Shown: piece after piece, positions 1-47,888 of the stretch
Numbering within the stretch: position 1 is the first letter of the stretch
Layout of the letters: the number at the start of each line of letters is the position of its first letter
Virus record (IMG/VR): IMGVR_UViG_3300015263_000331
Span: 1 to 47,888 of that record
Source of the DNA: a virus
Lineage: Duplodnaviria; Caudoviricetes
Reading direction: 5' to 3' (one strand)
DNA length: 47,888 bases
Program-made: the position numbers and the translations under genes
Notes under the pieces: model-generated
The model's database searches: none
The model's input: only the letters and a program-made list of their open reading frames with translations
What the model was told of the DNA's origin: nothing

Positions 1-143
1 GACTGTGTGAGCTGGGAGTTGCGGGGCCGGGTCTTCGAGTAGCGCTTCCCGCCGTAGCGGAACTTCCACCAGAAGTACGGCTCACCTGCCTTGACGGCTG
101 GGTTGTCCTTGCGGGCCTTTTTCACGTAATGAACACGTGGCAT
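1..143 (-). CDS. Early phage hypothetical protein, 5' part only (MPRVHYVKKARKDNPAVKAGEPYFWWKFRYGGKRYSKTRPRNSQLTQ...), runs off the left edge
   Basis: ATG at 143-141 preceded by SD CAGAGGAG (158-151); frame open to the window edge; hand-translated, not in the ORF track. Confidence 0.85.
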   Translation of the reverse strand, partial: MPRVHYVKKARKDNPAVKAGEPYFWWKFRYGGKRYSKTRPRNSQLTQ

Positions 144-166
144 GGTGTATCTCCTCTGTTGATGAT

Positions 167-235
167 GATCCTGTCTCTTCAGAGTGGGTAGGATCGGATT
201 CCCACTGACCCCGGTCCTCAGCCGGGGTTTCGACA
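167..235 (-). ncRNA. Hammerhead ribozyme HHR1, type II with pseudoknot
   Basis: Minus strand reads UGUC-GAAA-CCCCGG(CUGAGGA)CCGGGG-UC/AGUGGG(AAUCCGAUCCUA)CCCACU-CUGAAGA-GACA-GGAUC. Full CUGANGA/GAAA/NUH core and three stems; loop I GAUCC pairs with 3' tail GGAUC. Predicted cut between 207 and 206. Confidence 0.95.
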
Positions 236-1024
236 TTACCCTTCCCAGTCGTCAGCCGTGATGGCGGGCTTCTGGGGCACGAACCCGGTGACACGGTCCA
301 TGAGATCATGGAGGCGGATCGTCCGGGGCATCAACTCGATCAGCGACACGCCCTTGTTGGCGGGCTTCAGGGCCTCGGTGGCGGCGTTGAACATGCGCCA
401 TGCGGTCTGCTCGCCGTGGTCGTAGGACGGCTCGTCCCACTCCTGCACGACCTTACCGACCCGGCTGGGGTTGATCACCTCGGACCGCAGCATGTCGACG
501 ATGATGTGGTCGGCCTGCCGCTTGTCCTTGATCCGGTACTCGCGATAGTGCTCCCAGCGGGCCTCCTGATTGACCTTGTAGAGCTGGGTCTGGTTGACCG
601 CATTGCCGATCAGGTCAGGCAGGTCGCGCATGATGTGGACCGTGTGCTTGCGGCTGAAACGAATCTCAGCCGAGAACGCAAGGTTGTCACACACGAAGAC
701 GTGTGAGCCGAAGCCCATCGCAGCCGGGAAGCTCTTGTCGATCGAGTTCCGAATGCCGACGACCAGCGCGAACTCTTCCTGAACTGAGCTTCCATTCAGA
801 AGCTCGATCAGGCCGAAGTACCGGGCCTTGTCGTGGGTCAGGCTGTGCGCCTGATTGCCGAAACGAAAGCCCATCGCCTGCAGCCGCTCTTCGGCCATAT
901 CCACGACGGTCTGGTGACCGACCGGAAAGTAGGTGTCCGTAGCCGGAGGCAGGACGATTCCTTCAAGCTCTTCGCGCTCGACGTGGCTGGCACCGCAGTG
1001 CAGCATAAGGTTTGCTCTTGCCAT
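236..1024 (-). CDS. DUF932-family protein
   Basis: 262 aa with motif GIRNSIDKSFPAAMGFGSHVFVCDNLAFS...RKHT and C-terminal AWRMFNAATEALK, typical of DUF932; SD CAGAGGAG at 1039-1032. Confidence 0.85.
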   Translation of the reverse strand: MARANLMLHCGASHVEREELEGIVLPPATDTYFPVGHQTVVDMAEERLQAMGFRFGNQAHSLTHDKARYFGLIELLNGSSVQEEFALVVGIRNSIDKSFPAAMGFGSHVFVCDNLAFSAEIRFSRKHTVHIMRDLPDLIGNAVNQTQLYKVNQEARWEHYREYRIKDKRQADHIIVDMLRSEVINPSRVGKVVQEWDEPSYDHGEQTAWRMFNAATEALKPANKGVSLIELMPRTIRLHDLMDRVTGFVPQKPAITADDWEG

Positions 1025-1050
1025 GGTAGTTCTCCTCTGTTGAAGTGTGT

Positions 1051-1113
1051 TTGGCAGTCTCTTCAGACCCGGAATGCCAATCCGGGTGACGCCCCCTCCG
1101 GGGCGTTTCGACT
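1051..1113 (-). ncRNA. Hammerhead ribozyme HHR2, type II with pseudoknot
   Basis: Minus strand reads AGUC-GAAA-CGCCCC(GGAG)GGGGCG-UC/ACCCGGA(UUGGCAU)UCCGGGU-CUGAAGA-GACU-GCCAA. Loop I UUGGC pairs with tail GCCAA. Predicted cut between 1088 and 1087. Confidence 0.95.
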
Positions 1114-1204
1114 AGTGTGTGAACAGATAGCCAAGGCTCAGCCAGATGGCCGAGTAGGCAGCGATGGCAGCGTAGGCTTGGGCAAGCGGGATGCGGTATT
1201 TCAT
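1112..1204 (-). CDS. 30-aa hydrophobic membrane peptide (MKYRIPLAQAYAAIAAYSAIWLSLGYLFTH)
   Basis: ATGA overlap with the upstream stop, SD GAGGTG, one hydrophobic stretch; its TAG overlaps the start of HHR2. Confidence 0.65.
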   Translation of the reverse strand: MKYRIPLAQAYAAIAAYSAIWLSLGYLFTH

Positions 1205-1413
1205 GATCCCACCTCACAAGCCTTCAGGAAGCGCTCACGATCGAAGTTGGGGTTCTCGTGGCGGAAGTAGTCCGCCAGCGCTCCAGCCATCGACCTGCGA
1301 GTGGCCTCAGCACCCTTCTTAAAACCGGGTGTCAGGTACTTATCATCAGGATCGAACTTGCGATCACGAACGATGCTTGCGATAGCCTCGAAATGCTTGC
1401 GCGTCATGCTCAT
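1201..1413 (-). CDS. 70-aa early phage protein (MSMTRKHFEAIA...ENPNFDRERFLKAC)
   Basis: True start is the ATG at 1413 after SD CAGAGGAG (1427-1420); the longer ORF-track version runs through HHR3. MTRKHF and NPxFDRERFLxAC motifs recur in small phage proteins. Confidence 0.85.
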   Translation of the reverse strand: MSMTRKHFEAIASIVRDRKFDPDDKYLTPGFKKGAEATRRSMAGALADYFRHENPNFDRERFLKACEVGS

Positions 1414-1431
1414 GTTGGTCTCCTCTGTCGG

Positions 1432-1498
1432 TGGCAGTCTCATCAGTATCGGAATGCCAATCCGATATACCTGCCCCTCCTCTAGGACAGGTTTCAAC
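1432..1498 (-). ncRNA. Hammerhead ribozyme HHR3, type II with pseudoknot, GUA cleavage triplet
   Basis: Minus strand reads GUU-GAAA-CCUGUCC(UAGAGGAG)GGGCAGG-UA/UAUCGGA(UUGGCAU)UCCGAUA-CUGAUGA-GAC-UGCCA. Loop I UGGCA pairs with tail UGCCA. Predicted cut between 1468 and 1467. Confidence 0.92.
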
Positions 1499-1529
1499 GA
1501 TGGCCGGGATTAACCCACACCGGCAGGGT

Positions 1530-1570
1530 CCGTTCACCCTCCCGGCACTAGAAGCCGGGAGGGTTTGCGG
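1530..1570. other. Strong GC-rich intergenic hairpin, possible processing, stability or terminator-like element
   Basis: ACCCTCCCGGC-N7-GCCGGGAGGGT perfect 11-bp inverted repeat (1536-1564), extendable by CCG/CGG; no clear U-tract. Confidence 0.55.
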
Positions 1571-1573
1571 TAG

Positions 1574-2062
1574 CTATACAGCTTCACGCTTGGTGGCTTC
1601 GTCACCAGTGGCGATCTTCAGGGTGAAGTGGAACCCACGGCGCTTCTTCGCCGGGGTGGCTTCGGACTGCGTGTAGCGAACCGTGTCGATGTATTCGACC
1701 AGATCGTCGTCCAGATCAGGCACGAAGTTCCTGATCTTGTAGTGAGCCTCGGGCGGCAGGTAGACCTTGTAGATGCAGTAGCCTTGCGGCTGCATCGTAC
1801 GAGCATTCATATCACGCTCTTCCTGCAGGCGCTGGCACTCCCTGAGAGAGGCATGTGTCTGCCAGTAGGCAGCGCTGCTGGTGAAGAAGTGGTACTCACG
1901 CTTGCGATCTTTTCTCCAGCGGTCCTCGCGGAAGCTAGAGATCACTTCGAGGCAATCCTCGAAATCATCAGCCGTGGCGTCACTGCCAGACTGGCGCAGA
2001 TCGGGGATCAAGGTTTCACGCAGATGGGTGACCAGTGCGTAGATATTGTCGAAGCTATGCAT
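1574..2062 (-). CDS. First early gene, hypothetical protein (162 aa)
   Basis: SD CAGAGGAG at 2076-2069, ATG at 2062; no family recognised. Confidence 0.85.
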   Translation of the reverse strand: MHSFDNIYALVTHLRETLIPDLRQSGSDATADDFEDCLEVISSFREDRWRKDRKREYHFFTSSAAYWQTHASLRECQRLQEERDMNARTMQPQGYCIYKVYLPPEAHYKIRNFVPDLDDDLVEYIDTVRYTQSEATPAKKRRGFHFTLKIATGDEATKREAV

Positions 2063-2084
2063 TTCGTTCTCCTCTGTTGATGGG

Positions 2085-2152
2085 TGGCCTGTCTCATCAG
2101 AGCGGGTAGGCCATCTCCCGCTGACCCCGTCGTGGTGACCGGGGTTTCAACA
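2085..2152 (-). ncRNA. Hammerhead ribozyme HHR4, type II with pseudoknot
   Basis: Minus strand reads UGUU-GAAA-CCCCG(GUCACCACGA)CGGGG-UC/AGCGGG(AGAUGGCCUA)CCCGCU-CUGAUGA-GACA-GGCCA. Loop I UGGCC pairs with tail GGCCA. Predicted cut between 2123 and 2122. Confidence 0.95.
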
Positions 2153-2418
2153 ATCAGAGGAGGAGATTGTTGAGTAGGGCGAGTCGTTACCTTCTGTCCC
2201 CGAGCGGTTTACGGCTTGCTCCGCTTGCCTCGGGAAGGTCGCTACTACCAACGTCGCTTCTACAGGTTCCTGCTGACATTCGCCTTTCGGCCAAGTGGTC
2301 AGACTACGCAGCGTCTTCCCGTCCCCAGTTTCACCGAGTGGGTCTCGTCGAAGTCTTGGCTTCGCTTCCCCGGCCAGTGCCAGATGGGGGCTGTGGGCCG
2401 TGGTCACGTCCTGTGACA
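2153..2418 (-). ncRNA. Structured 5' leader of the early transcript, candidate novel ncRNA
   Basis: About 265 nt between the promoter and HHR4 with no SD-led ORF. Contains a 5' hairpin GUCAC/GUGAC, a GCC-GAAA-GGC tetraloop and a long interrupted stem at 2252-2169. Confidence 0.5.
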
Positions 2419-2424
2419 GCTCCC

Positions 2425-2453
2425 ACTTTAGGGGAACCCAGTTCCCATGTCAA
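2425..2453 (-). promoter_or_regulatory. sigma70-type early promoter (leftward)
   Basis: TTGACA (2453-2448), 17 bp spacer, TAAAGT (2430-2425); A-tract upstream resembles an UP element. Confidence 0.8.
2432..2446. promoter_or_regulatory. Palindromic operator-like site in the promoter spacer
   Basis: Perfect GGGAAC-N3-GTTCCC; a 10/12 match GGGAAA-GGA-GTTCTC lies at 2485-2499. Confidence 0.5.
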
Positions 2454-2542
2454 CTACTTTTTATCCAGATGCTCGATAGGATGTGGGAAAGGAGTTCTCT
2501 CAGGCACTCTTTATATAGAGGTTCGTGTTGCGGGATTCTTCG

Positions 2543-2551
2543 TGCTATAAT
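2543..2551 (+). promoter_or_regulatory. Extended -10 promoter (rightward)
   Basis: TGcTATAAT, a perfect extended -10, about 30 nt upstream of the ATG at 2581. Confidence 0.7.
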
Positions 2552-2580
2552 CGAGTGGAATCAAACACTTGGATCAGGAA

Positions 2581-2754
2581 ATGGCGCAGAATCAAGTACC
2601 TACACGGAAGCCCATACAGCGCAGGACGACGATGAAGCAGCTTGCGGACTGGGGCAATAGGGCTTTACCGCCTGAATCTGAGTTCAAACCGTACCTGTTC
2701 GGAAACGGGACCAAAGAGAAGAAGGCAGGGAAGGGAGCCTACGACGGAAGTTAA
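2581..2754 (+). CDS. Small basic hypothetical protein
   Basis: First ORF after the rightward promoter; AGGA upstream of ATG 2581. Confidence 0.5.
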   Translation: MAQNQVPTRKPIQRRTTMKQLADWGNRALPPESEFKPYLFGNGTKEKKAGKGAYDGS

Positions 2755-2778
2755 ATCGAGCTGCGAACGAGGTGCCAC

Positions 2779-3015
2779 ATGCAAATCACACCTGCGGTCC
2801 GTGCGACCGTGATCACCGAAGTCATCGCCGAGCTTATGAGCTATGGCCACCACTACGCTGCCGGACACGTCAACAGTTGCCGAGAGCGATTGCTTGCACG
2901 CCATGCCGGGGAGTGTGGTCATGTTGTACGAGATAGTACCAACACCGAAGCCGAGGATGACGCAACGCGACAAGTTGCCGTCACGGGTCAAGCCGCCTCG
3001 GCCACCGGTTGCTAG
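2779..3015 (+). CDS. Hypothetical protein
   Basis: SD GAGGTG before the ATG; overlaps the next gene. Confidence 0.45.
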   Translation: MQITPAVRATVITEVIAELMSYGHHYAAGHVNSCRERLLARHAGECGHVVRDSTNTEAEDDATRQVAVTGQAASATGC

Positions 3016-3373
3016 ATACTGGGCGTTCAGGGACGAAGTCCGGTGGAAGATGCAGGGCGTCAAGCTCCATGGATCGTGCGTGGTGTTCTTCATGCCGATG
3101 CCGAAGAGCTGGAGCAAGGCCAAGCGCGAGAAGATGCTGGGCCAACTGCACCAACAGAAGCCAGACCTCAGCAACCTGCTGAAGGCACTGGAGGACTCGC
3201 TCTACGGCGACGACTCCCACATTGCCCACTACGGCAGCTTGACGAAGGTCTGGAGCGAGACAGGCCACATACTGGTCAAGGATGGATGCCAGCATGGCAC
3301 TGAAGTTCTGCAGGCCCTGCGGCGAGCGCTGGGGCGTAGCGAGCATCTGGAACGTGAGTCATTGGGAAGTTGA
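2921..3373 (+). CDS. rusA: RusA-family Holliday junction resolvase
   Basis: PKPRMT...FFMPMPKSWSKAK...KPDLSNLLKALEDSLYGDDSHI RusA catalytic motif; start moved to ATG 2921 after GGGGAG. Confidence 0.9.
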   Translation: MLYEIVPTPKPRMTQRDKLPSRVKPPRPPVARYWAFRDEVRWKMQGVKLHGSCVVFFMPMPKSWSKAKREKMLGQLHQQKPDLSNLLKALEDSLYGDDSHIAHYGSLTKVWSETGHILVKDGCQHGTEVLQALRRALGRSEHLERESLGS

Positions 3374-3503
3374 CGAGTGTGACGGCTGCGGACGCATGAC
3401 CATGACCGCCAAGGCGGGGTACTGGAAGATCACCGTGCAACGTGCCCGAGAGGCACTGGAAGAGAGGAAGGCCAATGAACGACGAGAAGAAACAGATCGC
3501 TGA
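3282..3503 (+). CDS. Small CxxC...CxxC zinc-binding protein
   Basis: CRPC and CDGC motifs; start may be 3294. Confidence 0.55.
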   Translation: MDASMALKFCRPCGERWGVASIWNVSHWEVDECDGCGRMTMTAKAGYWKITVQRAREALEERKANERREETDR

Positions 3504-3798
3504 ACACCTTGAGTTGACTCCTGAAGAGATTCGGGAGTTGGACGAAATCAGCAGCGACAAGGATGGCGTGAAGACGGCCCTTAGGGTGGCTCAGAACTAC
3601 GCTGCCAACGCCCTGTCCCGGCTGCGTCGGAAAGAAAAGAAGTGGTGGAAGGATGTCATGCAGAAGCGAGGCGTCCCGCTACACTCGCATTACGTGGCGG
3701 AGATAGACCACACCATCCCGCATATCAGGGAAGCCACTGAGCAGGAGAAGATGGCACCTAGGGACGCCATCGAGGGCTGGCTGGACAAGAACACATGA
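3475..3798 (+). CDS. Hypothetical protein
   Basis: ATG 3475 after GAGAGGAAGG; ATGA-coupled to the next gene. Confidence 0.7.
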   Translation: MNDEKKQIAEHLELTPEEIRELDEISSDKDGVKTALRVAQNYAANALSRLRRKEKKWWKDVMQKRGVPLHSHYVAEIDHTIPHIREATEQEKMAPRDAIEGWLDKNT

Positions 3799-4211
3799 GG
3801 CAAGAGCTGCCAGTCGCGATCGAGAGGCTGAGGGTCCAGCCACCCGAGTTTCCACGTACCGCTCAAGGTAGCCTGTACGGTGCGTTCTACTGGCCGGAGA
3901 AGAAGATTTACATCATCTCCTCTGGTTCAGGTCCTGAGGCAGGCGGCTGGGAGCACGTCAGTGTGTCGCATGCCAAGCGCACACCGACATGGGATGAGAT
4001 GTGCCGGGTCAAGGATGCCTTCTGGGGTGAGGATGAGACTGTGGTCCAGTTCCACCCGAGAGCATCCGAGTACGTCAACCTGCATCCCCACACGCTGCAC
4101 CTCTGGAAGCGCACTGATGGGGACTACACGTTACCGCCTCACCTGTTCGTGGGGCCAAAGTCAACTGAGGAGAAAGGCAATGATGATGAATCCGAACATG
4201 ACGCTGGCTGA
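3795..4211 (+). CDS. Conserved phage protein (WEHVSVS...PTWDEMCxVKDxFW...QFHP...YVNxHPxxLHLW family; DUF7694-like from memory)
   Basis: Recognisable conserved motif string widespread in phages; function unknown. Confidence 0.8.
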   Translation: MRQELPVAIERLRVQPPEFPRTAQGSLYGAFYWPEKKIYIISSGSGPEAGGWEHVSVSHAKRTPTWDEMCRVKDAFWGEDETVVQFHPRASEYVNLHPHTLHLWKRTDGDYTLPPHLFVGPKSTEEKGNDDESEHDAG

Positions 4212-4470
4212 GTTCGCTGAGGCATTCGGCGCGATCGAGCCAGCACCATGGCAGAAGAAGGCCATGGATGATCTGGCCACGGCTGTTCGAGTGGCTGATA
4301 AGGTCAAGCTGCCATTGAATCGTCGCAGCTACCTACGCATCCACCCATTCCGCCATCCGTTCTACGATGAGCCACGGCATCGCCCCGTACAGGGTGGTCA
4401 CATGGTCAAGGACTGCCGCACGGGTGAAGTGCATGAGCCTCTGATACGCAGGAGGGAGCCATGGGAATGA
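4180..4470 (+). CDS. Hypothetical protein
   Basis: ATG 4180 after GAGGAG. Confidence 0.6.
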   Translation: MMMNPNMTLAEFAEAFGAIEPAPWQKKAMDDLATAVRVADKVKLPLNRRSYLRIHPFRHPFYDEPRHRPVQGGHMVKDCRTGEVHEPLIRRREPWE

Positions 4471-4643
4471 ACGAATTCTCAGGCCGCTGGCCGCTGCACT
4501 CATCCCTCTGGAGCAACGCAGCGCTACCCATGGACACCAGTGTCGTCCGCACCATGTTCAAGTGCCTCACCCTACTCTTCATCCTGACCGTGGGTGACCC
4601 AGACATCATTGACGCCATTGTCATGTGGTTGGGGAGAGCCTGA
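4467..4643 (+). CDS. Small hydrophobic hypothetical protein
   Basis: ATGA coupling; hydrophobic C-terminal half. Confidence 0.5.
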   Translation: MNEFSGRWPLHSSLWSNAALPMDTSVVRTMFKCLTLLFILTVGDPDIIDAIVMWLGRA

Positions 4644-4882
4644 TGAGATACAGCGGACTGCTCACCATGCTGCTCATTGGCTTCCTCCTAGGCATAGGAG
4701 TAGGTAGCGCCATCGAACGTTACAGCACCGCAGCACACTCCACCGGACAGGTCTTCAGCTATACACAAGACCAGATGGATAGAGCACGGGTATACCAGCG
4801 GCAGTGTCTGGGGAATGGAGGGTCACCACGTATCACTGAGTCCTCTGTAGGGGTGCAAATACTCTGCATAGGCGGTAGGTGA
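4643..4882 (+). CDS. Membrane-anchored hypothetical protein
   Basis: TGATG coupling; N-terminal TM segment LLTMLLIGFLLGIGVG. Confidence 0.6.
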   Translation: MRYSGLLTMLLIGFLLGIGVGSAIERYSTAAHSTGQVFSYTQDQMDRARVYQRQCLGNGGSPRITESSVGVQILCIGGR

Positions 4883-4930
4883 TGGGAACTCTGTTCGGGA
4901 ATCGTACACTATAGAAACCGGGGAAATACG

Positions 4931-5197
4931 ATGATCAAAGCGATCGAGATTTTTCAGACGGCCCGACTGGGGTGGGCGGTGACGATTCAAACGGACGACG
5001 AGGACCACCCAGTCCAGAGCCTATTGTTTGATAGCGTGGGCGACATGCTGGCGTGGCAGGGTAAGCATCTGGGTGAGCCTGCGGCCATTGCCTGCTATAG
5101 CCCTGCGGTACTCCACCGCTGGGTTGAGGTCGAGGGGCGGGAGATATGCGCTGACTGTGGCATGCATAAAGCCTATGGTGCTAAGGAGGCGGCGTGA
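4931..5197 (+). CDS. Hypothetical protein with C-terminal C/H metal-binding-like motif
   Basis: GGGGA SD; C..HRW...CADCG motif. Confidence 0.6.
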   Translation: MIKAIEIFQTARLGWAVTIQTDDEDHPVQSLLFDSVGDMLAWQGKHLGEPAAIACYSPAVLHRWVEVEGREICADCGMHKAYGAKEAA

Positions 5198-5277
5198 GCG
5201 TCTACCGGGAGACTGAAGTGGTGCGGTAAGTCAGGTCCGAATAGTGACTGTCCGTACTGTAAAGCCAAGGGAATCCT

Positions 5278-5304
5278 CAACGACAACCGGGAGAGTGAGT
5301 GATG
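5278..5304 (+). repeat. 27-bp direct repeat, copy 1 (copy 2 at 5764-5790)
   Basis: CAACGACAACCGGGAG(A/G)GTGAGTGATG, one mismatch; spans a gene end, SD and the next start. Confidence 0.85.
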
Positions 5305-5430
5305 ATCGAGTATTGGCTGGCGAAAATCACCTGTTTTCTCAGGGGGCATAAATACCAAAAGCCTTTCTTCGGCTGCGTGATCTGCGAGCGGTGCGGCGAT
5401 TGGTACAACGTGGAGAGTGACGATGAGTGA
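5302..5430 (+). CDS. 42-aa DUF1660-like zinc-binding phage peptide
   Basis: MIEYWLAKITCFLRGHKY...CVICERCG; hand-translated; SD GGGAG. Confidence 0.6.
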   Translation: MIEYWLAKITCFLRGHKYQKPFFGCVICERCGDWYNVESDDE

Positions 5431-5788
5431 TCTTATAAAACGTCTACGCAACTACCCAGAACGTCTGGACCATAGTGCCGTGGATTTGTGTGATGAAGCC
5501 GCTGACTATATCCGCGTCCTCGAAGCACAGCTTGAGCGGGTGCGGGGGTTGCCAATGGGACAACTTATCAAGGCGTTGCGTGTTGCGTCCGATGCGCTGG
5601 AAATAGCGGCTGACTGGCATGTTGTGGATGTGCAGGTCTGGCCGCCCGAGGCTTGGAATTTACCGGCCTACGAAGAGGATGCAGCAGAGGGGTGGTGCTC
5701 AACGCAGGCACTCTCCGAAAGATTGGGAAAAGTAGCCGACGAACTGGAAGCCGCCCTTGTTTCCAACGACAACCGGGAGGGTGAGTGA
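5417..5788 (+). CDS. Hypothetical protein, Ead/Ea22-like modular type
   Basis: N-terminal SDLIKRLR...EAADYIRVLEAQL module common in phage accessory genes. Confidence 0.65.
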   Translation: MTMSDLIKRLRNYPERLDHSAVDLCDEAADYIRVLEAQLERVRGLPMGQLIKALRVASDALEIAADWHVVDVQVWPPEAWNLPAYEEDAAEGWCSTQALSERLGKVADELEAALVSNDNREGE

Positions 5789-5790
5789 TG
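5764..5790 (+). repeat. 27-bp direct repeat, copy 2
   Basis: Matches 5278-5304 at 26/27 positions. Confidence 0.85.
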
Positions 5791-5973
5791 GGTGACGTGA
5801 TTTCTCTACCAATACACCCAGAAAAGGACGACAGCGACATGGTTTGGGGTTGCAACCAGTGTGGCGAGACACGCCACTACCTGCATGACGATGGCTCTGT
5901 TTCATGCGGTGGCTGTCACGCTGTTTTTGAGGACATCCAGCACTTCAACCCGAAGGAAACTGACAATGGATAG
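5788..5973 (+). CDS. Small zinc-ribbon protein
   Basis: CNQC...CGGC; TGATG coupling. Confidence 0.65.
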   Translation: MGDVISLPIHPEKDDSDMVWGCNQCGETRHYLHDDGSVSCGGCHAVFEDIQHFNPKETDNG

Positions 5974-6214
5974 GATGAGGGATGAACTTCAGATACAGGA
6001 CTGTGGGGGCATTTGGTGCATAACGCGCAATGGTGTTGTTATCCGGCCTGCTGATGAAATTGACAAGGAGTTGGTTGAACGCATTAACACCCTCGAAGCA
6101 CAGCTTAGTAGCCTGTCCCTGTATAGCGAAGCGGTTGCTGAGGTTTGTGATGAGGATATATTCAATCGTATCGAGAGTGAGTGGAATCTCCGTAAGGAGG
6201 CGCGGGATGAGTGA
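5966..6214 (+). CDS. Hypothetical protein
   Basis: ATG 5966 after AAGGA; contains the LEAQL module. Confidence 0.6.
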   Translation: MDRMRDELQIQDCGGIWCITRNGVVIRPADEIDKELVERINTLEAQLSSLSLYSEAVAEVCDEDIFNRIESEWNLRKEARDE

Positions 6215-6560
6215 TCCACGTCGTGATCTGGAGAAGATTATGGAGCAGTACACCGAGACCATGATCCTACTCACTTGCGTCACGTACCTGCGGCCACATT
6301 GCAGTGAATGCATGGTCAAACACTACTACGAAGAAGAGCTGGACCGCTTCATGGAGTCAGTTGGTGACCTGATGCACGATGACTTACCCCAATTCCTGCG
6401 CCAGCTCGTCATCAATGCCAAAGAGCGCACCGAGGAACGCCTCATTGAGCACACCTGTCCACGGGGATCGCTCAAGGAGGTTGTAGAGCATGAGCGGGAG
6501 AAGCTCACACTAGCCATTGGTATGGTAGACTTCGGTCCAGACACGGAGGGCGGATCATGA
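6207..6560 (+). CDS. Hypothetical protein
   Basis: ATG 6207 after AAGGAGG. Confidence 0.7.
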   Translation: MSDPRRDLEKIMEQYTETMILLTCVTYLRPHCSECMVKHYYEEELDRFMESVGDLMHDDLPQFLRQLVINAKERTEERLIEHTCPRGSLKEVVEHEREKLTLAIGMVDFGPDTEGGS

Positions 6561-6853
6561 GCCAGAACAACGGTGTGGCCATCAGCCAGCACACCCTGTA
6601 CGTCAACAGTGGCAGCGAGCCTGTCGAGATCAATGGTATCGGCTACAAGCGGACGCTTGGCACCACCACCTATCGCTTCAACACACATACACCGATCAAG
6701 CTCCAGCCGGGGCAGCGGATTGTGGTGGTGAGCGACGAGGTGGATGGCGAGCCACGACGCAGGTATTACCGGGTCAGTGATGGACCACATGGCTTGACCC
6801 ATGAGCGCCTAGATGGTGAGGAGCTTGTGGTAGACTCAATCAATGGTGGATGA
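6557..6853 (+). CDS. Hypothetical protein
   Basis: GGAGG SD; ATGA coupling. Confidence 0.7.
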   Translation: MSQNNGVAISQHTLYVNSGSEPVEINGIGYKRTLGTTTYRFNTHTPIKLQPGQRIVVVSDEVDGEPRRRYYRVSDGPHGLTHERLDGEELVVDSINGG

Positions 6854-7421
6854 ACACTCTCAGGAGGGCGTAGAGGCGTTCGACCTGCGCGGGGCCATGC
6901 TCCGTGCCAAGAAGGCACTCACACCCGGTGTGAAGGATGCAGGAGGCGATCCTGAGGGCGTCGTCGACCATCCCGATTTACTCGACAAGCATTACCCCGC
7001 CAGCGCCGTCATCCTCTGCAAGGACATCGCCGACCAGCTCAGCCAAGAGTTCCCCGGCTGGGCATGGGCCGTGCAGCCCGATCCCAAGGGCGGCATCATC
7101 AATATCTGGAACCTGCACTGCCACAACGAGCTGGGCTATACGATCCATGGTGACCTACTGGACAACGCCAAGGTCAGGAAGCGTGAAGTCCGCAAGGCGG
7201 GCGGCGAGATACTGGAGCGTTTCAGGATGCCAAGCAGGCTGGACCGGGAGCGTGTGGCCGAGGCACCTCGTGACGCTCGTGGCCGCATGATCCCCGACCT
7301 GCGCGGGTTGAACATGGTCAGGCAGAAGATGAACGCCGAGATCGCGATGGCGTACGCCGAGGGCCGTGCTGAAGTGGTCCATGATTTGGAAGGTAATGAG
7401 TATCTGAGGATCAGACAATGA
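6843..7421 (+). CDS. Phage protein immediately upstream of portal
   Basis: 192 aa, coupled to the portal by ATGA; FPGWAWAV...AGGEILERF motif. Confidence 0.75.
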   Translation: MVDEHSQEGVEAFDLRGAMLRAKKALTPGVKDAGGDPEGVVDHPDLLDKHYPASAVILCKDIADQLSQEFPGWAWAVQPDPKGGIINIWNLHCHNELGYTIHGDLLDNAKVRKREVRKAGGEILERFRMPSRLDRERVAEAPRDARGRMIPDLRGLNMVRQKMNAEIAMAYAEGRAEVVHDLEGNEYLRIRQ

Positions 7422-9916
7422 CAGGGATGTTCGGGCCAAGCAGTGAGTCCGTGCTTGAAGACGGCACGTCAGCGGGGGCCATGGATCAAGGCTATACGGA
7501 CAAGGGGCCAGCGAAGGATGACGACGGCATGGATGCCGATCCCGGCAATGATGCCTTCTGGATCAAGCGAGCACGCGACAGCTACATGACTGGGCAGGAC
7601 TGGTTCGACACCTCAGTCCGCTACAGGATGGAAGACAGCATGCGGCTCTTCAATAGTGAACATCCCCGAGGGAGCCGCTACAACGACGAGGCCTACGAGA
7701 AGCGCAGCAAGCTGTTCAGGCCAAAGACCCGTGCTTCGATCCGTAAGCTGGAGGCTGCAGCGGTCGCCGCCTTCTTCGCCACGCAGGACGCTCTGACCTG
7801 CACGCCACCGAACCAGCGTGACAAGATGCAGCGCTTGGCTGCTGACTCCATGGCCGAGCTACTGAACTATCGCCTGACCACGCAGGGCAATATCCCGTGG
7901 TATCTAACCTGCATCGGGGCCCTGCAGGATGCTTCCAAGCAAGGCGTGGTGATCAGCAGGCAGCAGTGGGTCTACCGTGAGGTGGAGGAGGAGTACGACG
8001 AGGAGATCGTCGACGCCCTGACGCAGCAGCATTTCACCCAGATCAACCGGGAGACAAGGGTAGTGGCGGATCGTCCTGATGTGGTGCTCAGGCCGGTCGA
8101 GAACATCCTGTTCAGCCCAGCCAGCGACTGGCGCAACCCGGTACAGACCTCACCGTTCCTGATCGACATGGAGCCATTCTATGTGGGTGAGGTCGAGGAG
8201 CGCGGCGAGGATGGCAAACAGGGGCCGTATGACGTGGCATGGCGCAAGCTGTCACGCGATACGATCAGGAGTGCGATGAAGCAGTCCTACGATCCTGTGC
8301 GGCAGGCACGTGAAGGTCACCGGGAAGATCGCTATGACGACCAGCGCTCAGCCATCCTCGAATACGATGTGGTCTGGGTGCATCACAACTATGTTCGCAT
8401 CTACGGGCAGGAGTGGTATTTCGCCACGCTGGGCACCGAGGTCATGCTGAGCGACCCCGTGCCACTCGAAGAGGTAACGCCGCTGGGTGAGCGGCCCTAT
8501 GTGCTGGGCATGGCCACGATCGAGCCGCACAAGCCGTATCCGACCTCCGTGGTCGAGCTGGCCAGACCGTTACAGGAAGAGATCAATGACCTCTCGAATC
8601 TCAGGATCGACAACATCCGTCACATCATTTCTCCGCGCTATTTCATCAAGCGAGGCACGTCGGTCGACATTAGGTCTCTCCTACGAAATATCGCGGGAGG
8701 TGTCACGGCTATGGAAGACCCCAAGAACGACGTCAACATCCGAACCATCCCTGACGCCACTGGCAGCAGCTTCCAAGAGCAGGACAGGCTCGCCATCGAG
8801 ATGGACGATCTTACGGGGGGCTTCAATCAGTCTAGCGTCGCTTCTAACCACAATATCAATGAAAGAGTAGGCAACACCCAGATGGTCGGTGAGGCCGCGA
8901 ACCAGATCACCGAGATGACCATCAGGACCTTCAGTGAGACGTGGGTCGAACCGGTACTGCAGCAGGTGCTCGAACTGGAGCGTGCGCTGGAGAGTGATCA
9001 GGTGGTGATGGCGATCGTCGGCCAGCGCATGGGCGTGCCGCCAGAGCAAATCTTCCGCATGCTGGACCTGCCGGTGCGGGTAACCGTCAATGTAGGCTTC
9101 GGTGCGACCAACCCACAGAAGCGGCTGGAGAAGGTCACCATGGCCTTCGCCACGCTGGCCCAGATCAATCCCGAGTGGGTGGCCAAGGCGGATCAGGCTG
9201 AAGTGGTCACCGAGGTGTTGGGAGCGGTGGGCTTCAAGAACGCTGAGCGCTTCTTCCCAGACATCGCCGAGGGTGCTCAGCAGCAAGACCCGAGGTTGCA
9301 GCAGGCCCTGCAGGAGAATGAGCAGCTCAAGGCGCTACTGCAGGGTGAGGGCCAGAAGCATCAAGCCATGCTGCAGGGCAAGCAGATCGACGCTCAGGTC
9401 AAGGTGCAGATCGAGCAGGGCCGGTTGCAGTATCAGCGTGAGAAGGACATGACGCAGGCTGAGCTGGCTCACAAGGTCGAAGAGAACAAGTGGAACATGA
9501 AGATGCTCGACATCAACATCGAGCGTGAGCAGAACGAGTTCAGGCGGCAGGAGCTGATCCAGCAGCGCATCGCCCTGAACCATACCATCACCATGGATGA
9601 GCGGCAGCTCGCCATGCAGCAGCAACAGGCAGACATGCAGGCGCAGCAGGTCCACATCAACCCGCAAACAGGTCAACCAACCAAAGCCGCCAACAAGGAA
9701 GGCGTGAAGCAGATACAGCAAGCAGGCTCAGGGACGAGTCCCCAGCATCCGTCACCACCCAACCCGAAGGAGGCCTCGACCAAAGAGCCGACTCCACCGA
9801 AAGCCCCGGATGGTGGTGGGGGAAGAATCGCCAACCAACCCAAGATAGGAAACGAGGATCGCGCTGGCGTGATCGCAAGAGGACGTTATGGTGCGGTGCC
9901 GTTTCAGGAGGGCTAG
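7418..9916 (+). CDS. Portal protein (podovirus, P22/N4-type) with Gln-rich C-terminal barrel
   Basis: 832 aa; RSKLFRPKTR, PLQEEINDLSNLRIDNI motifs; long coiled-coil C-terminus; position upstream of scaffold and capsid. Confidence 0.88.
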   Translation: MTGMFGPSSESVLEDGTSAGAMDQGYTDKGPAKDDDGMDADPGNDAFWIKRARDSYMTGQDWFDTSVRYRMEDSMRLFNSEHPRGSRYNDEAYEKRSKLFRPKTRASIRKLEAAAVAAFFATQDALTCTPPNQRDKMQRLAADSMAELLNYRLTTQGNIPWYLTCIGALQDASKQGVVISRQQWVYREVEEEYDEEIVDALTQQHFTQINRETRVVADRPDVVLRPVENILFSPASDWRNPVQTSPFLIDMEPFYVGEVEERGEDGKQGPYDVAWRKLSRDTIRSAMKQSYDPVRQAREGHREDRYDDQRSAILEYDVVWVHHNYVRIYGQEWYFATLGTEVMLSDPVPLEEVTPLGERPYVLGMATIEPHKPYPTSVVELARPLQEEINDLSNLRIDNIRHIISPRYFIKRGTSVDIRSLLRNIAGGVTAMEDPKNDVNIRTIPDATGSSFQEQDRLAIEMDDLTGGFNQSSVASNHNINERVGNTQMVGEAANQITEMTIRTFSETWVEPVLQQVLELERALESDQVVMAIVGQRMGVPPEQIFRMLDLPVRVTVNVGFGATNPQKRLEKVTMAFATLAQINPEWVAKADQAEVVTEVLGAVGFKNAERFFPDIAEGAQQQDPRLQQALQENEQLKALLQGEGQKHQAMLQGKQIDAQVKVQIEQGRLQYQREKDMTQAELAHKVEENKWNMKMLDINIEREQNEFRRQELIQQRIALNHTITMDERQLAMQQQQADMQAQQVHINPQTGQPTKAANKEGVKQIQQAGSGTSPQHPSPPNPKEASTKEPTPPKAPDGGGGRIANQPKIGNEDRAGVIARGRYGAVPFQEG

Positions 9917-10045
9917 ATGTTTGTCACAATCTGCACTTATCTCTCGGTGTTCGGAGCGGGTGTTACGATAGGCATGCTCTACATGTACCTCTACTGTCAT
10001 CACAAGCGCTACAGCTTCAGGAAGCGCAACCAAGAGAGAAAGTAG
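9917..10045 (+). CDS. 42-aa single-TM membrane protein
   Basis: SD AGGAGG; MFVTICTYLSVFGAGVTIGMLYMYLYCHHKRYSFRKRNQERK (hydrophobic then basic); hand-translated. Confidence 0.6.
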   Translation: MFVTICTYLSVFGAGVTIGMLYMYLYCHHKRYSFRKRNQERK

Positions 10046-10047
10046 TC

Positions 10048-10476
10048 ATGCCTCGCATGAAACGTCGCACGCTACTGAAAGGTCTCGCCGCTGGGATAGC
10101 GCTCAGTCTGTCCCCGGTGTTCCTGAACCGGGCCAGACTGGAACTGGTTCACGAGCAAGAGCCTGAGTACATCATCACGGTCAATGCCTACCTCAACGGT
10201 AAGCTGGTGGCGATCGGGCAGAACCGGGTTGTGGATAATGGCGTGGACATGTTGGCTGAGACATCTGCTCCGGGGGTAACCATGGTCACGCCCTATCGAG
10301 GCGTGCCTGAGAGGGCCCGACGTTTCCGCTTCCCTGCCGGTCAGGTAGTCGGCAGCATCGATGAGGTCTCGGTCGATATGCCGGGAGTGGAGCGACAGCG
10401 CACGGTCTTTGATCAACCCATCACCGTGATGGCTGACGAGGAGCTGGATGTGGTCTACGAGTACAGGAGGGCATGA
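10048..10476 (+). CDS. Hypothetical protein with twin-arginine (Tat)-like N-terminus
   Basis: KRRTLLKGLAAGIALSLSP matches RRxFLK-like motif plus h-region. Confidence 0.65.
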   Translation: MPRMKRRTLLKGLAAGIALSLSPVFLNRARLELVHEQEPEYIITVNAYLNGKLVAIGQNRVVDNGVDMLAETSAPGVTMVTPYRGVPERARRFRFPAGQVVGSIDEVSVDMPGVERQRTVFDQPITVMADEELDVVYEYRRA

Positions 10477-10613
10477 TGGCTAAGCAGAAGGCAGCGCCAA
10501 AGAAGGAGCGACTGGTGAAGAAGAAGCCGGTTGCACAGGCCGTGCAGCGAGCTGTACGGGAACAGCGGAACCGGGTCGCGTTGCGGCTCAATCGAGAGAG
10601 GATAAAGGAATGA
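10473..10613 (+). CDS. 46-aa highly basic peptide
   Basis: AGGAGG SD, ATGA-coupled on both sides; MMAKQKAAPKKERLVKKK...; hand-translated. Confidence 0.65.
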   Translation: MMAKQKAAPKKERLVKKKPVAQAVQRAVREQRNRVALRLNRERIKE

Positions 10614-10975
10614 GCGTTCACAACCTAGAGCACAGGGGCGTGCTCAACGCCATCATCTTGCCGGGTACGCCTCAGGCTATCACCGGTAATGGCGCGGCCA
10701 GCATCGACAAGTACAAAACGGACCTGACCACGGGCGCTGGTGCAGCCGCTGTCTCACTAGCCAATGGCCGCTACGATGGGCAGCTAAAGCTGATCCAGAT
10801 GGTGGTTGATGGTGGCGGTGATGCCACAGTCACCCCGGACAGCTTGGCGGACGGCAGCACCATCACCTTTGCCGATGCCGGGGACAGCGCGTTGCTGGCG
10901 TGGAACAACGGGGCGTGGTTCGTGGTAGACCTGTTCAATCGTGCTGACGGCGCGAGCGCACCGGTAGTCGCCTGA
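10610..10975 (+). CDS. Putative virion structural or decoration protein
   Basis: Gly/Ala/Thr-rich beta-type sequence (LANGRYDGQLKLI...ITFADAGDSALLAW); in the head cluster. Confidence 0.55.
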   Translation: MSVHNLEHRGVLNAIILPGTPQAITGNGAASIDKYKTDLTTGAGAAAVSLANGRYDGQLKLIQMVVDGGGDATVTPDSLADGSTITFADAGDSALLAWNNGAWFVVDLFNRADGASAPVVA

Positions 10976-11124
10976 TGCCGTACGAGAAGACAGGCAAGAA
11001 GGACAGCAAGGGTCGCAAGCTGTACAGGACCCCGTCTGGCGTACTGGTCACCCAGAGCCAGATCGGGGCCATCGAATCGAAGAAGCACGGACGGGAGCGA
11101 AAGAAAGGCCATGGTCGAAAGTAG
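10975..11124 (+). CDS. 49-aa basic peptide
   Basis: TGATG coupling; MPYEKTGKKDSKGRKLYRTPSG...; hand-translated. Confidence 0.55.
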   Translation: MPYEKTGKKDSKGRKLYRTPSGVLVTQSQIGAIESKKHGRERKKGHGRK

Positions 11125-11419
11125 GAACAAGGAACGGCTGCAGGACAACTGCGGCTTCTGCGGCAACCACAAGGATGATGTGCCGCTGATGGTGACGAGT
11201 CAGCTCGACTCGTACAACAACCCGGCGATCTGCGCCAACTGCGCGATGGCGATCGTGCAGCAGACGTTCATCCGGTTTGGCATCCTCGACAAGCAGATCA
11301 GGCAGCAGATGAGGAAGCCTCCGGTGCCAGAACTGATCGTGCCGGGAGCGGCCAATGATGCCGCCGACAGGGCGATCAATGCCGTTCAGGGGGAGCACGG
11401 TGACCGAGCAGACGAATGA
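11111..11419 (+). CDS. ClpX C4-type zinc-finger domain protein
   Basis: CGFCGNHKDDVPLMV...PAICANC resembles the ClpX N-domain CSFCGK..V..LIAG...ICxxC. Confidence 0.75.
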   Translation: MVESRNKERLQDNCGFCGNHKDDVPLMVTSQLDSYNNPAICANCAMAIVQQTFIRFGILDKQIRQQMRKPPVPELIVPGAANDAADRAINAVQGEHGDRADE

Positions 11420-11798
11420 TCCACTAGACGGGTTCCGTAGCAGGACCCGAGACGCCTATGAATCGTTAGAGGAGGAGGTCCGCTCATGGCGAGCGCTGGC
11501 TGCTGATGATGTCGACCTGCGAAACCTTCAGGACATCATCAAGATGGACAACCTACTGAAGGAGCTGGAAGGTGGATCGACGACAATCAAGCGGCTGGTT
11601 ACATACGCATCTCAACGCATTGGAGAGGCATGTGCGCTATGGGTTCAGAGTGGTGATCCTACCGCTCTTCCGGTTATTGCCGCTCATCGGAATGCTCGTG
11701 CCGCACGGCTACTTCTGGACTGGATAGACGATCACATCAGGGCAGGCAAGGCAGCGGAGAGTCAAATCTTACTAAACGAGGACGAAGGTTATGAGTAA
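11400..11798 (+). CDS. Hypothetical helical head-cluster protein
   Basis: GTG 11400 after GGGGAG; directly precedes the scaffold gene. Confidence 0.7.
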   Translation: MTEQTNDPLDGFRSRTRDAYESLEEEVRSWRALAADDVDLRNLQDIIKMDNLLKELEGGSTTIKRLVTYASQRIGEACALWVQSGDPTALPVIAAHRNARAARLLLDWIDDHIRAGKAAESQILLNEDEGYE

Positions 11799-13185
11799 AG
11801 CAAAGGCAAACCCACAACTGGCCGGTTACCGGCGCGAGAAGATTGGCGACGACAAAGAGGCGCGGGCCGAGGCCGAGAACCGACAGATCGCCAAGGCTGA
11901 GGCCGAAGAGACCGCCGAGCCGGAGCTGCGCCCTGATCCCAGTGTGCAGGTGCCGACTGGCGACGAGACCCAACCCATGCCGCAGCCAGAGCATCGCAGT
12001 GCACTGAACACGCTGTATGAGAAGTCCCGCAAGAACCGGGAGCTGGTAACCCGTGAGGATGAAGAGGGCTCGCCCGACGTCGCTCGCATCCGGGCGCTGC
12101 AGTCTGAAGCAGCCGGTGGCCAGCCACAGGAGGAGTTCGATACCAATCGGCCCGATCGTTTCAGCACACCAGAAGAGATTCAGGCTTATGAGGAGCGTGT
12201 GGCCCAAGAGGATGGAGCAGACGATCCCGAAGAGCCAGATTCGGCTAAATCTGATATATCTGAACCTCGGCGGGAACAGCGTTCCTATGAAGACGTTGAT
12301 ACTGATGTTAGAGTCTCCGTCAAGGTAGATGGTCAGTTCTACGATGTACCCCAGCAGGATATCGATGATGCTGGCGGCATCGAGAACTACCAGAAAAACA
12401 GGGCGGCGACGATCCGCCTGCAGCGTGCAGCTACCCTAGAGCGTAAAGCTCAGGAGAGGGCGCTTCAGATGCAGCAGGTTCCGGTGACCCCGCCCGAAGA
12501 GCTTACAGACCCACCCGAGGGCGGTCAGAGCGAAGCTGATGATGTCGACTCCCTGCGAAGGGAGATGATGGACGTCGTGATCGACGGCGATGAGTCGCAG
12601 ATCAATGAGTGGATCGTAAATCGCTTACAGCGTAAACGTGAAGCCGCTGCTCCGACCCCCAAGCCCCAGACTCGACGTACCACGACGGAACGCGCAGAAC
12701 CTCCGATAGAACAGTCGGAGATTCAGCAGGAGCTGAAGCGCCAGTACGACGAGGACATCGAGGCCACCAATGCCATGATGAACGAAGAGTTCCCCGACAT
12801 CATGGAAGGTGCCAAGCCAAACGCAAGCGAGTTGCAGCGACGTCGATTGGCCGACGCTCAGGAATACTTCAGAGTGCTCACCATGGACCCGCATAACGTC
12901 GGTCGGACCCAGAAGGAGATGGCCCGCGAAGCAGCTCGACGTGCCCGCAAGATCGTTTATCCAGAGGAGCATCGAGGACCGATGCCCCGTATCGAGGAAG
13001 AGCGTCAGCAACGGGTACAACGCAAGCGCAGGCTCCCTCAGCCCTCCCGTGCAGACCGCACAGCCCCGGCGCAACCCAAGCAGGATCAACCAACGGTAGC
13101 TACTGCGCGGGAGCACCTACAGCGTCTTCGTCGGCATGCTGGTCTGGACCTCGGTGAAGAGGACCTAGCCCGCACCCGGCGCTGA
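11791..13185 (+). CDS. Capsid scaffolding protein
   Basis: Acidic, disordered/coiled-coil; VKVDGQFYDVP motif of podovirus scaffolds; directly upstream of the major capsid gene. Confidence 0.8.
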   Translation: MSKAKANPQLAGYRREKIGDDKEARAEAENRQIAKAEAEETAEPELRPDPSVQVPTGDETQPMPQPEHRSALNTLYEKSRKNRELVTREDEEGSPDVARIRALQSEAAGGQPQEEFDTNRPDRFSTPEEIQAYEERVAQEDGADDPEEPDSAKSDISEPRREQRSYEDVDTDVRVSVKVDGQFYDVPQQDIDDAGGIENYQKNRAATIRLQRAATLERKAQERALQMQQVPVTPPEELTDPPEGGQSEADDVDSLRREMMDVVIDGDESQINEWIVNRLQRKREAAAPTPKPQTRRTTTERAEPPIEQSEIQQELKRQYDEDIEATNAMMNEEFPDIMEGAKPNASELQRRRLADAQEYFRVLTMDPHNVGRTQKEMAREAARRARKIVYPEEHRGPMPRIEEERQQRVQRKRRLPQPSRADRTAPAQPKQDQPTVATAREHLQRLRRHAGLDLGEEDLARTRR

Positions 13186-13224
13186 CGATCAGGGTCTCCG
13201 CGCTTTGAACGGAGACTTTGAACA

Positions 13225-14223
13225 ATGGCTGGACAAGTATGGCAAGTGGACGTGCTGGGTGGGTACATGTACTCAGATCAGTTGTCCGACAAACTCCGCA
13301 TCGAGCTGTTGCCTTCTGTCAAGTTCCGCCAGCTTTGCGACGCTCGGGACGCGATGGATAAAGGCCTGAATACAGGCGATGCCTACAACTGGAATGTGTA
13401 CTCTCGCGTGGTCACGGGTGGCGGGCAGTTGCTCGAAACCCAGCCGATGCCAGAGACCAACTACAAGATCGTTCGCAACTCCCTGACGATCACCGAGTAC
13501 GGCAACAGTGTGCCGTACACCGGCAAGCTGGACGACCTGTCCCGCCACCCGGTCGAGGAGATCATCAAGAAGGTGCTGAAGATCGATGCGAAGGAAACGC
13601 TGGATGGTGGCGCACACGCCCAGTTCAACCTCGCAGCTCTGACGGTCACCCCGACTGGCGGCAACAGCACGACCTCGGTCACGCTGGAAGAGGGTGGCTG
13701 CACCATCACCAACAACATTGCGTTGGGCAAGGAGCACATCAAGAGCACGGTCGACGCCATGAAGGAGCGGAACATTCCGCCCTACATCGGTGATGACTAC
13801 TACGCGATCGGCTGGCCGACGACCTTCAGGACGTTCAAGAACGACCTCGAAGGGATCAAGGTCTATGTCGAGACCGGGTTCCGGCACATCATGAACGGTG
13901 AGATTGGCCGTTACGAGAGCTGCCGGTTCATCGAGCAGACTCATGTCGCCAAGGGTGGCGCAGCGGATTCCGTCACGTGGACCTTCCGCACCCCAGACCT
14001 ATGGGACAACGGCAAGTCCGACTGGGTGTTCTTCCTCGGCGAAGACACTGTGGCGGAGGCCGTCGCCATCCCCGAAGAGATTCGAGGCAAGATTCCGACC
14101 GACTTTGGCCGGAGCCGTGGTATCGCATGGTACTACCTCGGTGGCTTTGGGATCGTCCATCTCGGCAATGCGACCGATGGTTTCATCAACGACCGCATCG
14201 TCAAGTGGGAGAGCGCAGCGTAA
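13225..14223 (+). CDS. Major capsid protein (N4-gp56-like)
   Basis: 332 aa; LTITEYGNSVPYTGKL, NGEIGRYESCRFIE, DFGRSRGIAWYYLGGFG motifs. Confidence 0.9.
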   Translation: MAGQVWQVDVLGGYMYSDQLSDKLRIELLPSVKFRQLCDARDAMDKGLNTGDAYNWNVYSRVVTGGGQLLETQPMPETNYKIVRNSLTITEYGNSVPYTGKLDDLSRHPVEEIIKKVLKIDAKETLDGGAHAQFNLAALTVTPTGGNSTTSVTLEEGGCTITNNIALGKEHIKSTVDAMKERNIPPYIGDDYYAIGWPTTFRTFKNDLEGIKVYVETGFRHIMNGEIGRYESCRFIEQTHVAKGGAADSVTWTFRTPDLWDNGKSDWVFFLGEDTVAEAVAIPEEIRGKIPTDFGRSRGIAWYYLGGFGIVHLGNATDGFINDRIVKWESAA

Positions 14224-14240
14224 GGGCGGCTGAACCAGTC

Positions 14241-14304
14241 TGAGGTGGCTGGCTGACGACCCTCTGGGTGTACGGCCTTTCCACCCAGACAGCCAGTCAC
14301 CTCA
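14241..14304 (+). other. Long intergenic RNA hairpin after the capsid gene (RNase III-like or stability element)
   Basis: 15-bp stem (14241-14255/14290-14304, one GU), 7-nt bulge, 8-bp stem (14263-14270/14282-14289). Confidence 0.65.
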
Positions 14305-14325
14305 ACTTCAAGAGGAACAGGAAAG

Positions 14326-14736
14326 ATGAAAACGTATGACAATCCAATCACCGTGAGCCACAACCTCGGTGTGGTGGACTACGGCGCTGGTAACTCAGTG
14401 CAACTGATCCCTGTGCCGCCCAACGTGAGCCGTGCTCGCCTCGAATTCGTCCTGTTGGACGTTGACGAGACCTTCAACACGGACACCACGGACGGGCGCT
14501 TTCAGGTTGGCGACGGGACCACGGCGGACAAGTTCATGGACGCTGACATCGGCGCAGCAGCGGTCGACACAGCCGTGTCTTTCGCCTGCGGCAAGGATGC
14601 GGGCAAGGAGATCGATCTGGATCGTGATGGGGACGGTGGTGCCGCTCTCACGTTTCTGACGGTCACCATGGTCGCGCCGACCGGTGGCACCCCGGCAGGT
14701 ATCGCAAACACGACACTTGTCGTATCGTGGTACTGA
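14326..14736 (+). CDS. Putative capsid decoration or cement protein
   Basis: Follows the capsid gene; beta-rich (VDETFN...FQVGDGTTADKF); ends in SWY. Confidence 0.65.
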   Translation: MKTYDNPITVSHNLGVVDYGAGNSVQLIPVPPNVSRARLEFVLLDVDETFNTDTTDGRFQVGDGTTADKFMDADIGAAAVDTAVSFACGKDAGKEIDLDRDGDGGAALTFLTVTMVAPTGGTPAGIANTTLVVSWY

Positions 14737-14779
14737 TCGCTGCGGACAGGTAACCCGTAACTTACATGAGGCAATGATC

Positions 14780-14989
14780 ATGAAGAAAGTGAGCAAGAAC
14801 CCCGCGATGAGCAAGGGCGGACTGAAGGGTTCCTTCCCTTCGAGCAACGGCGGCTCTCTGAAGACCGGCCTGTCGTCCCGTGAGACCATGTCGTCCAACC
14901 CGGACGCACTGGGCATGGGCAACACAGGTCCGAACCAGATGCCGATGTGTGGCCCGAAGGACAAGGTCGGAAAGTTCCAGTTCTGCTAA
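14780..14989 (+). CDS. Small Gly/Ser/Lys-rich hypothetical virion protein
   Basis: ATG 14780 (or 14774) after GAGG. Confidence 0.6.
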   Translation: MKKVSKNPAMSKGGLKGSFPSSNGGSLKTGLSSRETMSSNPDALGMGNTGPNQMPMCGPKDKVGKFQFC

Positions 14990-15034
14990 CAGTTTGGGCC
15001 TAACGGCCCAACCTTGTTCGCTAGGATGCGGACA

Positions 15035-15076
15035 GAGCGGGCGGGTCTCTCCCCCCCTATTGGGACTCGCCCGCTC
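15035..15076 (+). other. Intergenic 15-bp hairpin
   Basis: GAGCGGGCGGGTCTC / GGGACTCGCCCGCTC with a C7-containing loop; smaller TTGGGCC-TAAC-GGCCCAA hairpin at 14994-15011. Confidence 0.55.
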
Positions 15077-15096
15077 ACCTTACCCGAGGGCATGTC

Positions 15097-15354
15097 ATGA
15101 GACACAAGATGCGACGCTCCAAGAGCAAGGCCGCTGAGACGGCGGTCACCATCGATCCGTACAGTGGCGACTACTCGTCCCTGCAGGACCCGGTGGACCC
15201 GGACGGGCGCGGTTACACGTCGCCCCGAAGCCCAACGAACCTACGGTACGCACGCTCCCACGAAGAGCTGGCCGGGAGGGGGAGTCCGCCCCTGTCTGCC
15301 GGTCTGAGCATGCGTGAACCTCTGGAGACGGAGGATTACTACACCACGGACTGA
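15097..15354 (+). CDS. Hypothetical protein
   Basis: GAGG SD; fits the operon. Confidence 0.6.
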   Translation: MRHKMRRSKSKAAETAVTIDPYSGDYSSLQDPVDPDGRGYTSPRSPTNLRYARSHEELAGRGSPPLSAGLSMREPLETEDYYTTD

Positions 15355-15368
15355 CAGGAGAAAGGCCA

Positions 15369-15743
15369 ATGGCTGTTAAACGACTGGACCGCAATCGCCG
15401 TTACTCGCAAGTCTATGGCGACGAGGCAGAGAACCCAACACGTCCGCGCAAGTTCTATCAGGACGGCATGTATTTCGATGGAGCGGGCGTAGCCATCGAG
15501 GGGAGCCAAGTTCCCAAGCACACGCCACCGCCGAGCGCGGCAGACGAACCAGATGATGAGGCACCGGTAGGTGTCGACACGCCGGATAACAGTGAGGCGA
15601 TCAAGATGCTGAAGGGGCTGTCCGTTCCCAAGCTGAAGGCGCTCGCAGAGCAGGTCCACGAGGCAACTGGCAAAAAGCTGCCGGAAGGTGGGGCCGGTGT
15701 GAAGAACCGACTGATTGGCTACATCATCGCGAACTCCGAATGA
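15369..15743 (+). CDS. Hypothetical protein with C-terminal Rho-N/HeH-like helical motif
   Basis: LKGLSVPKLKALAE...KNRLIGYII; SD AGGAG. Confidence 0.65.
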   Translation: MAVKRLDRNRRYSQVYGDEAENPTRPRKFYQDGMYFDGAGVAIEGSQVPKHTPPPSAADEPDDEAPVGVDTPDNSEAIKMLKGLSVPKLKALAEQVHEATGKKLPEGGAGVKNRLIGYIIANSE

Positions 15744-15754
15744 GGAGGTAGCGA

Positions 15755-16492
15755 ATGGCTTCGGATACCTATCTTGAGCTGGTATCTGACATGATCATGG
15801 AGACGGGGCTTAACGCAGGTCAAGCCCCGTCTTCCATAGATGCTGCAGAGGATGATGCCAAGAAAGCGGCCTATTGGATTCGCATCGCTGACCTTGAGGT
15901 GCAGCGTGAGCGGATCGATTGGGACTTTCTGTGGGGCATTCACCAGCCGAGCCTGACGCCCAACAGCAACGTGGTACCAGCCCCGGTCGACCAGCCGGAC
16001 CCTGACGACAACAACACCCGCACGGTGCTGATCAATGCCGTAGCCAAGAAGCGGCTGGCGGTCATGAACACCAACGGTGAGGCGTACTTCCCGACATGGT
16101 TGGAGTGGAACGACTTCTCCGTCCTGTACAACTATGAGGTGCAGAGCAACTCTGATTATCCAGCTCATTGGACGATCAGGCCTGACCGGGTAATCATGCT
16201 CTCAAATCCGATTCAGAGTTCAGGTCTCACGTGCAAGTACGAGTACTGGCGCAAGCCGCTTCGTCTGCGCCAGAGCAACGACGTGAGTCGCATTCCAGAT
16301 GATTTCTCACGGATCATCATCCTGCGGGCCAAGATTCTCTACGCCGAGCACGAGGATGCGCCCGAGGTTGACGTGGGTGCCACCGCTGATTACGACATCA
16401 TGCTGGGTCAGATGCTCGCCGTGCATTCCCCTATGGCCCACTGGCAGCGGATGGAAAACAACGACGAATACCTGCAGGTGGAGACTGCGTGA
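15755..16492 (+). CDS. Head-tail adaptor (tail tubular protein A-like)
   Basis: N-terminal TYLELVSDMI, WDFL, IPDDFSRIIILRA motifs typical of podovirus adaptors; position. Confidence 0.75.
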   Translation: MASDTYLELVSDMIMETGLNAGQAPSSIDAAEDDAKKAAYWIRIADLEVQRERIDWDFLWGIHQPSLTPNSNVVPAPVDQPDPDDNNTRTVLINAVAKKRLAVMNTNGEAYFPTWLEWNDFSVLYNYEVQSNSDYPAHWTIRPDRVIMLSNPIQSSGLTCKYEYWRKPLRLRQSNDVSRIPDDFSRIIILRAKILYAEHEDAPEVDVGATADYDIMLGQMLAVHSPMAHWQRMENNDEYLQVETA

Positions 16493-18660
16493 TGTTCCGG
16501 CTCGCTGAAGCCAAGCGAGCAAACAACCGCAGACGTCGAACCACGTCGGTGCGGACATCCGATCGCGTAGTCTTCCGCATGGGCCTAGACCTCGTCTCCT
16601 CCGCCGAGCAGATCGACCCCGGTGCCTTACTGTCCTGCAGGAACTACGAGGTTCAGTACCTGAGCGGCAGGAAAGGGCCGGGAAGCGGTTATCGACGGCT
16701 GGCCGGATTCGAGGTCTTCGATGGCCACCCAAGGCCGCACATGGCCGAATACTGGCGAGTGGACCTGTCCTCAATAGCGGGCGGGCCCTTCGTTTACGGC
16801 GAGACCGTGACGGACGGTGTGGAGACAGCCATCGTGGTGGCTTACGTGGTTGACGAGGCTGCTGCCGATGACACCGGCTATATCATCATTACCGACCTGA
16901 CCAACGACGTCGACGAAGGCGCAACATGGACAGGCAACACCTCAGGAGCCACCGCCTACGGCGCTGGCAGCACCGAGTATCAAGGACAGGAAGACGAGGA
17001 CCTGCACGACGCCGCCCAGTTGCTGGCCGAAGACTATCGCCGAGCGTTCATCCAGAAGGTGGGTGAAGGGCTCTGTGAAGGCCCGGTGCGCGGAGTCCAC
17101 GTCTACAATGACACCGTGTACGCTTTCCGTGATCTGATTGGCGGAACAGGCGGCTCCATGTGGCGCAGCACGGTCTCTGGCTGGGAGCAGATCGATCTCG
17201 GCTGGCAGGTGCGCTTCGAACAGGGGGAGAAACAACCGAACGAGGGGGATACCTTGACCGGTGTGTCAAGTGGGGCCTCGTGTGTCATACGAAGGATCGT
17301 CAGCACCAGCGGCATGTGGGCGGGTGGCGACGGCGTCGGGTATTTCGTGACCGACACCATTGTCAACGGGCCTTTCGTTTCGGGTGAAGACCTGCAGGTA
17401 TCCGGGGTCAAGATAGCGATCAGCAATACCGCTCTGGCGCAGCAGCAGCAGTCCATCGCCACGGGCGGGAAATACAGCTTCCGCAACTACAACTTCGGTG
17501 GTCACACCTCGACCTATCGCATGTATGGCGTTAATGGTGTCAGCAATGCGTTCGAGTTTGACGGCACCTACTTTGTACCGATCGAGACTGGCATGGCCTT
17601 TGACCAGCCGATCCTCATCGGCGTCCATCGTGGCCAGATGCTGCTGGCCTACGTGGGCGGTTCGCTGCAGCACTCCGGCAAGAACAACCCGCTCTCGTTT
17701 CAGCCCGTGCTTGGGGCGAACGAGATCACGGCTGGAGATGAGATCGTCGGCTTCATCGAGGAAATCGGCGACGTGTCCTTCGTGTTCACCCGCAACAAGA
17801 CCTACCGGCTGGAGGGCTTCGTGCAGGAGAACATCCAGCTCAAGCTGCATAATTCGGAGACCGGGGCGCTGGCCAACTCGATCCAGCGGATCGGGCGGTC
17901 GATCTACCTCGATGACCGTGGCTTCACGCAGCTCCCGACCACGGATGCTTTCGGTGACTTCGCCTCGAACCAGATCAGTCAGGCCATCAGCACGCTGGTG
18001 CAGTCTTTTCTGGCTACCTCGGATATCGAGACCTCGATCATCAACCGGACCCAGAGCCTGTACCGCTGCTTCTTCGAGAATCAGGGCGCAATCTCGATCT
18101 GTTTCTCGGGTAACAAGAGCATCGGCATCACGGCCATCGACTACGGCCTGAGCGTCAGCGGCTCGGCCAATGGCAACATGAACAACGAGAACGGCAAGAA
18201 GGTCGAACGCCTGTTCCTGTGCGACAACGATGGCTGGGTCTACGAGATCGACGTGGGGCGCAACTTCAACGGCCAGCCCATGGAGGCGTACTTCGTGACG
18301 GCCTATCACTTCTCAGGGTCGTCAGAGCACAACAAGCGCTACCGGAGAGCGACCGTCTATGTCACTGGCGAAGGGAGAACTACGCTTCGAGTATCGGCGG
18401 ACTACGACTACAACGAAGCGCCGACTAACTTCGAGCGTATCCTCGATGAGGCCATTCCCCTTGGTGGTGGTCGATACGGCATTGATCGACACAATCAGTT
18501 TCTCTATTCACGGGCCTCGGAAGGCGACGTTCGTGTTCCGATGGATTCGCACGCCCGGAACGTCAGTCTCATCGTCTACCACAAGGAGGTGAACGAGAAC
18601 CCGCACGTTGTCCACGCTGTTCATTATCACGTCAGCCCAAGGAAGATCATCAGACGCTAA
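16489..18660 (+). CDS. Tail nozzle / DNA-stabilisation protein (P22 gp10 or T7 gp12-like)
   Basis: 723 aa, beta-propeller-like; GYRRLAGF near the N-terminus, NKRYRR near the C-terminus; follows the adaptor. Confidence 0.78.
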   Translation: MMFRLAEAKRANNRRRRTTSVRTSDRVVFRMGLDLVSSAEQIDPGALLSCRNYEVQYLSGRKGPGSGYRRLAGFEVFDGHPRPHMAEYWRVDLSSIAGGPFVYGETVTDGVETAIVVAYVVDEAAADDTGYIIITDLTNDVDEGATWTGNTSGATAYGAGSTEYQGQEDEDLHDAAQLLAEDYRRAFIQKVGEGLCEGPVRGVHVYNDTVYAFRDLIGGTGGSMWRSTVSGWEQIDLGWQVRFEQGEKQPNEGDTLTGVSSGASCVIRRIVSTSGMWAGGDGVGYFVTDTIVNGPFVSGEDLQVSGVKIAISNTALAQQQQSIATGGKYSFRNYNFGGHTSTYRMYGVNGVSNAFEFDGTYFVPIETGMAFDQPILIGVHRGQMLLAYVGGSLQHSGKNNPLSFQPVLGANEITAGDEIVGFIEEIGDVSFVFTRNKTYRLEGFVQENIQLKLHNSETGALANSIQRIGRSIYLDDRGFTQLPTTDAFGDFASNQISQAISTLVQSFLATSDIETSIINRTQSLYRCFFENQGAISICFSGNKSIGITAIDYGLSVSGSANGNMNNENGKKVERLFLCDNDGWVYEIDVGRNFNGQPMEAYFVTAYHFSGSSEHNKRYRRATVYVTGEGRTTLRVSADYDYNEAPTNFERILDEAIPLGGGRYGIDRHNQFLYSRASEGDVRVPMDSHARNVSLIVYHKEVNENPHVVHAVHYHVSPRKIIRR

Positions 18661-19232
18661 TGGCCGCTCTCGAACCGTATACCAATACCTACACCGACGT
18701 CGCTGATTCGATCATGGACGCCGATGACCTCGTGGCCGAGTTCTGGCGCGTGGCGTACTTCCTTGCGCTCTGGGGCGAGGGCGTCGAAGCCATTGGCCGC
18801 AAGGATGAGTACACCCTGTACATCGAGGAAATCGAGGGGCAACTGGCTGAGATTCTGCCCGCCCGTGGGCTGATCCAGCGCTTGGAAGTCAGCTACGACA
18901 CCGAGCAGTTCGAGGTATCGATCCAGCCGCACACCGTGGGAGCGCCGTTCAGGGTCTATATCGTGATCCGTTGCGCCAACCCGAACACCCGGTTTACGGT
19001 TTCAGCCCCTGCCGGAGAGAGCCACGTCTTCAGCGTGCAACGCACTCAGCAGGAGTTCCAGTCCACGGCTGAGCGGTTCATGCCGTCGCAGGTGATCGCT
19101 GACGGTTGGTACACCGCCACGGTGATCGTGACCTACGGTAGCGAGAAGGGCGTCAAGGTAATCGTGCATTCCGCCAACCCGGAGGAAGAGGTGGTGGACT
19201 TCAACGACGTACTGAGTACGAGGCCGGTCTGA
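18660..19232 (+). CDS. Tail-associated protein with fibre-anchor-like N-terminus
   Basis: TAATG coupling; ADDLVAEFWRV motif shared with the next two genes. Confidence 0.7.
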   Translation: MAALEPYTNTYTDVADSIMDADDLVAEFWRVAYFLALWGEGVEAIGRKDEYTLYIEEIEGQLAEILPARGLIQRLEVSYDTEQFEVSIQPHTVGAPFRVYIVIRCANPNTRFTVSAPAGESHVFSVQRTQQEFQSTAERFMPSQVIADGWYTATVIVTYGSEKGVKVIVHSANPEEEVVDFNDVLSTRPV

Positions 19233-19816
19233 TGCCACTGCCAGCAGAATGCATCTACATCCCGCAGATCACTGCCGAGTTTGGCAAGACGATCACCAAC
19301 GAGGAAATCGACCGGGAGTTTCAGGAGATCGAGCGGGTCTTCAATTGCTTCGAAGAAGCGATCGGCAGCTACACCTCGGAGGAGACCAACATCCACGATT
19401 ACGGGGTAATCGACAACTCGTACACCCTGACCCCGGCTTTCGGCATCCTGCAGTACATGGAGCTGCTGGGAGACGTAGAGCTGGAGATGGACATCCCCGG
19501 TGAGGATGATCCCAAGCTGATCACACTGATCATTGCCAACGCAGGCTCCATCGAGCTGGGCACTTACGGGCGTTTCAACTTCAAGAGCGGTACCACGTGG
19601 TCGGCGGATCGGGACCTGCCGATGGATGGCAAGCCGTGGAACATGTGGGCCAACCTTGACAGCACCGAGACCGGCACCCAGTACCCCGGCTTCTATGGCG
19701 GAATCGTGAACTGCATCTGGGATGGCGTGGGCTGGGTTCACCTCGTTTATGCCCGTCACCATCTGAACATCTTCGTCCCCACTCCCGATCCAGACGACAT
19801 CTACGACTGGCTGTGA
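19232..19816 (+). CDS. Tail-associated protein with fibre-anchor-like N-terminus
   Basis: NEEIDREFQEIERVF; TLTPAFGILQYMEL segment parallels the next gene. Confidence 0.7.
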   Translation: MPLPAECIYIPQITAEFGKTITNEEIDREFQEIERVFNCFEEAIGSYTSEETNIHDYGVIDNSYTLTPAFGILQYMELLGDVELEMDIPGEDDPKLITLIIANAGSIELGTYGRFNFKSGTTWSADRDLPMDGKPWNMWANLDSTETGTQYPGFYGGIVNCIWDGVGWVHLVYARHHLNIFVPTPDPDDIYDWL

Positions 19817-19817
19817 C

Positions 19818-22724
19818 GTGGCGCTCTATATCAACAACTTCAGGGGGCGTGCCGGTCGGCTGGAACAGGCTAAGCACATCGTGCGCGAGTTCGACGCCAT
19901 CGAGGCGGCGTTTGCCAAGCTGCAGGCCCTCAACGTTGCGTCTTACCTGACGATCTACACCAACTCGACGGTGCTGACAGGCACGGTCACGATCCAGCCG
20001 GACAACGGCTACCTGCAGGAACTGACCCTGACCTCGGATACTTCGATCGAGATCGCCGTGCCGTTGAACGAGAGCCAGTACCGTCTATGCCTGCTGATCC
20101 ATGGCTCGGGCTACACGGTGACCAACCTGTGGGGCGCTCAGACATGGAAAGAGTACGGTCTCGGGAGCTGGTGGGACCTGTACTGCGGGAACGGCGAATA
20201 CGCCTCGATGATGCTGGAGTTCTACTGGGACATCTGTGACCACACATGGATTTGCGTGGCGTTCTCCAAGAACCAGATGAACACCTTCGTGGCAGGTACG
20301 GCGCAGCGCTTCTATCCGCTGCACTGCAACCTGTGGAACATCGAGCATGACGATCAGCTTGGCTTCAGCCGTGCCAGCTTCGGCATGACCATCGACGACC
20401 ATCAGGCCTATCACTTCCTCAGGAACGAGGAACCCCGCTTTCATGGTGCGCGATACATCGACAACTGGTGCGCCACGCCCAGCGACCTGACCAGTGTAGG
20501 GTGGACCCCGACCGACTGCACTGTCACCACGGACACAGGCGCGGGGCCTTCAGGACAGGACGTACAGCGGTTGAGCTTTGATGTCACTGGTGGCCGCTTG
20601 GCAGCGTACGTCCTGCCTGCCTTTGGTCGGGCCTCGACGCAGGCCGATTCGATCAAGGTGGCGGTCCGGTTCAAGGGGCAGGGGGTGAACGGGCCTGAGA
20701 GCGTCCGGGTTCGCGCTGCGTTCATGGGTAAGGTCACGCTCGACCCTCCGGTGCATGATCAGGTGCAAGTGGACATGACGGCGAGCTGGGAGGAATACGG
20801 CTGCGTGCTGGACGTGACCAAGGAGGACAACGCCACCACCTCGATGGCGCTGGACCGTGAATACCCACGGACCCTGATCGAAATCGCCTTTGTAAGCCCC
20901 TCAGGCAGCGCAGGAGGCGATATCAGGATCACGGACGTGCAGTTCGAGGTCCTGAGGGGTACGGACGAGGAGACGGTACAGGAGATTGTTGACGGCGGGA
21001 TCGGGGCCTCGATGACCCTGACGTCTTCTGGAACCGGTTCATGGGTCGATGGCACCAAGACCATGACGCTGGCCACTCCCGGCGAGTATGTCGATTTCTC
21101 AGCCAATCTGGAGGTGGGCAAGTCGTACCTCGTGCATCCCCGGCTGCAAAGCGGCGATGCCTGCGACATTCGCATGGTCAATGAGCTGACCGTGTGGGCG
21201 GCTGGGCTGGTTTCAGACGACCTGTACCTGCAAGACGCGCCGTTCGTGTTCCAGTACGACGGTGGCATCCTGAAGTTCGTGCTGGTCGAGGGCACCTCCT
21301 CGATCTACCTCGTGGACATCTACGAGCTGACCGGGCAGCACAGCGTATCCTGCTACCAGAATCTGACTGCAGTGAGCGACAACGGTGCGCTGTTCGAGGC
21401 GATCGCTGATCCGCCGATCCCGGTTTCATCCGGCATTCTTGATGGCGTGGCCCGTGAGATCGCATCGAGCAACCTGATCCCATATGCGTTCTTCCGCACG
21501 TTCACAGCGTGGGATCAGGCGGGGCTGACAGGGCACGCCGTCAACGACTGCCGGACCCCCGTCTTCCAGAGCGAATACGGCATCGACCAGTGGCCAGCAC
21601 GGGCGACGATCCTACAGGGCGCGAGCACGGTCACGGACGGCTTCATTCAGCGCCTGTTCTCGATCCCGGCATCAGTCCAAAGCTACGACTTCCAGATGTG
21701 GATCAGGCGCACGTTCGACGAGGAAGGTAACCAGATTTACTTCCCCCAGCACAACGACGTGAAGACGCCGATCTCGCGCTACGTTGATTTCGAGGCCGAG
21801 CTGACGGGCGGCAGCAGCATTATTGGTGGGCCGCGCATCCGTCTGGACCTGCAGACCGGCAACTTCGTCACCTCTGATGACACCGCTTACGATGGGCTGG
21901 GTATCTACGAATGGGATGACTGGTACCACATCGTCGTGCAGATATCGAACGACGGTACCCATACCGGCTTCCGGGTACGGGTGTACCCGTCCAGCGCCGA
22001 CGATCCTGATCCCAACGTGATCGATGTCACCAATACCGGCTGGGTGATCATCGACTGGGCACAATTCGAGGTCACGGGTGGCACTTACGGCGGCAGTTCG
22101 CCCATCATCGGCGCGATGACACGGGACGTAGAGGACTTCACCTCAGGCCTGCAGGATGGCTATTTCTACCGGCTTGACAACATGACGCTGGTAGCGACCC
22201 TGACGGCGGGGGATTTGATCTGGGTTAATGCGGACGGCGTATATGAGAACTTGCTCTATAGCACCAGCCTGCAGGAAGCCTCGGTGGTCTCGCGCAACAT
22301 GCACGAGTTCGGTCTGGTGGAGGCTGAAACACCCGCATTGCCAAACCTCGTAGTTGCCACCACCACGCCTTATCCGATTGAGGCGGTCGAGGCACTGGAT
22401 TTCAGTGTGACGCTGGAATCTTCGCTGTTCATGACCATCCCCTTCGCGGAGTTTGATGTCAGCTTCGCGTTCCAGTCAGGCACGCTGGAGCAAATACTGC
22501 TATCAGCCCCGACGCAGACGGCTGACTTTGATACCTCGTTCACCCTCAATACTGCGGTTCTGAATGATTTGCTGTTGGTGATTTCGCCTCAAGAGGCAGC
22601 ATTCGACACCTCGTTCGCATTTCTTTCCGGTGAGCTGGTCTCGAAGCTGGTTTCCGCCTTTGCCCCAGACGAGGCACTGGATTTCTCGCTTTCCCTGATC
22701 GATGGGACACTGACGACGGTATAA
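19818..22724 (+). CDS. Large tail fibre or spike protein
   Basis: 968 aa; AKHIVREFDAIEAAF anchor; FSRAS...PRFHGAR fibre-domain motif; C-terminal ~25-aa repeats. Confidence 0.75.
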   Translation: MALYINNFRGRAGRLEQAKHIVREFDAIEAAFAKLQALNVASYLTIYTNSTVLTGTVTIQPDNGYLQELTLTSDTSIEIAVPLNESQYRLCLLIHGSGYTVTNLWGAQTWKEYGLGSWWDLYCGNGEYASMMLEFYWDICDHTWICVAFSKNQMNTFVAGTAQRFYPLHCNLWNIEHDDQLGFSRASFGMTIDDHQAYHFLRNEEPRFHGARYIDNWCATPSDLTSVGWTPTDCTVTTDTGAGPSGQDVQRLSFDVTGGRLAAYVLPAFGRASTQADSIKVAVRFKGQGVNGPESVRVRAAFMGKVTLDPPVHDQVQVDMTASWEEYGCVLDVTKEDNATTSMALDREYPRTLIEIAFVSPSGSAGGDIRITDVQFEVLRGTDEETVQEIVDGGIGASMTLTSSGTGSWVDGTKTMTLATPGEYVDFSANLEVGKSYLVHPRLQSGDACDIRMVNELTVWAAGLVSDDLYLQDAPFVFQYDGGILKFVLVEGTSSIYLVDIYELTGQHSVSCYQNLTAVSDNGALFEAIADPPIPVSSGILDGVAREIASSNLIPYAFFRTFTAWDQAGLTGHAVNDCRTPVFQSEYGIDQWPARATILQGASTVTDGFIQRLFSIPASVQSYDFQMWIRRTFDEEGNQIYFPQHNDVKTPISRYVDFEAELTGGSSIIGGPRIRLDLQTGNFVTSDDTAYDGLGIYEWDDWYHIVVQISNDGTHTGFRVRVYPSSADDPDPNVIDVTNTGWVIIDWAQFEVTGGTYGGSSPIIGAMTRDVEDFTSGLQDGYFYRLDNMTLVATLTAGDLIWVNADGVYENLLYSTSLQEASVVSRNMHEFGLVEAETPALPNLVVATTTPYPIEAVEALDFSVTLESSLFMTIPFAEFDVSFAFQSGTLEQILLSAPTQTADFDTSFTLNTAVLNDLLLVISPQEAAFDTSFAFLSGELVSKLVSAFAPDEALDFSLSLIDGTLTTV

Positions 22725-22728
22725 GGAT

Positions 22729-23694
22729 ATGACTTTTCGAATTGGTAAATACAAGGATTTGATCGTTCCGCTGGGGACCTTCCACAACAAGATCGGCGGC
22801 GAGTTTCGGGTGATCCTGCGAGACCTGCAGGAGCGGGTGCTCTATGACTCGGGGTGGAGGCATAACCTAATTCTCGATCAGGGGCTGGATCGGATTGCAA
22901 ACGCTTCGATCGCTACCTATGGCCATATCGGCAGCAGCTCCACGCCAGCGGCGGTTACAGATACCACCTTGGGGTCTGAGCTGGCTCGCTCCAACTCCAG
23001 CGATCCCAACTTCTACTATCAGGACCCGATCCCTGCGGGACCACCGGACTACTACAACTACAAGACACAGTATTTTCGCTTTAATGCTGGTGTGGGAACG
23101 GGGACGGTCAGGGAGGTAGGTTGCGGCACCACACCCGACACCCTGATCGATGTCCGGCATGTGCTGGGAACGCCTATCGTCAAGGCCGCACAGAATGTGC
23201 TTGATGTCTATTACCGCTATTCAGCCTATCCAGACCTGACCGACGATGTGGGTCAGGTGACGCTGGACGGTGTGCTCTACGATTACACTGGCAGAGCCGC
23301 TGATGTTGGCCTCTCCAGTTATCAACTGGAGGATGGAAGGAGCGCTGGTCCGGTTAGTTATCCATCGGATATTGGTACCTATCGTTATTTCACGGACGGC
23401 ATGGCGTTGGGGTCCATCACCGGCCTACCGACAGGTGGAACACCGTCCATCGGTCTGGCCTACCTGACCAAGTCGACATCCACCTACGTGGCGAGTAATC
23501 ACTACCTTGATTTCTCATGGTTCATTGATCTGGATGGAGCGAATGATCCCAGTGGTTTTCGGGGCTTGGTGACGCCGCTCTGGCTCAACTATATCCAGTA
23601 CATCTTCTCCGCCAATTCTGGTGGCGGGACGATCCCGAAAACCAATACGAAGACGCTTTCCTTCACATGGAGGGTGAGCTGGTCGAGGCACTGA
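22729..23694 (+). CDS. Tail tip or structural protein, paralogue A
   Basis: NLILDQGLD...FRFNAGVGTGTVREVG...IPKTNTKTLSFTWRVSWSR. Confidence 0.75.
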   Translation: MTFRIGKYKDLIVPLGTFHNKIGGEFRVILRDLQERVLYDSGWRHNLILDQGLDRIANASIATYGHIGSSSTPAAVTDTTLGSELARSNSSDPNFYYQDPIPAGPPDYYNYKTQYFRFNAGVGTGTVREVGCGTTPDTLIDVRHVLGTPIVKAAQNVLDVYYRYSAYPDLTDDVGQVTLDGVLYDYTGRAADVGLSSYQLEDGRSAGPVSYPSDIGTYRYFTDGMALGSITGLPTGGTPSIGLAYLTKSTSTYVASNHYLDFSWFIDLDGANDPSGFRGLVTPLWLNYIQYIFSANSGGGTIPKTNTKTLSFTWRVSWSRH

Positions 23695-23695
23695 T

Positions 23696-24673
23696 ATGCA
23701 TATTCAGACACATAGGGATATTGTCGGCGACCGACCCATCCTGATACCGATCGGGGTCAAGGGCTTCGTCAAGATCGTCGGGATCAATAAGTTCACCGGA
23801 CGCAGGCGCGTACTGGCGAACTGGTTCCCGAATAAGGTTCTGGACACCGGCAGGAATTACATCGGCAGCAACAATGGCTGGATGGATTACTGTCAGGTTG
23901 GGACGGACAACACGACGCCGACAGCGGGCGACACAGGCCTGATCGAATGGTTCGCCGGGACAAGCACGAAATATACGGATGTGAACTCGGCCCAGCCGTC
24001 TTCTCCGTACTATGGCTACCGCAGGATTACTTACCGTTTCGCCCAAGGCAGCACAGCAACGAACCTGTCGGAGGTGGGTGTGGGCTGGGGGTTATCAGCC
24101 GGAGCTAACCTGTTCTCTCGTGCCCTCATTGTCGACCAGTTCGGTAGCACCACCACGGTAACACCGCTGGCCGATGAGATTCTGGAGGTCACCTACGAGC
24201 TGCGGTATTACCCCCCAACTTCTGACGTGAATGGCACGATCGTACTTGATGGCCAGACGTATGACACTGTGATCCGGGCCTCCGAGGTGAACTCCACTAC
24301 GTGGCAGTGTGACTTCATTGGGACGATGGTTGGTATCTATTCCAATGGAACGGGCGACTGGAGCGCATGGGATGGAACGCTGGGTACAATCATTCAGGCT
24401 CCTAACGGCAGTTCACAGGGCATCGACAATGCCGCCAACGTCAGCAATGTTGCGTACGCGAACAACTCGTACCAGCGTGACATGATCGCTAATTGCGGGA
24501 TCAATGGCTGGAACCTCGGGGCTGGTATTCGCAGCATCCGCATCAGGACCACTGCCGGGTCTTTCCAGACTCAGTTCAGCAACCAGTCTGGAGGCACCAC
24601 GATCCCCAAGACCGTTGCCCAGACCTTGAGCCTGACATGGCGTATTGCATGGGTGGAGGGTGTCGCAGCGTGA
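23696..24673 (+). CDS. Tail tip or structural protein, paralogue B
   Basis: NKVLDTGRN...YRFAQGSTATNLSEVG...IPKTVAQTLSLTWRIAW; collinear with the previous gene. Confidence 0.75.
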   Translation: MHIQTHRDIVGDRPILIPIGVKGFVKIVGINKFTGRRRVLANWFPNKVLDTGRNYIGSNNGWMDYCQVGTDNTTPTAGDTGLIEWFAGTSTKYTDVNSAQPSSPYYGYRRITYRFAQGSTATNLSEVGVGWGLSAGANLFSRALIVDQFGSTTTVTPLADEILEVTYELRYYPPTSDVNGTIVLDGQTYDTVIRASEVNSTTWQCDFIGTMVGIYSNGTGDWSAWDGTLGTIIQAPNGSSQGIDNAANVSNVAYANNSYQRDMIANCGINGWNLGAGIRSIRIRTTAGSFQTQFSNQSGGTTIPKTVAQTLSLTWRIAWVEGVAA

Positions 24674-25278
24674 CGATCCGAGAGCACAGGCTGTCGACGC
24701 AAGTAGTCGCCGGTACTTTTCTTGACCCGGATGGCCGTGATCGCCAACTGGATGAGGATTACGAGTTAGGGCCGCTCGCGCCCAATGACACCTCGCTGGG
24801 GATCGCTTATCAGCCATGGCACCTGACGTGGGATGGTGGGACCGGTGACTTTACGATCACCCCGGAGACTGCGGGGACGCCGGTAGCCGTGCTCAATGCT
24901 GCCGGGGTAACCCAGTGCTCACTGGCGTTCGACAACAACGCCCATGTCAATATCGCCTATACCGCGAACGGCAATGCCTATCTGTACTGGTACGACACAC
25001 TAATCACGAACTGGACGACGACTAACTTCGGCCCGGATTTCATCACGCCAACCCTGACGCTGGACGATAAACGGGATACTCAGTCAGTGATCAATGACAT
25101 CATCCTCTGGTACACGAAACTGAACCCGGACGGAGAAACCTACAACCTCTATACTCGTGAGCAGCGCGATCGGTTCCTGACGCCATACGACATGGGGGCA
25201 TTCCAGCCTTACCTCTATAAAATAGGCATGGACAGCGGGCTGCGGATTCAGATAGCTGGATCGAGCTTCATTTTCTGA
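24670..25278 (+). CDS. Tail-associated structural protein (DYELG...ND family)
   Basis: GTG 24670 after GGAGGG, GTGA coupling; DYELGPLAPNDTS, SLAFDNN, LYWYD, TLDDKR, REQRDRF motifs. Confidence 0.75.
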   Translation: MTIREHRLSTQVVAGTFLDPDGRDRQLDEDYELGPLAPNDTSLGIAYQPWHLTWDGGTGDFTITPETAGTPVAVLNAAGVTQCSLAFDNNAHVNIAYTANGNAYLYWYDTLITNWTTTNFGPDFITPTLTLDDKRDTQSVINDIILWYTKLNPDGETYNLYTREQRDRFLTPYDMGAFQPYLYKIGMDSGLRIQIAGSSFIF

Positions 25279-25288
25279 GGACAGAGTT

Positions 25289-26455
25289 ATGGCAACGGAA
25301 GACAAGTACAGCTTCTTGAACGGCACCAAGACCGCCACCAAGCCAAAGAACACGGATGTTTATGATCCAAACGCTGGGGCCAGTGATGCTTCGACCCAGA
25401 GCGATGGCTCAGAGAATCCAACACTACCACCCGGCGAAGGCACCCAGCCGGGGCCGGATGTCACAGTTACCGATCAAGGTGGCACGGATACCGGGAGCAC
25501 GGACCCCAACAATCCTGTTCCACCGACGCAGAACACCGTGCCGGATTACACCCCGGAGGATTACTCTGGCGAGGTAGGGCAGAACACCGTCGACCCGGCG
25601 ACCAAGATCGATACAACGCCACCGCCTGCAGGTGATGTGCCCTTCGTGACATCCTCGGGCACGGCTGAACCGACCATGACGCCATGGGAGGTCACTCGCG
25701 AACAGACGGTGCAGGGGCAGCTTACCGATCTGTACAACCGTGACAGCCCGTTCTTCGAGACCGCACGCCAGCGGGCGATACGATCTGCACTGAGCGGTGG
25801 TGCCCAGAACTCCGCCATGGCTGGGGCTTTCGGTGAGCTGGCGGCGATGGACGAGGCCTTCAAGGTCGGGTTTGCTGATGCCCAGACCTATGCCCAGTCG
25901 GCCCAGTTCAATGCCCAGATGGCGAATCAGTTCTCGCTGGCGGAGCAGCAGTTCGTACATAACGCCCTACTGAGTGACCAGAACTACCGGCAGGCGCGAG
26001 AGCTGCAGACCCAGCGTATCGCGGGGCAGCTCAAGGCGATTGTGGCTGACTATCAGGGGCGGTCGGCGCTGATGGATCAGGAGCTGCAGAACTGGTTCAC
26101 GCAGGCCAAGCAGGCACACGAATACCAGATCGACCTACTGTATGAGCAGGGGGCACTGGCCGAGGGCCAGTCAGGCCGGGACTTCGCCCGGACCATGGTG
26201 CTCAATGGGATGAACACCATGACCAACTTCTATACCAATGCATTTGCTGCGGTCATGCAGTACGCCAACAACCCGAACTTCACACCGGAACAACAGAAAG
26301 CGGCGATGGAGAACGGAATGGCGTGGGCGCAATCGCAGTGGGATATGCTGCAGGCTTACTGGGGTCAGTGGGCGGCAGGCGGACCGCCGATGCAAAGTTT
26401 CCTCGGTGGGACCAGCAACTGGTACGACTGGAGTCAACCATACACGGGAGGCTAA
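25289..26455 (+). CDS. Putative internal virion or ejection protein
   Basis: Disordered N-terminus, Gln/Ala-rich helical body (TVQGQL...ADAQTYAQSAQFNA); adjacent to a GNAT gene. Confidence 0.6.
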   Translation: MATEDKYSFLNGTKTATKPKNTDVYDPNAGASDASTQSDGSENPTLPPGEGTQPGPDVTVTDQGGTDTGSTDPNNPVPPTQNTVPDYTPEDYSGEVGQNTVDPATKIDTTPPPAGDVPFVTSSGTAEPTMTPWEVTREQTVQGQLTDLYNRDSPFFETARQRAIRSALSGGAQNSAMAGAFGELAAMDEAFKVGFADAQTYAQSAQFNAQMANQFSLAEQQFVHNALLSDQNYRQARELQTQRIAGQLKAIVADYQGRSALMDQELQNWFTQAKQAHEYQIDLLYEQGALAEGQSGRDFARTMVLNGMNTMTNFYTNAFAAVMQYANNPNFTPEQQKAAMENGMAWAQSQWDMLQAYWGQWAAGGPPMQSFLGGTSNWYDWSQPYTGG

Positions 26456-26456
26456 T

Positions 26457-26918
26457 TTGATCCGAAAGGCCAAAGAGGAAGATATTCCATTCATCATCGA
26501 GATAGGACAGCGACTGCATCAGAGATCAGGTAATGAAGAGGTGGCAATACACAGGCCTACAGTTTTCTCGGTTCTCCGGGTTTTCATTGTTGCCAGAGAC
26601 AAGCTCTGCCTCGTCTCGGAACGGGACAATCTGCTGCGCGGATTTCTCATGGCCAGCATCGAACCCTTCTGGTGGGCCGACCCGGTACGTGGTCGCCGAT
26701 ACGTCACCGATTGGGCGTTCTACTCTGAGATCAGGGGAGATGGTGTTCTTATGCTGAAGGCGATGCAGGAGTGGGCGTGGATGCAGCCTCGGGTGGTCGA
26801 GGTAGCCTGCGCCACCAACGTGCCCAAGGGCCGTGGCGTGGTCGACCGGTTGTTCGATCAGGCAGGGTTCCAGCGTGTGGGCGGACGTTACAAGGTGAGC
26901 AAGCCTGATGATCGTTGA
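26457..26918 (+). CDS. GNAT-family acetyltransferase-like protein
   Basis: TTG start after GGGAGG; MIRKAKEEDIP..., RGDGVLMLKAMQEWA, RLFDQAGF GNAT motifs. Confidence 0.8.
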   Translation: MIRKAKEEDIPFIIEIGQRLHQRSGNEEVAIHRPTVFSVLRVFIVARDKLCLVSERDNLLRGFLMASIEPFWWADPVRGRRYVTDWAFYSEIRGDGVLMLKAMQEWAWMQPRVVEVACATNVPKGRGVVDRLFDQAGFQRVGGRYKVSKPDDR

Positions 26919-28107
26919 AGGCCTCAGGAAGTATTCCTCGACCCTGTTTCACGGCAAGAACCCCATTCAGGCAGCAAAGTGGTCAGGGCGATTGCCTGAC
27001 CATAAGAACCTGACCAATCACCAGCTTTGCATCGTGGCCAGCGGCATAGTGACGGCTGGTGTCTATGCGGTTCATATCATCCCCGACACAGATCGCGAGG
27101 ACATGTCGGCGACCATCGGCCTGACCCTAGACCTGACAGGCAAGAACTCAGCGATGATCCGGTTCACTGGCGTCATCAAGGGCATCAGGTTGTTCACCAC
27201 GACGCCGATCACGGATTCGGTGACCCTGAGCGCCGTCCTGTCCTCGTTCTCGCGTTACAAGCGATCTCACGAAGGCTCAGCACCAAGACCCGGCGATCGT
27301 CTGGACTATGTAAGCAGCACGATTGCCATGACTCGTGCCAGCGGGTTCAGTGATTTCACTGCCAATACCGAGAATCACCGCAACATGATCTACCACCAGA
27401 TCGCGCTGTCGGCCAACAACGCACTGGCGGATCAGTATCGGGTGAGGATCATCCCCGAGAGCGAGTACACACTGGAAGCCTCCGTGGATACCGGACGCAT
27501 CATCGACTTCAACAACACGGAGTCGGCGTTCGTTTATTTCGGTGGCGTAATGCAGGGGATTCATCTCGAAGCGATCACGGCTCCAACCGCTGGCAGCATT
27601 GTCAGCATGGTGCTGTCCTCGACTGTCGAACGCTCGGACGAGATTATCTACGATTTCATTGGTGATTCACCCACGGTTGACGACCATGTGGGTGATCTCA
27701 ATAACCCGCATCAGACCTCGTGGGATAACCTGCTGAACAAGCCGGAGGTGTTCCCCAACCACGAGGTTTTGCGGATTCCGCTGACGATACCAAACGAATA
27801 CCAGCTTCTGATTTGGGAGAAGTTCGAGATCGACGGCGGAGCGCTGGAAGTGGCTCCGGGCGGCAAGTTGATTATCTTGCATGATCGCCCAGAGACCGAA
27901 CTGACCGGGCCAGACTTCACTTACAATGGAAGCGGAGAATTGACCCAGATCGATTATGACAATGGGGAACAGAAACTGTTCACGTACACCGCTGGTGATC
28001 TGATCCGGGTGGACACCCTCATCGATGGGACGACGTTGAGGAAGGACTTTTATTACGGCGGAGGGGGAGAGCTGGATTACATTGATGAGTATTATGTTTA
28101 CGCTTAA
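26908..28107 (+). CDS. Hypothetical structural or fibre-associated protein
   Basis: HVGDLNNPHQT and SWDNLLNKP fibre-type motifs; YD-like C-terminal FTYNGSGELTQIDY. Confidence 0.65.
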   Translation: MIVEGLRKYSSTLFHGKNPIQAAKWSGRLPDHKNLTNHQLCIVASGIVTAGVYAVHIIPDTDREDMSATIGLTLDLTGKNSAMIRFTGVIKGIRLFTTTPITDSVTLSAVLSSFSRYKRSHEGSAPRPGDRLDYVSSTIAMTRASGFSDFTANTENHRNMIYHQIALSANNALADQYRVRIIPESEYTLEASVDTGRIIDFNNTESAFVYFGGVMQGIHLEAITAPTAGSIVSMVLSSTVERSDEIIYDFIGDSPTVDDHVGDLNNPHQTSWDNLLNKPEVFPNHEVLRIPLTIPNEYQLLIWEKFEIDGGALEVAPGGKLIILHDRPETELTGPDFTYNGSGELTQIDYDNGEQKLFTYTAGDLIRVDTLIDGTTLRKDFYYGGGGELDYIDEYYVYA

Positions 28108-28123
28108 ACAGGAGTAAAGCACC

Positions 28124-30052
28124 ATGTCTCTCGTAGCCACTGACTGGACAATTGACCGGGCAACCGGGAACATCCGGTACACCGGGAACGACCACAACGG
28201 AGCTGCGCCGTCGTATGCCACAGTCATCGAATTCCATCGCTGGTTGCAGGACTTGGCGGACGACGCAGAGTTCGTGGGCGATGATGAACTCGACATCATC
28301 GATGACACCCCGTCTGATCGTTCAACCGACAACATCATCACCCTGATCAACGGGTTCAATATCGACGACACTGCCGCCGAACACCTCTACGACGGCTCGA
28401 TCATTCAGGCGGGCGGCAACACGATCTACGACGGCATCGTGAACTTCGGCAACGCTGGCGTGATCATCCAGATTCATCAGGACGGAGCGGTCCTGACCGA
28501 CGACTGGTGGAACTACTCGGTAGGTGGCAGCGATGATACCAGTACCAATGCCGCCTTCCTGACGGACAGTGGGGCCACGTTCACCACCAATGAGTTCGTT
28601 GGTTATTTCATCTACAACGTCACGGACGGCAGCTTCGGTCTGATCACGGCAAACACTGGCACCACGGTTACCGCGACCCTGCAGGGCGGGACCTTGGACA
28701 ACTGGAACAGCGGTGATGCCTACCTGATCGCCAAGGGCTTGAATGAAGATTCAGCCTCCGGCATCTCGCACCGGTTCATGATCAAGGTGCGGACGGGCGG
28801 GGTAGATACTGATGGCCGTCGCCTGATCGGCACCACCCGGCGTTGGGGGTTCACCTACTCCGAGTTCAAGATTTCAGCCGGTACCTCGCGAGGCAATAAC
28901 GTACTCGCGCTGGGCGACTCGGCGGACCTGAACAACACTACGGCCTACAACACTGTGTCGGGCTGGTCGACGATCGCCAACAGCACTGAAGGCTTTGTCC
29001 AGCTCGACGTCAACAACGACACGACTAACGAGGACTACTATTCCGAGTGGAACCGGGATACCTACACCATCAACCAGTTCTACGAACGGATGAAGTTCCT
29101 GACCACGGACGGCTCCAGCTCAACCTTGTATGGCCTGAACGGCGAACTGTTCCGTGGCATCACCCATGAGCTAGACGTCGATGGTGGCAGCGGCACATGG
29201 GGCACACCAGAGCATGAAGAGATCACGTGGACGGGTGGTTCAGGGCGACTGCTGGCGGTCGACAACAAGACCGGTACCAGCACCACGAAAATCTGGTTCC
29301 AGTTGCTCACTGGCGTCGTCCCGACCGACAACCAGACGATCACCGGCACTACTTCCAGCGCCACAGCGGACGCTGATCTGACGACGGGAGCATTGACGGC
29401 ACGCCCGATCTCGACACCCTTTGTCGGTGTATCCACCGGCTCGGCATTGATCGGTTCCTATGGGTTGTCTTTGGAGGTTGCCGACCTCGCCGCCACCGAC
29501 ACCGTGTTCGATCTGACCAATACAGCAATCACACCACCAAACAACGTGACCTTCACGGTATCGGGACTGGTTTCTGGCGAAGATCGGGTGTTGGTATCCA
29601 ACGACAACACGGGTATTGACTTCACCCAAATGACGCTGGCCACAACCCTGAGTGCCGCTGCCGAGACGACAGTCGACGTAGGGGCTGGAAACATCCCGGT
29701 TGATACGCCAGCCAGCGGCACGATCCGCATTCAGCGGGATAACGGTCTTTACAGCCGTCATCCGTTCAGTGCCTATGACGCAGGACGCCAGAACTTCACA
29801 ATCACCTCGGCAGACTTCAGCACCAACAATGCGACGTCAGGCAACGATGTGTTCGTAAGCTACATCGACAAACTGGCAGGAGCGACCTCGGAGCAGTTCA
29901 CCACGGTCTACAACGCCAGCCGGACGCTGTTCATCCGGGTGCGGGATGGTGGCACTGCGGGCGATCTGGAGGGCACAAAGACCTACGAGGGTACAGGCGT
30001 ACTGGGTTCTAACGGAGGCTCGGTCACGATCAACCGTATTAGTGATGTCTAA
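28124..30052 (+). CDS. Virion structural or tail fibre protein
   Basis: 642 aa Thr/Gly/Asp-rich beta protein; SD AGGAG. Confidence 0.7.
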   Translation: MSLVATDWTIDRATGNIRYTGNDHNGAAPSYATVIEFHRWLQDLADDAEFVGDDELDIIDDTPSDRSTDNIITLINGFNIDDTAAEHLYDGSIIQAGGNTIYDGIVNFGNAGVIIQIHQDGAVLTDDWWNYSVGGSDDTSTNAAFLTDSGATFTTNEFVGYFIYNVTDGSFGLITANTGTTVTATLQGGTLDNWNSGDAYLIAKGLNEDSASGISHRFMIKVRTGGVDTDGRRLIGTTRRWGFTYSEFKISAGTSRGNNVLALGDSADLNNTTAYNTVSGWSTIANSTEGFVQLDVNNDTTNEDYYSEWNRDTYTINQFYERMKFLTTDGSSSTLYGLNGELFRGITHELDVDGGSGTWGTPEHEEITWTGGSGRLLAVDNKTGTSTTKIWFQLLTGVVPTDNQTITGTTSSATADADLTTGALTARPISTPFVGVSTGSALIGSYGLSLEVADLAATDTVFDLTNTAITPPNNVTFTVSGLVSGEDRVLVSNDNTGIDFTQMTLATTLSAAAETTVDVGAGNIPVDTPASGTIRIQRDNGLYSRHPFSAYDAGRQNFTITSADFSTNNATSGNDVFVSYIDKLAGATSEQFTTVYNASRTLFIRVRDGGTAGDLEGTKTYEGTGVLGSNGGSVTINRISDV

Positions 30053-31899
30053 TGACCGCCGCAACATACACGACGAATCTTGCCGACATTTTCACGGACG
30101 GCTCTACTACCGGGTGGACCGCACTCGGTGGTGGGGCCTCCGGTCTGGCGCAGGAGACTGATTACTTCATTCAGAACACGTCGTGCCTGAGCAAGGCGGC
30201 GTTTGCCTCAGCCACCAAGGGCATGATCTTCAGTTACGGCTCAGATGCCGGTGGCTCAGGATCGGACGGTGCTTACATTGCGTGGATGACCCATACCGCA
30301 CCGAACTCACTGGCAAACCGCAGCGCGGGTGGCATGCAGTTCCTGATCGGTTCCGGTACCGGCGACTACGAGCAGTACTACGTTGGTGGGGCCGACACCA
30401 TGGTGTTCCTCGGCTGGGAACTGGTTGCTGTCAGCGAAACGGTCTCTGGGGACAACACCACCGGCTCCCCCTCTTCCACCGTGGAATCGTACTTCGGGGC
30501 GCTCTGGAACCTGCCCTCTGGTGGTCCAACGAAGGGCAACCCGAACGCCATAGACGCGATCCGCTTCGGGCGTTGCGATGCGATTATCGAGCTGGGCGAC
30601 GCGACCCCCAACGGTCCAGCCAACTTTGACGACGCTATCTCGACGCTGGACTCGATCGCAAACCGTTACGGCCTGCTGACACAGCGTAAGGCGGGCGCGG
30701 CGATCGAGAACTCAGGTCTGGTCCAGTTCGGCAGCAGCACCAACGCGGTGCTGTTCGAGGACAGCGACAAGACGATCCTGCTGCGGAACCATCCCCACGT
30801 CACAGCCAACTTCCACACATGGGAAGTTCAGAACGCCTCCAGCTCGGTCACCCTGACGCGCATCACGGTGCAGGCACTGGGTACGACCAGCCCCGGACGC
30901 TGGGTAACGACGGACAACGCCACGCTGGCCTTCACGGCTTGCTCGTTCATCGACATGGGCGTGTTCGGCTTCGAGAGCAACGCCAGCATTCTCGGCTGTC
31001 TGTTTCTGAGGACGGATGAGATCACGGCGAACACGGCAGACTTAACCGGCTCTTCGTTCGTGGATTGCGCGGCGGCGGCGGATGGAGCCTGCGTGATCTG
31101 GGATGTAGCTACTGATCCAGATGGCTACTTGGACGACACCAGCTTCGACTCAACGAATTCCACCAACGCGATCCATGCGATCGAGTTCGGCACGACATCA
31201 CCAACCTCGATTACCCTGCGCGGGATTGATTTCAAGGGCTTCAACGCCACCAGCGGGCAGAACGACAGTACCTTCAATGTCCTGCGCGGCAGTGGTACCG
31301 TCACGATTAACCTCGTGAACTGCACCAGTGACGTCTCCTTGACCAACTCCTACAAGTCAGCCGGGGCGACGGTGAACATCGTGGCCAACCCAGTGACTAC
31401 CACGGTTTCCTGTGTCGACAGCACCGGGGCGGCAATCTCTGGCGCACGGGTCTTCCTGCAGGCAGCGAATGGCACCGGTCCTTTACCGTTCGAGGACAGC
31501 ATCAGCATCACCCAGACTGGCGGCGTGGCTACGGTCAGTCATACAGCGCATGGCCTTGCCACCAATCAATACGTTGTGATCCGTGGGGCGACCGAGGAGG
31601 GCTACAACAAGGTTGCCCAGATCACGGTCACTGGCGCGAACAGCTACACTTACTCAGTGGACAGCGGGCTGTCGTCCCCGGCTACTGGAAGTCCAGTCTC
31701 AACCGGCGTGCTGGTCTATGGGACCACGGGCGCTCCGGGGACGGTAACAGATACCCGGACCCTGTCAGCCAGCCAGCCAGTGACGGGATGGGCGCGGAAG
31801 TCGACCTCCAGCCCTCTGTACAAGACCGCTCCGATTACTGGCACAGCCAGTAGCTCGGCGGACACGACCTTAACGGCGGTTATGATCGGAGATGAATAA
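30052..31899 (+). CDS. Virion structural or tail fibre protein with beta-helix-like and FCCH-like segments
   Basis: 615 aa; ATVSHTAHGLATNQYVVIRGA...YN...ITVTGANSYTY motif. Confidence 0.7.
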   Translation: MTAATYTTNLADIFTDGSTTGWTALGGGASGLAQETDYFIQNTSCLSKAAFASATKGMIFSYGSDAGGSGSDGAYIAWMTHTAPNSLANRSAGGMQFLIGSGTGDYEQYYVGGADTMVFLGWELVAVSETVSGDNTTGSPSSTVESYFGALWNLPSGGPTKGNPNAIDAIRFGRCDAIIELGDATPNGPANFDDAISTLDSIANRYGLLTQRKAGAAIENSGLVQFGSSTNAVLFEDSDKTILLRNHPHVTANFHTWEVQNASSSVTLTRITVQALGTTSPGRWVTTDNATLAFTACSFIDMGVFGFESNASILGCLFLRTDEITANTADLTGSSFVDCAAAADGACVIWDVATDPDGYLDDTSFDSTNSTNAIHAIEFGTTSPTSITLRGIDFKGFNATSGQNDSTFNVLRGSGTVTINLVNCTSDVSLTNSYKSAGATVNIVANPVTTTVSCVDSTGAAISGARVFLQAANGTGPLPFEDSISITQTGGVATVSHTAHGLATNQYVVIRGATEEGYNKVAQITVTGANSYTYSVDSGLSSPATGSPVSTGVLVYGTTGAPGTVTDTRTLSASQPVTGWARKSTSSPLYKTAPITGTASSSADTTLTAVMIGDE

Positions 31900-32246
31900 T
31901 GAACGCAGGTGTATTGTGGAGTGCGTTTAATCTAATCATGACAGGCAATGTCCTCGGAATTCCAAGGGAGCATATGAGAATGCAGTTTGGATCGACCGAT
32001 AGAGAACCGGAACCTACCGAGGAGCAAAAGCAGGCGCAAGCGGCTCGTGAGGTGCGTGACAGGACGGCGACGATTGCCGGAATCAGCGCTGAGCTGCAGA
32101 TTCAATCACAGCGGATGGAGAAGCTGTTCGAGGAACTTCATCGAACACAGAACCTGTATCAGACTCTGCTGAACCGTTTCGAGCAGTTCGAGCGGCAGCG
32201 GGTGAAGGAGCTGCAGAAGCTGCTGAACGGAGGGCCAACGGCCTAA
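31899..32246 (+). CDS. Coiled-coil hypothetical protein (start may be 31974)
   Basis: Heptad-rich; GGGAG before ATG 31974. Confidence 0.6.
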   Translation: MNAGVLWSAFNLIMTGNVLGIPREHMRMQFGSTDREPEPTEEQKQAQAAREVRDRTATIAGISAELQIQSQRMEKLFEELHRTQNLYQTLLNRFEQFERQRVKELQKLLNGGPTA

Positions 32247-32249
32247 GCG

Positions 32250-32756
32250 ATGGCGATCACGATAGACTACGCCACCAAGGTGATCAGTGTGCCTCAGGGC
32301 GACTGCACGCTGGTCAGTGGTACGGTCTATACGATGGATACCGAGAGCGTGTTCCGGCAGACTATCATGGCGCTACTGGCCGATGAGGATCACATCTGGA
32401 TGGATGATGTCTATGATCATGCCACTCAGCGCTCGGTGGCCGGGGTGACGTACGCCAGAGCGATCTCGATCATCAATGGCTACACGATCCAGTTCACGCC
32501 TGACAGCCAATGGTCGGTAGTACTGACCGGGTCCAACAATGATCTGTGGGACGTGCTGGGCGGAATCCTTGTCCAGAATCAGGTTCAGGTGATACCAACC
32601 AATTCGGCTGGGTTGGTTGTGGCGGGCACGGGCGGAGGTGCGACGGCGCAGGAAGTATGGGAATACCTGCTGACCTCAGGGCAACAGGCACAGGCGGAGC
32701 TGATCAAGGCACGGCTCAACGCAGGGAACGCATTCGCCGTGAGCGCGGCGAAGTAG
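32250..32756 (+). CDS. Structural or fibre-associated protein
   Basis: MAITIDYATKVI...NQVQVIPTNSAGL...AQEVWE motifs. Confidence 0.7.
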   Translation: MAITIDYATKVISVPQGDCTLVSGTVYTMDTESVFRQTIMALLADEDHIWMDDVYDHATQRSVAGVTYARAISIINGYTIQFTPDSQWSVVLTGSNNDLWDVLGGILVQNQVQVIPTNSAGLVVAGTGGGATAQEVWEYLLTSGQQAQAELIKARLNAGNAFAVSAAK

Positions 32757-32765
32757 GAGAACGGG

Positions 32766-34586
32766 ATGAGCGAGATCACCCTATACGAAGGAGCAGCAGC
32801 CGCAACACCACCCTCTGGCGGAATCACCATCTATGCCAAGGTCAACCACCGGCTTTATTGGAAAACCGACACGGGCGTCGAGATTCCGTTTTATCCCGAG
32901 GGCGCGGGCACAGGTGATCTGAACTCTGACGGCAGCGTCGCCCTAACCGTCAACTGGGACATGGGCAACTACCAGATGCGGGCGCTGCAGTTCTACCCAG
33001 ATGCCACCACTGGCACACCGCCATTTGTGGTCGACTCTACGACTTTAGTCGCAAACCTGAACGTCGATCAGCTCGATGGCTACGAGGCGTCCGCCTTCGT
33101 CCTGCTGGCAGCAACCGATATCTCCACTGCTGGGTTCTTCCTCGACGAAGACAACATGATCTCGGATGATCCAACCAAGGTAGCCAGCCAGCAATCGATC
33201 AAGGCTTACGTCGATATGAAGACGGCTGGGGCCCTGATGTTCCAGACGGGCTATAACGCCAGCACCAATAGCCCCGACCTGACGACCTCGCCGAACTCTA
33301 TCCTGAAGGGCCAGTACTGGGTGGTCAGCGCTGCCGGAACCTCGTTCTACAGCCTGAATCTGGAGATAGGGGACACCTTGATTGCTAATCAGGATGATCC
33401 CTCGCTCGTGGGTCATTGGACGGTCCTACAGACGAATCTCGATGCGGCCAGTATCAAGACCCTGTATGAATCGAACAGCAACACCAATGCCTATCCAGAT
33501 GCTGACGTGGCGGTAGTTGCCGCAGCCTTGGTCGATGGTGATTTTTCCGGGGCCAATGGCGAGATGCAGAAAACGGGCAGCGGAACCTACAGCACAATCA
33601 AGTGCGACTTTGCGGCCACTGCCGATCCAGATGCAAACTATGACAACACGGCTGGCTGGGCAGTTGGTAGTCGCATTATCAACGTCAACAACGACACGGT
33701 GTGGACGTGTGTTGATGCGAGCACTGCCGCTGCGTTATGGACGGAAGGCGGTGGCGCGGGTGGACTGGTACCACAGTTCAAGACCGCCAGTTTCACAGCC
33801 GTCGCAGGCAACATGTATTTCTGCGACACGTCAGGTGGGCCAATAGCCGTCACCTATCCTGCCGGAGTTGATCAGGACAACATCGCAATCTATGGCGATG
33901 CAACGTCAAGAGCGAACAACATCACCATCACGCCCGATGGCTCCGAGACCATCGACAACGACACCTCGTTCGTCATCGACCAGAACTTTGGTCAGGCGAA
34001 TACTGCCTATGATGCCGCCAACACCAACTGGGTCTGTGCCTTAACCGGCATGCCAGAGGTGGTTAATGTCGAGGCTTACATCATAGGAGCACAGACTTTT
34101 ATTTTTAGAGCTGGCGACTTTGGTTTGGGTGGTACACCACCGTCACTAGGAACGGCTGCTGGGAACTATGGCGTTAAGGTTCTGGCATTTGATGATTCAG
34201 CCTATGAAGCGGCAAACTTGGCCTTGCCGATGCCCAACCGATGGAACGAGGGACAGTTCAAATATCGGATAATCTGGCAACCACTTTCAACAGGCACCGG
34301 GACAGTTCAGTGGGGAGTTTATGGAAACGCCGCCACCGATGGTAGTGTTATGCCAACTTCTTCGGTGGGCGCTTCTGTTGAAGATGCTGCTAGTGGAACG
34401 GCCAATGCTTGGCAAACCACCATATGGTCAGCATGGTTTTCATTCGGCAACACCCCTGATTTGACAAAGATGATAGCCCTCAGGGTGCAGCGTAATGGTC
34501 CGTCTGGGCCTGATACTTATGTAGGAGATGCAAACTTTATCGCCATCGAACTTCAGTGGGTCTCTAACGCAGCAACGGATGATTAA
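32766..34586 (+). CDS. Tail fibre protein (mosaic)
   Basis: 606 aa; PFVVDSTTLVANLNVDQLDG, LDEDNMISD...SQQSIKAYVD, GWAVGSRIINV fibre modules. Confidence 0.8.
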   Translation: MSEITLYEGAAAATPPSGGITIYAKVNHRLYWKTDTGVEIPFYPEGAGTGDLNSDGSVALTVNWDMGNYQMRALQFYPDATTGTPPFVVDSTTLVANLNVDQLDGYEASAFVLLAATDISTAGFFLDEDNMISDDPTKVASQQSIKAYVDMKTAGALMFQTGYNASTNSPDLTTSPNSILKGQYWVVSAAGTSFYSLNLEIGDTLIANQDDPSLVGHWTVLQTNLDAASIKTLYESNSNTNAYPDADVAVVAAALVDGDFSGANGEMQKTGSGTYSTIKCDFAATADPDANYDNTAGWAVGSRIINVNNDTVWTCVDASTAAALWTEGGGAGGLVPQFKTASFTAVAGNMYFCDTSGGPIAVTYPAGVDQDNIAIYGDATSRANNITITPDGSETIDNDTSFVIDQNFGQANTAYDAANTNWVCALTGMPEVVNVEAYIIGAQTFIFRAGDFGLGGTPPSLGTAAGNYGVKVLAFDDSAYEAANLALPMPNRWNEGQFKYRIIWQPLSTGTGTVQWGVYGNAATDGSVMPTSSVGASVEDAASGTANAWQTTIWSAWFSFGNTPDLTKMIALRVQRNGPSGPDTYVGDANFIAIELQWVSNAATDD

Positions 34587-34588
34587 TC

Positions 34589-35362
34589 ATGGGCGCTCTT
34601 TCTTCTAAGTTCACAGCTTATATAACAGATGATGCGACCATCGGGGATGCTGACATCAAGGGTGGCAAGATCGGCTATGGCACTGACGGAAAGCACGTCG
34701 GCACCATGCTGGCTGAGGACCCTTATTGGGCTAACGTGGTGTTCCTGCTTCCCTGTCGGACTGTTGCTCCATTCTGGTGGTATGCAAGCAGCGGTGGGCC
34801 GCTGTACGGTGGGTTTGATACAACGTCACCCAAGTTCGGGAATGTGAGCTATTACGCAGACGGCAGTGGCGATGTCCTGTTTGCAACGCTACCTGCCTTG
34901 GGTACTGGTGATTTTACTATCGAGACGTGGCTGTGGCCGATCACTGGTGGGGCTGGAAGTAATTATGGCCGCATCTTTCAGATTGGTCCAAACAGCACCG
35001 CTGGTGGCTTATTTCTTGTCAGGAACAATGCGCCTAATCCACTGAGCTTTCTGTGCCAGTTCTGTTACACCTCATCGTATACAACATTGTTCAGCCCCGG
35101 CACGACGATCCCCAATACCACATGGGCGCATATCGCAATGGTCCGGGCCAGCGGTGTATTGAGCTTTTACGTGAGCGGGACGAGGGTCTATACCGGGACT
35201 CCAAGTACTTTCAACATCACGCAGACGTTGCTTTGTCTTGGTGCTAATAACTCTGCCGCTGAGAGCTTTAATGGCAAGTTCAACAACCTTCGCATCACGA
35301 CCGCAGCGCGATACTCGGGGGCCACCCTGACCTTACCCACAGAAGAGTTCCCGACTTATTAG
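34589..35362 (+). CDS. LamG/concanavalin-A-like domain protein (fibre tip or receptor-binding)
   Basis: DPYWANVVFLL, LGTGDFTIETW, WAHIAMVR, FNGKFNNLRIT..ARY motifs. Confidence 0.85.
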   Translation: MGALSSKFTAYITDDATIGDADIKGGKIGYGTDGKHVGTMLAEDPYWANVVFLLPCRTVAPFWWYASSGGPLYGGFDTTSPKFGNVSYYADGSGDVLFATLPALGTGDFTIETWLWPITGGAGSNYGRIFQIGPNSTAGGLFLVRNNAPNPLSFLCQFCYTSSYTTLFSPGTTIPNTTWAHIAMVRASGVLSFYVSGTRVYTGTPSTFNITQTLLCLGANNSAAESFNGKFNNLRITTAARYSGATLTLPTEEFPTY

Positions 35363-35370
35363 GCAGGCCA

Positions 35371-36063
35371 ATGACCAAACTCTCAGATTATTTTCAACGG
35401 GTTCTAACTGGCCAGCAGCCGGGAGGGTTCAATGGAATCCTGTGTGATCTGAGCACTCCCAGAGGGGCTTCTGGTGCCTATACGCTGGACATGGCCAATG
35501 CAGTGATCCTTGCCACCGAGATGAGTCTCCTCAGTTCGGCAGGCGGGACGCTGGATTCAGAGGGATTTTTTACGTGGACTTCAGCCGTACCTATCGGCTC
35601 TAGTTCAGGTGCTCCGCCACGGCTGACCAGCGTTACCAGAGAATATCTTTTCGAGATTAAGACCCTCACCACGCCAGCCGATGGGAACAACATCTATTGC
35701 ATATTCAATTATGTTGATGCGAGCAACTACTGGGTCATCATTTTTCAGTACCTGACTGCCAGCACCCTTTACCAAGCTTATCTCTATGAAATAACGGGTG
35801 GCAGCGGCACGCAGCGCGGCGTTATCAACATGTCCACCACCCTCGACCATCCATCTTATTTCCGAATCACAGTGCGTGACTACGGGGATCGCGTTACCTT
35901 GTTTGTCGATGGTTGGAAGACCGACAACACAAGTTTGTACGACTCTAAGACTTTAACTTACACCGTAGCCAGTCGTCCCAACAAAGGCGGCGTCGGATTT
36001 TATATCAATCTGGTCAACGGAAATAAATACGCCTTCAGGCGAATGCGGGTTGCAGATGTCTAA
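35371..36063 (+). CDS. Hypothetical beta-sandwich protein, fibre-associated
   Basis: FNYVDASNYW...ITVRDYGDRVTLFVDG lectin-like pattern. Confidence 0.65.
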   Translation: MTKLSDYFQRVLTGQQPGGFNGILCDLSTPRGASGAYTLDMANAVILATEMSLLSSAGGTLDSEGFFTWTSAVPIGSSSGAPPRLTSVTREYLFEIKTLTTPADGNNIYCIFNYVDASNYWVIIFQYLTASTLYQAYLYEITGGSGTQRGVINMSTTLDHPSYFRITVRDYGDRVTLFVDGWKTDNTSLYDSKTLTYTVASRPNKGGVGFYINLVNGNKYAFRRMRVADV

Positions 36064-36088
36064 TTCGCAGCAAACCGAGGTGTTAGTT

Positions 36089-36097
36089 TGTTATCAT
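36089..36097 (+). promoter_or_regulatory. Possible extended -10 promoter ahead of the lysis cassette
   Basis: TGtTATCAT in an AT-rich intergenic gap, followed by hairpin TAGCCA-GTAT-TGGCTA (36102-36117). Confidence 0.35.
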
Positions 36098-36142
36098 GGG
36101 TTAGCCAGTATTGGCTATCTTGAATGATTTGCGGAGGGGACT

Positions 36143-36607
36143 GTGACAGATCATAATGACGCAGCAAAGGAAGGCCGACAGATTCCGTGGAAGCCGGTGT
36201 CGATAGCAGGGATCATCACACTGATGGTGGCTATAGTTCCGATACACGATAGAGTGTACGACTCCCGCTATGTCCGAACGGATCGTGACAGTTTCGAGAA
36301 GGTTCACAAGGAATTCGCCCTAAAAGATCAGGTGCTCACTGTCAGTGAAGCGATGCCCATCAAGGAGCAGGTCGCCAAGATCGATCGGAACTCCTCCCAG
36401 AACACAGAAAAACTCGATACGCTACTTATCTCATCGGCGATCCAGTTGGCGATTTCCGCCGAGGATCGCTACGAGCGATTGAGCAATACACCAACAGCCT
36501 CGGAACAGGACGTACACGACGCCAAGGCTACAATGATCAAAGCCCAGCGATACCGGGATTGCTTGTTGGATCGACAACCCAACTGTCAGGCCTTAAGGGT
36601 CTGGTAA
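36143..36607 (+). CDS. Membrane-anchored protein of the lysis cassette (holin/antiholin-like)
   Basis: N-terminal TM segment, coiled-coil, two C-terminal Cys; SD GGAGGGG; coupled to the endolysin. Confidence 0.6.
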   Translation: MTDHNDAAKEGRQIPWKPVSIAGIITLMVAIVPIHDRVYDSRYVRTDRDSFEKVHKEFALKDQVLTVSEAMPIKEQVAKIDRNSSQNTEKLDTLLISSAIQLAISAEDRYERLSNTPTASEQDVHDAKATMIKAQRYRDCLLDRQPNCQALRVW

Positions 36608-37014
36608 TGAGTCTCGGGGCACGTCAGGAAGAGTTCATGGAGCTGGTGCCACGCTTGCTAGACAAGGTCCATGAGCTGGGTTTCAGAATCCGTGGGGGTA
36701 GCCTCTTCCGTGATCCACGCCTGCATGGCCAGAAAGGGCATCCAGACGTGATGACATGGCTGGAGACCAACTTCCCTGAGGCCTTCACCGCCGCAGAGGC
36801 GGCAGGGTATCGTGGCTACGGCTCACGAGTCTCGCTGCACAAAGACAAGTGCGCCATTGACCTGAATCTGTTTCTTGACGGCCAGCCAGTGACGGGTACT
36901 GACGAGCACGCTCCCATTGGCGCATGGTGGGAAGAACAAAACCCGCTGTGTCGGTGGGGTGGTCGCTTCAACGACGGCAATCACTACGAATATCTCGCTG
37001 AGCCGTGGCGATGA
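36607..37014 (+). CDS. Endolysin, peptidase M15 family
   Basis: R...SLH....AIDLNLF and RWGGRFNDGNHY zinc-binding motifs; ATG 36607. Confidence 0.9.
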   Translation: MSLGARQEEFMELVPRLLDKVHELGFRIRGGSLFRDPRLHGQKGHPDVMTWLETNFPEAFTAAEAAGYRGYGSRVSLHKDKCAIDLNLFLDGQPVTGTDEHAPIGAWWEEQNPLCRWGGRFNDGNHYEYLAEPWR

Positions 37015-37256
37015 AGGCCGCATTCACCGCCTTCGGCAGGTTTATCGAGAAACTGGTTGAGCAGCACAAACTGGTGCGCCGTGGGCTGGTTGTTTGGATC
37101 GTGGTTGAGATCACATGGGTAGTCGACCGGGTCTTCACCAGCCCGCACGAGATTACAGCGCCGGAGGCTACTGCATTTGGTGTGCTGACCGGCTTGTTGA
37201 CATTGGTCCTCGGGTTTTACCAACGAACGAGGAGCAAGGAGGACGGGGATAAGTGA
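37011..37256 (+). CDS. Holin-like protein with two TM segments
   Basis: Two hydrophobic segments and a charged C-terminus; between endolysin and spanins. Confidence 0.7.
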   Translation: MKAAFTAFGRFIEKLVEQHKLVRRGLVVWIVVEITWVVDRVFTSPHEITAPEATAFGVLTGLLTLVLGFYQRTRSKEDGDK

Positions 37257-37669
37257 GCGCTTTGGATTTAGCTAAAGGTCTGCTGGGCAAGGCCAACCCC
37301 TACGCGATCTACATCAAGTGGGGCGCGATCTTCGCAGTGGCCTTACTGGCTTTCTTCTATGTGCGGGGTGCTGAGCAAGCCAAGGCTGACGTAATCACCC
37401 TGTCAAGTGATTTAGATGAAGCGCAGGCGAACACACGCAAGAATCAAGAAGCCTTCGAAACCTGTTCCGCTGCCAATGAAGCGAACCGGGCGGAGGCCGA
37501 GCGCCAGCGGCACTTAGTCATGGTGGCTGAGGCCCGGATAGAGATGATGCGGCGACAAGCCGATATCAAAGTAGAGGATATAAACCATGAGGTGGGAACC
37601 TTCCGTAGCGCTGGGCTTGAGTGCCCTGCTCTCACTGATGATTTTCGTCAGTGGGTGCGCGGCTCCTAA
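37253..37669 (+). CDS. Rz-like inner-membrane spanin
   Basis: N-terminal TM segment, Ala-rich coiled coil, C-terminal Cys. Confidence 0.8.
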   Translation: MSALDLAKGLLGKANPYAIYIKWGAIFAVALLAFFYVRGAEQAKADVITLSSDLDEAQANTRKNQEAFETCSAANEANRAEAERQRHLVMVAEARIEMMRRQADIKVEDINHEVGTFRSAGLECPALTDDFRQWVRGS

Positions 37670-37901
37670 GCCGATAACCGTCTACGAAACCAAGGAGGTC
37701 GTGCGGGACCGGTATGTCCCTATCGACCCCTCCTTGACCGCCCCGGTGGATATAATCACCTTGTCGGAGGACTTCGATCTGTACGCACTGGGGGCGGCGT
37801 ACAAGGCCCAGAGAGTTCGTGCCGAACAGTGCAACGGCCAGCTTGCGGAGATCGCCAAGCTGGGCAATTCAATGAAACGAGAGGACCAATTCCATGAATA
37901 G
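37587..37901 (+). CDS. Rz1-like outer-membrane lipoprotein spanin
   Basis: Overlaps Rz in another frame; lipobox VSGC; YVPIDPSLTAP and CNGQL motifs. Confidence 0.8.
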   Translation: MRWEPSVALGLSALLSLMIFVSGCAAPKPITVYETKEVVRDRYVPIDPSLTAPVDIITLSEDFDLYALGAAYKAQRVRAEQCNGQLAEIAKLGNSMKREDQFHE

Positions 37902-38427
37902 CAAGATAAAGATCATCACCGCCGACACCAACCGGGAACAGATCGAGGCATTGCTCGATCAGAAAGAACTGATCGACGCGCAGATACGCCAGTTGCGCTA
38001 CGAAGAGCTGCACCCGCCGATTCAGGAATACCCGGATTTCGAGAGTGTTGAGTTCACCATGCTCGACACACTGGAGCCATACAACAACCTGAACATGACC
38101 CGCAAGGTGACGATGCATTTCATCGTTGCTGGCAAGGAATATACGTGGTCGAATCAGCAGGAGATGCCGGACTTTCAGGCCATTGCTTCTGGCGTGCAGG
38201 ACATCGATGCCGATACATGGATCATCGAGCTGCCGAAGATCGAGTGGAAAGAGGACATGTCCACAGAAGACAGAGCCATCGTGATTGGCCGCTTCGAGCG
38301 ATACAAGGGCGGCTTGCGCGACAACCTGCGGATGTGCCCTCAGGAGCTGAAGGACGCATACACCCGGACGCATGTCATGCCGAAGCGCCGAGCCGTATAC
38401 TACGTTTACCCGGTAGCGATGCCGTAG
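37894..38427 (+). CDS. Hypothetical protein
   Basis: 177 aa; GAGG SD; no family recognised. Confidence 0.7.
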   Translation: MNSKIKIITADTNREQIEALLDQKELIDAQIRQLRYEELHPPIQEYPDFESVEFTMLDTLEPYNNLNMTRKVTMHFIVAGKEYTWSNQQEMPDFQAIASGVQDIDADTWIIELPKIEWKEDMSTEDRAIVIGRFERYKGGLRDNLRMCPQELKDAYTRTHVMPKRRAVYYVYPVAMP

Positions 38428-38452
38428 GTCGAACACCAACAGGGACGTAGCC

Positions 38453-39340
38453 ATGAGTGGTCTAGTCAATTCGGTCAAGAAGGTCTTCAAGAAGGCGACC
38501 AACTTCGTGAAGAAATACTGGAAGCCAATTCTTGCAGCCGTCGCCATTTACTTCACGGCAGGGGTGGCCCTGTCCTACTTTGGGAGTACCGCTGGCTTTG
38601 CCAGCAGCTTACCGGGGTTCGGAACAGGGGGCCTATTCAGCAAGGCTGCTGTCTGGATGGGCTTCAACGGGACGGCAGGCAGCGGACTCTTCAACACTGC
38701 GGTGGCTGCGGGCAAGATCGCCCCAGCCATCGCCACAACCGCTAACACTACGGGCGTGCTCGCGGCGGATACCGGAGCGATCGGCGCAGGTGGTAGCAGT
38801 GGTGGCCTGTTTGTCAACCCAGTGACGGGCGAGGCTGGGGCCAAGGCTTCCGCTTCCATGCTGGCTGGCGGAGGCGGGGCTGCTGCCGGGGGTGGTGGTG
38901 GCGCACTGGTCGCGCAGCAGGCCACCCAGTCCGCAACCGAAAGCGCACTGGTCAAGGCGCTGGAAACCCAGACCAAGCTCAGCATGGTCAAGATGGGAAT
39001 CGACACGGTGTCCGGCCTGTTGGCTCCTGATCCGTACGAAGAGGCTCGCAAGATGCACGATCTGCAATACGCCTCTTCTTTCGGCGTAGACCGGCAGGGC
39101 AATGATACTTTTGGCTGGGGTAAGAGCGACAGCGCGGCTGGCTGGGCCAACATGAATAAACGACAGTCCGGGTTTGGTTCCAATGTGGGCTACGGAATGT
39201 CGTCCGACCAGAGCCAGTTCCGTGAAGCCCAGTTCGTGCCAACCCAGCACGAGCAGAACAACCCATATGGTCAGATGAAGCCACAGCAACCACCCGGACA
39301 GCCTGCCTTTGTGCAGCCGAGCATGAACCGGAGAGCGTAA
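38453..39340 (+). CDS. Putative ejection or pilot protein
   Basis: Basic amphipathic N-terminus (SVKKVFKKATNFVKK), hydrophobic Gly/Ala-rich segment. Confidence 0.65.
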   Translation: MSGLVNSVKKVFKKATNFVKKYWKPILAAVAIYFTAGVALSYFGSTAGFASSLPGFGTGGLFSKAAVWMGFNGTAGSGLFNTAVAAGKIAPAIATTANTTGVLAADTGAIGAGGSSGGLFVNPVTGEAGAKASASMLAGGGGAAAGGGGGALVAQQATQSATESALVKALETQTKLSMVKMGIDTVSGLLAPDPYEEARKMHDLQYASSFGVDRQGNDTFGWGKSDSAAGWANMNKRQSGFGSNVGYGMSSDQSQFREAQFVPTQHEQNNPYGQMKPQQPPGQPAFVQPSMNRRA

Positions 39341-40167
39341 TGCCAGAGTTCATTCCCCAAGGACAGGCCCCTCAGGGGCAAGGTGGGCAGGAGATGGTGG
39401 CCCCAGCTCCCGCCCAATTCCTCTCGCCTCAGCAATCCGCCCAGATGGCCCAGACCGGCATGCAGGCGCAGGGTCAGCCACAGGCCCCTCCGGGCGCTCC
39501 GGTGGGGGCTGGCATGGGTGCGACGCAGGAGGACCCGTTCAACGCGCCCGAGGAGCCAGCAACAGACGAAGAGGAGCAGCAGTTCGAGGACCTGTTCATC
39601 CGTACCATTGCCGCCGTCAATGACAACCGCAAGCCACCGAAGGGTCGGCGCTCGCTGGCTGATGAGGTGGTCAGGCAGTTGTCGCAGAAAGGCAAGGAGG
39701 CCTACATCGTCATCGGCGATACAGCAGGCCTGATCATGACCCAGATGGTGGATAACGCGAAGCGTCAGGGGGTGCAGTACGAAGGCTCGGTCGTCATGCA
39801 GGCTGGCATGGGCCTTATCGGTGAGTTGATCAAGATTGCCCGTATGTCCGGCGCGATCAAGAACCTACCAGAAGAGGATTCGGAAGAGGAGCAAAAGCTG
39901 GTTGAGCTGGCCGCGTTGCAGGGATCGAAGTATTTCGGTGAGTATCAGCTCTCCACCGGGCAGGCTGATCAGATGGGGCATCGCAAGGAGCTGGACGAGC
40001 AGATGCAGCGCGAGGCTGACTCAGGGCAGCTCGATGACTGGGGCATGGAGCAGATGAGCCCCGACATCCGGGCCTCTCTGATGCAACAGATCGGCGGAGG
40101 TGGTGGGCAGGGGCCGCAGCCATCGCCGCAGCCACAGGCCCCACAGGGAATGCAGGGAGCACGCTGA
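39340..40167 (+). CDS. Putative internal virion protein
   Basis: Gln/Pro-rich termini, helical core; TAATG coupling. Confidence 0.65.
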   Translation: MPEFIPQGQAPQGQGGQEMVAPAPAQFLSPQQSAQMAQTGMQAQGQPQAPPGAPVGAGMGATQEDPFNAPEEPATDEEEQQFEDLFIRTIAAVNDNRKPPKGRRSLADEVVRQLSQKGKEAYIVIGDTAGLIMTQMVDNAKRQGVQYEGSVVMQAGMGLIGELIKIARMSGAIKNLPEEDSEEEQKLVELAALQGSKYFGEYQLSTGQADQMGHRKELDEQMQREADSGQLDDWGMEQMSPDIRASLMQQIGGGGGQGPQPSPQPQAPQGMQGAR

Positions 40168-40168
40168 C

Positions 40169-41317
40169 ATGGGTCTGAACTGGTACGGTGGCGCTCAGGG
40201 CGCGTCAAAGGGTCTGGAGACCTTGCTTGGTGTTCAGTCAAAGAATATCGACATGCTCTACGATCAGGTAACGCGAGAGAATCACGATCGCTTTGCCTCC
40301 GCCGAGGCCGAGAAGCAACGACAGTTTGTGAAGGAACAGGCCGACACCGAGTGGAGTCGGAAGATGCCGCTCGAATACGGCAAGCTGAACCTGCAGGGAC
40401 AGCAGATCGAAGCCACTAATAAGTTGCAGCAGGCTCAGCTTGAGGCGACCACGGCGTACCAGAACGCCAACATTGGCATTCAGCAGCAGCGCAATGAGAT
40501 GACCGGTCTGGCCAATGCCGCCACCGCCGAGTCCAGACGAGCGACTAATGCCCGCGAGCAGGCAGCGGATGATCAGAAGACACTGGATGCGATCAACGAG
40601 AAGATCGCTGCAGCCGAAAAGGACATTGTGTCTACCCCAGAACAGCGCCAGTCCGACATCAACTATTGGAAGGAGCAGCGCCAGCTCGTAACGGAATACG
40701 GGGCCGATGGTGCGATGGACTTCACCAAGATACAGAGCATCATGGCTGGCCACCCACAGACCGAGTACTACGGGCGGGCCTATGCCCTGATGAAACCCGA
40801 GGAGCGGCGGAACGTGGACCGGGAGGCTCTGCGCCTTCAGAGAGACAAGAAGGCGGATGGCCGTCGCCAAGCCTACGCCATGGCGATCGACGCTGTGATG
40901 GGAGAAGGGGAGGCCCAGACCCCTGCCAAAGAGGAGAAACCGCCTCAGAATCGATCTGAGGGGCAGGGGCAGGCCACTCCAAAGGCTGAGACACCTGAAA
41001 AAAAGACTCAGCCCCAATTCACTGATCTTCCCGCGAAACCTCCGGGCTATGATTTCTCGGCTGAGAAGGGGATGACCCGTGAACAGCGAATCGCTGCCCA
41101 GAACACTGCGGCAGTGGCGACCAGTAAGTACAAGAAGGCCACCAAGGCGCAGGTTGAGGCGCTGGCCAAGGAGCTGGCCAAGAAGGACGGTTTTCAGATG
41201 TGGGGCATGCTGTTCCGTGGTCAGCGGAACAAGTACCTTGAGATGGCTCAGGAACAGATCGACAAAGCTCCTCGCGAGGACACGAGGTTTATCGCTGCTA
41301 GTGGTGGGTCGAAATAG
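40169..41317 (+). CDS. Putative ejection protein
   Basis: ATG 40169 after GGGAG; Gln/Ala/Glu-rich coiled coil. Confidence 0.65.
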   Translation: MGLNWYGGAQGASKGLETLLGVQSKNIDMLYDQVTRENHDRFASAEAEKQRQFVKEQADTEWSRKMPLEYGKLNLQGQQIEATNKLQQAQLEATTAYQNANIGIQQQRNEMTGLANAATAESRRATNAREQAADDQKTLDAINEKIAAAEKDIVSTPEQRQSDINYWKEQRQLVTEYGADGAMDFTKIQSIMAGHPQTEYYGRAYALMKPEERRNVDREALRLQRDKKADGRRQAYAMAIDAVMGEGEAQTPAKEEKPPQNRSEGQGQATPKAETPEKKTQPQFTDLPAKPPGYDFSAEKGMTREQRIAAQNTAAVATSKYKKATKAQVEALAKELAKKDGFQMWGMLFRGQRNKYLEMAQEQIDKAPREDTRFIAASGGSK

Positions 41318-41351
41318 CAGCCTATTAAAGCCCTGACGGGCTGGGACAGGC

Positions 41352-44300
41352 ATGGACAAGGATTATTCGTCGTTTGCGGAAGATAAAACCTATACGCAGG
41401 AAACGGAAGCTCCACCTTTAACCGCATCAGCAGCGCTAGAGATACCAGAATCAAGCGACTATTACTCGTCGTTTTCTAGCGATATCGACTATACCAAGGG
41501 CCCCGAACCAGCTCAGGGTGCGCCGGGAGAAGAACCCTCTTTCCTGAAGAACCTCGTCGCTGAGTGGGGTGTTGGTTCCGGTCAGCTCGCTCAAGGTATC
41601 GGGCAACTGATGGACGACTGGCTCGGATGGAAGAGCGGAGCTGAATTCGTCCGCAACGCAGGGCAGCGAGCCGAGGAGTACTGGAAAGGCTCGATCCCCG
41701 AGGACGAGTGGAACCGGATCGAGAAGGAGACTCAGAAGAACTTTATGACCCTCAAGGACGAGGGCGACTGGTGGAACCCCATGGACTGGGAGCGGGGCGA
41801 CATGGGTCTCGAAGGCTTGCTCTATATGGGCATGCAGTCCATGCCAGCCACGGTGGCCACCATGCCGATCGCCGGACTTGGTGGTAAGTTGGGGATGGCT
41901 GCGATCAGCAAGATACCGGGCGTATCCAAGCTGATAACCACTTCTAAGGTCGGAAAACTAGCTGAGGCGGCTGGCGGATCGGCGGAAGCGATCAAGGCCG
42001 GGAAGCGGGCCGATAAGATTCTAAACCGGATTCAGGGAACCCTCATGGGCACTACCTATGGTGGCGCTGAGGGCGCGATTTCGGCTGGCCAGACGGGCTA
42101 CCAAATCAATCAGCAGGTTGACAACATGCGGTTCGAGGACCTGCTGTTGAAAAGTGACTATGCCCGGAACGTATACGAGGCCCACATCGCCGAGGGTATG
42201 GACCCTGAGGAGGCGGCGAACCAGACACGGGAAATGGTCAAGGAGAAGGCCAGATCAGACGCCATGTGGAAGACCATGGTCACCACAAGCGCTCTGGGCG
42301 CTCCCATGGGCATGTTCTTCTCCTCCGTGCTGCTCAGGACACCATGGGCTAAGGCTTTCGCTTCCGGCAAGGTGGCTGGATTGGTTGAGGGCGCAGCAGG
42401 TGAGGCCGCACAGGAGACTTTGCAATCGGCCTTTGAGCAGTATTGGCAGAACGAGGCGACACAGAAGTATGCGGACAAGACGATCAAGCTCTCCGATGGT
42501 GTGTTCGAGGCTGCTCTCACAGGTGGTATTGTCGGCGGTGTTCTGGGTGGCGCTTTCGGCGTGGCTGGTACGCCAACTAAGGCTCAGGCCCAGAGGGAAG
42601 AAACCCGCACCCAGAACCTGAAGGACAACCTGAAGGTTGAGGTGCATTCACGACTGGCCGCTTCTAGTCTGATGCAGAACTATGGCAAGACGCCAGAGCA
42701 GGCTACTGAGATTATCACCCCGATTATGCAGCGCTACTCGGAAACCAGAAATCTGGTTGAGGCGGCTGCTGACCTGAAGTTCCTTGAGATGACAGGTCGT
42801 ACTCGTGAGCGTGGCCTTGATAATGTTGGGCAGGCCCAGCCGGATTACGGCGACCTCGATGTCAGTGTTGAAGAGGAGGCTGGGCAGGAGCGCAACGGCC
42901 ACACCCTGAAGTACCCAGCCGGGAAGATCAACGGCACGGTCGGCGCTGACGGCATGAACGTCGATATCGTTGGTCCGGGCACCGGCAATCGCATCTACAT
43001 CGCCGAGAAGTTGGCCCCTGATGGTACCTTCGAGCAGCACAAGGTCCTGTATGGCTTCGAAAATGAAGAGCAGGCCATGGATGCGTTCTACAGCACATGG
43101 GGCCGGGACGACGCCGACAACCTCGGCAACCTGACTGAGGTTAACAATCAGGAGCTGAACGACGCTCTGGCCCGCTGGACACGTGACTATGGAACTGAAC
43201 TGGGACCAGCCACCGATGAGCCGCTGACGCCAGAAGAGGACCTCGCGCTTCGCAAGGATGAAGACTTGCAGGTTGGCATCGAGGATGTCCAGTCCCAGCT
43301 TGATTATGTACAGAACGAGGACGGCTCTTACCCGACCGAAGCTGAGCCTCTGCTCAACCGCCTGAAGGTGCTACAGGAAGAGAAACAGCGCCGGATCAAC
43401 TCTGGTGAGTGGCAGCAAGAAGCGGGCGTGGAACAGCCCGTGGAACAAGGTGAACAGGGTTCCCAGCCAGAGGGCGAAAATCAAGCAACCACACAGGTTT
43501 CAGAGGAAGCTCCACGTGGAACAGAAGGGGGTGAAACACCACTCAGCCTGCGCGAGGGTGGCCGTACCATGCGCGGGCCATACCCGGAGCGGATACGGCC
43601 TTCCGAGGCTGCTGGTGCTGGTGAGAGGGCGGTCGATGTCGATTTCTTGCATCTCTCTCGCGAACCTGATCTGCAGGTATTGAAGGGCGAGAAGGCTAGC
43701 ACCTCCGCCGTCCGGCGTACGCGAGCCAAGGTGGGTCGTGAAGCCACTGCCAATCGAGTTTACATCTACGCCCAGCAAGAGAAGGCGATGGGTGGCCGTT
43801 CTGTTAGTGGCAATGAGTCCGTTGTCTCTCGGGCCTCGGATCAGGTCTACAGCGGGACCGCTACCAACCTGTACGACTTTGATGCTGATCCGCTGAACCT
43901 GCTGCAGGGGGCAAAGATGCCCTCTGAAAGCATGGAAGCCGCCATCCTCAAGGCGGGTTACGACGGTTGGTACTACGAGAAGTTCCCGAAAATACATGGC
44001 GGCATGGGCGTCATCCTCAACAAGGATGTGGCGGCGATGTATCACGGTCGCGCCCAGAAGGTTAAGGAGCTGTTGCGCGAGCCGAGCATGTTCCAACATC
44101 TGGTCGCGTGGGAAACCATCCCCGGCAGTGCCTCCCCATTTGCCGCAGCCACCTCTCTGCTGACCCCGGCAGAAGCTCAGGTGCTGAACGAGAAGCTGCT
44201 GCTCGGCGTGGTGATCCAGAAAGACCTCCGTAGTGATATGCTGGCCTCGGCCATGGGACTTCCATCGCGGCTGCTGTTACAGCGCTGGGGCGGATATTCC

Positions 44301-47300
44301 GGTAAGGTCATGCCGTCGATGCAGGTTGGTCTTGACAGCGCCCTGCAAGCCAACCTGTATTCGGCGGCGATTAAGCTGATCTACCAGCAGGATGCCGTGC
44401 CATGGATGCATGCCACGCCCAAGGGGGACAGGGACGGCATCGAAATCGAGCTGGACAGAACACCGACCCAGAAGCAGCTCGAAGCCTTCCAGCGTGAACT
44501 TGAGAAAAATCTCGGGCAGTTTGTTGGGTTCACGGTCATGCCGGATGGCAGGATCATGGTCGGGAACTACGATGAGAATGTATCCAGAGCGCAGTTTGTA
44601 GCGCGAGTGGATCGCTCGGCAGCAGTGCTTCCAAGTGGTACAATGACCTCCTTCAAGTTCGAGGGCGCGTATCGTGACGAAAGCCAGCAAGAAACTAAAG
44701 AACTTGCGCTACGCTGGGCAAGCGAAGCCGGATCACCGAATCTACAAGAGTGGATTTCAACTGCTCAGGCCCGTGCGGCAAAGGCCGCAGGGGAATTCTT
44801 CAGCTCCCTCCCAAGAAGCCACGCCGCCCGCCAAGCCTACGAAAACTCAGCAGTAACCCCGCTCAGCCTGCTGCCGGAGGAGTTCCAGCTCACTCCTCCC
44901 GACGAAGAGGCTGAGGCCGAATACAAGGACCCATTCTATTCAGCCCTTCTCCGAACGGTGGAGGAGGGTTCGCAGCGTGGTATGCCAAAGAAGGGAGCCA
45001 AGGCCATCAAGGAATGGCTGCTTGCTGCCCAGAGGAAAGGTCTGTTCAAGAAGGAGGAGTACGACTGGCTGGACCTTGATCGTGTGTTCGAGGATTACAG
45101 CGAGGTCGGCGCTCCCGAAATGAAGCGTCAGGACCTACTCGATTACGTTAAGAGAAATCAGGTCAGGATTGAGGACTCCTTTGCTGGTGCGCCAGACCGT
45201 GCAGCGTTCCGTCCTTACGATATAGCCCTCGGTGATCTGCTGGATTACATCTATACCCTCAGTGCCACCAGCGGGATCAATGAGAGCGCCCTGAAGATGT
45301 GGGCCAACGGCACTGACGTCGGGGGCATAGAAGCTATCCCAGAGCATCAGCGTAATGAGCTGCTGAGGCGTCATGAAAAGTTCATCCAGCTTGAGGCGCA
45401 GTCCATCGAGCGCGGCCTCAAGACGGATCGACCGGCAACCAAGTATGAGGAATACAGTCTGGCCGGTGGTCGGAATGCTCGCGAACTACTACTGGTTGTC
45501 CCCGGTATTGGTGAGTGGGGCGATGGGCATATATGGAATCAGGACGGTCGAAAGCGGGCGGTTGTTCATGTCCGATTCAACGACCGGATCAACAGCGAGG
45601 GTGGGCGTACGCTGTTTATCGAGGAGGTGCAGTCAGACCGCCATCAGGCCGGGCGCAAGGAAGGGTATCAGGCTCCTGATTTGAGCCGGAAGAATAGGGC
45701 GCTCAGGGAGCAGTTGACGCGAGTTGGTCGAGGTATCGACAAGATTGTTAAGGAGAACAACAATCTTGGATTTGATAACTCAGCAGAAGCGCAACTTTCA
45801 CTTGTTTCGAGAATGAGGCATGTGGGACGTGGTGAAGGCATTAGGTTGCACAATACAGTCTTCGGGTTTGAGCTGAACACTACCGAAGAAGCCGCGCAAC
45901 TTGGAGACCTGTTATGGGAAGCCAAGCGCCTTCGCCGCCTCCTTGATGATGTGGAATCCCAGCAGCGTATAGGCGTTCCACCAACGCCCTTTATGAAGAC
46001 CCAGACATGGGCCATGGTGGCGATGAAGCGCATGATCCGTTACGCCGCTGAGAACGGCTACGATGCCGTGGCATGGACGCCGGGAGATGTTCAGAATGAA
46101 CGCTATGGATTAGAGCGCTCGATAGATGCCATTAGATATAAGCCAACGGAAGGGTATCTCTACATCGAGTACTCCAATGGCAATGAGGATGTGGAGGAGC
46201 TTAGCGCGACCGAGATAGAAGAAGGAATGGGCATTGCAGGGCAGGTGCCAGAATGGATGCGGATTGAGATGTCCAGCAGCATAGATCAAGCTCACCAAGA
46301 TGCTGAATATTATTACGAACCAACCCTTCTCAAAGACACAGACTATATCGGCGAGGTGGCTGATCAACAAGGATTTGACCAAGAAGATTATGAGCCGGAA
46401 GGCTACGTCATCATCAACAATAGTGGGGACGTCGAGCGCACGTATGATGGTCAGATCGAGTGGTTTGAGGATGAGGAGGAGGCTCGCAAATGGGCGCTGG
46501 AAAAGGTCGAAGCGTCTGATGACGGTTTAATCATCTGGGGTGACGAGGAAGACAAGGTCGGTGGTGAAGGGATGCGCGGCTTCTATGATGACATCCTCGT
46601 CAACGAGGTGCAGAAGTTCGTCAAGAAATGGGGCGCTCAGGTAAGACCGTTCGGTACCGCCATCGACACCGAGGAAACCTTCGGAGATGAGATCGCCGGG
46701 GATATCAGCGATGAGGCGCTGAGGGTGGCTTTCGAAGAGAACCAGACGGTAGATATGGAAGGCAACGCATGGGGGTTGTCCTTTGAAGGGCCGGAGGGGG
46801 TACATCTGCTCAAGATGACGCCTGACTTGGTGGAGGCCGCGATGGGCGGTTTCCCGCTGTTTTCTCTGGGGCCGGACGCTAAACCCAGCGATCAGGCCCG
46901 CGCTCGCGAGCACGCAGAACGCCTCTATAACCGCCCCGACTGGACCGTGATCAACAAGGAGGTTGATGCCTCCGTGGCTGGAGCCGTCACACCTGAAGAG
47001 ATTCAGGACGCCATGGAAGAGTTCACGCTCATGGGCACCATGAGCCGGTACTTCCGCAAGTGGTTCGGCAACTCCCAGACGGTGGACGCCTTCGGCCAGC
47101 CGATCGTTTTTTATCATGGCAGTGGCGAGGGCATGATTGGTCGATTCCTGCCTAATCAGAGGGGTCAAATCTTCGTTTCCACCAACCCGGCCTTTGCTGG
47201 CGCATTCGCCGAGGTAAACTCTATGACCTATGGCTGGTCGGTGGACGAAGAGGACCCCAATTACACTCGCGCAGCTCCGACCATCTACCCTCTGTATGTT

Positions 47301-47888
47301 CGGGCCAACAAGATATTTGACTTCCGTAACAAAGCGATCCGGCGCAGCTATTCCCGCTGGCTGCAACAGAACAACATCTACTCAGGAACCCGGCTGAATC
47401 AGGAACTGGCCAACGTTCAGAACGGCGATTGGGAGACGATCGAGAGGGGCGCTGTTCAGGCCTTCATCAAGGAGCGTGGCTACGATGCGTTCTACCTGAT
47501 GGAGCAGGGGTCTCTGAACCTTGGCTTGTTCGATCCCAGAAACATCAAGTCGGCAGTGGGGAACGCCGGGACCTTCCTGAATGGCACCGCAGACATGCTG
47601 CTGTCACTGGACCCGAACGAGGTGGGTAACGAGCTGAGCCGTCGCCTTAATCTGTACCAGTTGCTGGCTCATCTGCAGAAGACCACCACTGCCGATTCCA
47701 CCTTGAAGGCGGTGCGGGCGCACATCAATGAAGGACTGGATAAGGGCCTGTTCGATCGTCGCGCCCTGAAGGCCCTGTCCGGCAAGGAAAATAGCGGAGC
47801 TGAGATCATACGAAAGATTAAGGCCTCGATCCGTGCCGGTGCCCCGATCACTGCGCGAACAGCGCTGTCACGCACGGTGGTCAACAAC
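41352..47888 (+). CDS. Giant polyvalent / internal virion protein, at least 2179 aa, truncated at the right edge
   Basis: ATG 41352; same frame spot-translated at 42843, 43623, 45423 and 47043. Contains an InPase-like domain (~42843-43180), an ART-like domain (~43640-44050), an EEVQSD domain (~44930-46650) and an ART-PolyVal-like domain (FRKWFGNS...FYHGS...GYDAF...FDPRNIKSAVGN, ~47050-47580). Every codon was not checked. Confidence 0.85.
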   Translation, partial: MDKDYSSFAEDKTYTQETEAPPLTASAALEIPESSDYYSSFSSDIDYTKGPEPAQGAPGEEPSFLKNLVAEWGVGSGQLAQGIGQLMDDWLGWKSGAEFVRNAGQRAEEYWKGSIPEDEWNRIEKETQKNFMTLKDEGDWWNPMDWERGDMGLEGLLYMGMQSMPATVATMPIAGLGGKLGMAAISKIPGVSKLITTSKVGKLAEAAGGSAEAIKAGKRADKILNRIQGTLMGTTYGGAEGAISAGQTGYQINQQVDNMRFEDLLLKSDYARNVYEAHIAEGMDPEEAANQTREMVKEKARSDAMWKTMVTTSALGAPMGMFFSSVLLRTPWAKAFASGKVAGLVEGAAGEAAQETLQSAFEQYWQNEATQKYADKTIKLSDGVFEAALTGGIVGGVLGGAFGVAGTPTKAQAQREETRTQNLKDNLKVEVHSRLAASSLMQNYGKTPEQATEIITPIMQRYSETRNLVEAAADLKFLEMTGRTRERGLDNVGQAQPDYGDLDVSVEEEAGQERNGHTLKYPAGKINGTVGADGMNVDIVGPGTGNRIYIAEKLAPDGTFEQHKVLYGFENEEQAMDAFYSTWGRDDADNLGNLTEVNNQELNDALARWTRDYGTELGPATDEPLTPEEDLALRKDEDLQVGIEDVQSQLDYVQNEDGSYPTEAEPLLNRLKVLQEEKQRRINSGEWQQEAGVEQPVEQGEQGSQPEGENQATTQVSEEAPRGTEGGETPLSLREGGRTMRGPYPERIRPSEAAGAGERAVDVDFLHLSREPDLQVLKGEKASTSAVRRTRAKVGREATANRVYIYAQQEKAMGGRSVSGNESVVSRASDQVYSGTATNLYDFDADPLNLLQGAKMPSESMEAAILKAGYDGWYYEKFPKIHGGMGVILNKDVAAMYHGRAQKVKELLREPSMFQHLVAWETIPGSASPFAAATSLLTPAEAQVLNEKLLLGVVIQKDLRSDMLASAMGLPSRLLLQRWGGYSGKVMPSMQVGLDSALQANLYSAAIKLIYQQDAVPWMHATPKGDRDGIEIELDRTPTQKQLEAFQRELEKNLGQFVGFTVMPDGRIMVGNYDENVSRAQFVARVDRSAAVLPSGTMTSFKFEGAYRDESQQETKELALRWASEAGSPNLQEWISTAQARAAKAAGEFFSSLPRSHAARQAYENSAVTPLSLLPEEFQLTPPDEEAEAEYKDPFYSALLRTVEEGSQRGMPKKGAKAIKEWLLAAQRKGLFKKEEYDWLDLDRVFEDYSEVGAPEMKRQDLLDYVKRNQVRIEDSFAGAPDRAAFRPYDIALGDLLDYIYTLSATSGINESALKMWANGTDVGGIEAIPEHQRNELLRRHEKFIQLEAQSIERGLKTDRPATKYEEYSLAGGRNARELLLVVPGIGEWGDGHIWNQDGRKRAVVHVRFNDRINSEGGRTLFIEEVQSDRHQAGRKEGYQAPDLSRKNRALREQLTRVGRGIDKIVKENNNLGFDNSAEAQLSLVSRMRHVGRGEGIRLHNTVFGFELNTTEEAAQLGDLLWEAKRLRRLLDDVESQQRIGVPPTPFMKTQTWAMVAMKRMIRYAAENGYDAVAWTPGDVQNERYGLERSIDAIRYKPTEGYLYIEYSNGNEDVEELSATEIEEGMGIAGQVPEWMRIEMSSSIDQAHQDAEYYYEPTLLKDTDYIGEVADQQGFDQEDYEPEGYVIINNSGDVERTYDGQIEWFEDEEEARKWALEKVEASDDGLIIWGDEEDKVGGEGMRGFYDDILVNEVQKFVKKWGAQVRPFGTAIDTEETFGDEIAGDISDEALRVAFEENQTVDMEGNAWGLSFEGPEGVHLLKMTPDLVEAAMGGFPLFSLGPDAKPSDQARAREHAERLYNRPDWTVINKEVDASVAGAVTPEEIQDAMEEFTLMGTMSRYFRKWFGNSQTVDAFGQPIVFYHGSGEGMIGRFLPNQRGQIFVSTNPAFAGAFAEVNSMTYGWSVDEEDPNYTRAAPTIYPLYVRANKIFDFRNKAIRRSYSRWLQQNNIYSGTRLNQELANVQNGDWETIERGAVQAFIKERGYDAFYLMEQGSLNLGLFDPRNIKSAVGNAGTFLNGTADMLLSLDPNEVGNELSRRLNLYQLLAHLQKTTTADSTLKAVRAHINEGLDKGLFDRRALKALSGKENSGAEIIRKIKASIRAGAPITARTALSRTVVNN

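Follow-up and report, generated by a model that had tools for sequence, protein, structure and literature searches.

Why would a phage operon carry several self-cleaving ribozymes, one shortly before nearly each of its genes? The purpose of such ribozymes was left undefined in a 2019 review (PMC6765202). The question was explored for the left end of the window, that is, the whole stretch of 47,888 bases analyzed here. The contig carries genes for portal, major head, tail fibre and RusA, which give the phage context, and no terminal repeat was found at its ends. A motif and structure check of the window identified a leftward (minus-strand) phage operon with four type II hammerheads with intact cores. 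This operon is putatively early, as judged from its position and gene type.

Hammerheads and genes of the leftward operon

The descriptor, which combined the core with the stems, gave exactly four matches over the 47,888 bases, and all four were on the minus strand. In 100 third-order Markov simulations, the matches amounted to 0.02 per window and never exceeded one. The four elements, HHR-a to HHR-d, had their G12 at 2148, 1495, 1109 and 231, respectively, and are listed with the other features in Table 1. The preliminary description had named the same four complete elements and the same cleavage sites; both were recovered by the descriptor, and the predicted pieces between the cuts were 655, 380 and 881 nt long.

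Table 1. Features of the operon, listed from right to left along the window
Feature	Position	Strand	Details
Sigma-70-like promoter, TTGACA-17-TAAAGT	2425..2453	-	10/12 consensus; probable start of the leftward transcript
Leader of ~250 nt, probably untranslated	2174..2424	-	Folding z -0.25, nothing unusual
9-bp inverted repeat	2147..2173	-	3' arm overlaps HHR-a stem II and G12/A13
HHR-a	2085..2152	-	Type II; predicted cut 2123/2122 (GUC); 6-bp pseudoknot; Rfam 38.1 bits
SD CAGAGGAG of 162-aa gene	2069..2076	-	
162-aa gene	1574..2062	-	One 63% relative
Two GC-rich hairpins between 162-aa stop and HHR-b	1500..1567	-	z -3.47; no U tail
HHR-b	1432..1498	-	Type II; predicted cut 1468/1467 (GUA); 5-bp pseudoknot; Rfam 25.3 bits
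SD CAGAGGAG of 70-aa gene	1420..1427	-	
70-aa gene	1201..1413	-	Seven viral relatives
30-aa hydrophobic gene	1112..1204	-	ATG overlaps previous stop; without own ribozyme
HHR-c	1051..1113	-	Type II; predicted cut 1088/1087 (GUC); 6-bp pseudoknot; Rfam 49.6 bits; overlaps upstream stop
SD CAGAGGAG of DUF932 gene	1032..1039	-	
DUF932 gene, 262 aa	236..1024	-	PF06067, E 9.5e-06
HHR-d	167..235	-	Type II; predicted cut 207/206 (GUC); 6-bp pseudoknot; abuts DUF932 stop
SD CAGAGGAG of left-edge gene	151..158	-	
Left-edge gene, running off the window	1..143	-	~198 codons by the extended contig; 79% identical to the post-DUF932 gene of L005

The CUGANGA motif, GAAA and an NUH triplet were present in all four copies. 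Stems I (6-7 bp) and III (5-8 bp) were closed by loops, and stem II (at least 3 bp) was open. The pseudoknot between loop I and the 3' tail covaried, its paired sequences differing between copies. Moreover, this pairing was specific: a loop paired with its own tail over a mean of 4.73 bp vs 2.97 bp with other tails (26 ribozymes; 0/10,000 permutations). The ribozymes are, on this sequence evidence, under selection on structure; the pair-type counts, which were partly selected by the descriptor, were excluded from the evidence for covariation. When the window was scanned with Rfam model RF02276 (Hammerhead_II), a check that had been suggested beforehand, half of the set passed the gathering score of 37. 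The hits at 1049-1113 and 2083-2152 were above it, that at 1429-1499 (HHR-b; E 0.038) was below it, and HHR-d was missed despite an intact core and intact stems. The modules were mutually 60-72% identical, and the longest exact stretch in common had 15 bases (HHR-b and HHR-c). A profile built from the ribozymes (R1) had a poor automatic structure of 8 pairs and served as a sequence profile only; it matched its training sequences by construction and revealed no additional copy within the window.

The spacing of the signals was regular. CAGAGGAG began 8, 4, 11 and 8 nt past the tails of HHR-a to HHR-d, and the ATG followed 6-7 nt further, in agreement with the earlier observation of one SD and a start codon behind each hammerhead. 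The contacts with upstream stop codons noted before were likewise found, at 236-238 for HHR-d and 1112-1114 for HHR-c. Since the 30-aa gene is without its own ribozyme, four of the five genes in the window have one, and one unit is bicistronic. The promoter pattern occurred at 2 sites vs 1.1 +/- 1.0 in shuffles and is weak alone. An 86-aa frame in the leader (2147-2407) is probably not a gene, with a GC3 of 0.59 vs 0.66-0.84 in the five operon genes. The 162-aa protein had no Pfam, PHROGs or NCBIfam match and no usable Atlas match, and terminator prediction made no call at the hairpins that follow its gene.

Relatives of the array and the layout in other phages

The suggestion that the array may continue leftward proved correct. 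On a contig of the probable source run, a fifth hammerhead, followed by the same SD and an ATG, was located 458 bases beyond base 1. Several ribozymes on the same strand surround single genes or short blocks, with four in 2 kb and the fifth beyond the edge. The fifth copy was identical to HHR-d at 81/85 positions and, for one pseudoknot pair, was without either partner. The small-share runs X2 and X3 were used for sequence comparison only. The array is retained in a relative from a different study (the X2 relative), which has two compensatory changes in HHR-d stem I together with a change at the single variable core base. Its leader has 87 letters where the window has 107, and the SD region 1418-1428 is present twice, ~520 letters apart. 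In the closest DUF932 relatives, the layout is preserved and the ribozyme sequences are different: L005 has three copies and one that is cut off, and L006 has two. L005 carries an extra ribozyme and a 133-aa gene before DUF932, and a similar 28-aa gene at the position of the 30-aa gene; in L006, another gene directly follows the post-DUF932 ribozyme. The flanked genes thus vary, and whole ribozyme-SD-gene units distinguish L005, L006 and the X2 relative.

These whole-unit differences raise the possibility that the modules are maintained chiefly for marking cassette boundaries, serving as crossover points and portable expression signals in the gain and loss of accessory genes, with cleavage being secondary. 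The doubled SD region of the X2 relative, the likeness of the fifth copy to HHR-d and the 15 exact bases common to HHR-b and HHR-c are in line with this explanation. The window copies are, however, too divergent to offer more than short stretches for recombination, and what the compensatory changes maintain is RNA structure and the catalytic core, not DNA identity. This explanation is considered improbable.

Ribozymes were found at 8/160 DUF932 loci from metagenomes and viruses and at 0/80 from genomes, at 1/15 loci of the last gene and at 1/7 loci of the 70-aa gene. By comparison of these sequences, the ribozymes are dispensable for the genes elsewhere, and most relatives are without them. 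The idea that relatives without a hammerhead have a ribozyme of a different class instead was considered and rejected: Rfam gave only tRNAs and weak matches at 7 loci, and at 14 loci it gave tRNAs and a single hammerhead. The ribozyme module had no match among cultured phages, and neither the single DUF932 protein nor that of 162 aa retrieved any viral locus.

Among sampled phage type II hammerheads, 119/140 had a stop codon within 10 nt. A stop within 10 nt of G12 was present in 111/130 phage ribozymes vs 5-12/130 at shifted positions. The order of stop codon, hammerhead, SD and ATG is the standard phage layout. A ribozyme array in a phage operon is not new; the layout was already known in 2011, and phages commonly have it. 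Such clusters were described by Perreault et al. (2011; PMC3088659), who proposed processing into gene-length mRNAs and demonstrated cleavage; comparable triple arrays cleaved in vitro, and one also did so in E. coli. The words "stop codon," "Shine" and "translation" are absent from the main text of that paper. Its prophage clusters (triple arrays of Clostridium scindens, Azorhizobium caulinodans and Agrobacterium tumefaciens) have the type II topology and the loop I/3' tail pseudoknot seen here, and they also place several ribozymes around single genes or short blocks of variable identity. In contrast, the present array has at least five copies and one common SD, comes from an uncultured marine-sediment phage and has predicted cleavage sites, whereas cleavage of the earlier arrays was assayed (PMC3088659). 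The HHphage ribozyme of haloviruses HF1/HF2 also immediately precedes the first gene in a polycistronic phage transcript, but it is a single core variant from an archaeal virus with a 5' end mapped in vivo; the 5' end of an HF2 early transcript is within 3 nt of a hammerhead site (PMC3088659).

Probable self-processing of the operon mRNA

The hammerheads likely cut the long leftward transcript into one- and two-gene mRNAs without any protein. A hammerhead cut leaves a 2',3'-cyclic phosphate on the upstream piece and a 5'-OH on the downstream piece. The downstream pieces would start with a paired 5'-OH end, formed by stem I and the pseudoknot, 54-63 nt before the ATG. The 3' terminus of the upstream pieces would be formed by the GC-rich hairpin of stem III, 24-29 nt beyond the stop at HHR-c and HHR-d. 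In a host of the RNase E type, both ends would resist decay, and each gene would thereby acquire a half-life of its own and a ribosome site independent of context, in the manner of the engineered insulator RiboJ. The portability of each ribozyme-SD-gene unit would probably be a by-product. T7 early RNA is processed by RNase III, a route that depends on a host protein and yields 5'-phosphate and 3'-OH ends. The T7 transcript is also polycistronic and cut between genes, as proposed here, but its end chemistry is the opposite. Self-processing of a polycistronic mRNA had been put forward in the preliminary description; it is retained as the best reading, with structure under selection, and is not new because it is a published hypothesis (PMC3088659).

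In RiboJ, a ribozyme cut generates a 5' end that carries a hairpin and lies upstream of the RBS, as is predicted here, and mRNA is raised ~twofold (PMC6206723). RiboJ is engineered, single, constant in sequence and placed at the promoter, whereas the present copies are natural, diverged and mostly intercistronic. The related proposal of a standard 5' end for each gene held for length and architecture, with stem I predicted at the new end and the cut-to-ATG distance confined to the narrow range above. It did not hold for sequence, since the modules are only 60-72% identical, and the 30-aa gene is without such a leader.

Any stabilizing effect of the cuts would depend on the host, and neither the portal (38% identical to Vibrio phages) nor the genomic DUF932 matches (the nearest being mostly from Verrucomicrobia and Planctomycetota and only 36-45% identical) pointed to one. 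RNase E favours a 5'-monophosphate, and RNase J1 degrades the 5'-OH glmS product (PMC3997798). The glmS ribozyme also cleaves itself in a 5' leader to leave a 5'-OH mRNA, but it belongs to another class, is ligand-dependent and triggers decay (PMC6765202, PMC3997798). Cleavage could similarly destabilize the present mRNA, by exposing 5'-OH pieces to a 5' exonuclease or by uncoupling genes, and limit or time expression. Both the RNase J1 precedent and the uncertain host leave room for this effect. Against it stand the strong SD at a fixed distance after every ribozyme, the predicted base pairing of the new 5' end and, in related ribozymes, pseudoknot formation by the isolated strand (PMC3088659), and such destabilization is regarded as quite unlikely. 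Furthermore, internal pieces would carry a 5'-OH and a cyclic phosphate, and the core could in principle be rebuilt, so that ribozyme pairs might excise and religate pieces into circular or spliced mRNAs. This was raised in PMC3088659, whose authors detected neither product; the stem II strands and pseudoknots differ between the present copies, and religation is very improbable.

The first ribozyme and the significance of the array

The influence of cleavage on SD accessibility was explored by folding predictions. The gain in SD opening was generally small, with medians of 0.1-0.5 kcal/mol, and a general cleavage-gated SD was rejected: the median was 0.46 kcal/mol in 25 ribozymes (3 over 2), and it was 0.1 and 0.4 in 88 and 12 ribozymes (7/100 over 2). 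For HHR-a to HHR-d, the predicted gains were 4.1, 1.9, 0.1 and 2.7 kcal/mol, that of HHR-a being the largest of the 25. HHR-a also competes with strong rival folds (8.9 kcal/mol; as costly in only 5/140) and, given these folds in the model, may be cut slowly.

A tentative explanation, compatible with self-processing as the main one, is that HHR-a acts as a switch. In the uncut leader, an anti-SD of 8 nt (2162-2155; the inverted-repeat loop and the first base of the 3' arm) would pair with the SD of the first gene, and the 9-bp hairpin would compete with ribozyme folding. The cut would free the 5' piece to refold into the hairpin, the SD would open and only then would the first gene be translated; this switch is rather doubtful. 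Both the minimum free energy and the centroid structure of the precursor held the 8-bp anti-SD/SD helix, and the released 5' piece folded at z -5.26. With the hammerhead fold imposed on the leader, the energy was -33.1 kcal/mol with the SD paired vs -22.4 kcal/mol with it free, in a model that leaves out the pseudoknot and the core energy. At least 6 upstream bases complementary to the SD were found in 0/100 other phage hammerheads with an SD. The HHR-a anti-SD is a single case, noticed post hoc, with no covariation seen and no leader orthologue that could be read, and the inverted repeat could instead be a DNA operator. At L253, a hammerhead that is also promoter-proximal has a 6-nt anti-SD, but this locus was found by a pattern selecting for an anti-SD, and only 1/13 matches had a hammerhead. 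Moreover, the first ribozyme of L394 is without an anti-SD, as are all 12 ribozymes without an adjacent stop (0/12). The combined view of the array as a modular protein-free expression system of stop-ribozyme-SD-ORF cassettes, with the first ribozyme as a cleavage-gated switch, is accordingly held with low confidence. If true, HHR-a would be a natural hammerhead switching translation on, of which no description was found in the literature searched.

The array as such is no surprise to specialists. The remaining interest lies in the relatives that differ by whole units and in the 8-nt anti-SD of HHR-a with its rival hairpin. What self-cleaving ribozymes do for bacteria and phages is stated to be an open question (PMC6765202), and the locus is a compact test bed for it, with four ribozymes and one SD in 2.3 kb and the ribozyme-less gene as an internal control; in addition, ribozymes precede the same genes in some relatives and not in others. 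The stop-ribozyme-SD-ATG geometry, which is fixed across phages, offers natural insulator parts and points to a role linked with units of translation.

Structure, selection and spacing of the hammerheads

The window was a tailed-phage fragment, in which the genes for the portal, major head, tail fibre, RusA and a large polyvalent protein ran rightward. A short leftward operon probably began at a sigma-70-like site, which was weak on its own, and encoded on the minus strand, in order, proteins of 162, 70 and 30 aa, a 262-aa DUF932 protein and one truncated at the window edge. Its position and gene type suggest that the operon is early. The coordinates of all features are listed in the table.

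A core and three-stem descriptor matched the window four times, each time on the minus strand; the chance expectation was 0.02 matches per window (100 third-order Markov simulations). The four minus-strand hammerheads of the preliminary description were thus all recovered at the cut sites it had proposed, and its common Shine-Dalgarno sequence (SD), SD spacing and stop-codon contacts agreed with the sequence. The Rfam type II hammerhead model, suggested there as a check, passed two of the four copies; the third scored 25.3 bits and the fourth was missed. The loop I/tail pseudoknot had 5-6 bp in each hammerhead, and the paired sequence differed per copy. Across 26 ribozymes, taken from the window and from loci retrieved for comparison, the mean pairing of each loop with its own tail was 4.73 bp versus 2.97 bp for crossed combinations (0/10,000 permutations). 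The structure and spacing of the four hammerheads, and the selection on them, were shown. Like HHR-b with its SD-like loop sequence, HHR-c and HHR-d carried GGAG or GAGG in their stem III loops.

Features of the window, its continuation and related loci
Feature	Sequence	Coordinates	Strand	Predicted cut after	Remark
HHR-a	window	2085-2152	minus	2123	type II hammerhead
HHR-b	window	1432-1498	minus	1468	type II hammerhead
HHR-c	window	1051-1113	minus	1088	type II hammerhead
HHR-d	window	167-235	minus	207	type II hammerhead
Fifth hammerhead	run X1, record 1	32782-32862			458 letters past window base 1
Sigma-70-like site	window	2453-2425	minus		promoter scan; probable operon start
SD-like AGAGGAGG	window	1476-1483	minus		loop III of HHR-b; no ATG at usable distance
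Two GC-rich hairpins	window	1500-1567	minus		z -3.47; no U tail; between stop of 162-aa gene and HHR-b
Divergent region	window	2496-2550			AT-richer; opposite leftward promoter
Extended -10-like TGcTATAAT	window	within 2496-2550	plus		no call there by promoter scan
Polyvalent protein	window	41352-47888	plus		>2179 aa, cut by right edge; InPase and ART-PolyVal domains; stretch resembling a virion RNA polymerase family
First ribozyme of five-copy array	L394	2528-2635			loop III enlarged to ~35 nt; after long leader
Two genes of eight-ribozyme array	L096	1478-2584, 3324-4097			long identical N-terminal part in common
Hammerhead with triplet GGC, not GUC	L056	692-765			nearly identical to L048 hammerhead before DUF932
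Hammerhead-like remnants	L086	~3595-3620, 3950-3990, 4750-4870			ahead of SDs; GAAAC-hairpin-GUC without remainder; CUGAUG with changed neighbours
tRNA gene	L088	5865-5950			directly before DUF932
tRNA gene	L089	6861-6944

A marine sediment metagenome matched the window best and is possibly its origin. In the probable source run (X1), a 50,673-nt contig covered window positions 1-3000 with zero differences. The preliminary description had suggested that the array may continue beyond the left edge, and inspection of the adjacent sequence revealed a near-copy of HHR-d, which matched window positions 149-233 with 81 letters identical, no other letters and four gaps. It was followed by the same SD and an ATG 7 nt behind it, at the loose end of the match. 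Two of the gaps removed both partners of one pseudoknot pair, and a third would bulge stem I; hence, the activity of this copy is less certain. More hammerheads may follow, since the contig extends ~18 kb past the fifth copy. A 65,554-nt relative from another study (run X2) spanned most of the region and carried two compensatory changes in HHR-d stem I and one change at the variable core position, as taken from the differences displayed, with 223 further rows outside that display. This relative also retained window positions 1418-1570 with 12 differences.

Distribution among related loci

The IMG/VR pattern scan, which was biased to the window's subfamily, yielded at least 135 loci; 113 of these contained hammerheads, at least 140 distinct ones in total. 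Among the matches listed, the stop codon of a frame of at least 40 codons lay within 10 nt of the core base G12 in 119/140 hammerheads. Where enough upstream sequence was present, such a stop lay near G12 in 111 of the 130 listed hammerheads versus 5-12 at shifted positions, and an SD and start codon followed 100 of the 140 listed. Because this geometry was so frequent, the design of the window is an ordinary one. No paper on the stop-ribozyme-SD geometry was found in a literature mostly without subscription papers; the supplements of PMC3088659 may show it.

Ribozyme presence across relatives is patchy. Hammerheads were found in 8/160 DUF932 loci and in none of 80 DUF932 genome loci (the best 80 of 283 matches). 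The 160 loci comprised the best 80 matches each from metagenomes (of 576) and viruses (of 368), and a few contigs entered this count twice. The last operon gene was accompanied by a hammerhead in 1/15 loci and the 70-aa gene in 1/7. Therefore, the same genes are usually expressed without ribozymes. tRNA genes often occupied the same region of hammerhead-less relatives (L088, L089, L400, L401, L402, L403, L406 and L408), and tRNA processing might punctuate their transcripts instead. In the two closest DUF932 loci among the matches listed (75% and 79%), the layout was kept and the ribozyme sequences were different. The largest arrays had eight (L096) and five (L394) copies; the shared N-terminal part of the two L096 genes suggests a recent duplication. 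The L086 remnants are probably degenerate or variant ribozymes.

Relatives differed by entire ribozyme-SD-gene units, indicating that these units behave as cassettes. This behaviour was argued to be a by-product because the copies were only 60-72% identical.

Proposed processing of the transcript and possible gating at HHR-a

Hammerhead cleavage leaves a cyclic phosphate and a 5'-OH, and RNase III processing of T7 early RNA offers a comparison for the array. The operon transcript would be cut co-transcriptionally into gene-sized mRNAs. Each piece would start 54-63 nt ahead of the ATG, with its 5'-OH end paired, and the pieces would end in the stem III hairpin, 24, 29 or 106 nt past a stop. The predicted fragment sizes (655, 380 and 881 nt) coincided with those of the preliminary description; the 380-nt piece would be bicistronic, because the 30-aa gene has no ribozyme.

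The consequence of cleavage was also considered. According to PMC3997798, RNA with a 5'-monophosphate is attacked more rapidly by RNase E, and RNase J1 is able to attack a 5'-OH end; hence, the host would determine whether cleavage stabilises or destabilises the pieces. A stabilising and insulating effect is favoured, and a general opening of the SD upon cleavage was not supported by folding predictions across the ribozymes compared. The array had one uncommon feature: directly 5' of HHR-a, the sequence formed a 9-bp inverted repeat that carried an 8-nt anti-SD. The anti-SD might sequester the SD of the first gene until cleavage frees it, a gating that we consider unlikely. The precursor was predicted to form this pairing and the released 5' piece a very stable hairpin, and the predicted gain in SD opening was the largest of 25 ribozymes. 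Moreover, among the matches listed, a folding cost as high was reached in only 5/140 other ribozymes and at least six such anti-SD bases in 0/100. However, the folding model omitted pseudoknots, and the anti-SD was a single case spotted post hoc, with no covariation. A look-alike came only from a pattern selecting for an anti-SD (1/13 matches), and none was found at the first ribozyme of L394. An anti-SD-gated natural hammerhead was likewise absent from the literature searched, mostly without subscription papers.

In PMC3088659, prophage hammerhead clusters flanking single genes were described and processing into gene-length mRNAs was already proposed; three triple arrays cleaved in vitro and one in E. 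coli (Perreault et al., 2011). PMC6765202 called the purpose of such ribozymes undefined (Weinberg et al., 2019), and PMC13725137 dealt with fungal and plant RNA viruses. RiboJ (PMC6206723) is an engineered analogue of the ribozyme-before-SD arrangement. The hammerhead array of the window is real, under selection and extended to five copies, and it is a further example of the phage and prophage hammerhead clusters already described.

Follow-up and report, generated by a model that had tools for sequence, protein, structure and literature searches.

Four type II hammerhead ribozymes that likely divide an operon transcript of an uncultured tailed phage into gene-length messages

Results

Organization of the operon

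The stretch of DNA we analyzed (47,888 nt, hereafter the window) is from an uncultured tailed phage in which portal, major head and RusA genes are present, and it contains four type II hammerhead motifs, H1 to H4, all on the minus strand. They lie in a leftward operon, each placed between a stop codon and a Shine-Dalgarno (SD) site, 54–63 nt ahead of a start codon and with an AGAGGAG site common to all four. A sigma-70-like leftward promoter (TTGACA-17-TAAAGT, 2425..2453, minus strand, as are all features below) was located by consensus match only, and the consensus scan gave 2 sites where 1.1 were expected by shuffle. A leader of ~270 nt separates this promoter-like site from H4 (2085..2152), the first ribozyme of the array, after which come an SD (2069..2076), an ATG at 2062 and a 162-aa ORF of no known family (1574..2062). 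H3 (1432..1498) is followed by an SD (1420..1427), an ATG at 1413 and a 70-aa ORF (1201..1413) that resembles unnamed phage protein clusters, the stop codon of which is overlapped by a 30-aa ORF (1112..1204) whose own stop is 2 nt ahead of the GAAA of H2. H2 (1051..1113) precedes an SD (1032..1039), an ATG at 1024 and the gene for a DUF932 protein of 262 aa (236..1024; PF06067, E = 9.5e-6), which ends in a stop codon 4 nt ahead of the GAAA of H1. Finally, H1 (167..235) is followed by the SD CAGAGGAG (151..158) and by an ATG at 143, opening an ORF that continues past the window edge.

Family searches with the 162-, 70-, 30- and 47-aa ORFs found none, the DUF932 protein as a single query retrieved no relative from viral contigs, and none of the papers listed in a literature search on DUF932 named it. 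We rejected the idea of DUF932 as a ribozyme carrier, the descriptor matching in just 5 of 80 DUF932 loci, the two closest included. The leader (2140–2425) folded no better than shuffles (z = -0.36), had no credible Rfam match and had no homologue among the fetched loci. An 86-aa ORF in the leader, whose stop codon is U11.1-G12-A13, is likely spurious: it is without a well-spaced SD and is also contradicted by a 20-nt length change inside the sister-phage copy.

Sequence and fold of the four hammerheads

In H1, found by descriptor match, the 5' strand of stem II (235–232) leads into GAAA (231–228), stem III (227–209), a GUC triplet with H17 at 207, after which cleavage is predicted, a stem I region of 24 nt (206–183), CUGAAGA (182–176) and the pseudoknot tail (171–167). 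H2 (predicted cut after H17 at 1088) has a 21-nt stem I region with the loop UUGGCAU, and its pseudoknot tail is immediately 3' of stem II. The stem I region of H3 (cut after H17 at 1468) is likewise of 21 nt, its triplet is GUA and its stem II begins with a G10.1·U11.1 wobble, which is also present in H4 (cut after H17 at 2123), together with a 22-nt stem I region and a 1-nt bulge in stem III. In 4 of 4 motifs the core elements CUGANGA, GAAA and NUH occur in hammerhead order, stem I and stem III each end in a loop and stem II is open, the stems measure 6–7 bp (I), 3–5 bp (II) and 5–8 bp (III), and loop I forms a pseudoknot of 5–6 bp with the 3' tail (at least 4 pairs being our criterion).

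A preliminary description of this DNA had quoted the paired letters of each copy, all of which are exact on the minus strand: stem I AGUGGG/CCCACU and pseudoknot GAUCC/GGAUC in H1, AGCGGG/CCCGCU and UGGCC/GGCCA in H4, and stem I ACCCGGA/UCCGGGU in H2 and UAUCGGA/UCCGAUA in H3, which have the same loop. It had also held the core to be invariant save at its variable positions. These do vary (in the order H1 to H4, N7 is A, A, U and U and the triplet GUC, GUC, GUA and GUC), but so does position 11.1, which is C in H1 and H2 and U in H3 and H4, turning the G10.1-C11.1 pair into G·U.

The gathering score of Rfam family RF02276 (37 bits) was passed by H2 (49.6 bits) and H4 (38.1 bits) and was not reached by H3 (25.3 bits), while H1 gave no match at E ≤ 5; H1 and H3 are members of the class by structure, not of RF02276 by score. 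Each of H1 to H4 is a genuine type II hammerhead, and the descriptor found no match beyond them on either strand of the 47.9-kb window. A fifth ribozyme copy is located outside the window, past its position 1.

Homologues, covariation and a sister phage

Homologues were searched for with a descriptor that requires at least 4 bp of stem I pairing and does not require the pseudoknot; four likely chance matches (L281, L294, L318, and L400) are left out of most of the homologue counts and still included in some. Of 371 homologues, 308 have an SD and start codon no more than 45 nt away (control 62±7) and 295 have a stop codon no more than 12 nt away (control 41±6); multi-ribozyme loci were co-oriented in all 83 instances. 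Annotated phages contained no blastn match to H2, and the shared CAACAGAGGAG flank as a search pattern found no clade members; among the loci listed with this flank, ribozymes were present in 0 of 12 genome and 3 of 97 viral loci, 4 loci being counted with a match.

A pseudoknot of at least 4 bp occurs in 178 of the 253 homologues with a long stem I region, vs. 22.6±4.2 after tail swapping. In the slot of H1 the pseudoknot sequence varies with pairing kept (window, GAUCC/GGAUC; locus L156, GAGCU/AGCUC; L157, UAAGC/GCUUA), and another locus, L150, carries a 24-nt homologue of H1 with the identical GAUCC pseudoknot. In an alignment of 60 phage homologues, the rows of which are related to one another and not independent, 95% of cells pair, double changes are found in 11 of 11 pairs, and 8 of these (5 of 6 in stem I and 3 of 5 in the pseudoknot) lie above the highest value in 300 tree-based simulations, which no off-structure pair surpasses. 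The pseudoknot covaries in the architecture of H1 and H4 and is almost invariant in that of H2 and H3; as the loops of H2 and H3 are identical, the window itself offers no covariation for their pseudoknot.

In the sister phage (~90% identical, from runs X2 and X3), the differences listed for stem I in H1 and H3 number 8, and all of them belong to four double compensatory pairs (rough chance 8e-6 for the whole set), two of which are in H3. H2 (1052–1113) is identical in the sister contig, while 31–1113 has 100 differences. The differences listed for the H4 copy in X3 are U10.1 and A17 as well as two changes in stem I whose partners are not in the list; 3 further differences could, by kind, be partners or lie elsewhere. 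Genes have been swapped at the ribozyme boundaries: between 1113 and 1388 the sister phage skips 274 nt and has 640 different letters. The compensatory changes in the sister phage and the covariation among homologues uphold the earlier proposal that selection acts on the fold, pseudoknot included, which we regard as well supported by these comparisons and far more strongly so than four copies alone could show.

Proposed processing of the operon transcript

We consider it likely (probability about 0.8) that the four hammerheads, with their loop I/3'-tail pseudoknots, self-cleave the leftward operon transcript into gene-length messages. A single, probably early, transcript starting from the promoter-like site at 2453 would be cleaved after each NUH at four sites, so that the stem III hairpin, carrying a 2',3'-cyclic phosphate, would form the 3' end of each upstream piece. 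Each message downstream of a cut would open with stem I, bearing the 5'-OH, together with the pseudoknot, the same 54–63 nt ahead of its start codon. Cleavage would uncouple the genes and set message stability, as may be compared with the engineered RiboJ insulator, and the ribozyme-plus-RBS unit may be a fixed gene boundary for the exchange of cargo genes. A stabilizing role is, however, not a given, as in a synthetic study 5'-UTR cleavage alone left expression in E. coli unchanged (PMC5052635).

Based on their sequences, H1 and H2 are likely to be catalytically active and are predicted to cut at full speed. We are less sure of the activity of H3 and H4, given their rare G·U closing pair, which suggests slower cutting by both (H3 also having GUA). 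All 200 unique homologues in our first set have G-C at 10.1 and 11.1 (G·U in 0 of 200), and a full IMG/VR scan yielded 6 convincing cases of U11.1 in 90 pattern matches. U11.1 is more frequent with GUA, in 3 of 13 ribozymes, than with GUC, in 0 of 127 (p = 0.0006), and folding in ViennaRNA without the pseudoknot gave native stem I a probability near 0 in H4 and of 0.08–0.74 in H3. We rejected an idea that U11.1 requires A17 to keep GUC from pairing with GAC: the competitor pairing has a probability near 0, and U11.1 occurs with C17 in H4, L157 (twice), L253, L280, and L322.

That H3 and H4 are decaying under relaxed selection, leaving efficient cutting to H1, H2, and the fifth, out-of-window copy only, seems unlikely to us. 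The rarity of U11.1 and its enrichment with GUA are as expected if tolerated defects accumulate, and the H4 copy in X3 appears still worse, but the stem I changes of H3 in the sister phage are fully compensatory, and U11.1 recurs in both L157 ribozymes with perfect stems and is thus heritable in this clade. A natural stem II start of U10.1-U11.1 has also been noted (Perreault 2011, PMC3088659).

A possible translation gate at H4

Just 5' of stem II in H4 is an anti-SD, CUCCUCUG (2155..2162), an 8-bp complement of the shared SD and its sole antisense copy in the operon. It is borne on the loop of a predicted 9-bp hairpin, P0 (2147..2173; -10.3 kcal/mol, 0 of 200 shuffles folding as well), the 3' arm of which takes up the 5' strand of H4 stem II, G12, and A13. 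It is conceivable, though improbable, that H4 is in this way a translation gate that adds to, rather than replaces, transcript processing. In one state the anti-SD would pair with the SD of the first gene while the ribozyme folds, keeping the gene off until the cut; in the other the anti-SD would be held in P0, with the ribozyme off and the SD free, and the released leader could bind the three other identical SDs in trans. In silico, the anti-SD:SD pairing in H4 is a perfect 8-bp helix whose duplex energy of -15.9 kcal/mol ranks first among 319, the predicted energies of the two states are -29.6 and -29.5 kcal/mol, albeit computed without the pseudoknot, and the probability that the SD is unpaired is 0.01 in the uncut RNA vs. 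0.43 in the 3' product. In two other lineages, ribozymes that come first in their array and follow a long leader have anti-SDs of other sequence, each matching the SD of its own locus: GUCUCC/GGAGAC for L006 and L678 (although L678 came from a biased CTCCT pattern) and CUUCCC/GGGAAG for L079 and L095. Own-vs.-swapped pairing for 14 first-in-array copies (window excluded, relatives merged) gave P = 0.025, which is one of five subsets tested and uncorrected, and internal copies had no excess of own-SD pairing. However, the anti-SD of H4 was noticed after the fact, the count of helices of at least 6 among the 14 copies was 2 (P = 0.12), own-vs.-swapped pairing in a wider set of 37 copies gave P = 0.15, and a CTCCT scan upstream of ribozymes returned 13 ribozyme loci in 100 matches, by rough estimate no visible excess.

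As a model that we offer tentatively, the first ribozyme of some phage arrays may be a natural cleavage-gated switch, in which an anti-SD extending the open stem II would hide the RBS, an iso-energetic hairpin would hold the ribozyme off, G10.1·U11.1 would tune the balance between them, and the freed leader may damp other genes. Among the papers listed in a literature search there was no natural phage example of an SD-sequestering ribozyme gate.

Origin of the copies

The preliminary description had sorted the copies into two subfamilies, H1 with H4 and H2 with H3. Stem I does give these pairs and two such architectures do exist, but they are among at least four that recur and mix in unrelated phages, and N7 and position 11.1 group H1 with H2 and H3 with H4, across that pairing. 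The four copies are mosaics, their stem I grouping differing from their N7/11.1 grouping, and the supposed subfamilies are, as judged from homologues, architectures spread across unrelated phages.

It is quite unlikely that the two pairs are instead local lineages produced by duplication inside the window phage, even though H4 is the best match of H1 among 375 by whole-ribozyme identity (H1 being 4th for H4), H1 and H4 have the stem III CCCCGG in common and all four copies share the CAGAGGAG flank. The identities within the pairs (0.74 and 0.70) are no different from those with unrelated phages (0.73–0.78), and by stem I plus tail the in-window partners rank only 5, 12, 12, and 61. In addition, both architectures occur together in L012 and in L021, the slot before DUF932 in L156 is occupied by another architecture, and N7 and 11.1 divide the copies against the duplication pairs. 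Least probable by far is a reading as inert repeats or recombination handles, in which the pairing would stem from recent duplication only, since, despite the exchange of genes at ribozyme boundaries in the sister phage, the stems of the copies have diverged in a compensatory manner that lowers their identity, the catalytic residues are all retained and the pseudoknot covaries in homologues.

Discussion

A layout of this kind has been known since 2011: Perreault 2011 (PMC3088659) already describes the class, the rescue of its pseudoknot and the grouping of such ribozymes between phage genes. That study showed disruption and compensatory rescue of the pseudoknot for the class at 0.5 mM Mg2+, reported that three tandem arrays cleave in vitro and that one does so in E. 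coli, and proposed that such clusters cut long transcripts into gene-length mRNAs. H1 to H4 resemble the class as given there and in RF02276 in topology, core, a loop I/tail pseudoknot of 5–6 bp, and a short stem II, and differ from RF02276 in that H1 and H3 are below the gathering score and H3 and H4 have G10.1·U11.1; for the division into 21-nt and 22–24-nt architectures, with a spacer A, we found no description in Perreault 2011. The co-oriented ribozymes between changing genes are like the prophage clusters around single genes in its Fig. 3 (such as the Agrobacterium ardA array), although the genes here are DUF932 and unknowns. The terms "ribosome binding" and "Shine" are absent from that main text, so the stop-ribozyme-SD-start spacing is not quantified there; it does mention one haloviral hammerhead 13 nt ahead of a start codon.

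In manner of working only, the elements are similar to RiboJ (PMC6206723), a self-cleaving hammerhead just ahead of an RBS that gives a fixed, hairpin-capped 5' end. RiboJ is an engineered part derived from sTRSV with an added hairpin, whereas H1 to H4 are natural type II ribozymes and, unlike RiboJ, would leave a hairpin on the upstream piece too. The PK hammerhead of PDB 8YDC (Zhan et al. 2024, PMC11300833) has the same core and a pseudoknot as tertiary contact, but its pseudoknot is of another form, the loop of helix II pairing with an extra stem-loop. The predicted anti-SD:SD helix of H4, freed by cleavage, is like that of engineered SD-sequestering ribozyme switches (PMC5052635), from which it differs in having its anti-SD 5' of an open stem II and no evident aptamer. 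If real, the H4 gate would give a design hitherto known from synthetic biology its counterpart in nature.

According to a 2019 review, the purpose of self-cleaving ribozymes in bacteria and phages needs more work (PMC6765202). Though one of very many, this compact four-ribozyme operon is well suited as a test bed, along with a sister phage in which stems show compensatory changes and genes have been exchanged.

The four ribozymes and their core

The four minus-strand type II hammerheads of the window (H1–H4, with predicted cut sites after positions 207, 1088, 1468 and 2123, H4 being first in the array) are all present in the sequence with the stems, loops and pseudoknots quoted in the preliminary description. 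In searches with the Rfam model RF02276 (Hammerhead_II), H2 and H4 pass, H3 scores 25.3 bits and H1 is missed. The core had been described as invariant outside position 7 and the cleavage triplet, a reading that overlooked position 11.1, which is C in H1 and H2 and U in H3 and H4, turning G10.1-C11.1 into G.U. Excerpts from Perreault et al. (2011, PMC3088659) rank 10.1-11.1 as the most conserved pair after A15.1-U16.1; it is G-C in 200/200 unique homologues from two pattern scans, and each of the 127 raw matches from one scan, 123 of which fitted our own structural descriptor (core plus stems, stem I of at least 4 bp), has C before GAAA. A scan of the full IMG/VR directed at U11.1 returned 90 matches, nine with a descriptor match and six of them convincing. 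The core region therefore does vary, and N7 and 11.1 together set H1 and H2 apart from H3 and H4.

U11.1 occurs in 3/13 GUA ribozymes vs. 0/127 GUC ribozymes. In two pairs of near-identical ribozymes from homologous loci (L113 vs. L299, L479 vs. L458), C11.1 to U is coupled with C17 to A, which could reflect either epistasis or relaxed selection. A fifth, H1-like copy lies ~460 nt to the left of window position 1 on a 50.7-kb sequencing-run contig that may be the source of this DNA (X1 record 1, record positions 32782–32862), and the array therefore has at least five members.

Selection on the fold

The preliminary description had also inferred that selection acts on the fold, and this stands, based on compensatory changes in a sister phage and covariation across the family. 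The sister phage (X2 record 9, 65.5 kb, with pieces in X3) was found by comparing DNA contigs with the window, a comparison that leaves out position 11.1 of H3 and H4, which lies close to piece ends. Among the differences listed, stem I of H1 has changed from A-U to U-A at 206/183 and from U-A to C-G at 204/185, stem I of H3 from A-U to G-C at 1466/1448 and from U-A to C-G at 1465/1449, and H2 is unchanged over 1052–1113; by our own arithmetic the chance of such compensatory pairing in stem I of H1 and H3 is 8e-6. In the sister-phage H4, covered by one contig at a depth of 5.4, position 10.1 is U, position 17 is A, and 2.1 and 2.2 have changed with no partners among the differences listed; by the totals for each kind of change there are three further differences, a C>T and two T>G, and these would fit partners at 2121–2122 or other places. 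Two metagenome relatives (L156 and L157, DUF932 identity 76% and 79%) have ribozymes in the H1 slot with different yet paired pseudoknots, and both ribozymes of L157 have U11.1.

The wider set comprised 376 unique ribozymes from five pattern scans and the DUF932 loci, with four likely chance matches left out. A pseudoknot of at least four Watson-Crick pairs, which no filter required, was found in 178 of the 253 ribozymes with a stem I region of at least 20 nt, as compared with 22.6 ± 4.2 (maximum 38 of 1000) in a tail-swap control on the same 253, and in 4/123 with a shorter region. Of 88 rows with the H4 geometry, 60 were kept at an identity cut-off of 88%; in this alignment 95.0% of cells are paired and double changes occur at 11/11 pairs. 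The proposed covariation check was made with our own R-scape-like implementation, and 8/11 pairs (5/6 in stem I, where pairing was partly selected for, and 3/5 in the pseudoknot) exceeded the largest of 300 tree-based simulations, as did no off-structure pair. Among the 30 rows used of the 36 with the H2/H3 geometry, the pseudoknot hardly varies, which is partly due to a pattern scan in which the loop was fixed. Disruption and rescue of the pseudoknot are reported for type II hammerheads in the excerpted text of Perreault et al. (2011, PMC3088659).

Architectures of the stem I region

The division of the copies into two subfamilies, H1 with H4 and H2 with H3, was not upheld, as the two types are architectures and not local lineages. 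The stem I region is of a 21-nt type in H2 and H3 and of a 22–24-nt type with a spacer A in H1 and H4; the homologue set also includes a 23–24-nt variant and a 17–18-nt type that lacks the pseudoknot and was the most frequent one in the scan with the least bias. Defined types are mixed in 22/83 loci with at least two ribozymes, a total that includes the window and counts overlapping fetches twice, and L012 and L021 each contain both window types. Identity between partners in the window is 74% and 70%, and best matches in unrelated phages are at least as high. H1 and H4 rank 1 and 4 of 375 in each other's lists, so some common descent of these two is possible from their sequences. At L326–L454 the 17–18-nt type has a 4-bp stem II and the usual spacing of stop, ribozyme, Shine-Dalgarno (SD) and start.

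Placement between genes and proposed processing

The plus strand of the 47,888-nt phage contig codes for portal, major head, RusA and polyvalent proteins, the last (41352–47888, more than 2,170 aa, with InPase and ART-PolyVal domains) continuing past the contig end. The leftward unit (1–2450, minus strand) consists of a sigma-70-like site (2453–2425, a consensus match only), a leader of roughly 270 nt and ORFs of 162, 70, 30, 262 (DUF932) and at least 47 aa; we infer from this layout that it is an early operon. No family was found for its small ORFs.

Each window ribozyme occupies an intergenic gap, with predicted cut-to-ATG distances of 63, 63, 54 and 60 nt. An SD and start codon lie within 45 nt downstream in 308/371 homologues vs. 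62 ± 7 at random positions, and GAAA is no more than 12 nt from the end of a stop codon in 295/371 vs. 41 ± 6, the rows being non-independent in both counts. Four loci (L612, L043, L065, L095) have 8–9 ribozymes in ~6 kb with an SD after each. Because stem II is open in this topology, the upstream piece left by cutting would have stem III at its end, and the downstream piece would begin in stem I plus pseudoknot. By analogy with RiboJ, for which excerpts of one paper (PMC6206723) describe an insulating or stabilizing role of ribozyme-made ends, such ends may stabilize or insulate messages; cleavage in the 5′-UTR alone was without effect in one twister study, as excerpted (PMC5052635). Polycistron processing is a suggested role in the part consulted of a 2019 review (PMC6765202), and hammerhead clusters flanking prophage genes are known from Perreault et al. 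(2011, PMC3088659, in part). The window elements are genuine hammerheads, well conserved and predicted to cut, and their arrangement is a known one.

Gene exchange at ribozyme boundaries is seen in the sister phage and in L157. In the former, the genes between H3 and H2 are replaced and ~520 nt are inserted at the SD after H3 (window 1113–1428 vs. X2/X3), so that exchange points coincide with ribozyme/SD boundaries. Two hairpins (1497–1575, minus strand, the 11-bp stem first) lie between the 162-aa ORF stop and H3; 0/200 shuffles fold as well, and no U-tract follows them.

The H4 leader and a putative translation gate

The 8-mer CAGAGGAG has four sense copies in the operon, which are the four SDs, and one antisense copy, at 2155–2162 directly 5′ of H4, whose upstream-to-SD duplex is the strongest of 319 homologues. 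This anti-SD lies in the loop of a predicted 9-bp hairpin that also takes up the H4 stem II strand, G12 and A13. With the pseudoknot left out of the energies, the ribozyme with hidden SD is predicted at −29.6 kcal/mol and the hairpin, with ribozyme off and SD free, at −29.5 kcal/mol. Different anti-SDs, each fitting its own SD, accompany the first ribozyme of L006/L678 and of L079/L095, which lies behind a long leader. With the window excluded and relatives merged, one of five subsets gave P = 0.025 for the signal, which was absent in the wider set, and a targeted scan upstream of ribozymes gave no general excess of anti-SDs. That the H4 anti-SD is a cleavage gate hiding the SD of the first gene, a model prompted by a signal spotted post hoc, seems unlikely to us.

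In the window (2153–2418, minus strand), L006 (1890–2270), L678 (680–900) and L095 (5460–5710), the first ribozyme is preceded by a long leader that is apparently non-coding and that cutting would set free as a separate RNA of ~250–400 nt. The window leader has no credible match in Rfam. The window architectures or the G.U variants may already be in the supplements of Perreault et al. (2011, PMC3088659). The interest of the array rests mostly on the putative H4 gate and on the G.U variant of its clade.

Follow-up and report, generated by a model that had tools for sequence, protein, structure and literature searches.

In phage T7, the early polycistronic mRNA is cut by RNase III into single-gene messages, and the cleavage is reported to aid the translation of some early genes. 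Type II hammerhead ribozymes cluster among phage and prophage genes and are proposed to cut long phage transcripts into gene-length mRNAs (available text of PMC3088659; RF02276). According to the same text, the pseudoknot between loop I and the 3' tail is needed for fast cleavage (PMC3088659). Engineered hammerhead and twister switches sequester the SD, which is freed by cleavage; 5- to ~100-fold effects are given for twister constructs in the available portion of PMC5052635, which cites Wieland and Hartig (2008). Of the bacterial self-cleaving ribozymes, glmS is described as the only well-understood one, effects on translation being treated as a suggestion (PMC6765202, in the sections available). 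Type I hammerheads in the 5' UTRs of fungal and plant RNA viruses are reported to be needed for translation initiation (PMC13725137, in the part available).

The locus considered here belongs to a linear virus record of 47,888 bases, estimated to be 74% complete and carrying an SU10-type portal gene. The window is this whole stretch of DNA, at its full length. A minus-strand operon occupies the left end behind a sigma-70-type promoter, and transcription would start at about 2418. Two promoter sites were found against 1.6 expected by shuffle, so the promoter match alone is weak evidence. The operon comprises four type II hammerhead cassettes, each followed by CAGAGGAG and a start codon. HHR4 is the first cassette to be transcribed, about 270 nt past the presumed start. 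The features are as follows.

2425 to 2453, minus strand: sigma-70-type promoter (TTGACA, 17 nt, TAAAGT; 10 of 12 matches)
2174 to 2418, minus strand: leader (about 245 nt) separating promoter and hairpin; neither an Rfam family nor a homologue was found
2249 to 2252, minus strand: GUUG, where the long leader stem has its base; able to form 4 Watson-Crick pairs with CAAC 2172-2169
2165 to 2173, minus strand: hairpin 5' arm UCAACAAUC; hairpin -10.3 kcal/mol
2155 to 2162, minus strand: anti-SD strand CUCCUCUG; duplex with the SD -15.0 to -16.2 kcal/mol
2147 to 2155, minus strand: hairpin 3' arm GAUUGUUGA; takes in the stem II 5' arm (GUU) and the GA of GAAA
2085 to 2151, minus strand: HHR4, type II hammerhead (RF02276, descriptor, pairing check)
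2069 to 2076, minus strand: strand CAGAGGAG, which contains the SD, 6 nt before the AUG; this 8-mer is found ahead of each of the four cassette genes
1574 to 2062, minus strand: first early gene, 162 aa, no family; preceded by HHR4
1440 to 1495, minus strand: HHR3 core; GUA triplet, no anti-SD; Rfam 25.3 bits, below cut-off
1060 to 1109, minus strand: HHR2 core; Rfam 49.6 bits (1049-1113), no anti-SD; upstream of the DUF932 gene
236 to 1024, minus strand: DUF932 gene, preceded by HHR2
176 to 231, minus strand: HHR1 core; no anti-SD; found by descriptor, absent from the Rfam output

HHR4 is similar to the type II hammerheads in the available text of PMC3088659 in its open stem II of 2-3 bp, its loop I/3'-tail pseudoknot and the presence of copies flanking single genes. 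Its RF02276 score is 38.1 bits (2152-2083) against a cut-off of 37. Stem I and stem III are each closed and stem II is open, with 3 bp (GUU 2151-2149 with GAC 2093-2091) that include a G-U pair next to the core. The core consists of GAAA (2148-2145) and CUGAUGA (2100-2094), and the GUC triplet ends at 2123, after which the cut is predicted. The predicted pseudoknot has six complementary pairs (2113-2108 with 2090-2085). By all features examined, HHR4 is a member of the RF02276 family, cleavage itself being predicted. Rfam placed two of the four cassettes above the cut-off (HHR2 and HHR4) and HHR3 below it. [quoted passage not shown] The first early gene gave no Pfam or PHROG match, no usable Atlas hit and no fold lead, and one relative, 63% identical, was found.

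Two further observations concern the stretch behind this gene. In HHR3, one stem II pair is G-U, and loop III contains a sequence resembling an SD. Between the stop codon of gene 1 and HHR3 (window 1500-1563, minus strand) lie two strong hairpins without a U tract.

A first-pass annotation had read HHR4 as a switch with an anti-SD and a competing hairpin. All the strands on which it relied were found at their positions: CUCCUCUG at 2162-2155, CAGAGGAG at 2076-2069, UCAACAAUC at 2173-2165, GAUUGUUGA at 2155-2147 and GUUG at 2252-2249. The helices claimed from them are Watson-Crick throughout, with 8 of 8 pairs in the anti-SD helix, 9 of 9 in the hairpin and 4 of 4 between GUUG and CAAC. The hairpin loop has 9 nt and takes in seven of the eight anti-SD nucleotides. 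Across the entire minus strand, CUCCUCUG is present twice, at 2162 and 12969. The anti-SD had also been described as extending stem II; it is a perfect 8-nt complement of the SD, but the helix is not continuous with stem II, lying further out by 3 nt on the 5' side and 14 nt on the 3' side. As stem II has 3 bp and is then followed by the 6-bp pseudoknot, the anti-SD helix closes around the ribozyme and is not stacked on it as a longer stem II. The anti-SD (2162-2155) lies 5' of the predicted cut at 2123 and the SD (2076-2069) 3' of it, which assigns them to different cleavage products.

For the chance test, the 30 nt upstream of stem II were replaced 20,000 times by shuffled versions and 20,000 times by draws from a Markov model trained on the leader. 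An anti-SD of at least 8 bp arose 301 times per 20,000 in the shuffle and 50 times under the Markov model, and a hairpin of at least 9 bp 4 and 8 times, respectively. Among the 384 scored cassettes, counting the matches listed, the 9-bp hairpin of HHR4 is the longest helix of this kind, the next being three of 7 bp. The complementarity could have arisen by chance beside an ordinary processing hammerhead: an 8-bp anti-SD occurs in 0.25-1.5% of shuffles, very many windows were read, and no direct homologue was found. Against this, the two helices together appeared in 0 of 20,000 shuffles and 0 of 20,000 Markov draws, and the anti-SD is restricted to the leader-proximal cassette both here and in other lineages. 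Mere coincidence is thus considered highly improbable.

The RNA was folded from three start points, with and without the pseudoknot strands held free, giving six contexts. The anti-SD state had P 0.11, 0.97 and 0.49 with the pseudoknot constraint and 0.79, 0.88 and 0.81 without it; ViennaRNA leaves out the pseudoknot and core energies, and the dominant state varies with the folding context (0.11 to 0.97). The hairpin state lay 0.1-5.4 kcal/mol above the ensemble over the six contexts. Breaking the hairpin in silico brought the anti-SD to P 0.98-0.99, and breaking the anti-SD brought the hairpin to P 0.96-0.99. The folding thus bears out the claim that the two helices exclude each other, since breaking either one locks the other at 0.96-0.99 and their energies are close. 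An active core with an open SD was predicted to cost 7.6-10.9 kcal/mol more than one with a closed SD. In the precursor, the SD was free with a probability of 0.00-0.58 depending on the context, and the hairpin state opens the SD without cleavage. The earlier claim that cleavage gates translation agrees with the closed SD predicted for the active core, but it falls short, as uncut RNA in the hairpin fold would also have an open SD.

In a nascent series with the full leader and the pseudoknot strands free, the hairpin had P 0.96-0.99 from 2147 to 2050 and P 0.88 at 2040. The 5' cleavage product folds the hairpin at P 0.99. Binding between the products with the hairpin intact versus its inner half broken was -5.4/-10.4, -9.4/-15.0 and -4.1/-9.9, that is 5-6 kcal/mol weaker with the hairpin; predicted product binding was 5.0-8.9 kcal/mol stronger once the hairpin was broken. 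In these models, the hairpin is likely to be a means of freeing the SD after cleavage.

The anti-SD/SD helix and the core-masking hairpin could together constitute a self-resetting latch that ties the opening of the first-gene RBS to the removal of the leader, a reading for which belief and doubt are about evenly balanced. The hairpin would form with the emergence of GUUGA, and closure of stem II would become possible only about 55 nt later. As the hairpin would form first, the ribozyme would start in the off state with the anti-SD held in the loop. The SD would emerge about 80 nt later, and the looped anti-SD could capture it. This capture would open the hairpin, close the ribosome site, free the core strands and license cleavage. 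After the cut at 2123, the hairpin would re-form on the 5' product and strip the anti-SD from the SD; its refolding, with a predicted gain of 5-6 kcal/mol, would release the processed mRNA with an open SD. If a ribosome were at the SD first, the RNA would be held in the uncut hairpin state and translated uncut. Such a latch would need no external ligand. We infer cleavage, the in vivo order of events and any regulation.

The energy of the active HHR4 fold speaks against the latch. This fold was placed 8.7-10 kcal/mol above the ensemble, and HHR4 may therefore be no more than a slow ribozyme; in one calibration its cost was 8.8 kcal/mol versus 5.1-5.7 kcal/mol for HHR1-3. Alternatively, the anti-SD could be a folding clamp without regulation, which shuts HHR4 off from the leader, while cutting is constitutive, the covering of the SD is a by-product of a short tail and the hairpin only aids the parting of the products. 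With the full leader, breaking the anti-SD raised the cost of the active fold from 10.0 to 13.4 kcal/mol. The tail from the pseudoknot to the AUG is about 22 nt long, with the SD as its only G-rich part, and anti-SDs are almost confined to ribozymes that follow a non-coding leader. In addition, all the tandem prophage hammerheads assayed in vitro cut, according to the available text of PMC3088659. A clamp has, however, no need for a 9-bp hairpin that masks the core in nascent RNA, and 12 of the 15 unselected leader-type cassettes, among the matches listed, lack a 6-bp helix. This explanation is regarded as unlikely, if worth keeping in view. It also makes uncut, clamped RNA untranslatable and hence overlaps with the self-resetting latch.

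The released leader could itself be the functional product of HHR4, its looped anti-SD acting in trans, as a small RNA, on the SDs of the four early genes or on host mRNAs. Bacterial sRNAs typically present C/U-rich seeds in loops. The anti-SD pairs equally well (-15.0 kcal/mol) with the SD of all four cassettes, and the 5' product, as given above, folds the hairpin almost completely. The equal match follows, however, from the shared SD, and with the full leader the hairpin weakens the binding to micromolar or weaker. A role in trans is accordingly given very little credence.

The leader had been supposed to control cleavage through its conformation. The pairing of GUUG with CAAC had P 0.93 in the fold from 2260 and P 0.10 with the full leader. 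Removing GUUG in silico raised the hairpin from 0.01 to 0.17 in the local fold and from 0.88 to 0.98 with the full leader. The balance is therefore shifted by GUUG/CAAC in the expected direction, but the effect is small and involves 4 bp, and no sensor function is indicated. The leader scanned against Rfam gave no match at E up to 5, and its fold was no stabler than shuffles (z +0.72). As neither a ligand nor an aptamer is indicated, HHR4 would probably not count as an aptazyme in the strict sense.

A wider form of the same idea is that the leader binds a ligand, an ion or a protein, its long stem taking or releasing CAAC and thereby setting the hairpin, cleavage and translation. Besides shifting the balance, GUUG/CAAC prolongs the leader stem in the same register, and the hairpin and anti-SD states are near-isoenergetic, so that a change of a few kcal/mol could decide between them. 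A further lineage that shares the 3' design (L163, L276 and L317) has compensatory changes in 9 of 57 predicted leader pairs, in three sequences, and regulated cleavage of phage hammerheads is suggested, not demonstrated, in the available text of PMC3088659. The GUUG/CAAC contribution is, however, about 1.4 kcal/mol; besides the z-score of the leader, no Rfam family was found in any leader scanned, the leaders of other lineages show no likeness to that of the window, and the first genes differ, have no family and hint at no ligand. Sensing by the leader is decidedly improbable on this evidence.

Two open frames touch the leader. One of 86 codons (window 2407-2147, minus strand) spans it and stops at a UGA in the hairpin 3' arm; one of 35 codons (2294-2187, minus strand) stops at 2187, 14 nt before the hairpin. 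Leader peptides were set aside, the starts of both frames having poorly spaced SDs; if translated, either frame would shift the leader fold. A 9-bp pairing between the leader and stem III (2376-2368 with 2144-2136) was dropped, its P being 0.0 at 37 °C. A hammerhead hidden inside the leader was rejected, as there was no CUGANGA by eye and no Rfam hit.

Searches for relatives of the leader returned no homologue, whether by sequence or through relatives of the neighbouring genes. Protein scans of viral contigs seeded with gene 1 and DUF932 found none, blastn against annotated phages gave short matches only, and nhmmer over the fetched loci recovered only the leader itself. The sequence of the portal relative (L062) stops short of the early region. 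In a metagenome scan, four loci matched only the N-terminal 33-61 residues. No hammerhead was seen around the metagenome matches in the stretches read, and Rfam gave none in L088-L090. In the phage-like arrays of these three loci, an intergenic element of ~70-80 nt is repeated before one gene after another, in the place that hammerheads take in the window. Its order is a short inverted repeat, a GCGGGC-type motif and an SD (for example, just upstream of 5001 in L090). The element gave no Rfam match and is possibly another processing or promoter element.

With no homologue of the leader available, the recurrence of the design was tested instead. Five pattern scans of viral contigs gave 58, 25, 59, 79 and at least 122 loci (full flanks for 80 of the last), and a scan of GTDB genomes gave 9 loci; together with 51 wider regions, all were screened with the hammerhead descriptor. 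The first pool held 294 distinct cassettes, of which 260 were scored and 34 dropped for want of an SD with a start codon or of a flank. An anti-SD was counted within 16 nt of stem II. At 7 bp or more, it was present in 4 first cassettes out of 38 (the window being one of them) and in 1 solitary cassette out of 51, but in none of the 153 internal and none of the 18 unclassed ones (p 0.0014); the four such cassettes besides the window had been retrieved with anti-SD-seeded patterns, and L134, L136 and L138 among them are from related phages. The CCUC-seeded viral loci and the 9 GTDB loci contained no anti-SD of at least 7 bp. First cassettes behind a coding gene were without an anti-SD.

Several more general readings were rejected on these counts. 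The anti-SD is not a feature of all first cassettes, being absent at 7 bp or more from all 24 unselected ones, whose median duplex energy was no different from that of internal cassettes (p 0.40). Nor is it a general feature of hammerhead cassettes, given the zero among the 153 internal ones. Masking of the stem II arm alone is common (P >0.9 in 25 of the 153 internal cassettes), and core masking was discarded as a marker, its pairing probability not being discriminating. Judged by the upstream DNA, the class that matters is the hammerhead behind a non-coding leader.

The last scan, which was blind to the anti-SD, added at least 147 new cassettes, at least 124 of them scored, and brought the pool to 384 among the matches listed. 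With the threshold of 6 bp, set after the data were seen, 3 of the 15 unselected leader-type cassettes among the matches listed had an anti-SD, compared with none of the 280 unselected after-gene cassettes and none of the 18 others (p 1.1e-4). Twelve of these 15 leader-type cassettes were under 6 bp and none reached 7 bp, again among the matches listed. At 8 bp or more, the counts for all cassettes among the matches listed were 3 of 21 leader-type, 1 of 337 after-gene and 0 of 24 other, the three leader-type cases forming one clade that came from an anti-SD-seeded pattern. The script classed HHR4 as after-gene because of the 86-codon open frame in its leader; HHR4 and one other window cassette were excluded from the class counts of the pooled 384. 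Some leader-type cassettes, L103 and L129 for example, are without an adjacent anti-SD. A comparable hairpin and duplex (-14.7) are present in L095, but these lie within the last codons of a gene, and L095 was not counted as support.

Some other arrangements were noted. L141 (G050) contains 14 type II cassettes by descriptor in ~6.5 kb, and 11 by Rfam in the record. In six gut-type phage records (L099, L105, L108, L110, L121, L122), the cassette pair is headed by a variant hammerhead in which an additional U follows CUGACGA; next to this hammerhead comes a conserved non-coding stretch instead of an immediate SD. In Roseobacter phage CRP-212 (L061), positions 3070-3113 in an unannotated gap before gp54 match the 3' half of HHR4 over 42 nt (88.6%), so that this cultured phage probably has a hammerhead missing from its annotation.

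Leader-proximal cassettes of other lineages do carry an anti-SD beside stem II. The strands lie 1-5 nt before stem II, and their sequence varies with the SD. The anti-SD/SD pairs are as follows.

AUCUCCUA/UAGGAGAU: L134 and L136, with related forms in L138 and L350
CUUCCC/GGGAAG: L163, L235/L276 and L317
CUACCC/GGGUAG: L335
L133: 9-bp anti-SD case directly after a stop codon

When the strands of nine cassettes were matched crosswise, that of the window scored -15.0 with the SD of its own cassette, at least 4.8 kcal/mol better than with the other SDs (-6.3 to -10.2). Each anti-SD was best, or within ~1.5 kcal/mol of the best, with the SD of its own lineage; L133 fits the L134 group too, and L350 is weak (-8.7). 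No protein shared with the window was detected in the compared regions of these lineages (3-kb loci only for L335, L350 and L317), and the window portal had no match in ten records. Among relatives the first gene varies and the anti-SD is kept. That each lineage has an anti-SD/SD pair of its own suggests that selection has acted repeatedly on the leader-proximal position.

One of these lineages retains the competing hairpin, and another lacks it locally. The consensus fold of L163, L276 and L317 has a 6-bp hairpin over GUC-GA around the anti-SD (17 of 18 cells paired), with no compensatory change in the three sequences. In L134, L136 and L138 (the G043/G045/G047 clade), no local hairpin was found (P 0.09-0.17).

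The leaders of these phages have features of their own. Three related GC-rich phages have in common a promoter-proximal leader of 225-270 nt (L163 2213-2436, L276 3233-3472, L317 1551-1816, minus strand), a candidate new phage ncRNA; the leaders of L163, L317 and L235 gave no Rfam family. The anti-SD-bearing first hammerheads of L134 and L136 have a C-U mismatch by the cleavage triplet (UUC), unlike their internal cassettes, and this mismatch may slow cleavage. In the L138 leader (8334-8556), one segment can pair either with GUC-GAAAC, leaving the ribozyme off (2-nt bulge; seen by eye), or with the start-codon region, where it would extend the anti-SD helix over the AUG.

Put more broadly, HHR4 could be a natural ribozyme-gated translation switch that has arisen several times in phages. 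Its structured leader, hairpin and anti-SD would set the cutting of the first hammerhead, and ribosome occupancy or a signal read by the leader would time leader release and the switching on of the first gene. This larger claim is advanced tentatively and is clearly the more doubtful of the two. For the many hammerheads near phage genes, the HHR4 cassette offers a concrete candidate role, the opening of an RBS by cleavage. The processing of T7 early mRNA relies on RNase III, a host protein enzyme, and here ribozymes would take its place. Unlike HHR4, the type II hammerheads in the available text of PMC3088659 are described without an anti-SD helix, a core-masking hairpin or a link to translation initiation, and "ribosome binding" has 0 occurrences in its main text. 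No natural SD-sequestering hammerhead was found in the literature, mostly outside subscription journals, and the supplementary alignments of PMC3088659 may hold unremarked cases.

HHR4 is similar to glmS, as presented in the available sections of PMC6765202, in being, as predicted, a self-cleaving RNA in a bacterial-type 5' leader that would be tied to the expression of the next gene. The glmS RNA itself gave no Rfam match here, and the downstream gene is without a family. Cleavage of glmS depends on a metabolite cofactor (GlcN6P) and lowers expression by decay, whereas cleavage of HHR4 would open the ribosome site, with no cofactor known (PMC6765202, same sections). With the hammerheads in the available part of PMC13725137, HHR4 shares a natural, viral origin and, as proposed, the promotion of translation by cleavage. 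Those hammerheads differ in being type I, in belonging to RNA viruses and in serving eukaryotic, cap-independent initiation with no SD/anti-SD (PMC13725137).

Cleavage that opens an RBS was found in print, mostly outside subscription journals, only as an engineered device. As in the engineered switches of the available text of PMC5052635, the SD/anti-SD pair of HHR4 lies across the open end of the ribozyme, with its strands on different cleavage products. HHR4 differs from them in being natural, in having no aptamer indicated and in its type II topology, with a pseudoknot between the core and the SD helix (PMC5052635, same text). It further differs in its competing hairpin, which would allow uncut RNA to have an open SD and, by prediction, drives the release of the products, suggesting a natural solution to the product-release problem of a strong anti-SD helix.

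Follow-up and report, generated by a model that had tools for sequence, protein, structure and literature searches.

The window analysed here is one 47,888-nt virus contig of marine sediment origin; the whole genome is up to 66,486 nt. The phage has an SU10-type portal protein, and its closest cultured phages are Vibrio phages (38%). A leftward operon spans 2417 to 1 on the minus strand, with small genes spaced by four type II hammerheads in the order 162 aa, 70 aa, a 30-aa peptide, DUF932 and a gene truncated at the window end. Its layout suggests that the operon is early. Between the promoter and the first hammerhead (HHR4) lies a leader of about 270 nt. From the promoter leftward, the features are:

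2453-2425 (-), sigma-70-like promoter TTGACA-17-TAAAGT, 10 of 12 matches
2432-2446, operator-like perfect 6-bp inverted repeat in the promoter spacer, putative function
2403-2417 (-), 5' hairpin GUCAC-AGGAC-GUGAC with GGA in the loop, P 0.71
2173-2402 (-), leader body, probably non-coding, ill-defined fold, no homolog found
2148-2172 (-), lock hairpin of 8 bp, CAACAAUC (2172-2165) with GAUUGUUG (2155-2148)
2156-2164 (-), anti-SD loop UCCUCCUCU, antisense to the SD tails of the four cassettes
2083-2152 (-), HHR4, type II hammerhead, cut predicted after C2123
2069-2077 (-), SD cassette tail ACAGAGGAG of the first gene, predicted cis target of the loop
1574-2062 (-), first gene, 162 aa, 0 families and 0 relatives found
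1420-1499 (-), HHR3, GUA site, SD tail common to the cassettes
1032-1113 (-), HHR2, SD tail common to the cassettes, precedes the DUF932 gene
1024-236 (-), DUF932 gene, preceded by HHR2
151-235 (-), HHR1, SD tail common to the cassettes

The promoter call leans mainly on position, since the excess of sites as good as TTGACA-17-TAAAGT in 1-3000 is small (2 versus 1.1 in shuffles). Transcription would begin at about G2417, where the 5' hairpin starts; together with a cut after C2123, a start at about 2417 gives an RNA of 295 nt. A copy of the operator-like repeat with two mismatches lies 53 nt off at 2485-2499, and an extended -10 for the rightward operon (TG-C-TATAAT) at 2543-2551; with 2432-2446 these would make up a divergent control region. 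For the 162-aa first gene, ESM Atlas gave no usable match. Further into the operon, a 30-codon hydrophobic peptide ORF (1204-1112, minus strand) ends at HHR2 and has a coding-like score (+0.27); a comparable short ORF stands ahead of a hammerhead at locus L095. Past window position 1, the source contig aligns again to 149-233, 458 bases beyond the end, which is likely a fifth hammerhead cassette.

Two of the four hammerheads score above the Rfam cut-off, a third has an E-value of 0.038 and the fourth was called with our own descriptor. By its score (38.1 bits against a gathering cut-off of 37), HHR4 is classed as a member of RF02276. Its core has CUGAUGA, GAAA and a GUC site, with stems I (6 bp) and III (4 bp plus A-U) closed and stem II (4 bp) open. 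Loop I UGGCC (2113-2109) can pair with GGCCA in the tail (2089-2085) as a pseudoknot. We compared it with 285 distinct phage hammerhead cassettes gathered from IMG/VR, a pattern-selected and partly redundant set; the two hammerhead scans covered 13/64 and 45/64 parts. At 10.1-11.1, where G-C is customary without being essential, HHR4 has G-U, found in 9 of these 285 hammerheads against G-C in 274, and with so rare a pair it may be slow or inactive. A natural hammerhead ribozyme with even U-U at 10.1-11.1 has been reported (PMC3088659). The tail ACAGAGGAG occurs four times in the window, each time after a hammerhead, with SD copies CAGAGGAG at 158-151, 1039-1032, 1427-1420 and 2076-2069.

A sequence-only reading had described the stretch 2123-2418 as a candidate structured RNA. 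The pairings that it listed are all in the sequence: the 5' hairpin at 2417-2403, GCC-GAAA-GGC at 2291-2282, GCCAAG at 2360-2355 with CUUGGC at 2295-2290, and all six segments of a stem at 2252-2169. The 5' half of HHR4 itself makes up the final 30 nt of this stretch (2152-2123). As a well-defined structured RNA the body gains no support, having neither excess stability over shuffles nor a homolog. The whole leader RNA has a z of -0.89, with 40 of 200 shuffles folding as well, and 2150-2417 a z of +0.28 (27/40 as good). Taken alone, the 5' hairpin is not above chance (24/200 shuffles). The long stem 2252-2169 is equalled in 18/200 shuffles, and a 92-nt window of the same stability turns up in 59/60; perfect 6-mer complements in the leader number 18, versus a shuffle mean of 22.5. 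Two mutually exclusive cores are predicted in the body, 2321-2315 with 2237-2231 or the 2252-2169 stem. The released RNA prefers the former (P 0.62), and the segments of the latter have pairing probabilities of 0.00-0.41 in it. The GCCAAG/CUUGGC pair, which overlaps the GAAA hairpin by two bases, has probability 0.0 in the released RNA. A z near zero would still be compatible with a tertiary-structured RNA; the leader analyses show no sign of one.

As that reading had found, the leader matches no known family: the best Rfam match is noise (WT1-AS_4, E 9.2), and a tRNA/tmRNA search found none. We rejected an HDV-like ribozyme, with its nested double pseudoknot, around the GAAA hairpin (0 matches with a loose descriptor of our own; no Rfam match). 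Searches by blastn gave only hammerhead pieces and short matches among 50,697 phage records, and no homolog among 72,556 plasmids (best E 3). Blastn and nhmmer against 559 loci (2.65 Mb) gave no leader homolog (best nhmmer E 3.7), and five leader-bearing records gave one 14-nt match only. An exact leader-motif scan of IMG/VR had 0 matches, locus scans by single proteins found no relative, a genome scan had 48 matches with 0 hammerheads by our own descriptor, and in one DNA dataset no contig besides the possible source covers 2141-2996. No leader homolog, and hence no covariation, came from these searches, in which the metagenome scan covered 24/64 parts. Roughly 30 relatives have portal identities of 64-77%, and DUF932 relatives lie at 70-79%. 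The same cassettes recur in two contigs whose DUF932 is at 75-79%, with the ACAGAGGAG tail in 6/6; neither reaches the operon head. The sole complete relative reached (portal 65%) lacks hammerheads and a leader of this kind, and its DUF932 operon is inverted. Candidates rejected as homologs were a 27-nt leader match in L073, which sits in a long reading frame, and non-coding regions of L312 and L475, which gave scattered matches only when aligned. In L312, from the complete relative, the non-coding stretch 5914-6098 is RNA-like (z -2.1) and has at its end a T-arm resembling that of a tRNA, and CCA; neither ARAGORN nor Rfam called it.

The above-chance signal of the leader is its last 25 nt, not its body. 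That the leader is complementary to the identical SDs of four early genes had been noted from the sequence, and the match is present beyond chance. The 8-nt SD complement CUCCUCUG lies at 2162-2155, with just seven of its eight bases in the loop, and occurs in 18/2000 shuffles; the 8-bp hairpin occurs in 53/2000, and the leader-SD duplex is equalled by 2/200. An incidental 8-nt SD complement has a chance of about 1% anywhere in the leader, and a lower one within the loop. The 3' strand of the hairpin is the 5' strand of HHR4 stem II plus the first G of GAAA, so the hairpin and the active ribozyme are mutually exclusive. The loop can pair across the ribozyme with the SD at 2076-2069, some 80 nt further downstream, lengthening stem II. 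The region 2060-2170 has a z of -3.7, with 0/200 shuffles as good.

Predicted folding of this module is balanced between two states. The precursor 2417-2050 has P 0.46 for the hairpin and 0.42 for anti-SD:SD pairing; in nascent RNA to 2084, or with the SD blocked, P(hairpin) is 0.999. Reaching the active fold costs 9.5 kcal/mol when the SD is free and 12.0 when it is blocked; adding 60 nt of upstream context gives 9.2 and 16.9. These absolute values are unreliable, as pseudoknot and core contacts are missing from the folding model. Binding between the fragments after the cut is about -5.5 kcal/mol (cofold). With the body shuffled, the 3' module keeps SD pairing in 40/60 runs, so far as folding predictions go making the body dispensable for that pairing; balanced two-state folding also appears in 11/60 shuffled bodies. 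The sequence-only reading had HHR4 freeing the leader as a discrete RNA. The predicted cut does give 295 nt; since the anti-SD lies in a hairpin locking stem II and the nearest SD is in cis, both of which that reading overlooked, release itself is predicted to be conditional.

HHR4 stands out from other phage hammerheads in these properties. From 262 rows, 219 remained after removal of those without a clear SD, sufficient flank or full stems. Within that set HHR4 ranks 1/219 both for active-fold cost with the SD blocked (mean 4.3, sd 2.4) and for SD dependence, the blocked minus the free cost (mean -0.2, sd 1.7); with the SD free its cost ranks 5/219. Its stem II lock of 8.8 kcal/mol ranks 1/284. 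The upstream-to-SD duplex (-15.0) ranks 1/221, against a mean of -5.3, and is reached by 12 of 3192 genome windows. The measures on which HHR4 ranks first share the same 25 nt, picked after inspection, and therefore count as one line of evidence. SD dependence is absent from 8 other first-in-array hammerheads, with differences of -4.0 to +2.6 versus +4.7 to +7.7 for HHR4. Non-coding upstream DNA does not predict locking (46 versus 238 hammerheads, p 0.22).

The 78-nt non-coding spacer ahead of HHR3 (1573-1499, minus strand) contains two hairpins, one of them of 11 bp (z -3.9, 0/200 shuffles as good). Its last 30 nt can pair with the HHR3 tail (-14.1, rank 2/221); HHR3 shows no SD dependence despite this pairing.

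The place of the leader is of a known kind. RAGATH motifs are non-coding RNAs of unknown role beside self-cleaving ribozymes, and the leader has a RAGATH-like location, standing among ribozyme-associated phage genes. In L274, the first-in-array slot after the promoter holds RAGATH-24 (RF03049; 81.6 bits); there (minus strand, 543-295) RAGATH-24, a weak twister-P1 match and a hammerhead stand in a row behind a promoter-like site. Elsewhere the slot holds uncatalogued leaders, so its occupants differ. At L475:1795-2081, a leader of about 285 nt (z -3.6) has a closing stem that takes the stem II strand of the first hammerhead; it had no match in Rfam or GenBank phages. L487 has a folded leader before its first hammerhead (z -2.2). 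L267 (minus strand, 656-362) and L428/L501 have related leaders, 73% over 235 nt, with no Rfam family; one of the L267 and L428 leaders carries boxA-like text. RAGATH covariance models gave no match to the present leader at E<=10. The cultured Roseobacter phage CRP-212 (L307) has two unannotated type II hammerhead cassettes with a shared tail and is a possible bench model.

We tentatively propose, giving the idea slightly less than an even chance, that the terminal hairpin 2172-2148 is a cis switch through which HHR4 would cut, and the leader be released, mainly when the SD of the first gene is free. During transcription the lock hairpin is predicted to form first, leaving HHR4 unfolded. The loop and the 30S subunit would then compete for the SD. 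With a ribosome in place HHR4 would stay locked; an unoccupied SD would base-pair with the loop, opening the hairpin and favouring the active ribozyme while the SD is hidden. After the cut, the hairpin would probably re-form and the fragments part, returning the SD to the first gene and freeing 295 nt of RNA on which the anti-SD loop is exposed. Support for the switch comes entirely from predicted folding in one genome. The 230-nt body is most likely a passenger RNA of the RAGATH slot.

The released RNA could instead act mainly in trans, as a repressor of the identical SD tails that silences the early genes as it accumulates, a role that can coexist with the cis switch and that the sequence-only reading had also raised. 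Its anti-SD loop is predicted to be unpaired (P 1.0) and to give -11.6 kcal/mol with each of the four tails, at a target opening cost of 0.5-4.6; among 24 other starts tested, one gives stronger pairing (-13.4) and another comes close (-11.2). It also fits such a repressor that within the window ACAGAGGAG is confined to the cassettes, as well as marking those of the two relatives, and that cuckoo sRNAs use anti-SD loops (PMC4615179). A weaker echo comes from two unrelated arrays, L473 and L477, in which 6 nt close to the first cut are antisense to the array's own tail; in L477 they sit in a small hairpin also taking stem II, and in L473 in the stem III loop. Against the repressor, the 9-nt loop offers a 7-bp seed and longer pairing costs 10.2 kcal/mol to open, the tethered cis target would compete, and only 2 of 14 other leaders with an SD reach 9/200 shuffles or better. 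Shared tails are usual in arrays (16/20, the present window included), so tail identity needs no repressor. Given these common tails and the short seed, we consider trans repression doubtful as the main function.

L473:1344-1395 and the first L476 hammerhead are both first-in-array and have an enlarged stem III, which in L473 displays CUCUCC, complementary to the SD tail of that array.

We think it unlikely that the leader is instead a RAGATH-type cargo RNA, such as a protein decoy, freed by HHR4, with the hairpin aiding product release and protecting the 3' end and the SD match incidental. The occupants of the same slot in L274, L475, L487 and L267/L428 speak for it, as does the GGA pentaloop hairpin at the predicted 5' end, one of 4 such 4-bp hairpins across the window. 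Counting against it are the z of the body near 0, unlike L475, a mere two A(N)GGA sites and seven GGA in 295 nt, and the low chance of an incidental SD complement.

Least probable, and in our view very unlikely, is a decayed or translated frame without RNA function, either the 86-codon ORF 2407-2147 or a 126-codon plus-strand frame from 2170. Such a frame would accord with the GC of the leader stretch, which at 0.60 is gene-like and unlike the promoter gap (0.45), and with the habit of most hammerheads of directly following a stop codon (ORF end at most 25 nt from GAAA in 142/172, a count that includes the 86-codon ORF). On the plus strand GGAGG stands six bases ahead of TTG, and an SD of the 126-codon frame would explain the purine run. 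The codon scores of the two frames are -0.136 and -0.441, however, versus +0.27 to +0.37 for four operon genes; one small plus-strand gene also scores low (-0.09 per codon). ORFs of at least 86 codons arise in 299/5000 shuffles. For the 86-codon ORF, searches gave no homolog at E<=10, nothing in Pfam or PHROG and no usable match in ESM Atlas; its GTG falls within the 5' hairpin, 10 nt after the predicted transcription start, and the predicted transcript offers it no SD. Neither frame is among the called proteins, though two neighbours are, a weak sign as a real 57-aa gene is absent too. By these sequence measures the stretch is likely non-coding, in agreement with the sequence-only reading.

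Two other roles suggested there fared less well. Antitermination elements of the put and boxA kinds go with downstream terminators and a boxA-like motif. No minus-strand terminator is predicted in 1-2417 and no boxA-like match was found with three boxA motifs and two mismatches allowed, which leaves a put-like antiterminator unsupported. A ligand sensor gained no support, and likewise nothing counts against it.

Hammerhead-punctuated operons with RAGATH-type leaders are already known. In the clustered type II hammerheads that flank prophage genes (Perreault et al. 2011) and the HHphage of haloviruses HF1/HF2 (PMC3088659), tandem hammerheads lie between short genes of one transcript, with a loop I/tail pseudoknot and a hammerhead just ahead of the first early-transcript ORF, all as here. 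In contrast to what is predicted here, no upstream stem II lock hairpin, anti-SD or released leader RNA is described in the main text of that paper, where 'Shine-Dalgarno', 'ribosome binding' and 'leader' have 0 occurrences. Engineered hammerhead switches, in which an extended ribozyme stem hides the ribosome-binding site and cleavage frees it, are similar in principle (PMC3664830). Those described there are synthetic, with an extended stem I, a type III-style scaffold and an added sensor; the leader module is natural, uses type II stem II and includes a competing hairpin, through which folding would come to depend on SD pairing.

Cuckoo (CcsR) sRNAs also carry an anti-SD-like C/U motif in a hairpin loop, CCUCCUCCC, which agrees with the leader loop UCCUCCUCU at 7/9 positions (PMC4615179). 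As described there, they have 2-4 adjacent motif hairpins, in contrast to one in the leader, which is phage-borne and fused to a ribozyme. The start-associated sequences of cluster K mycobacteriophages are a repeated extended SD tag with a proposed unknown RNA or protein partner (PMC3203893); here the tag lies within the hammerhead cassette and a candidate antisense partner is in the same transcript. Csr/Rsm sponge sRNAs share GGA in a hairpin loop with the 5' hairpin 2417-2403 (PMC4333381) and have numerous sites, whereas the leader has the two noted above and no Rfam match. By the features tested, the leader is outside the RAGATH, cuckoo and Csr/Rsm families. In the literature searched, which included few subscription papers and had supplements outside its scope, we found no natural SD-coupled phage hammerhead.

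If the switch is wrong, the leader is another uncatalogued one in a known slot. If it is real, it would be a natural counterpart of engineered ribozyme-RBS switches and would suggest a partner for repeated phage SD tags. The 125-nt module 2176-2050, with its two exclusive pairings, offers a compact and fully specified test of SD-dependent cleavage. The purpose of hammerhead arrays in phage operons has been stated to be open (PMC6765202; PMC3088659). In a fuller scheme, which we consider improbable as a whole, a first SD left untranslated would unlock HHR4 and the released 295-nt RNA would then silence all early genes with the same tail. Were this so, the phage would pass from early to late expression through a protein-free switch, and phage hammerhead arrays would have a specific function.
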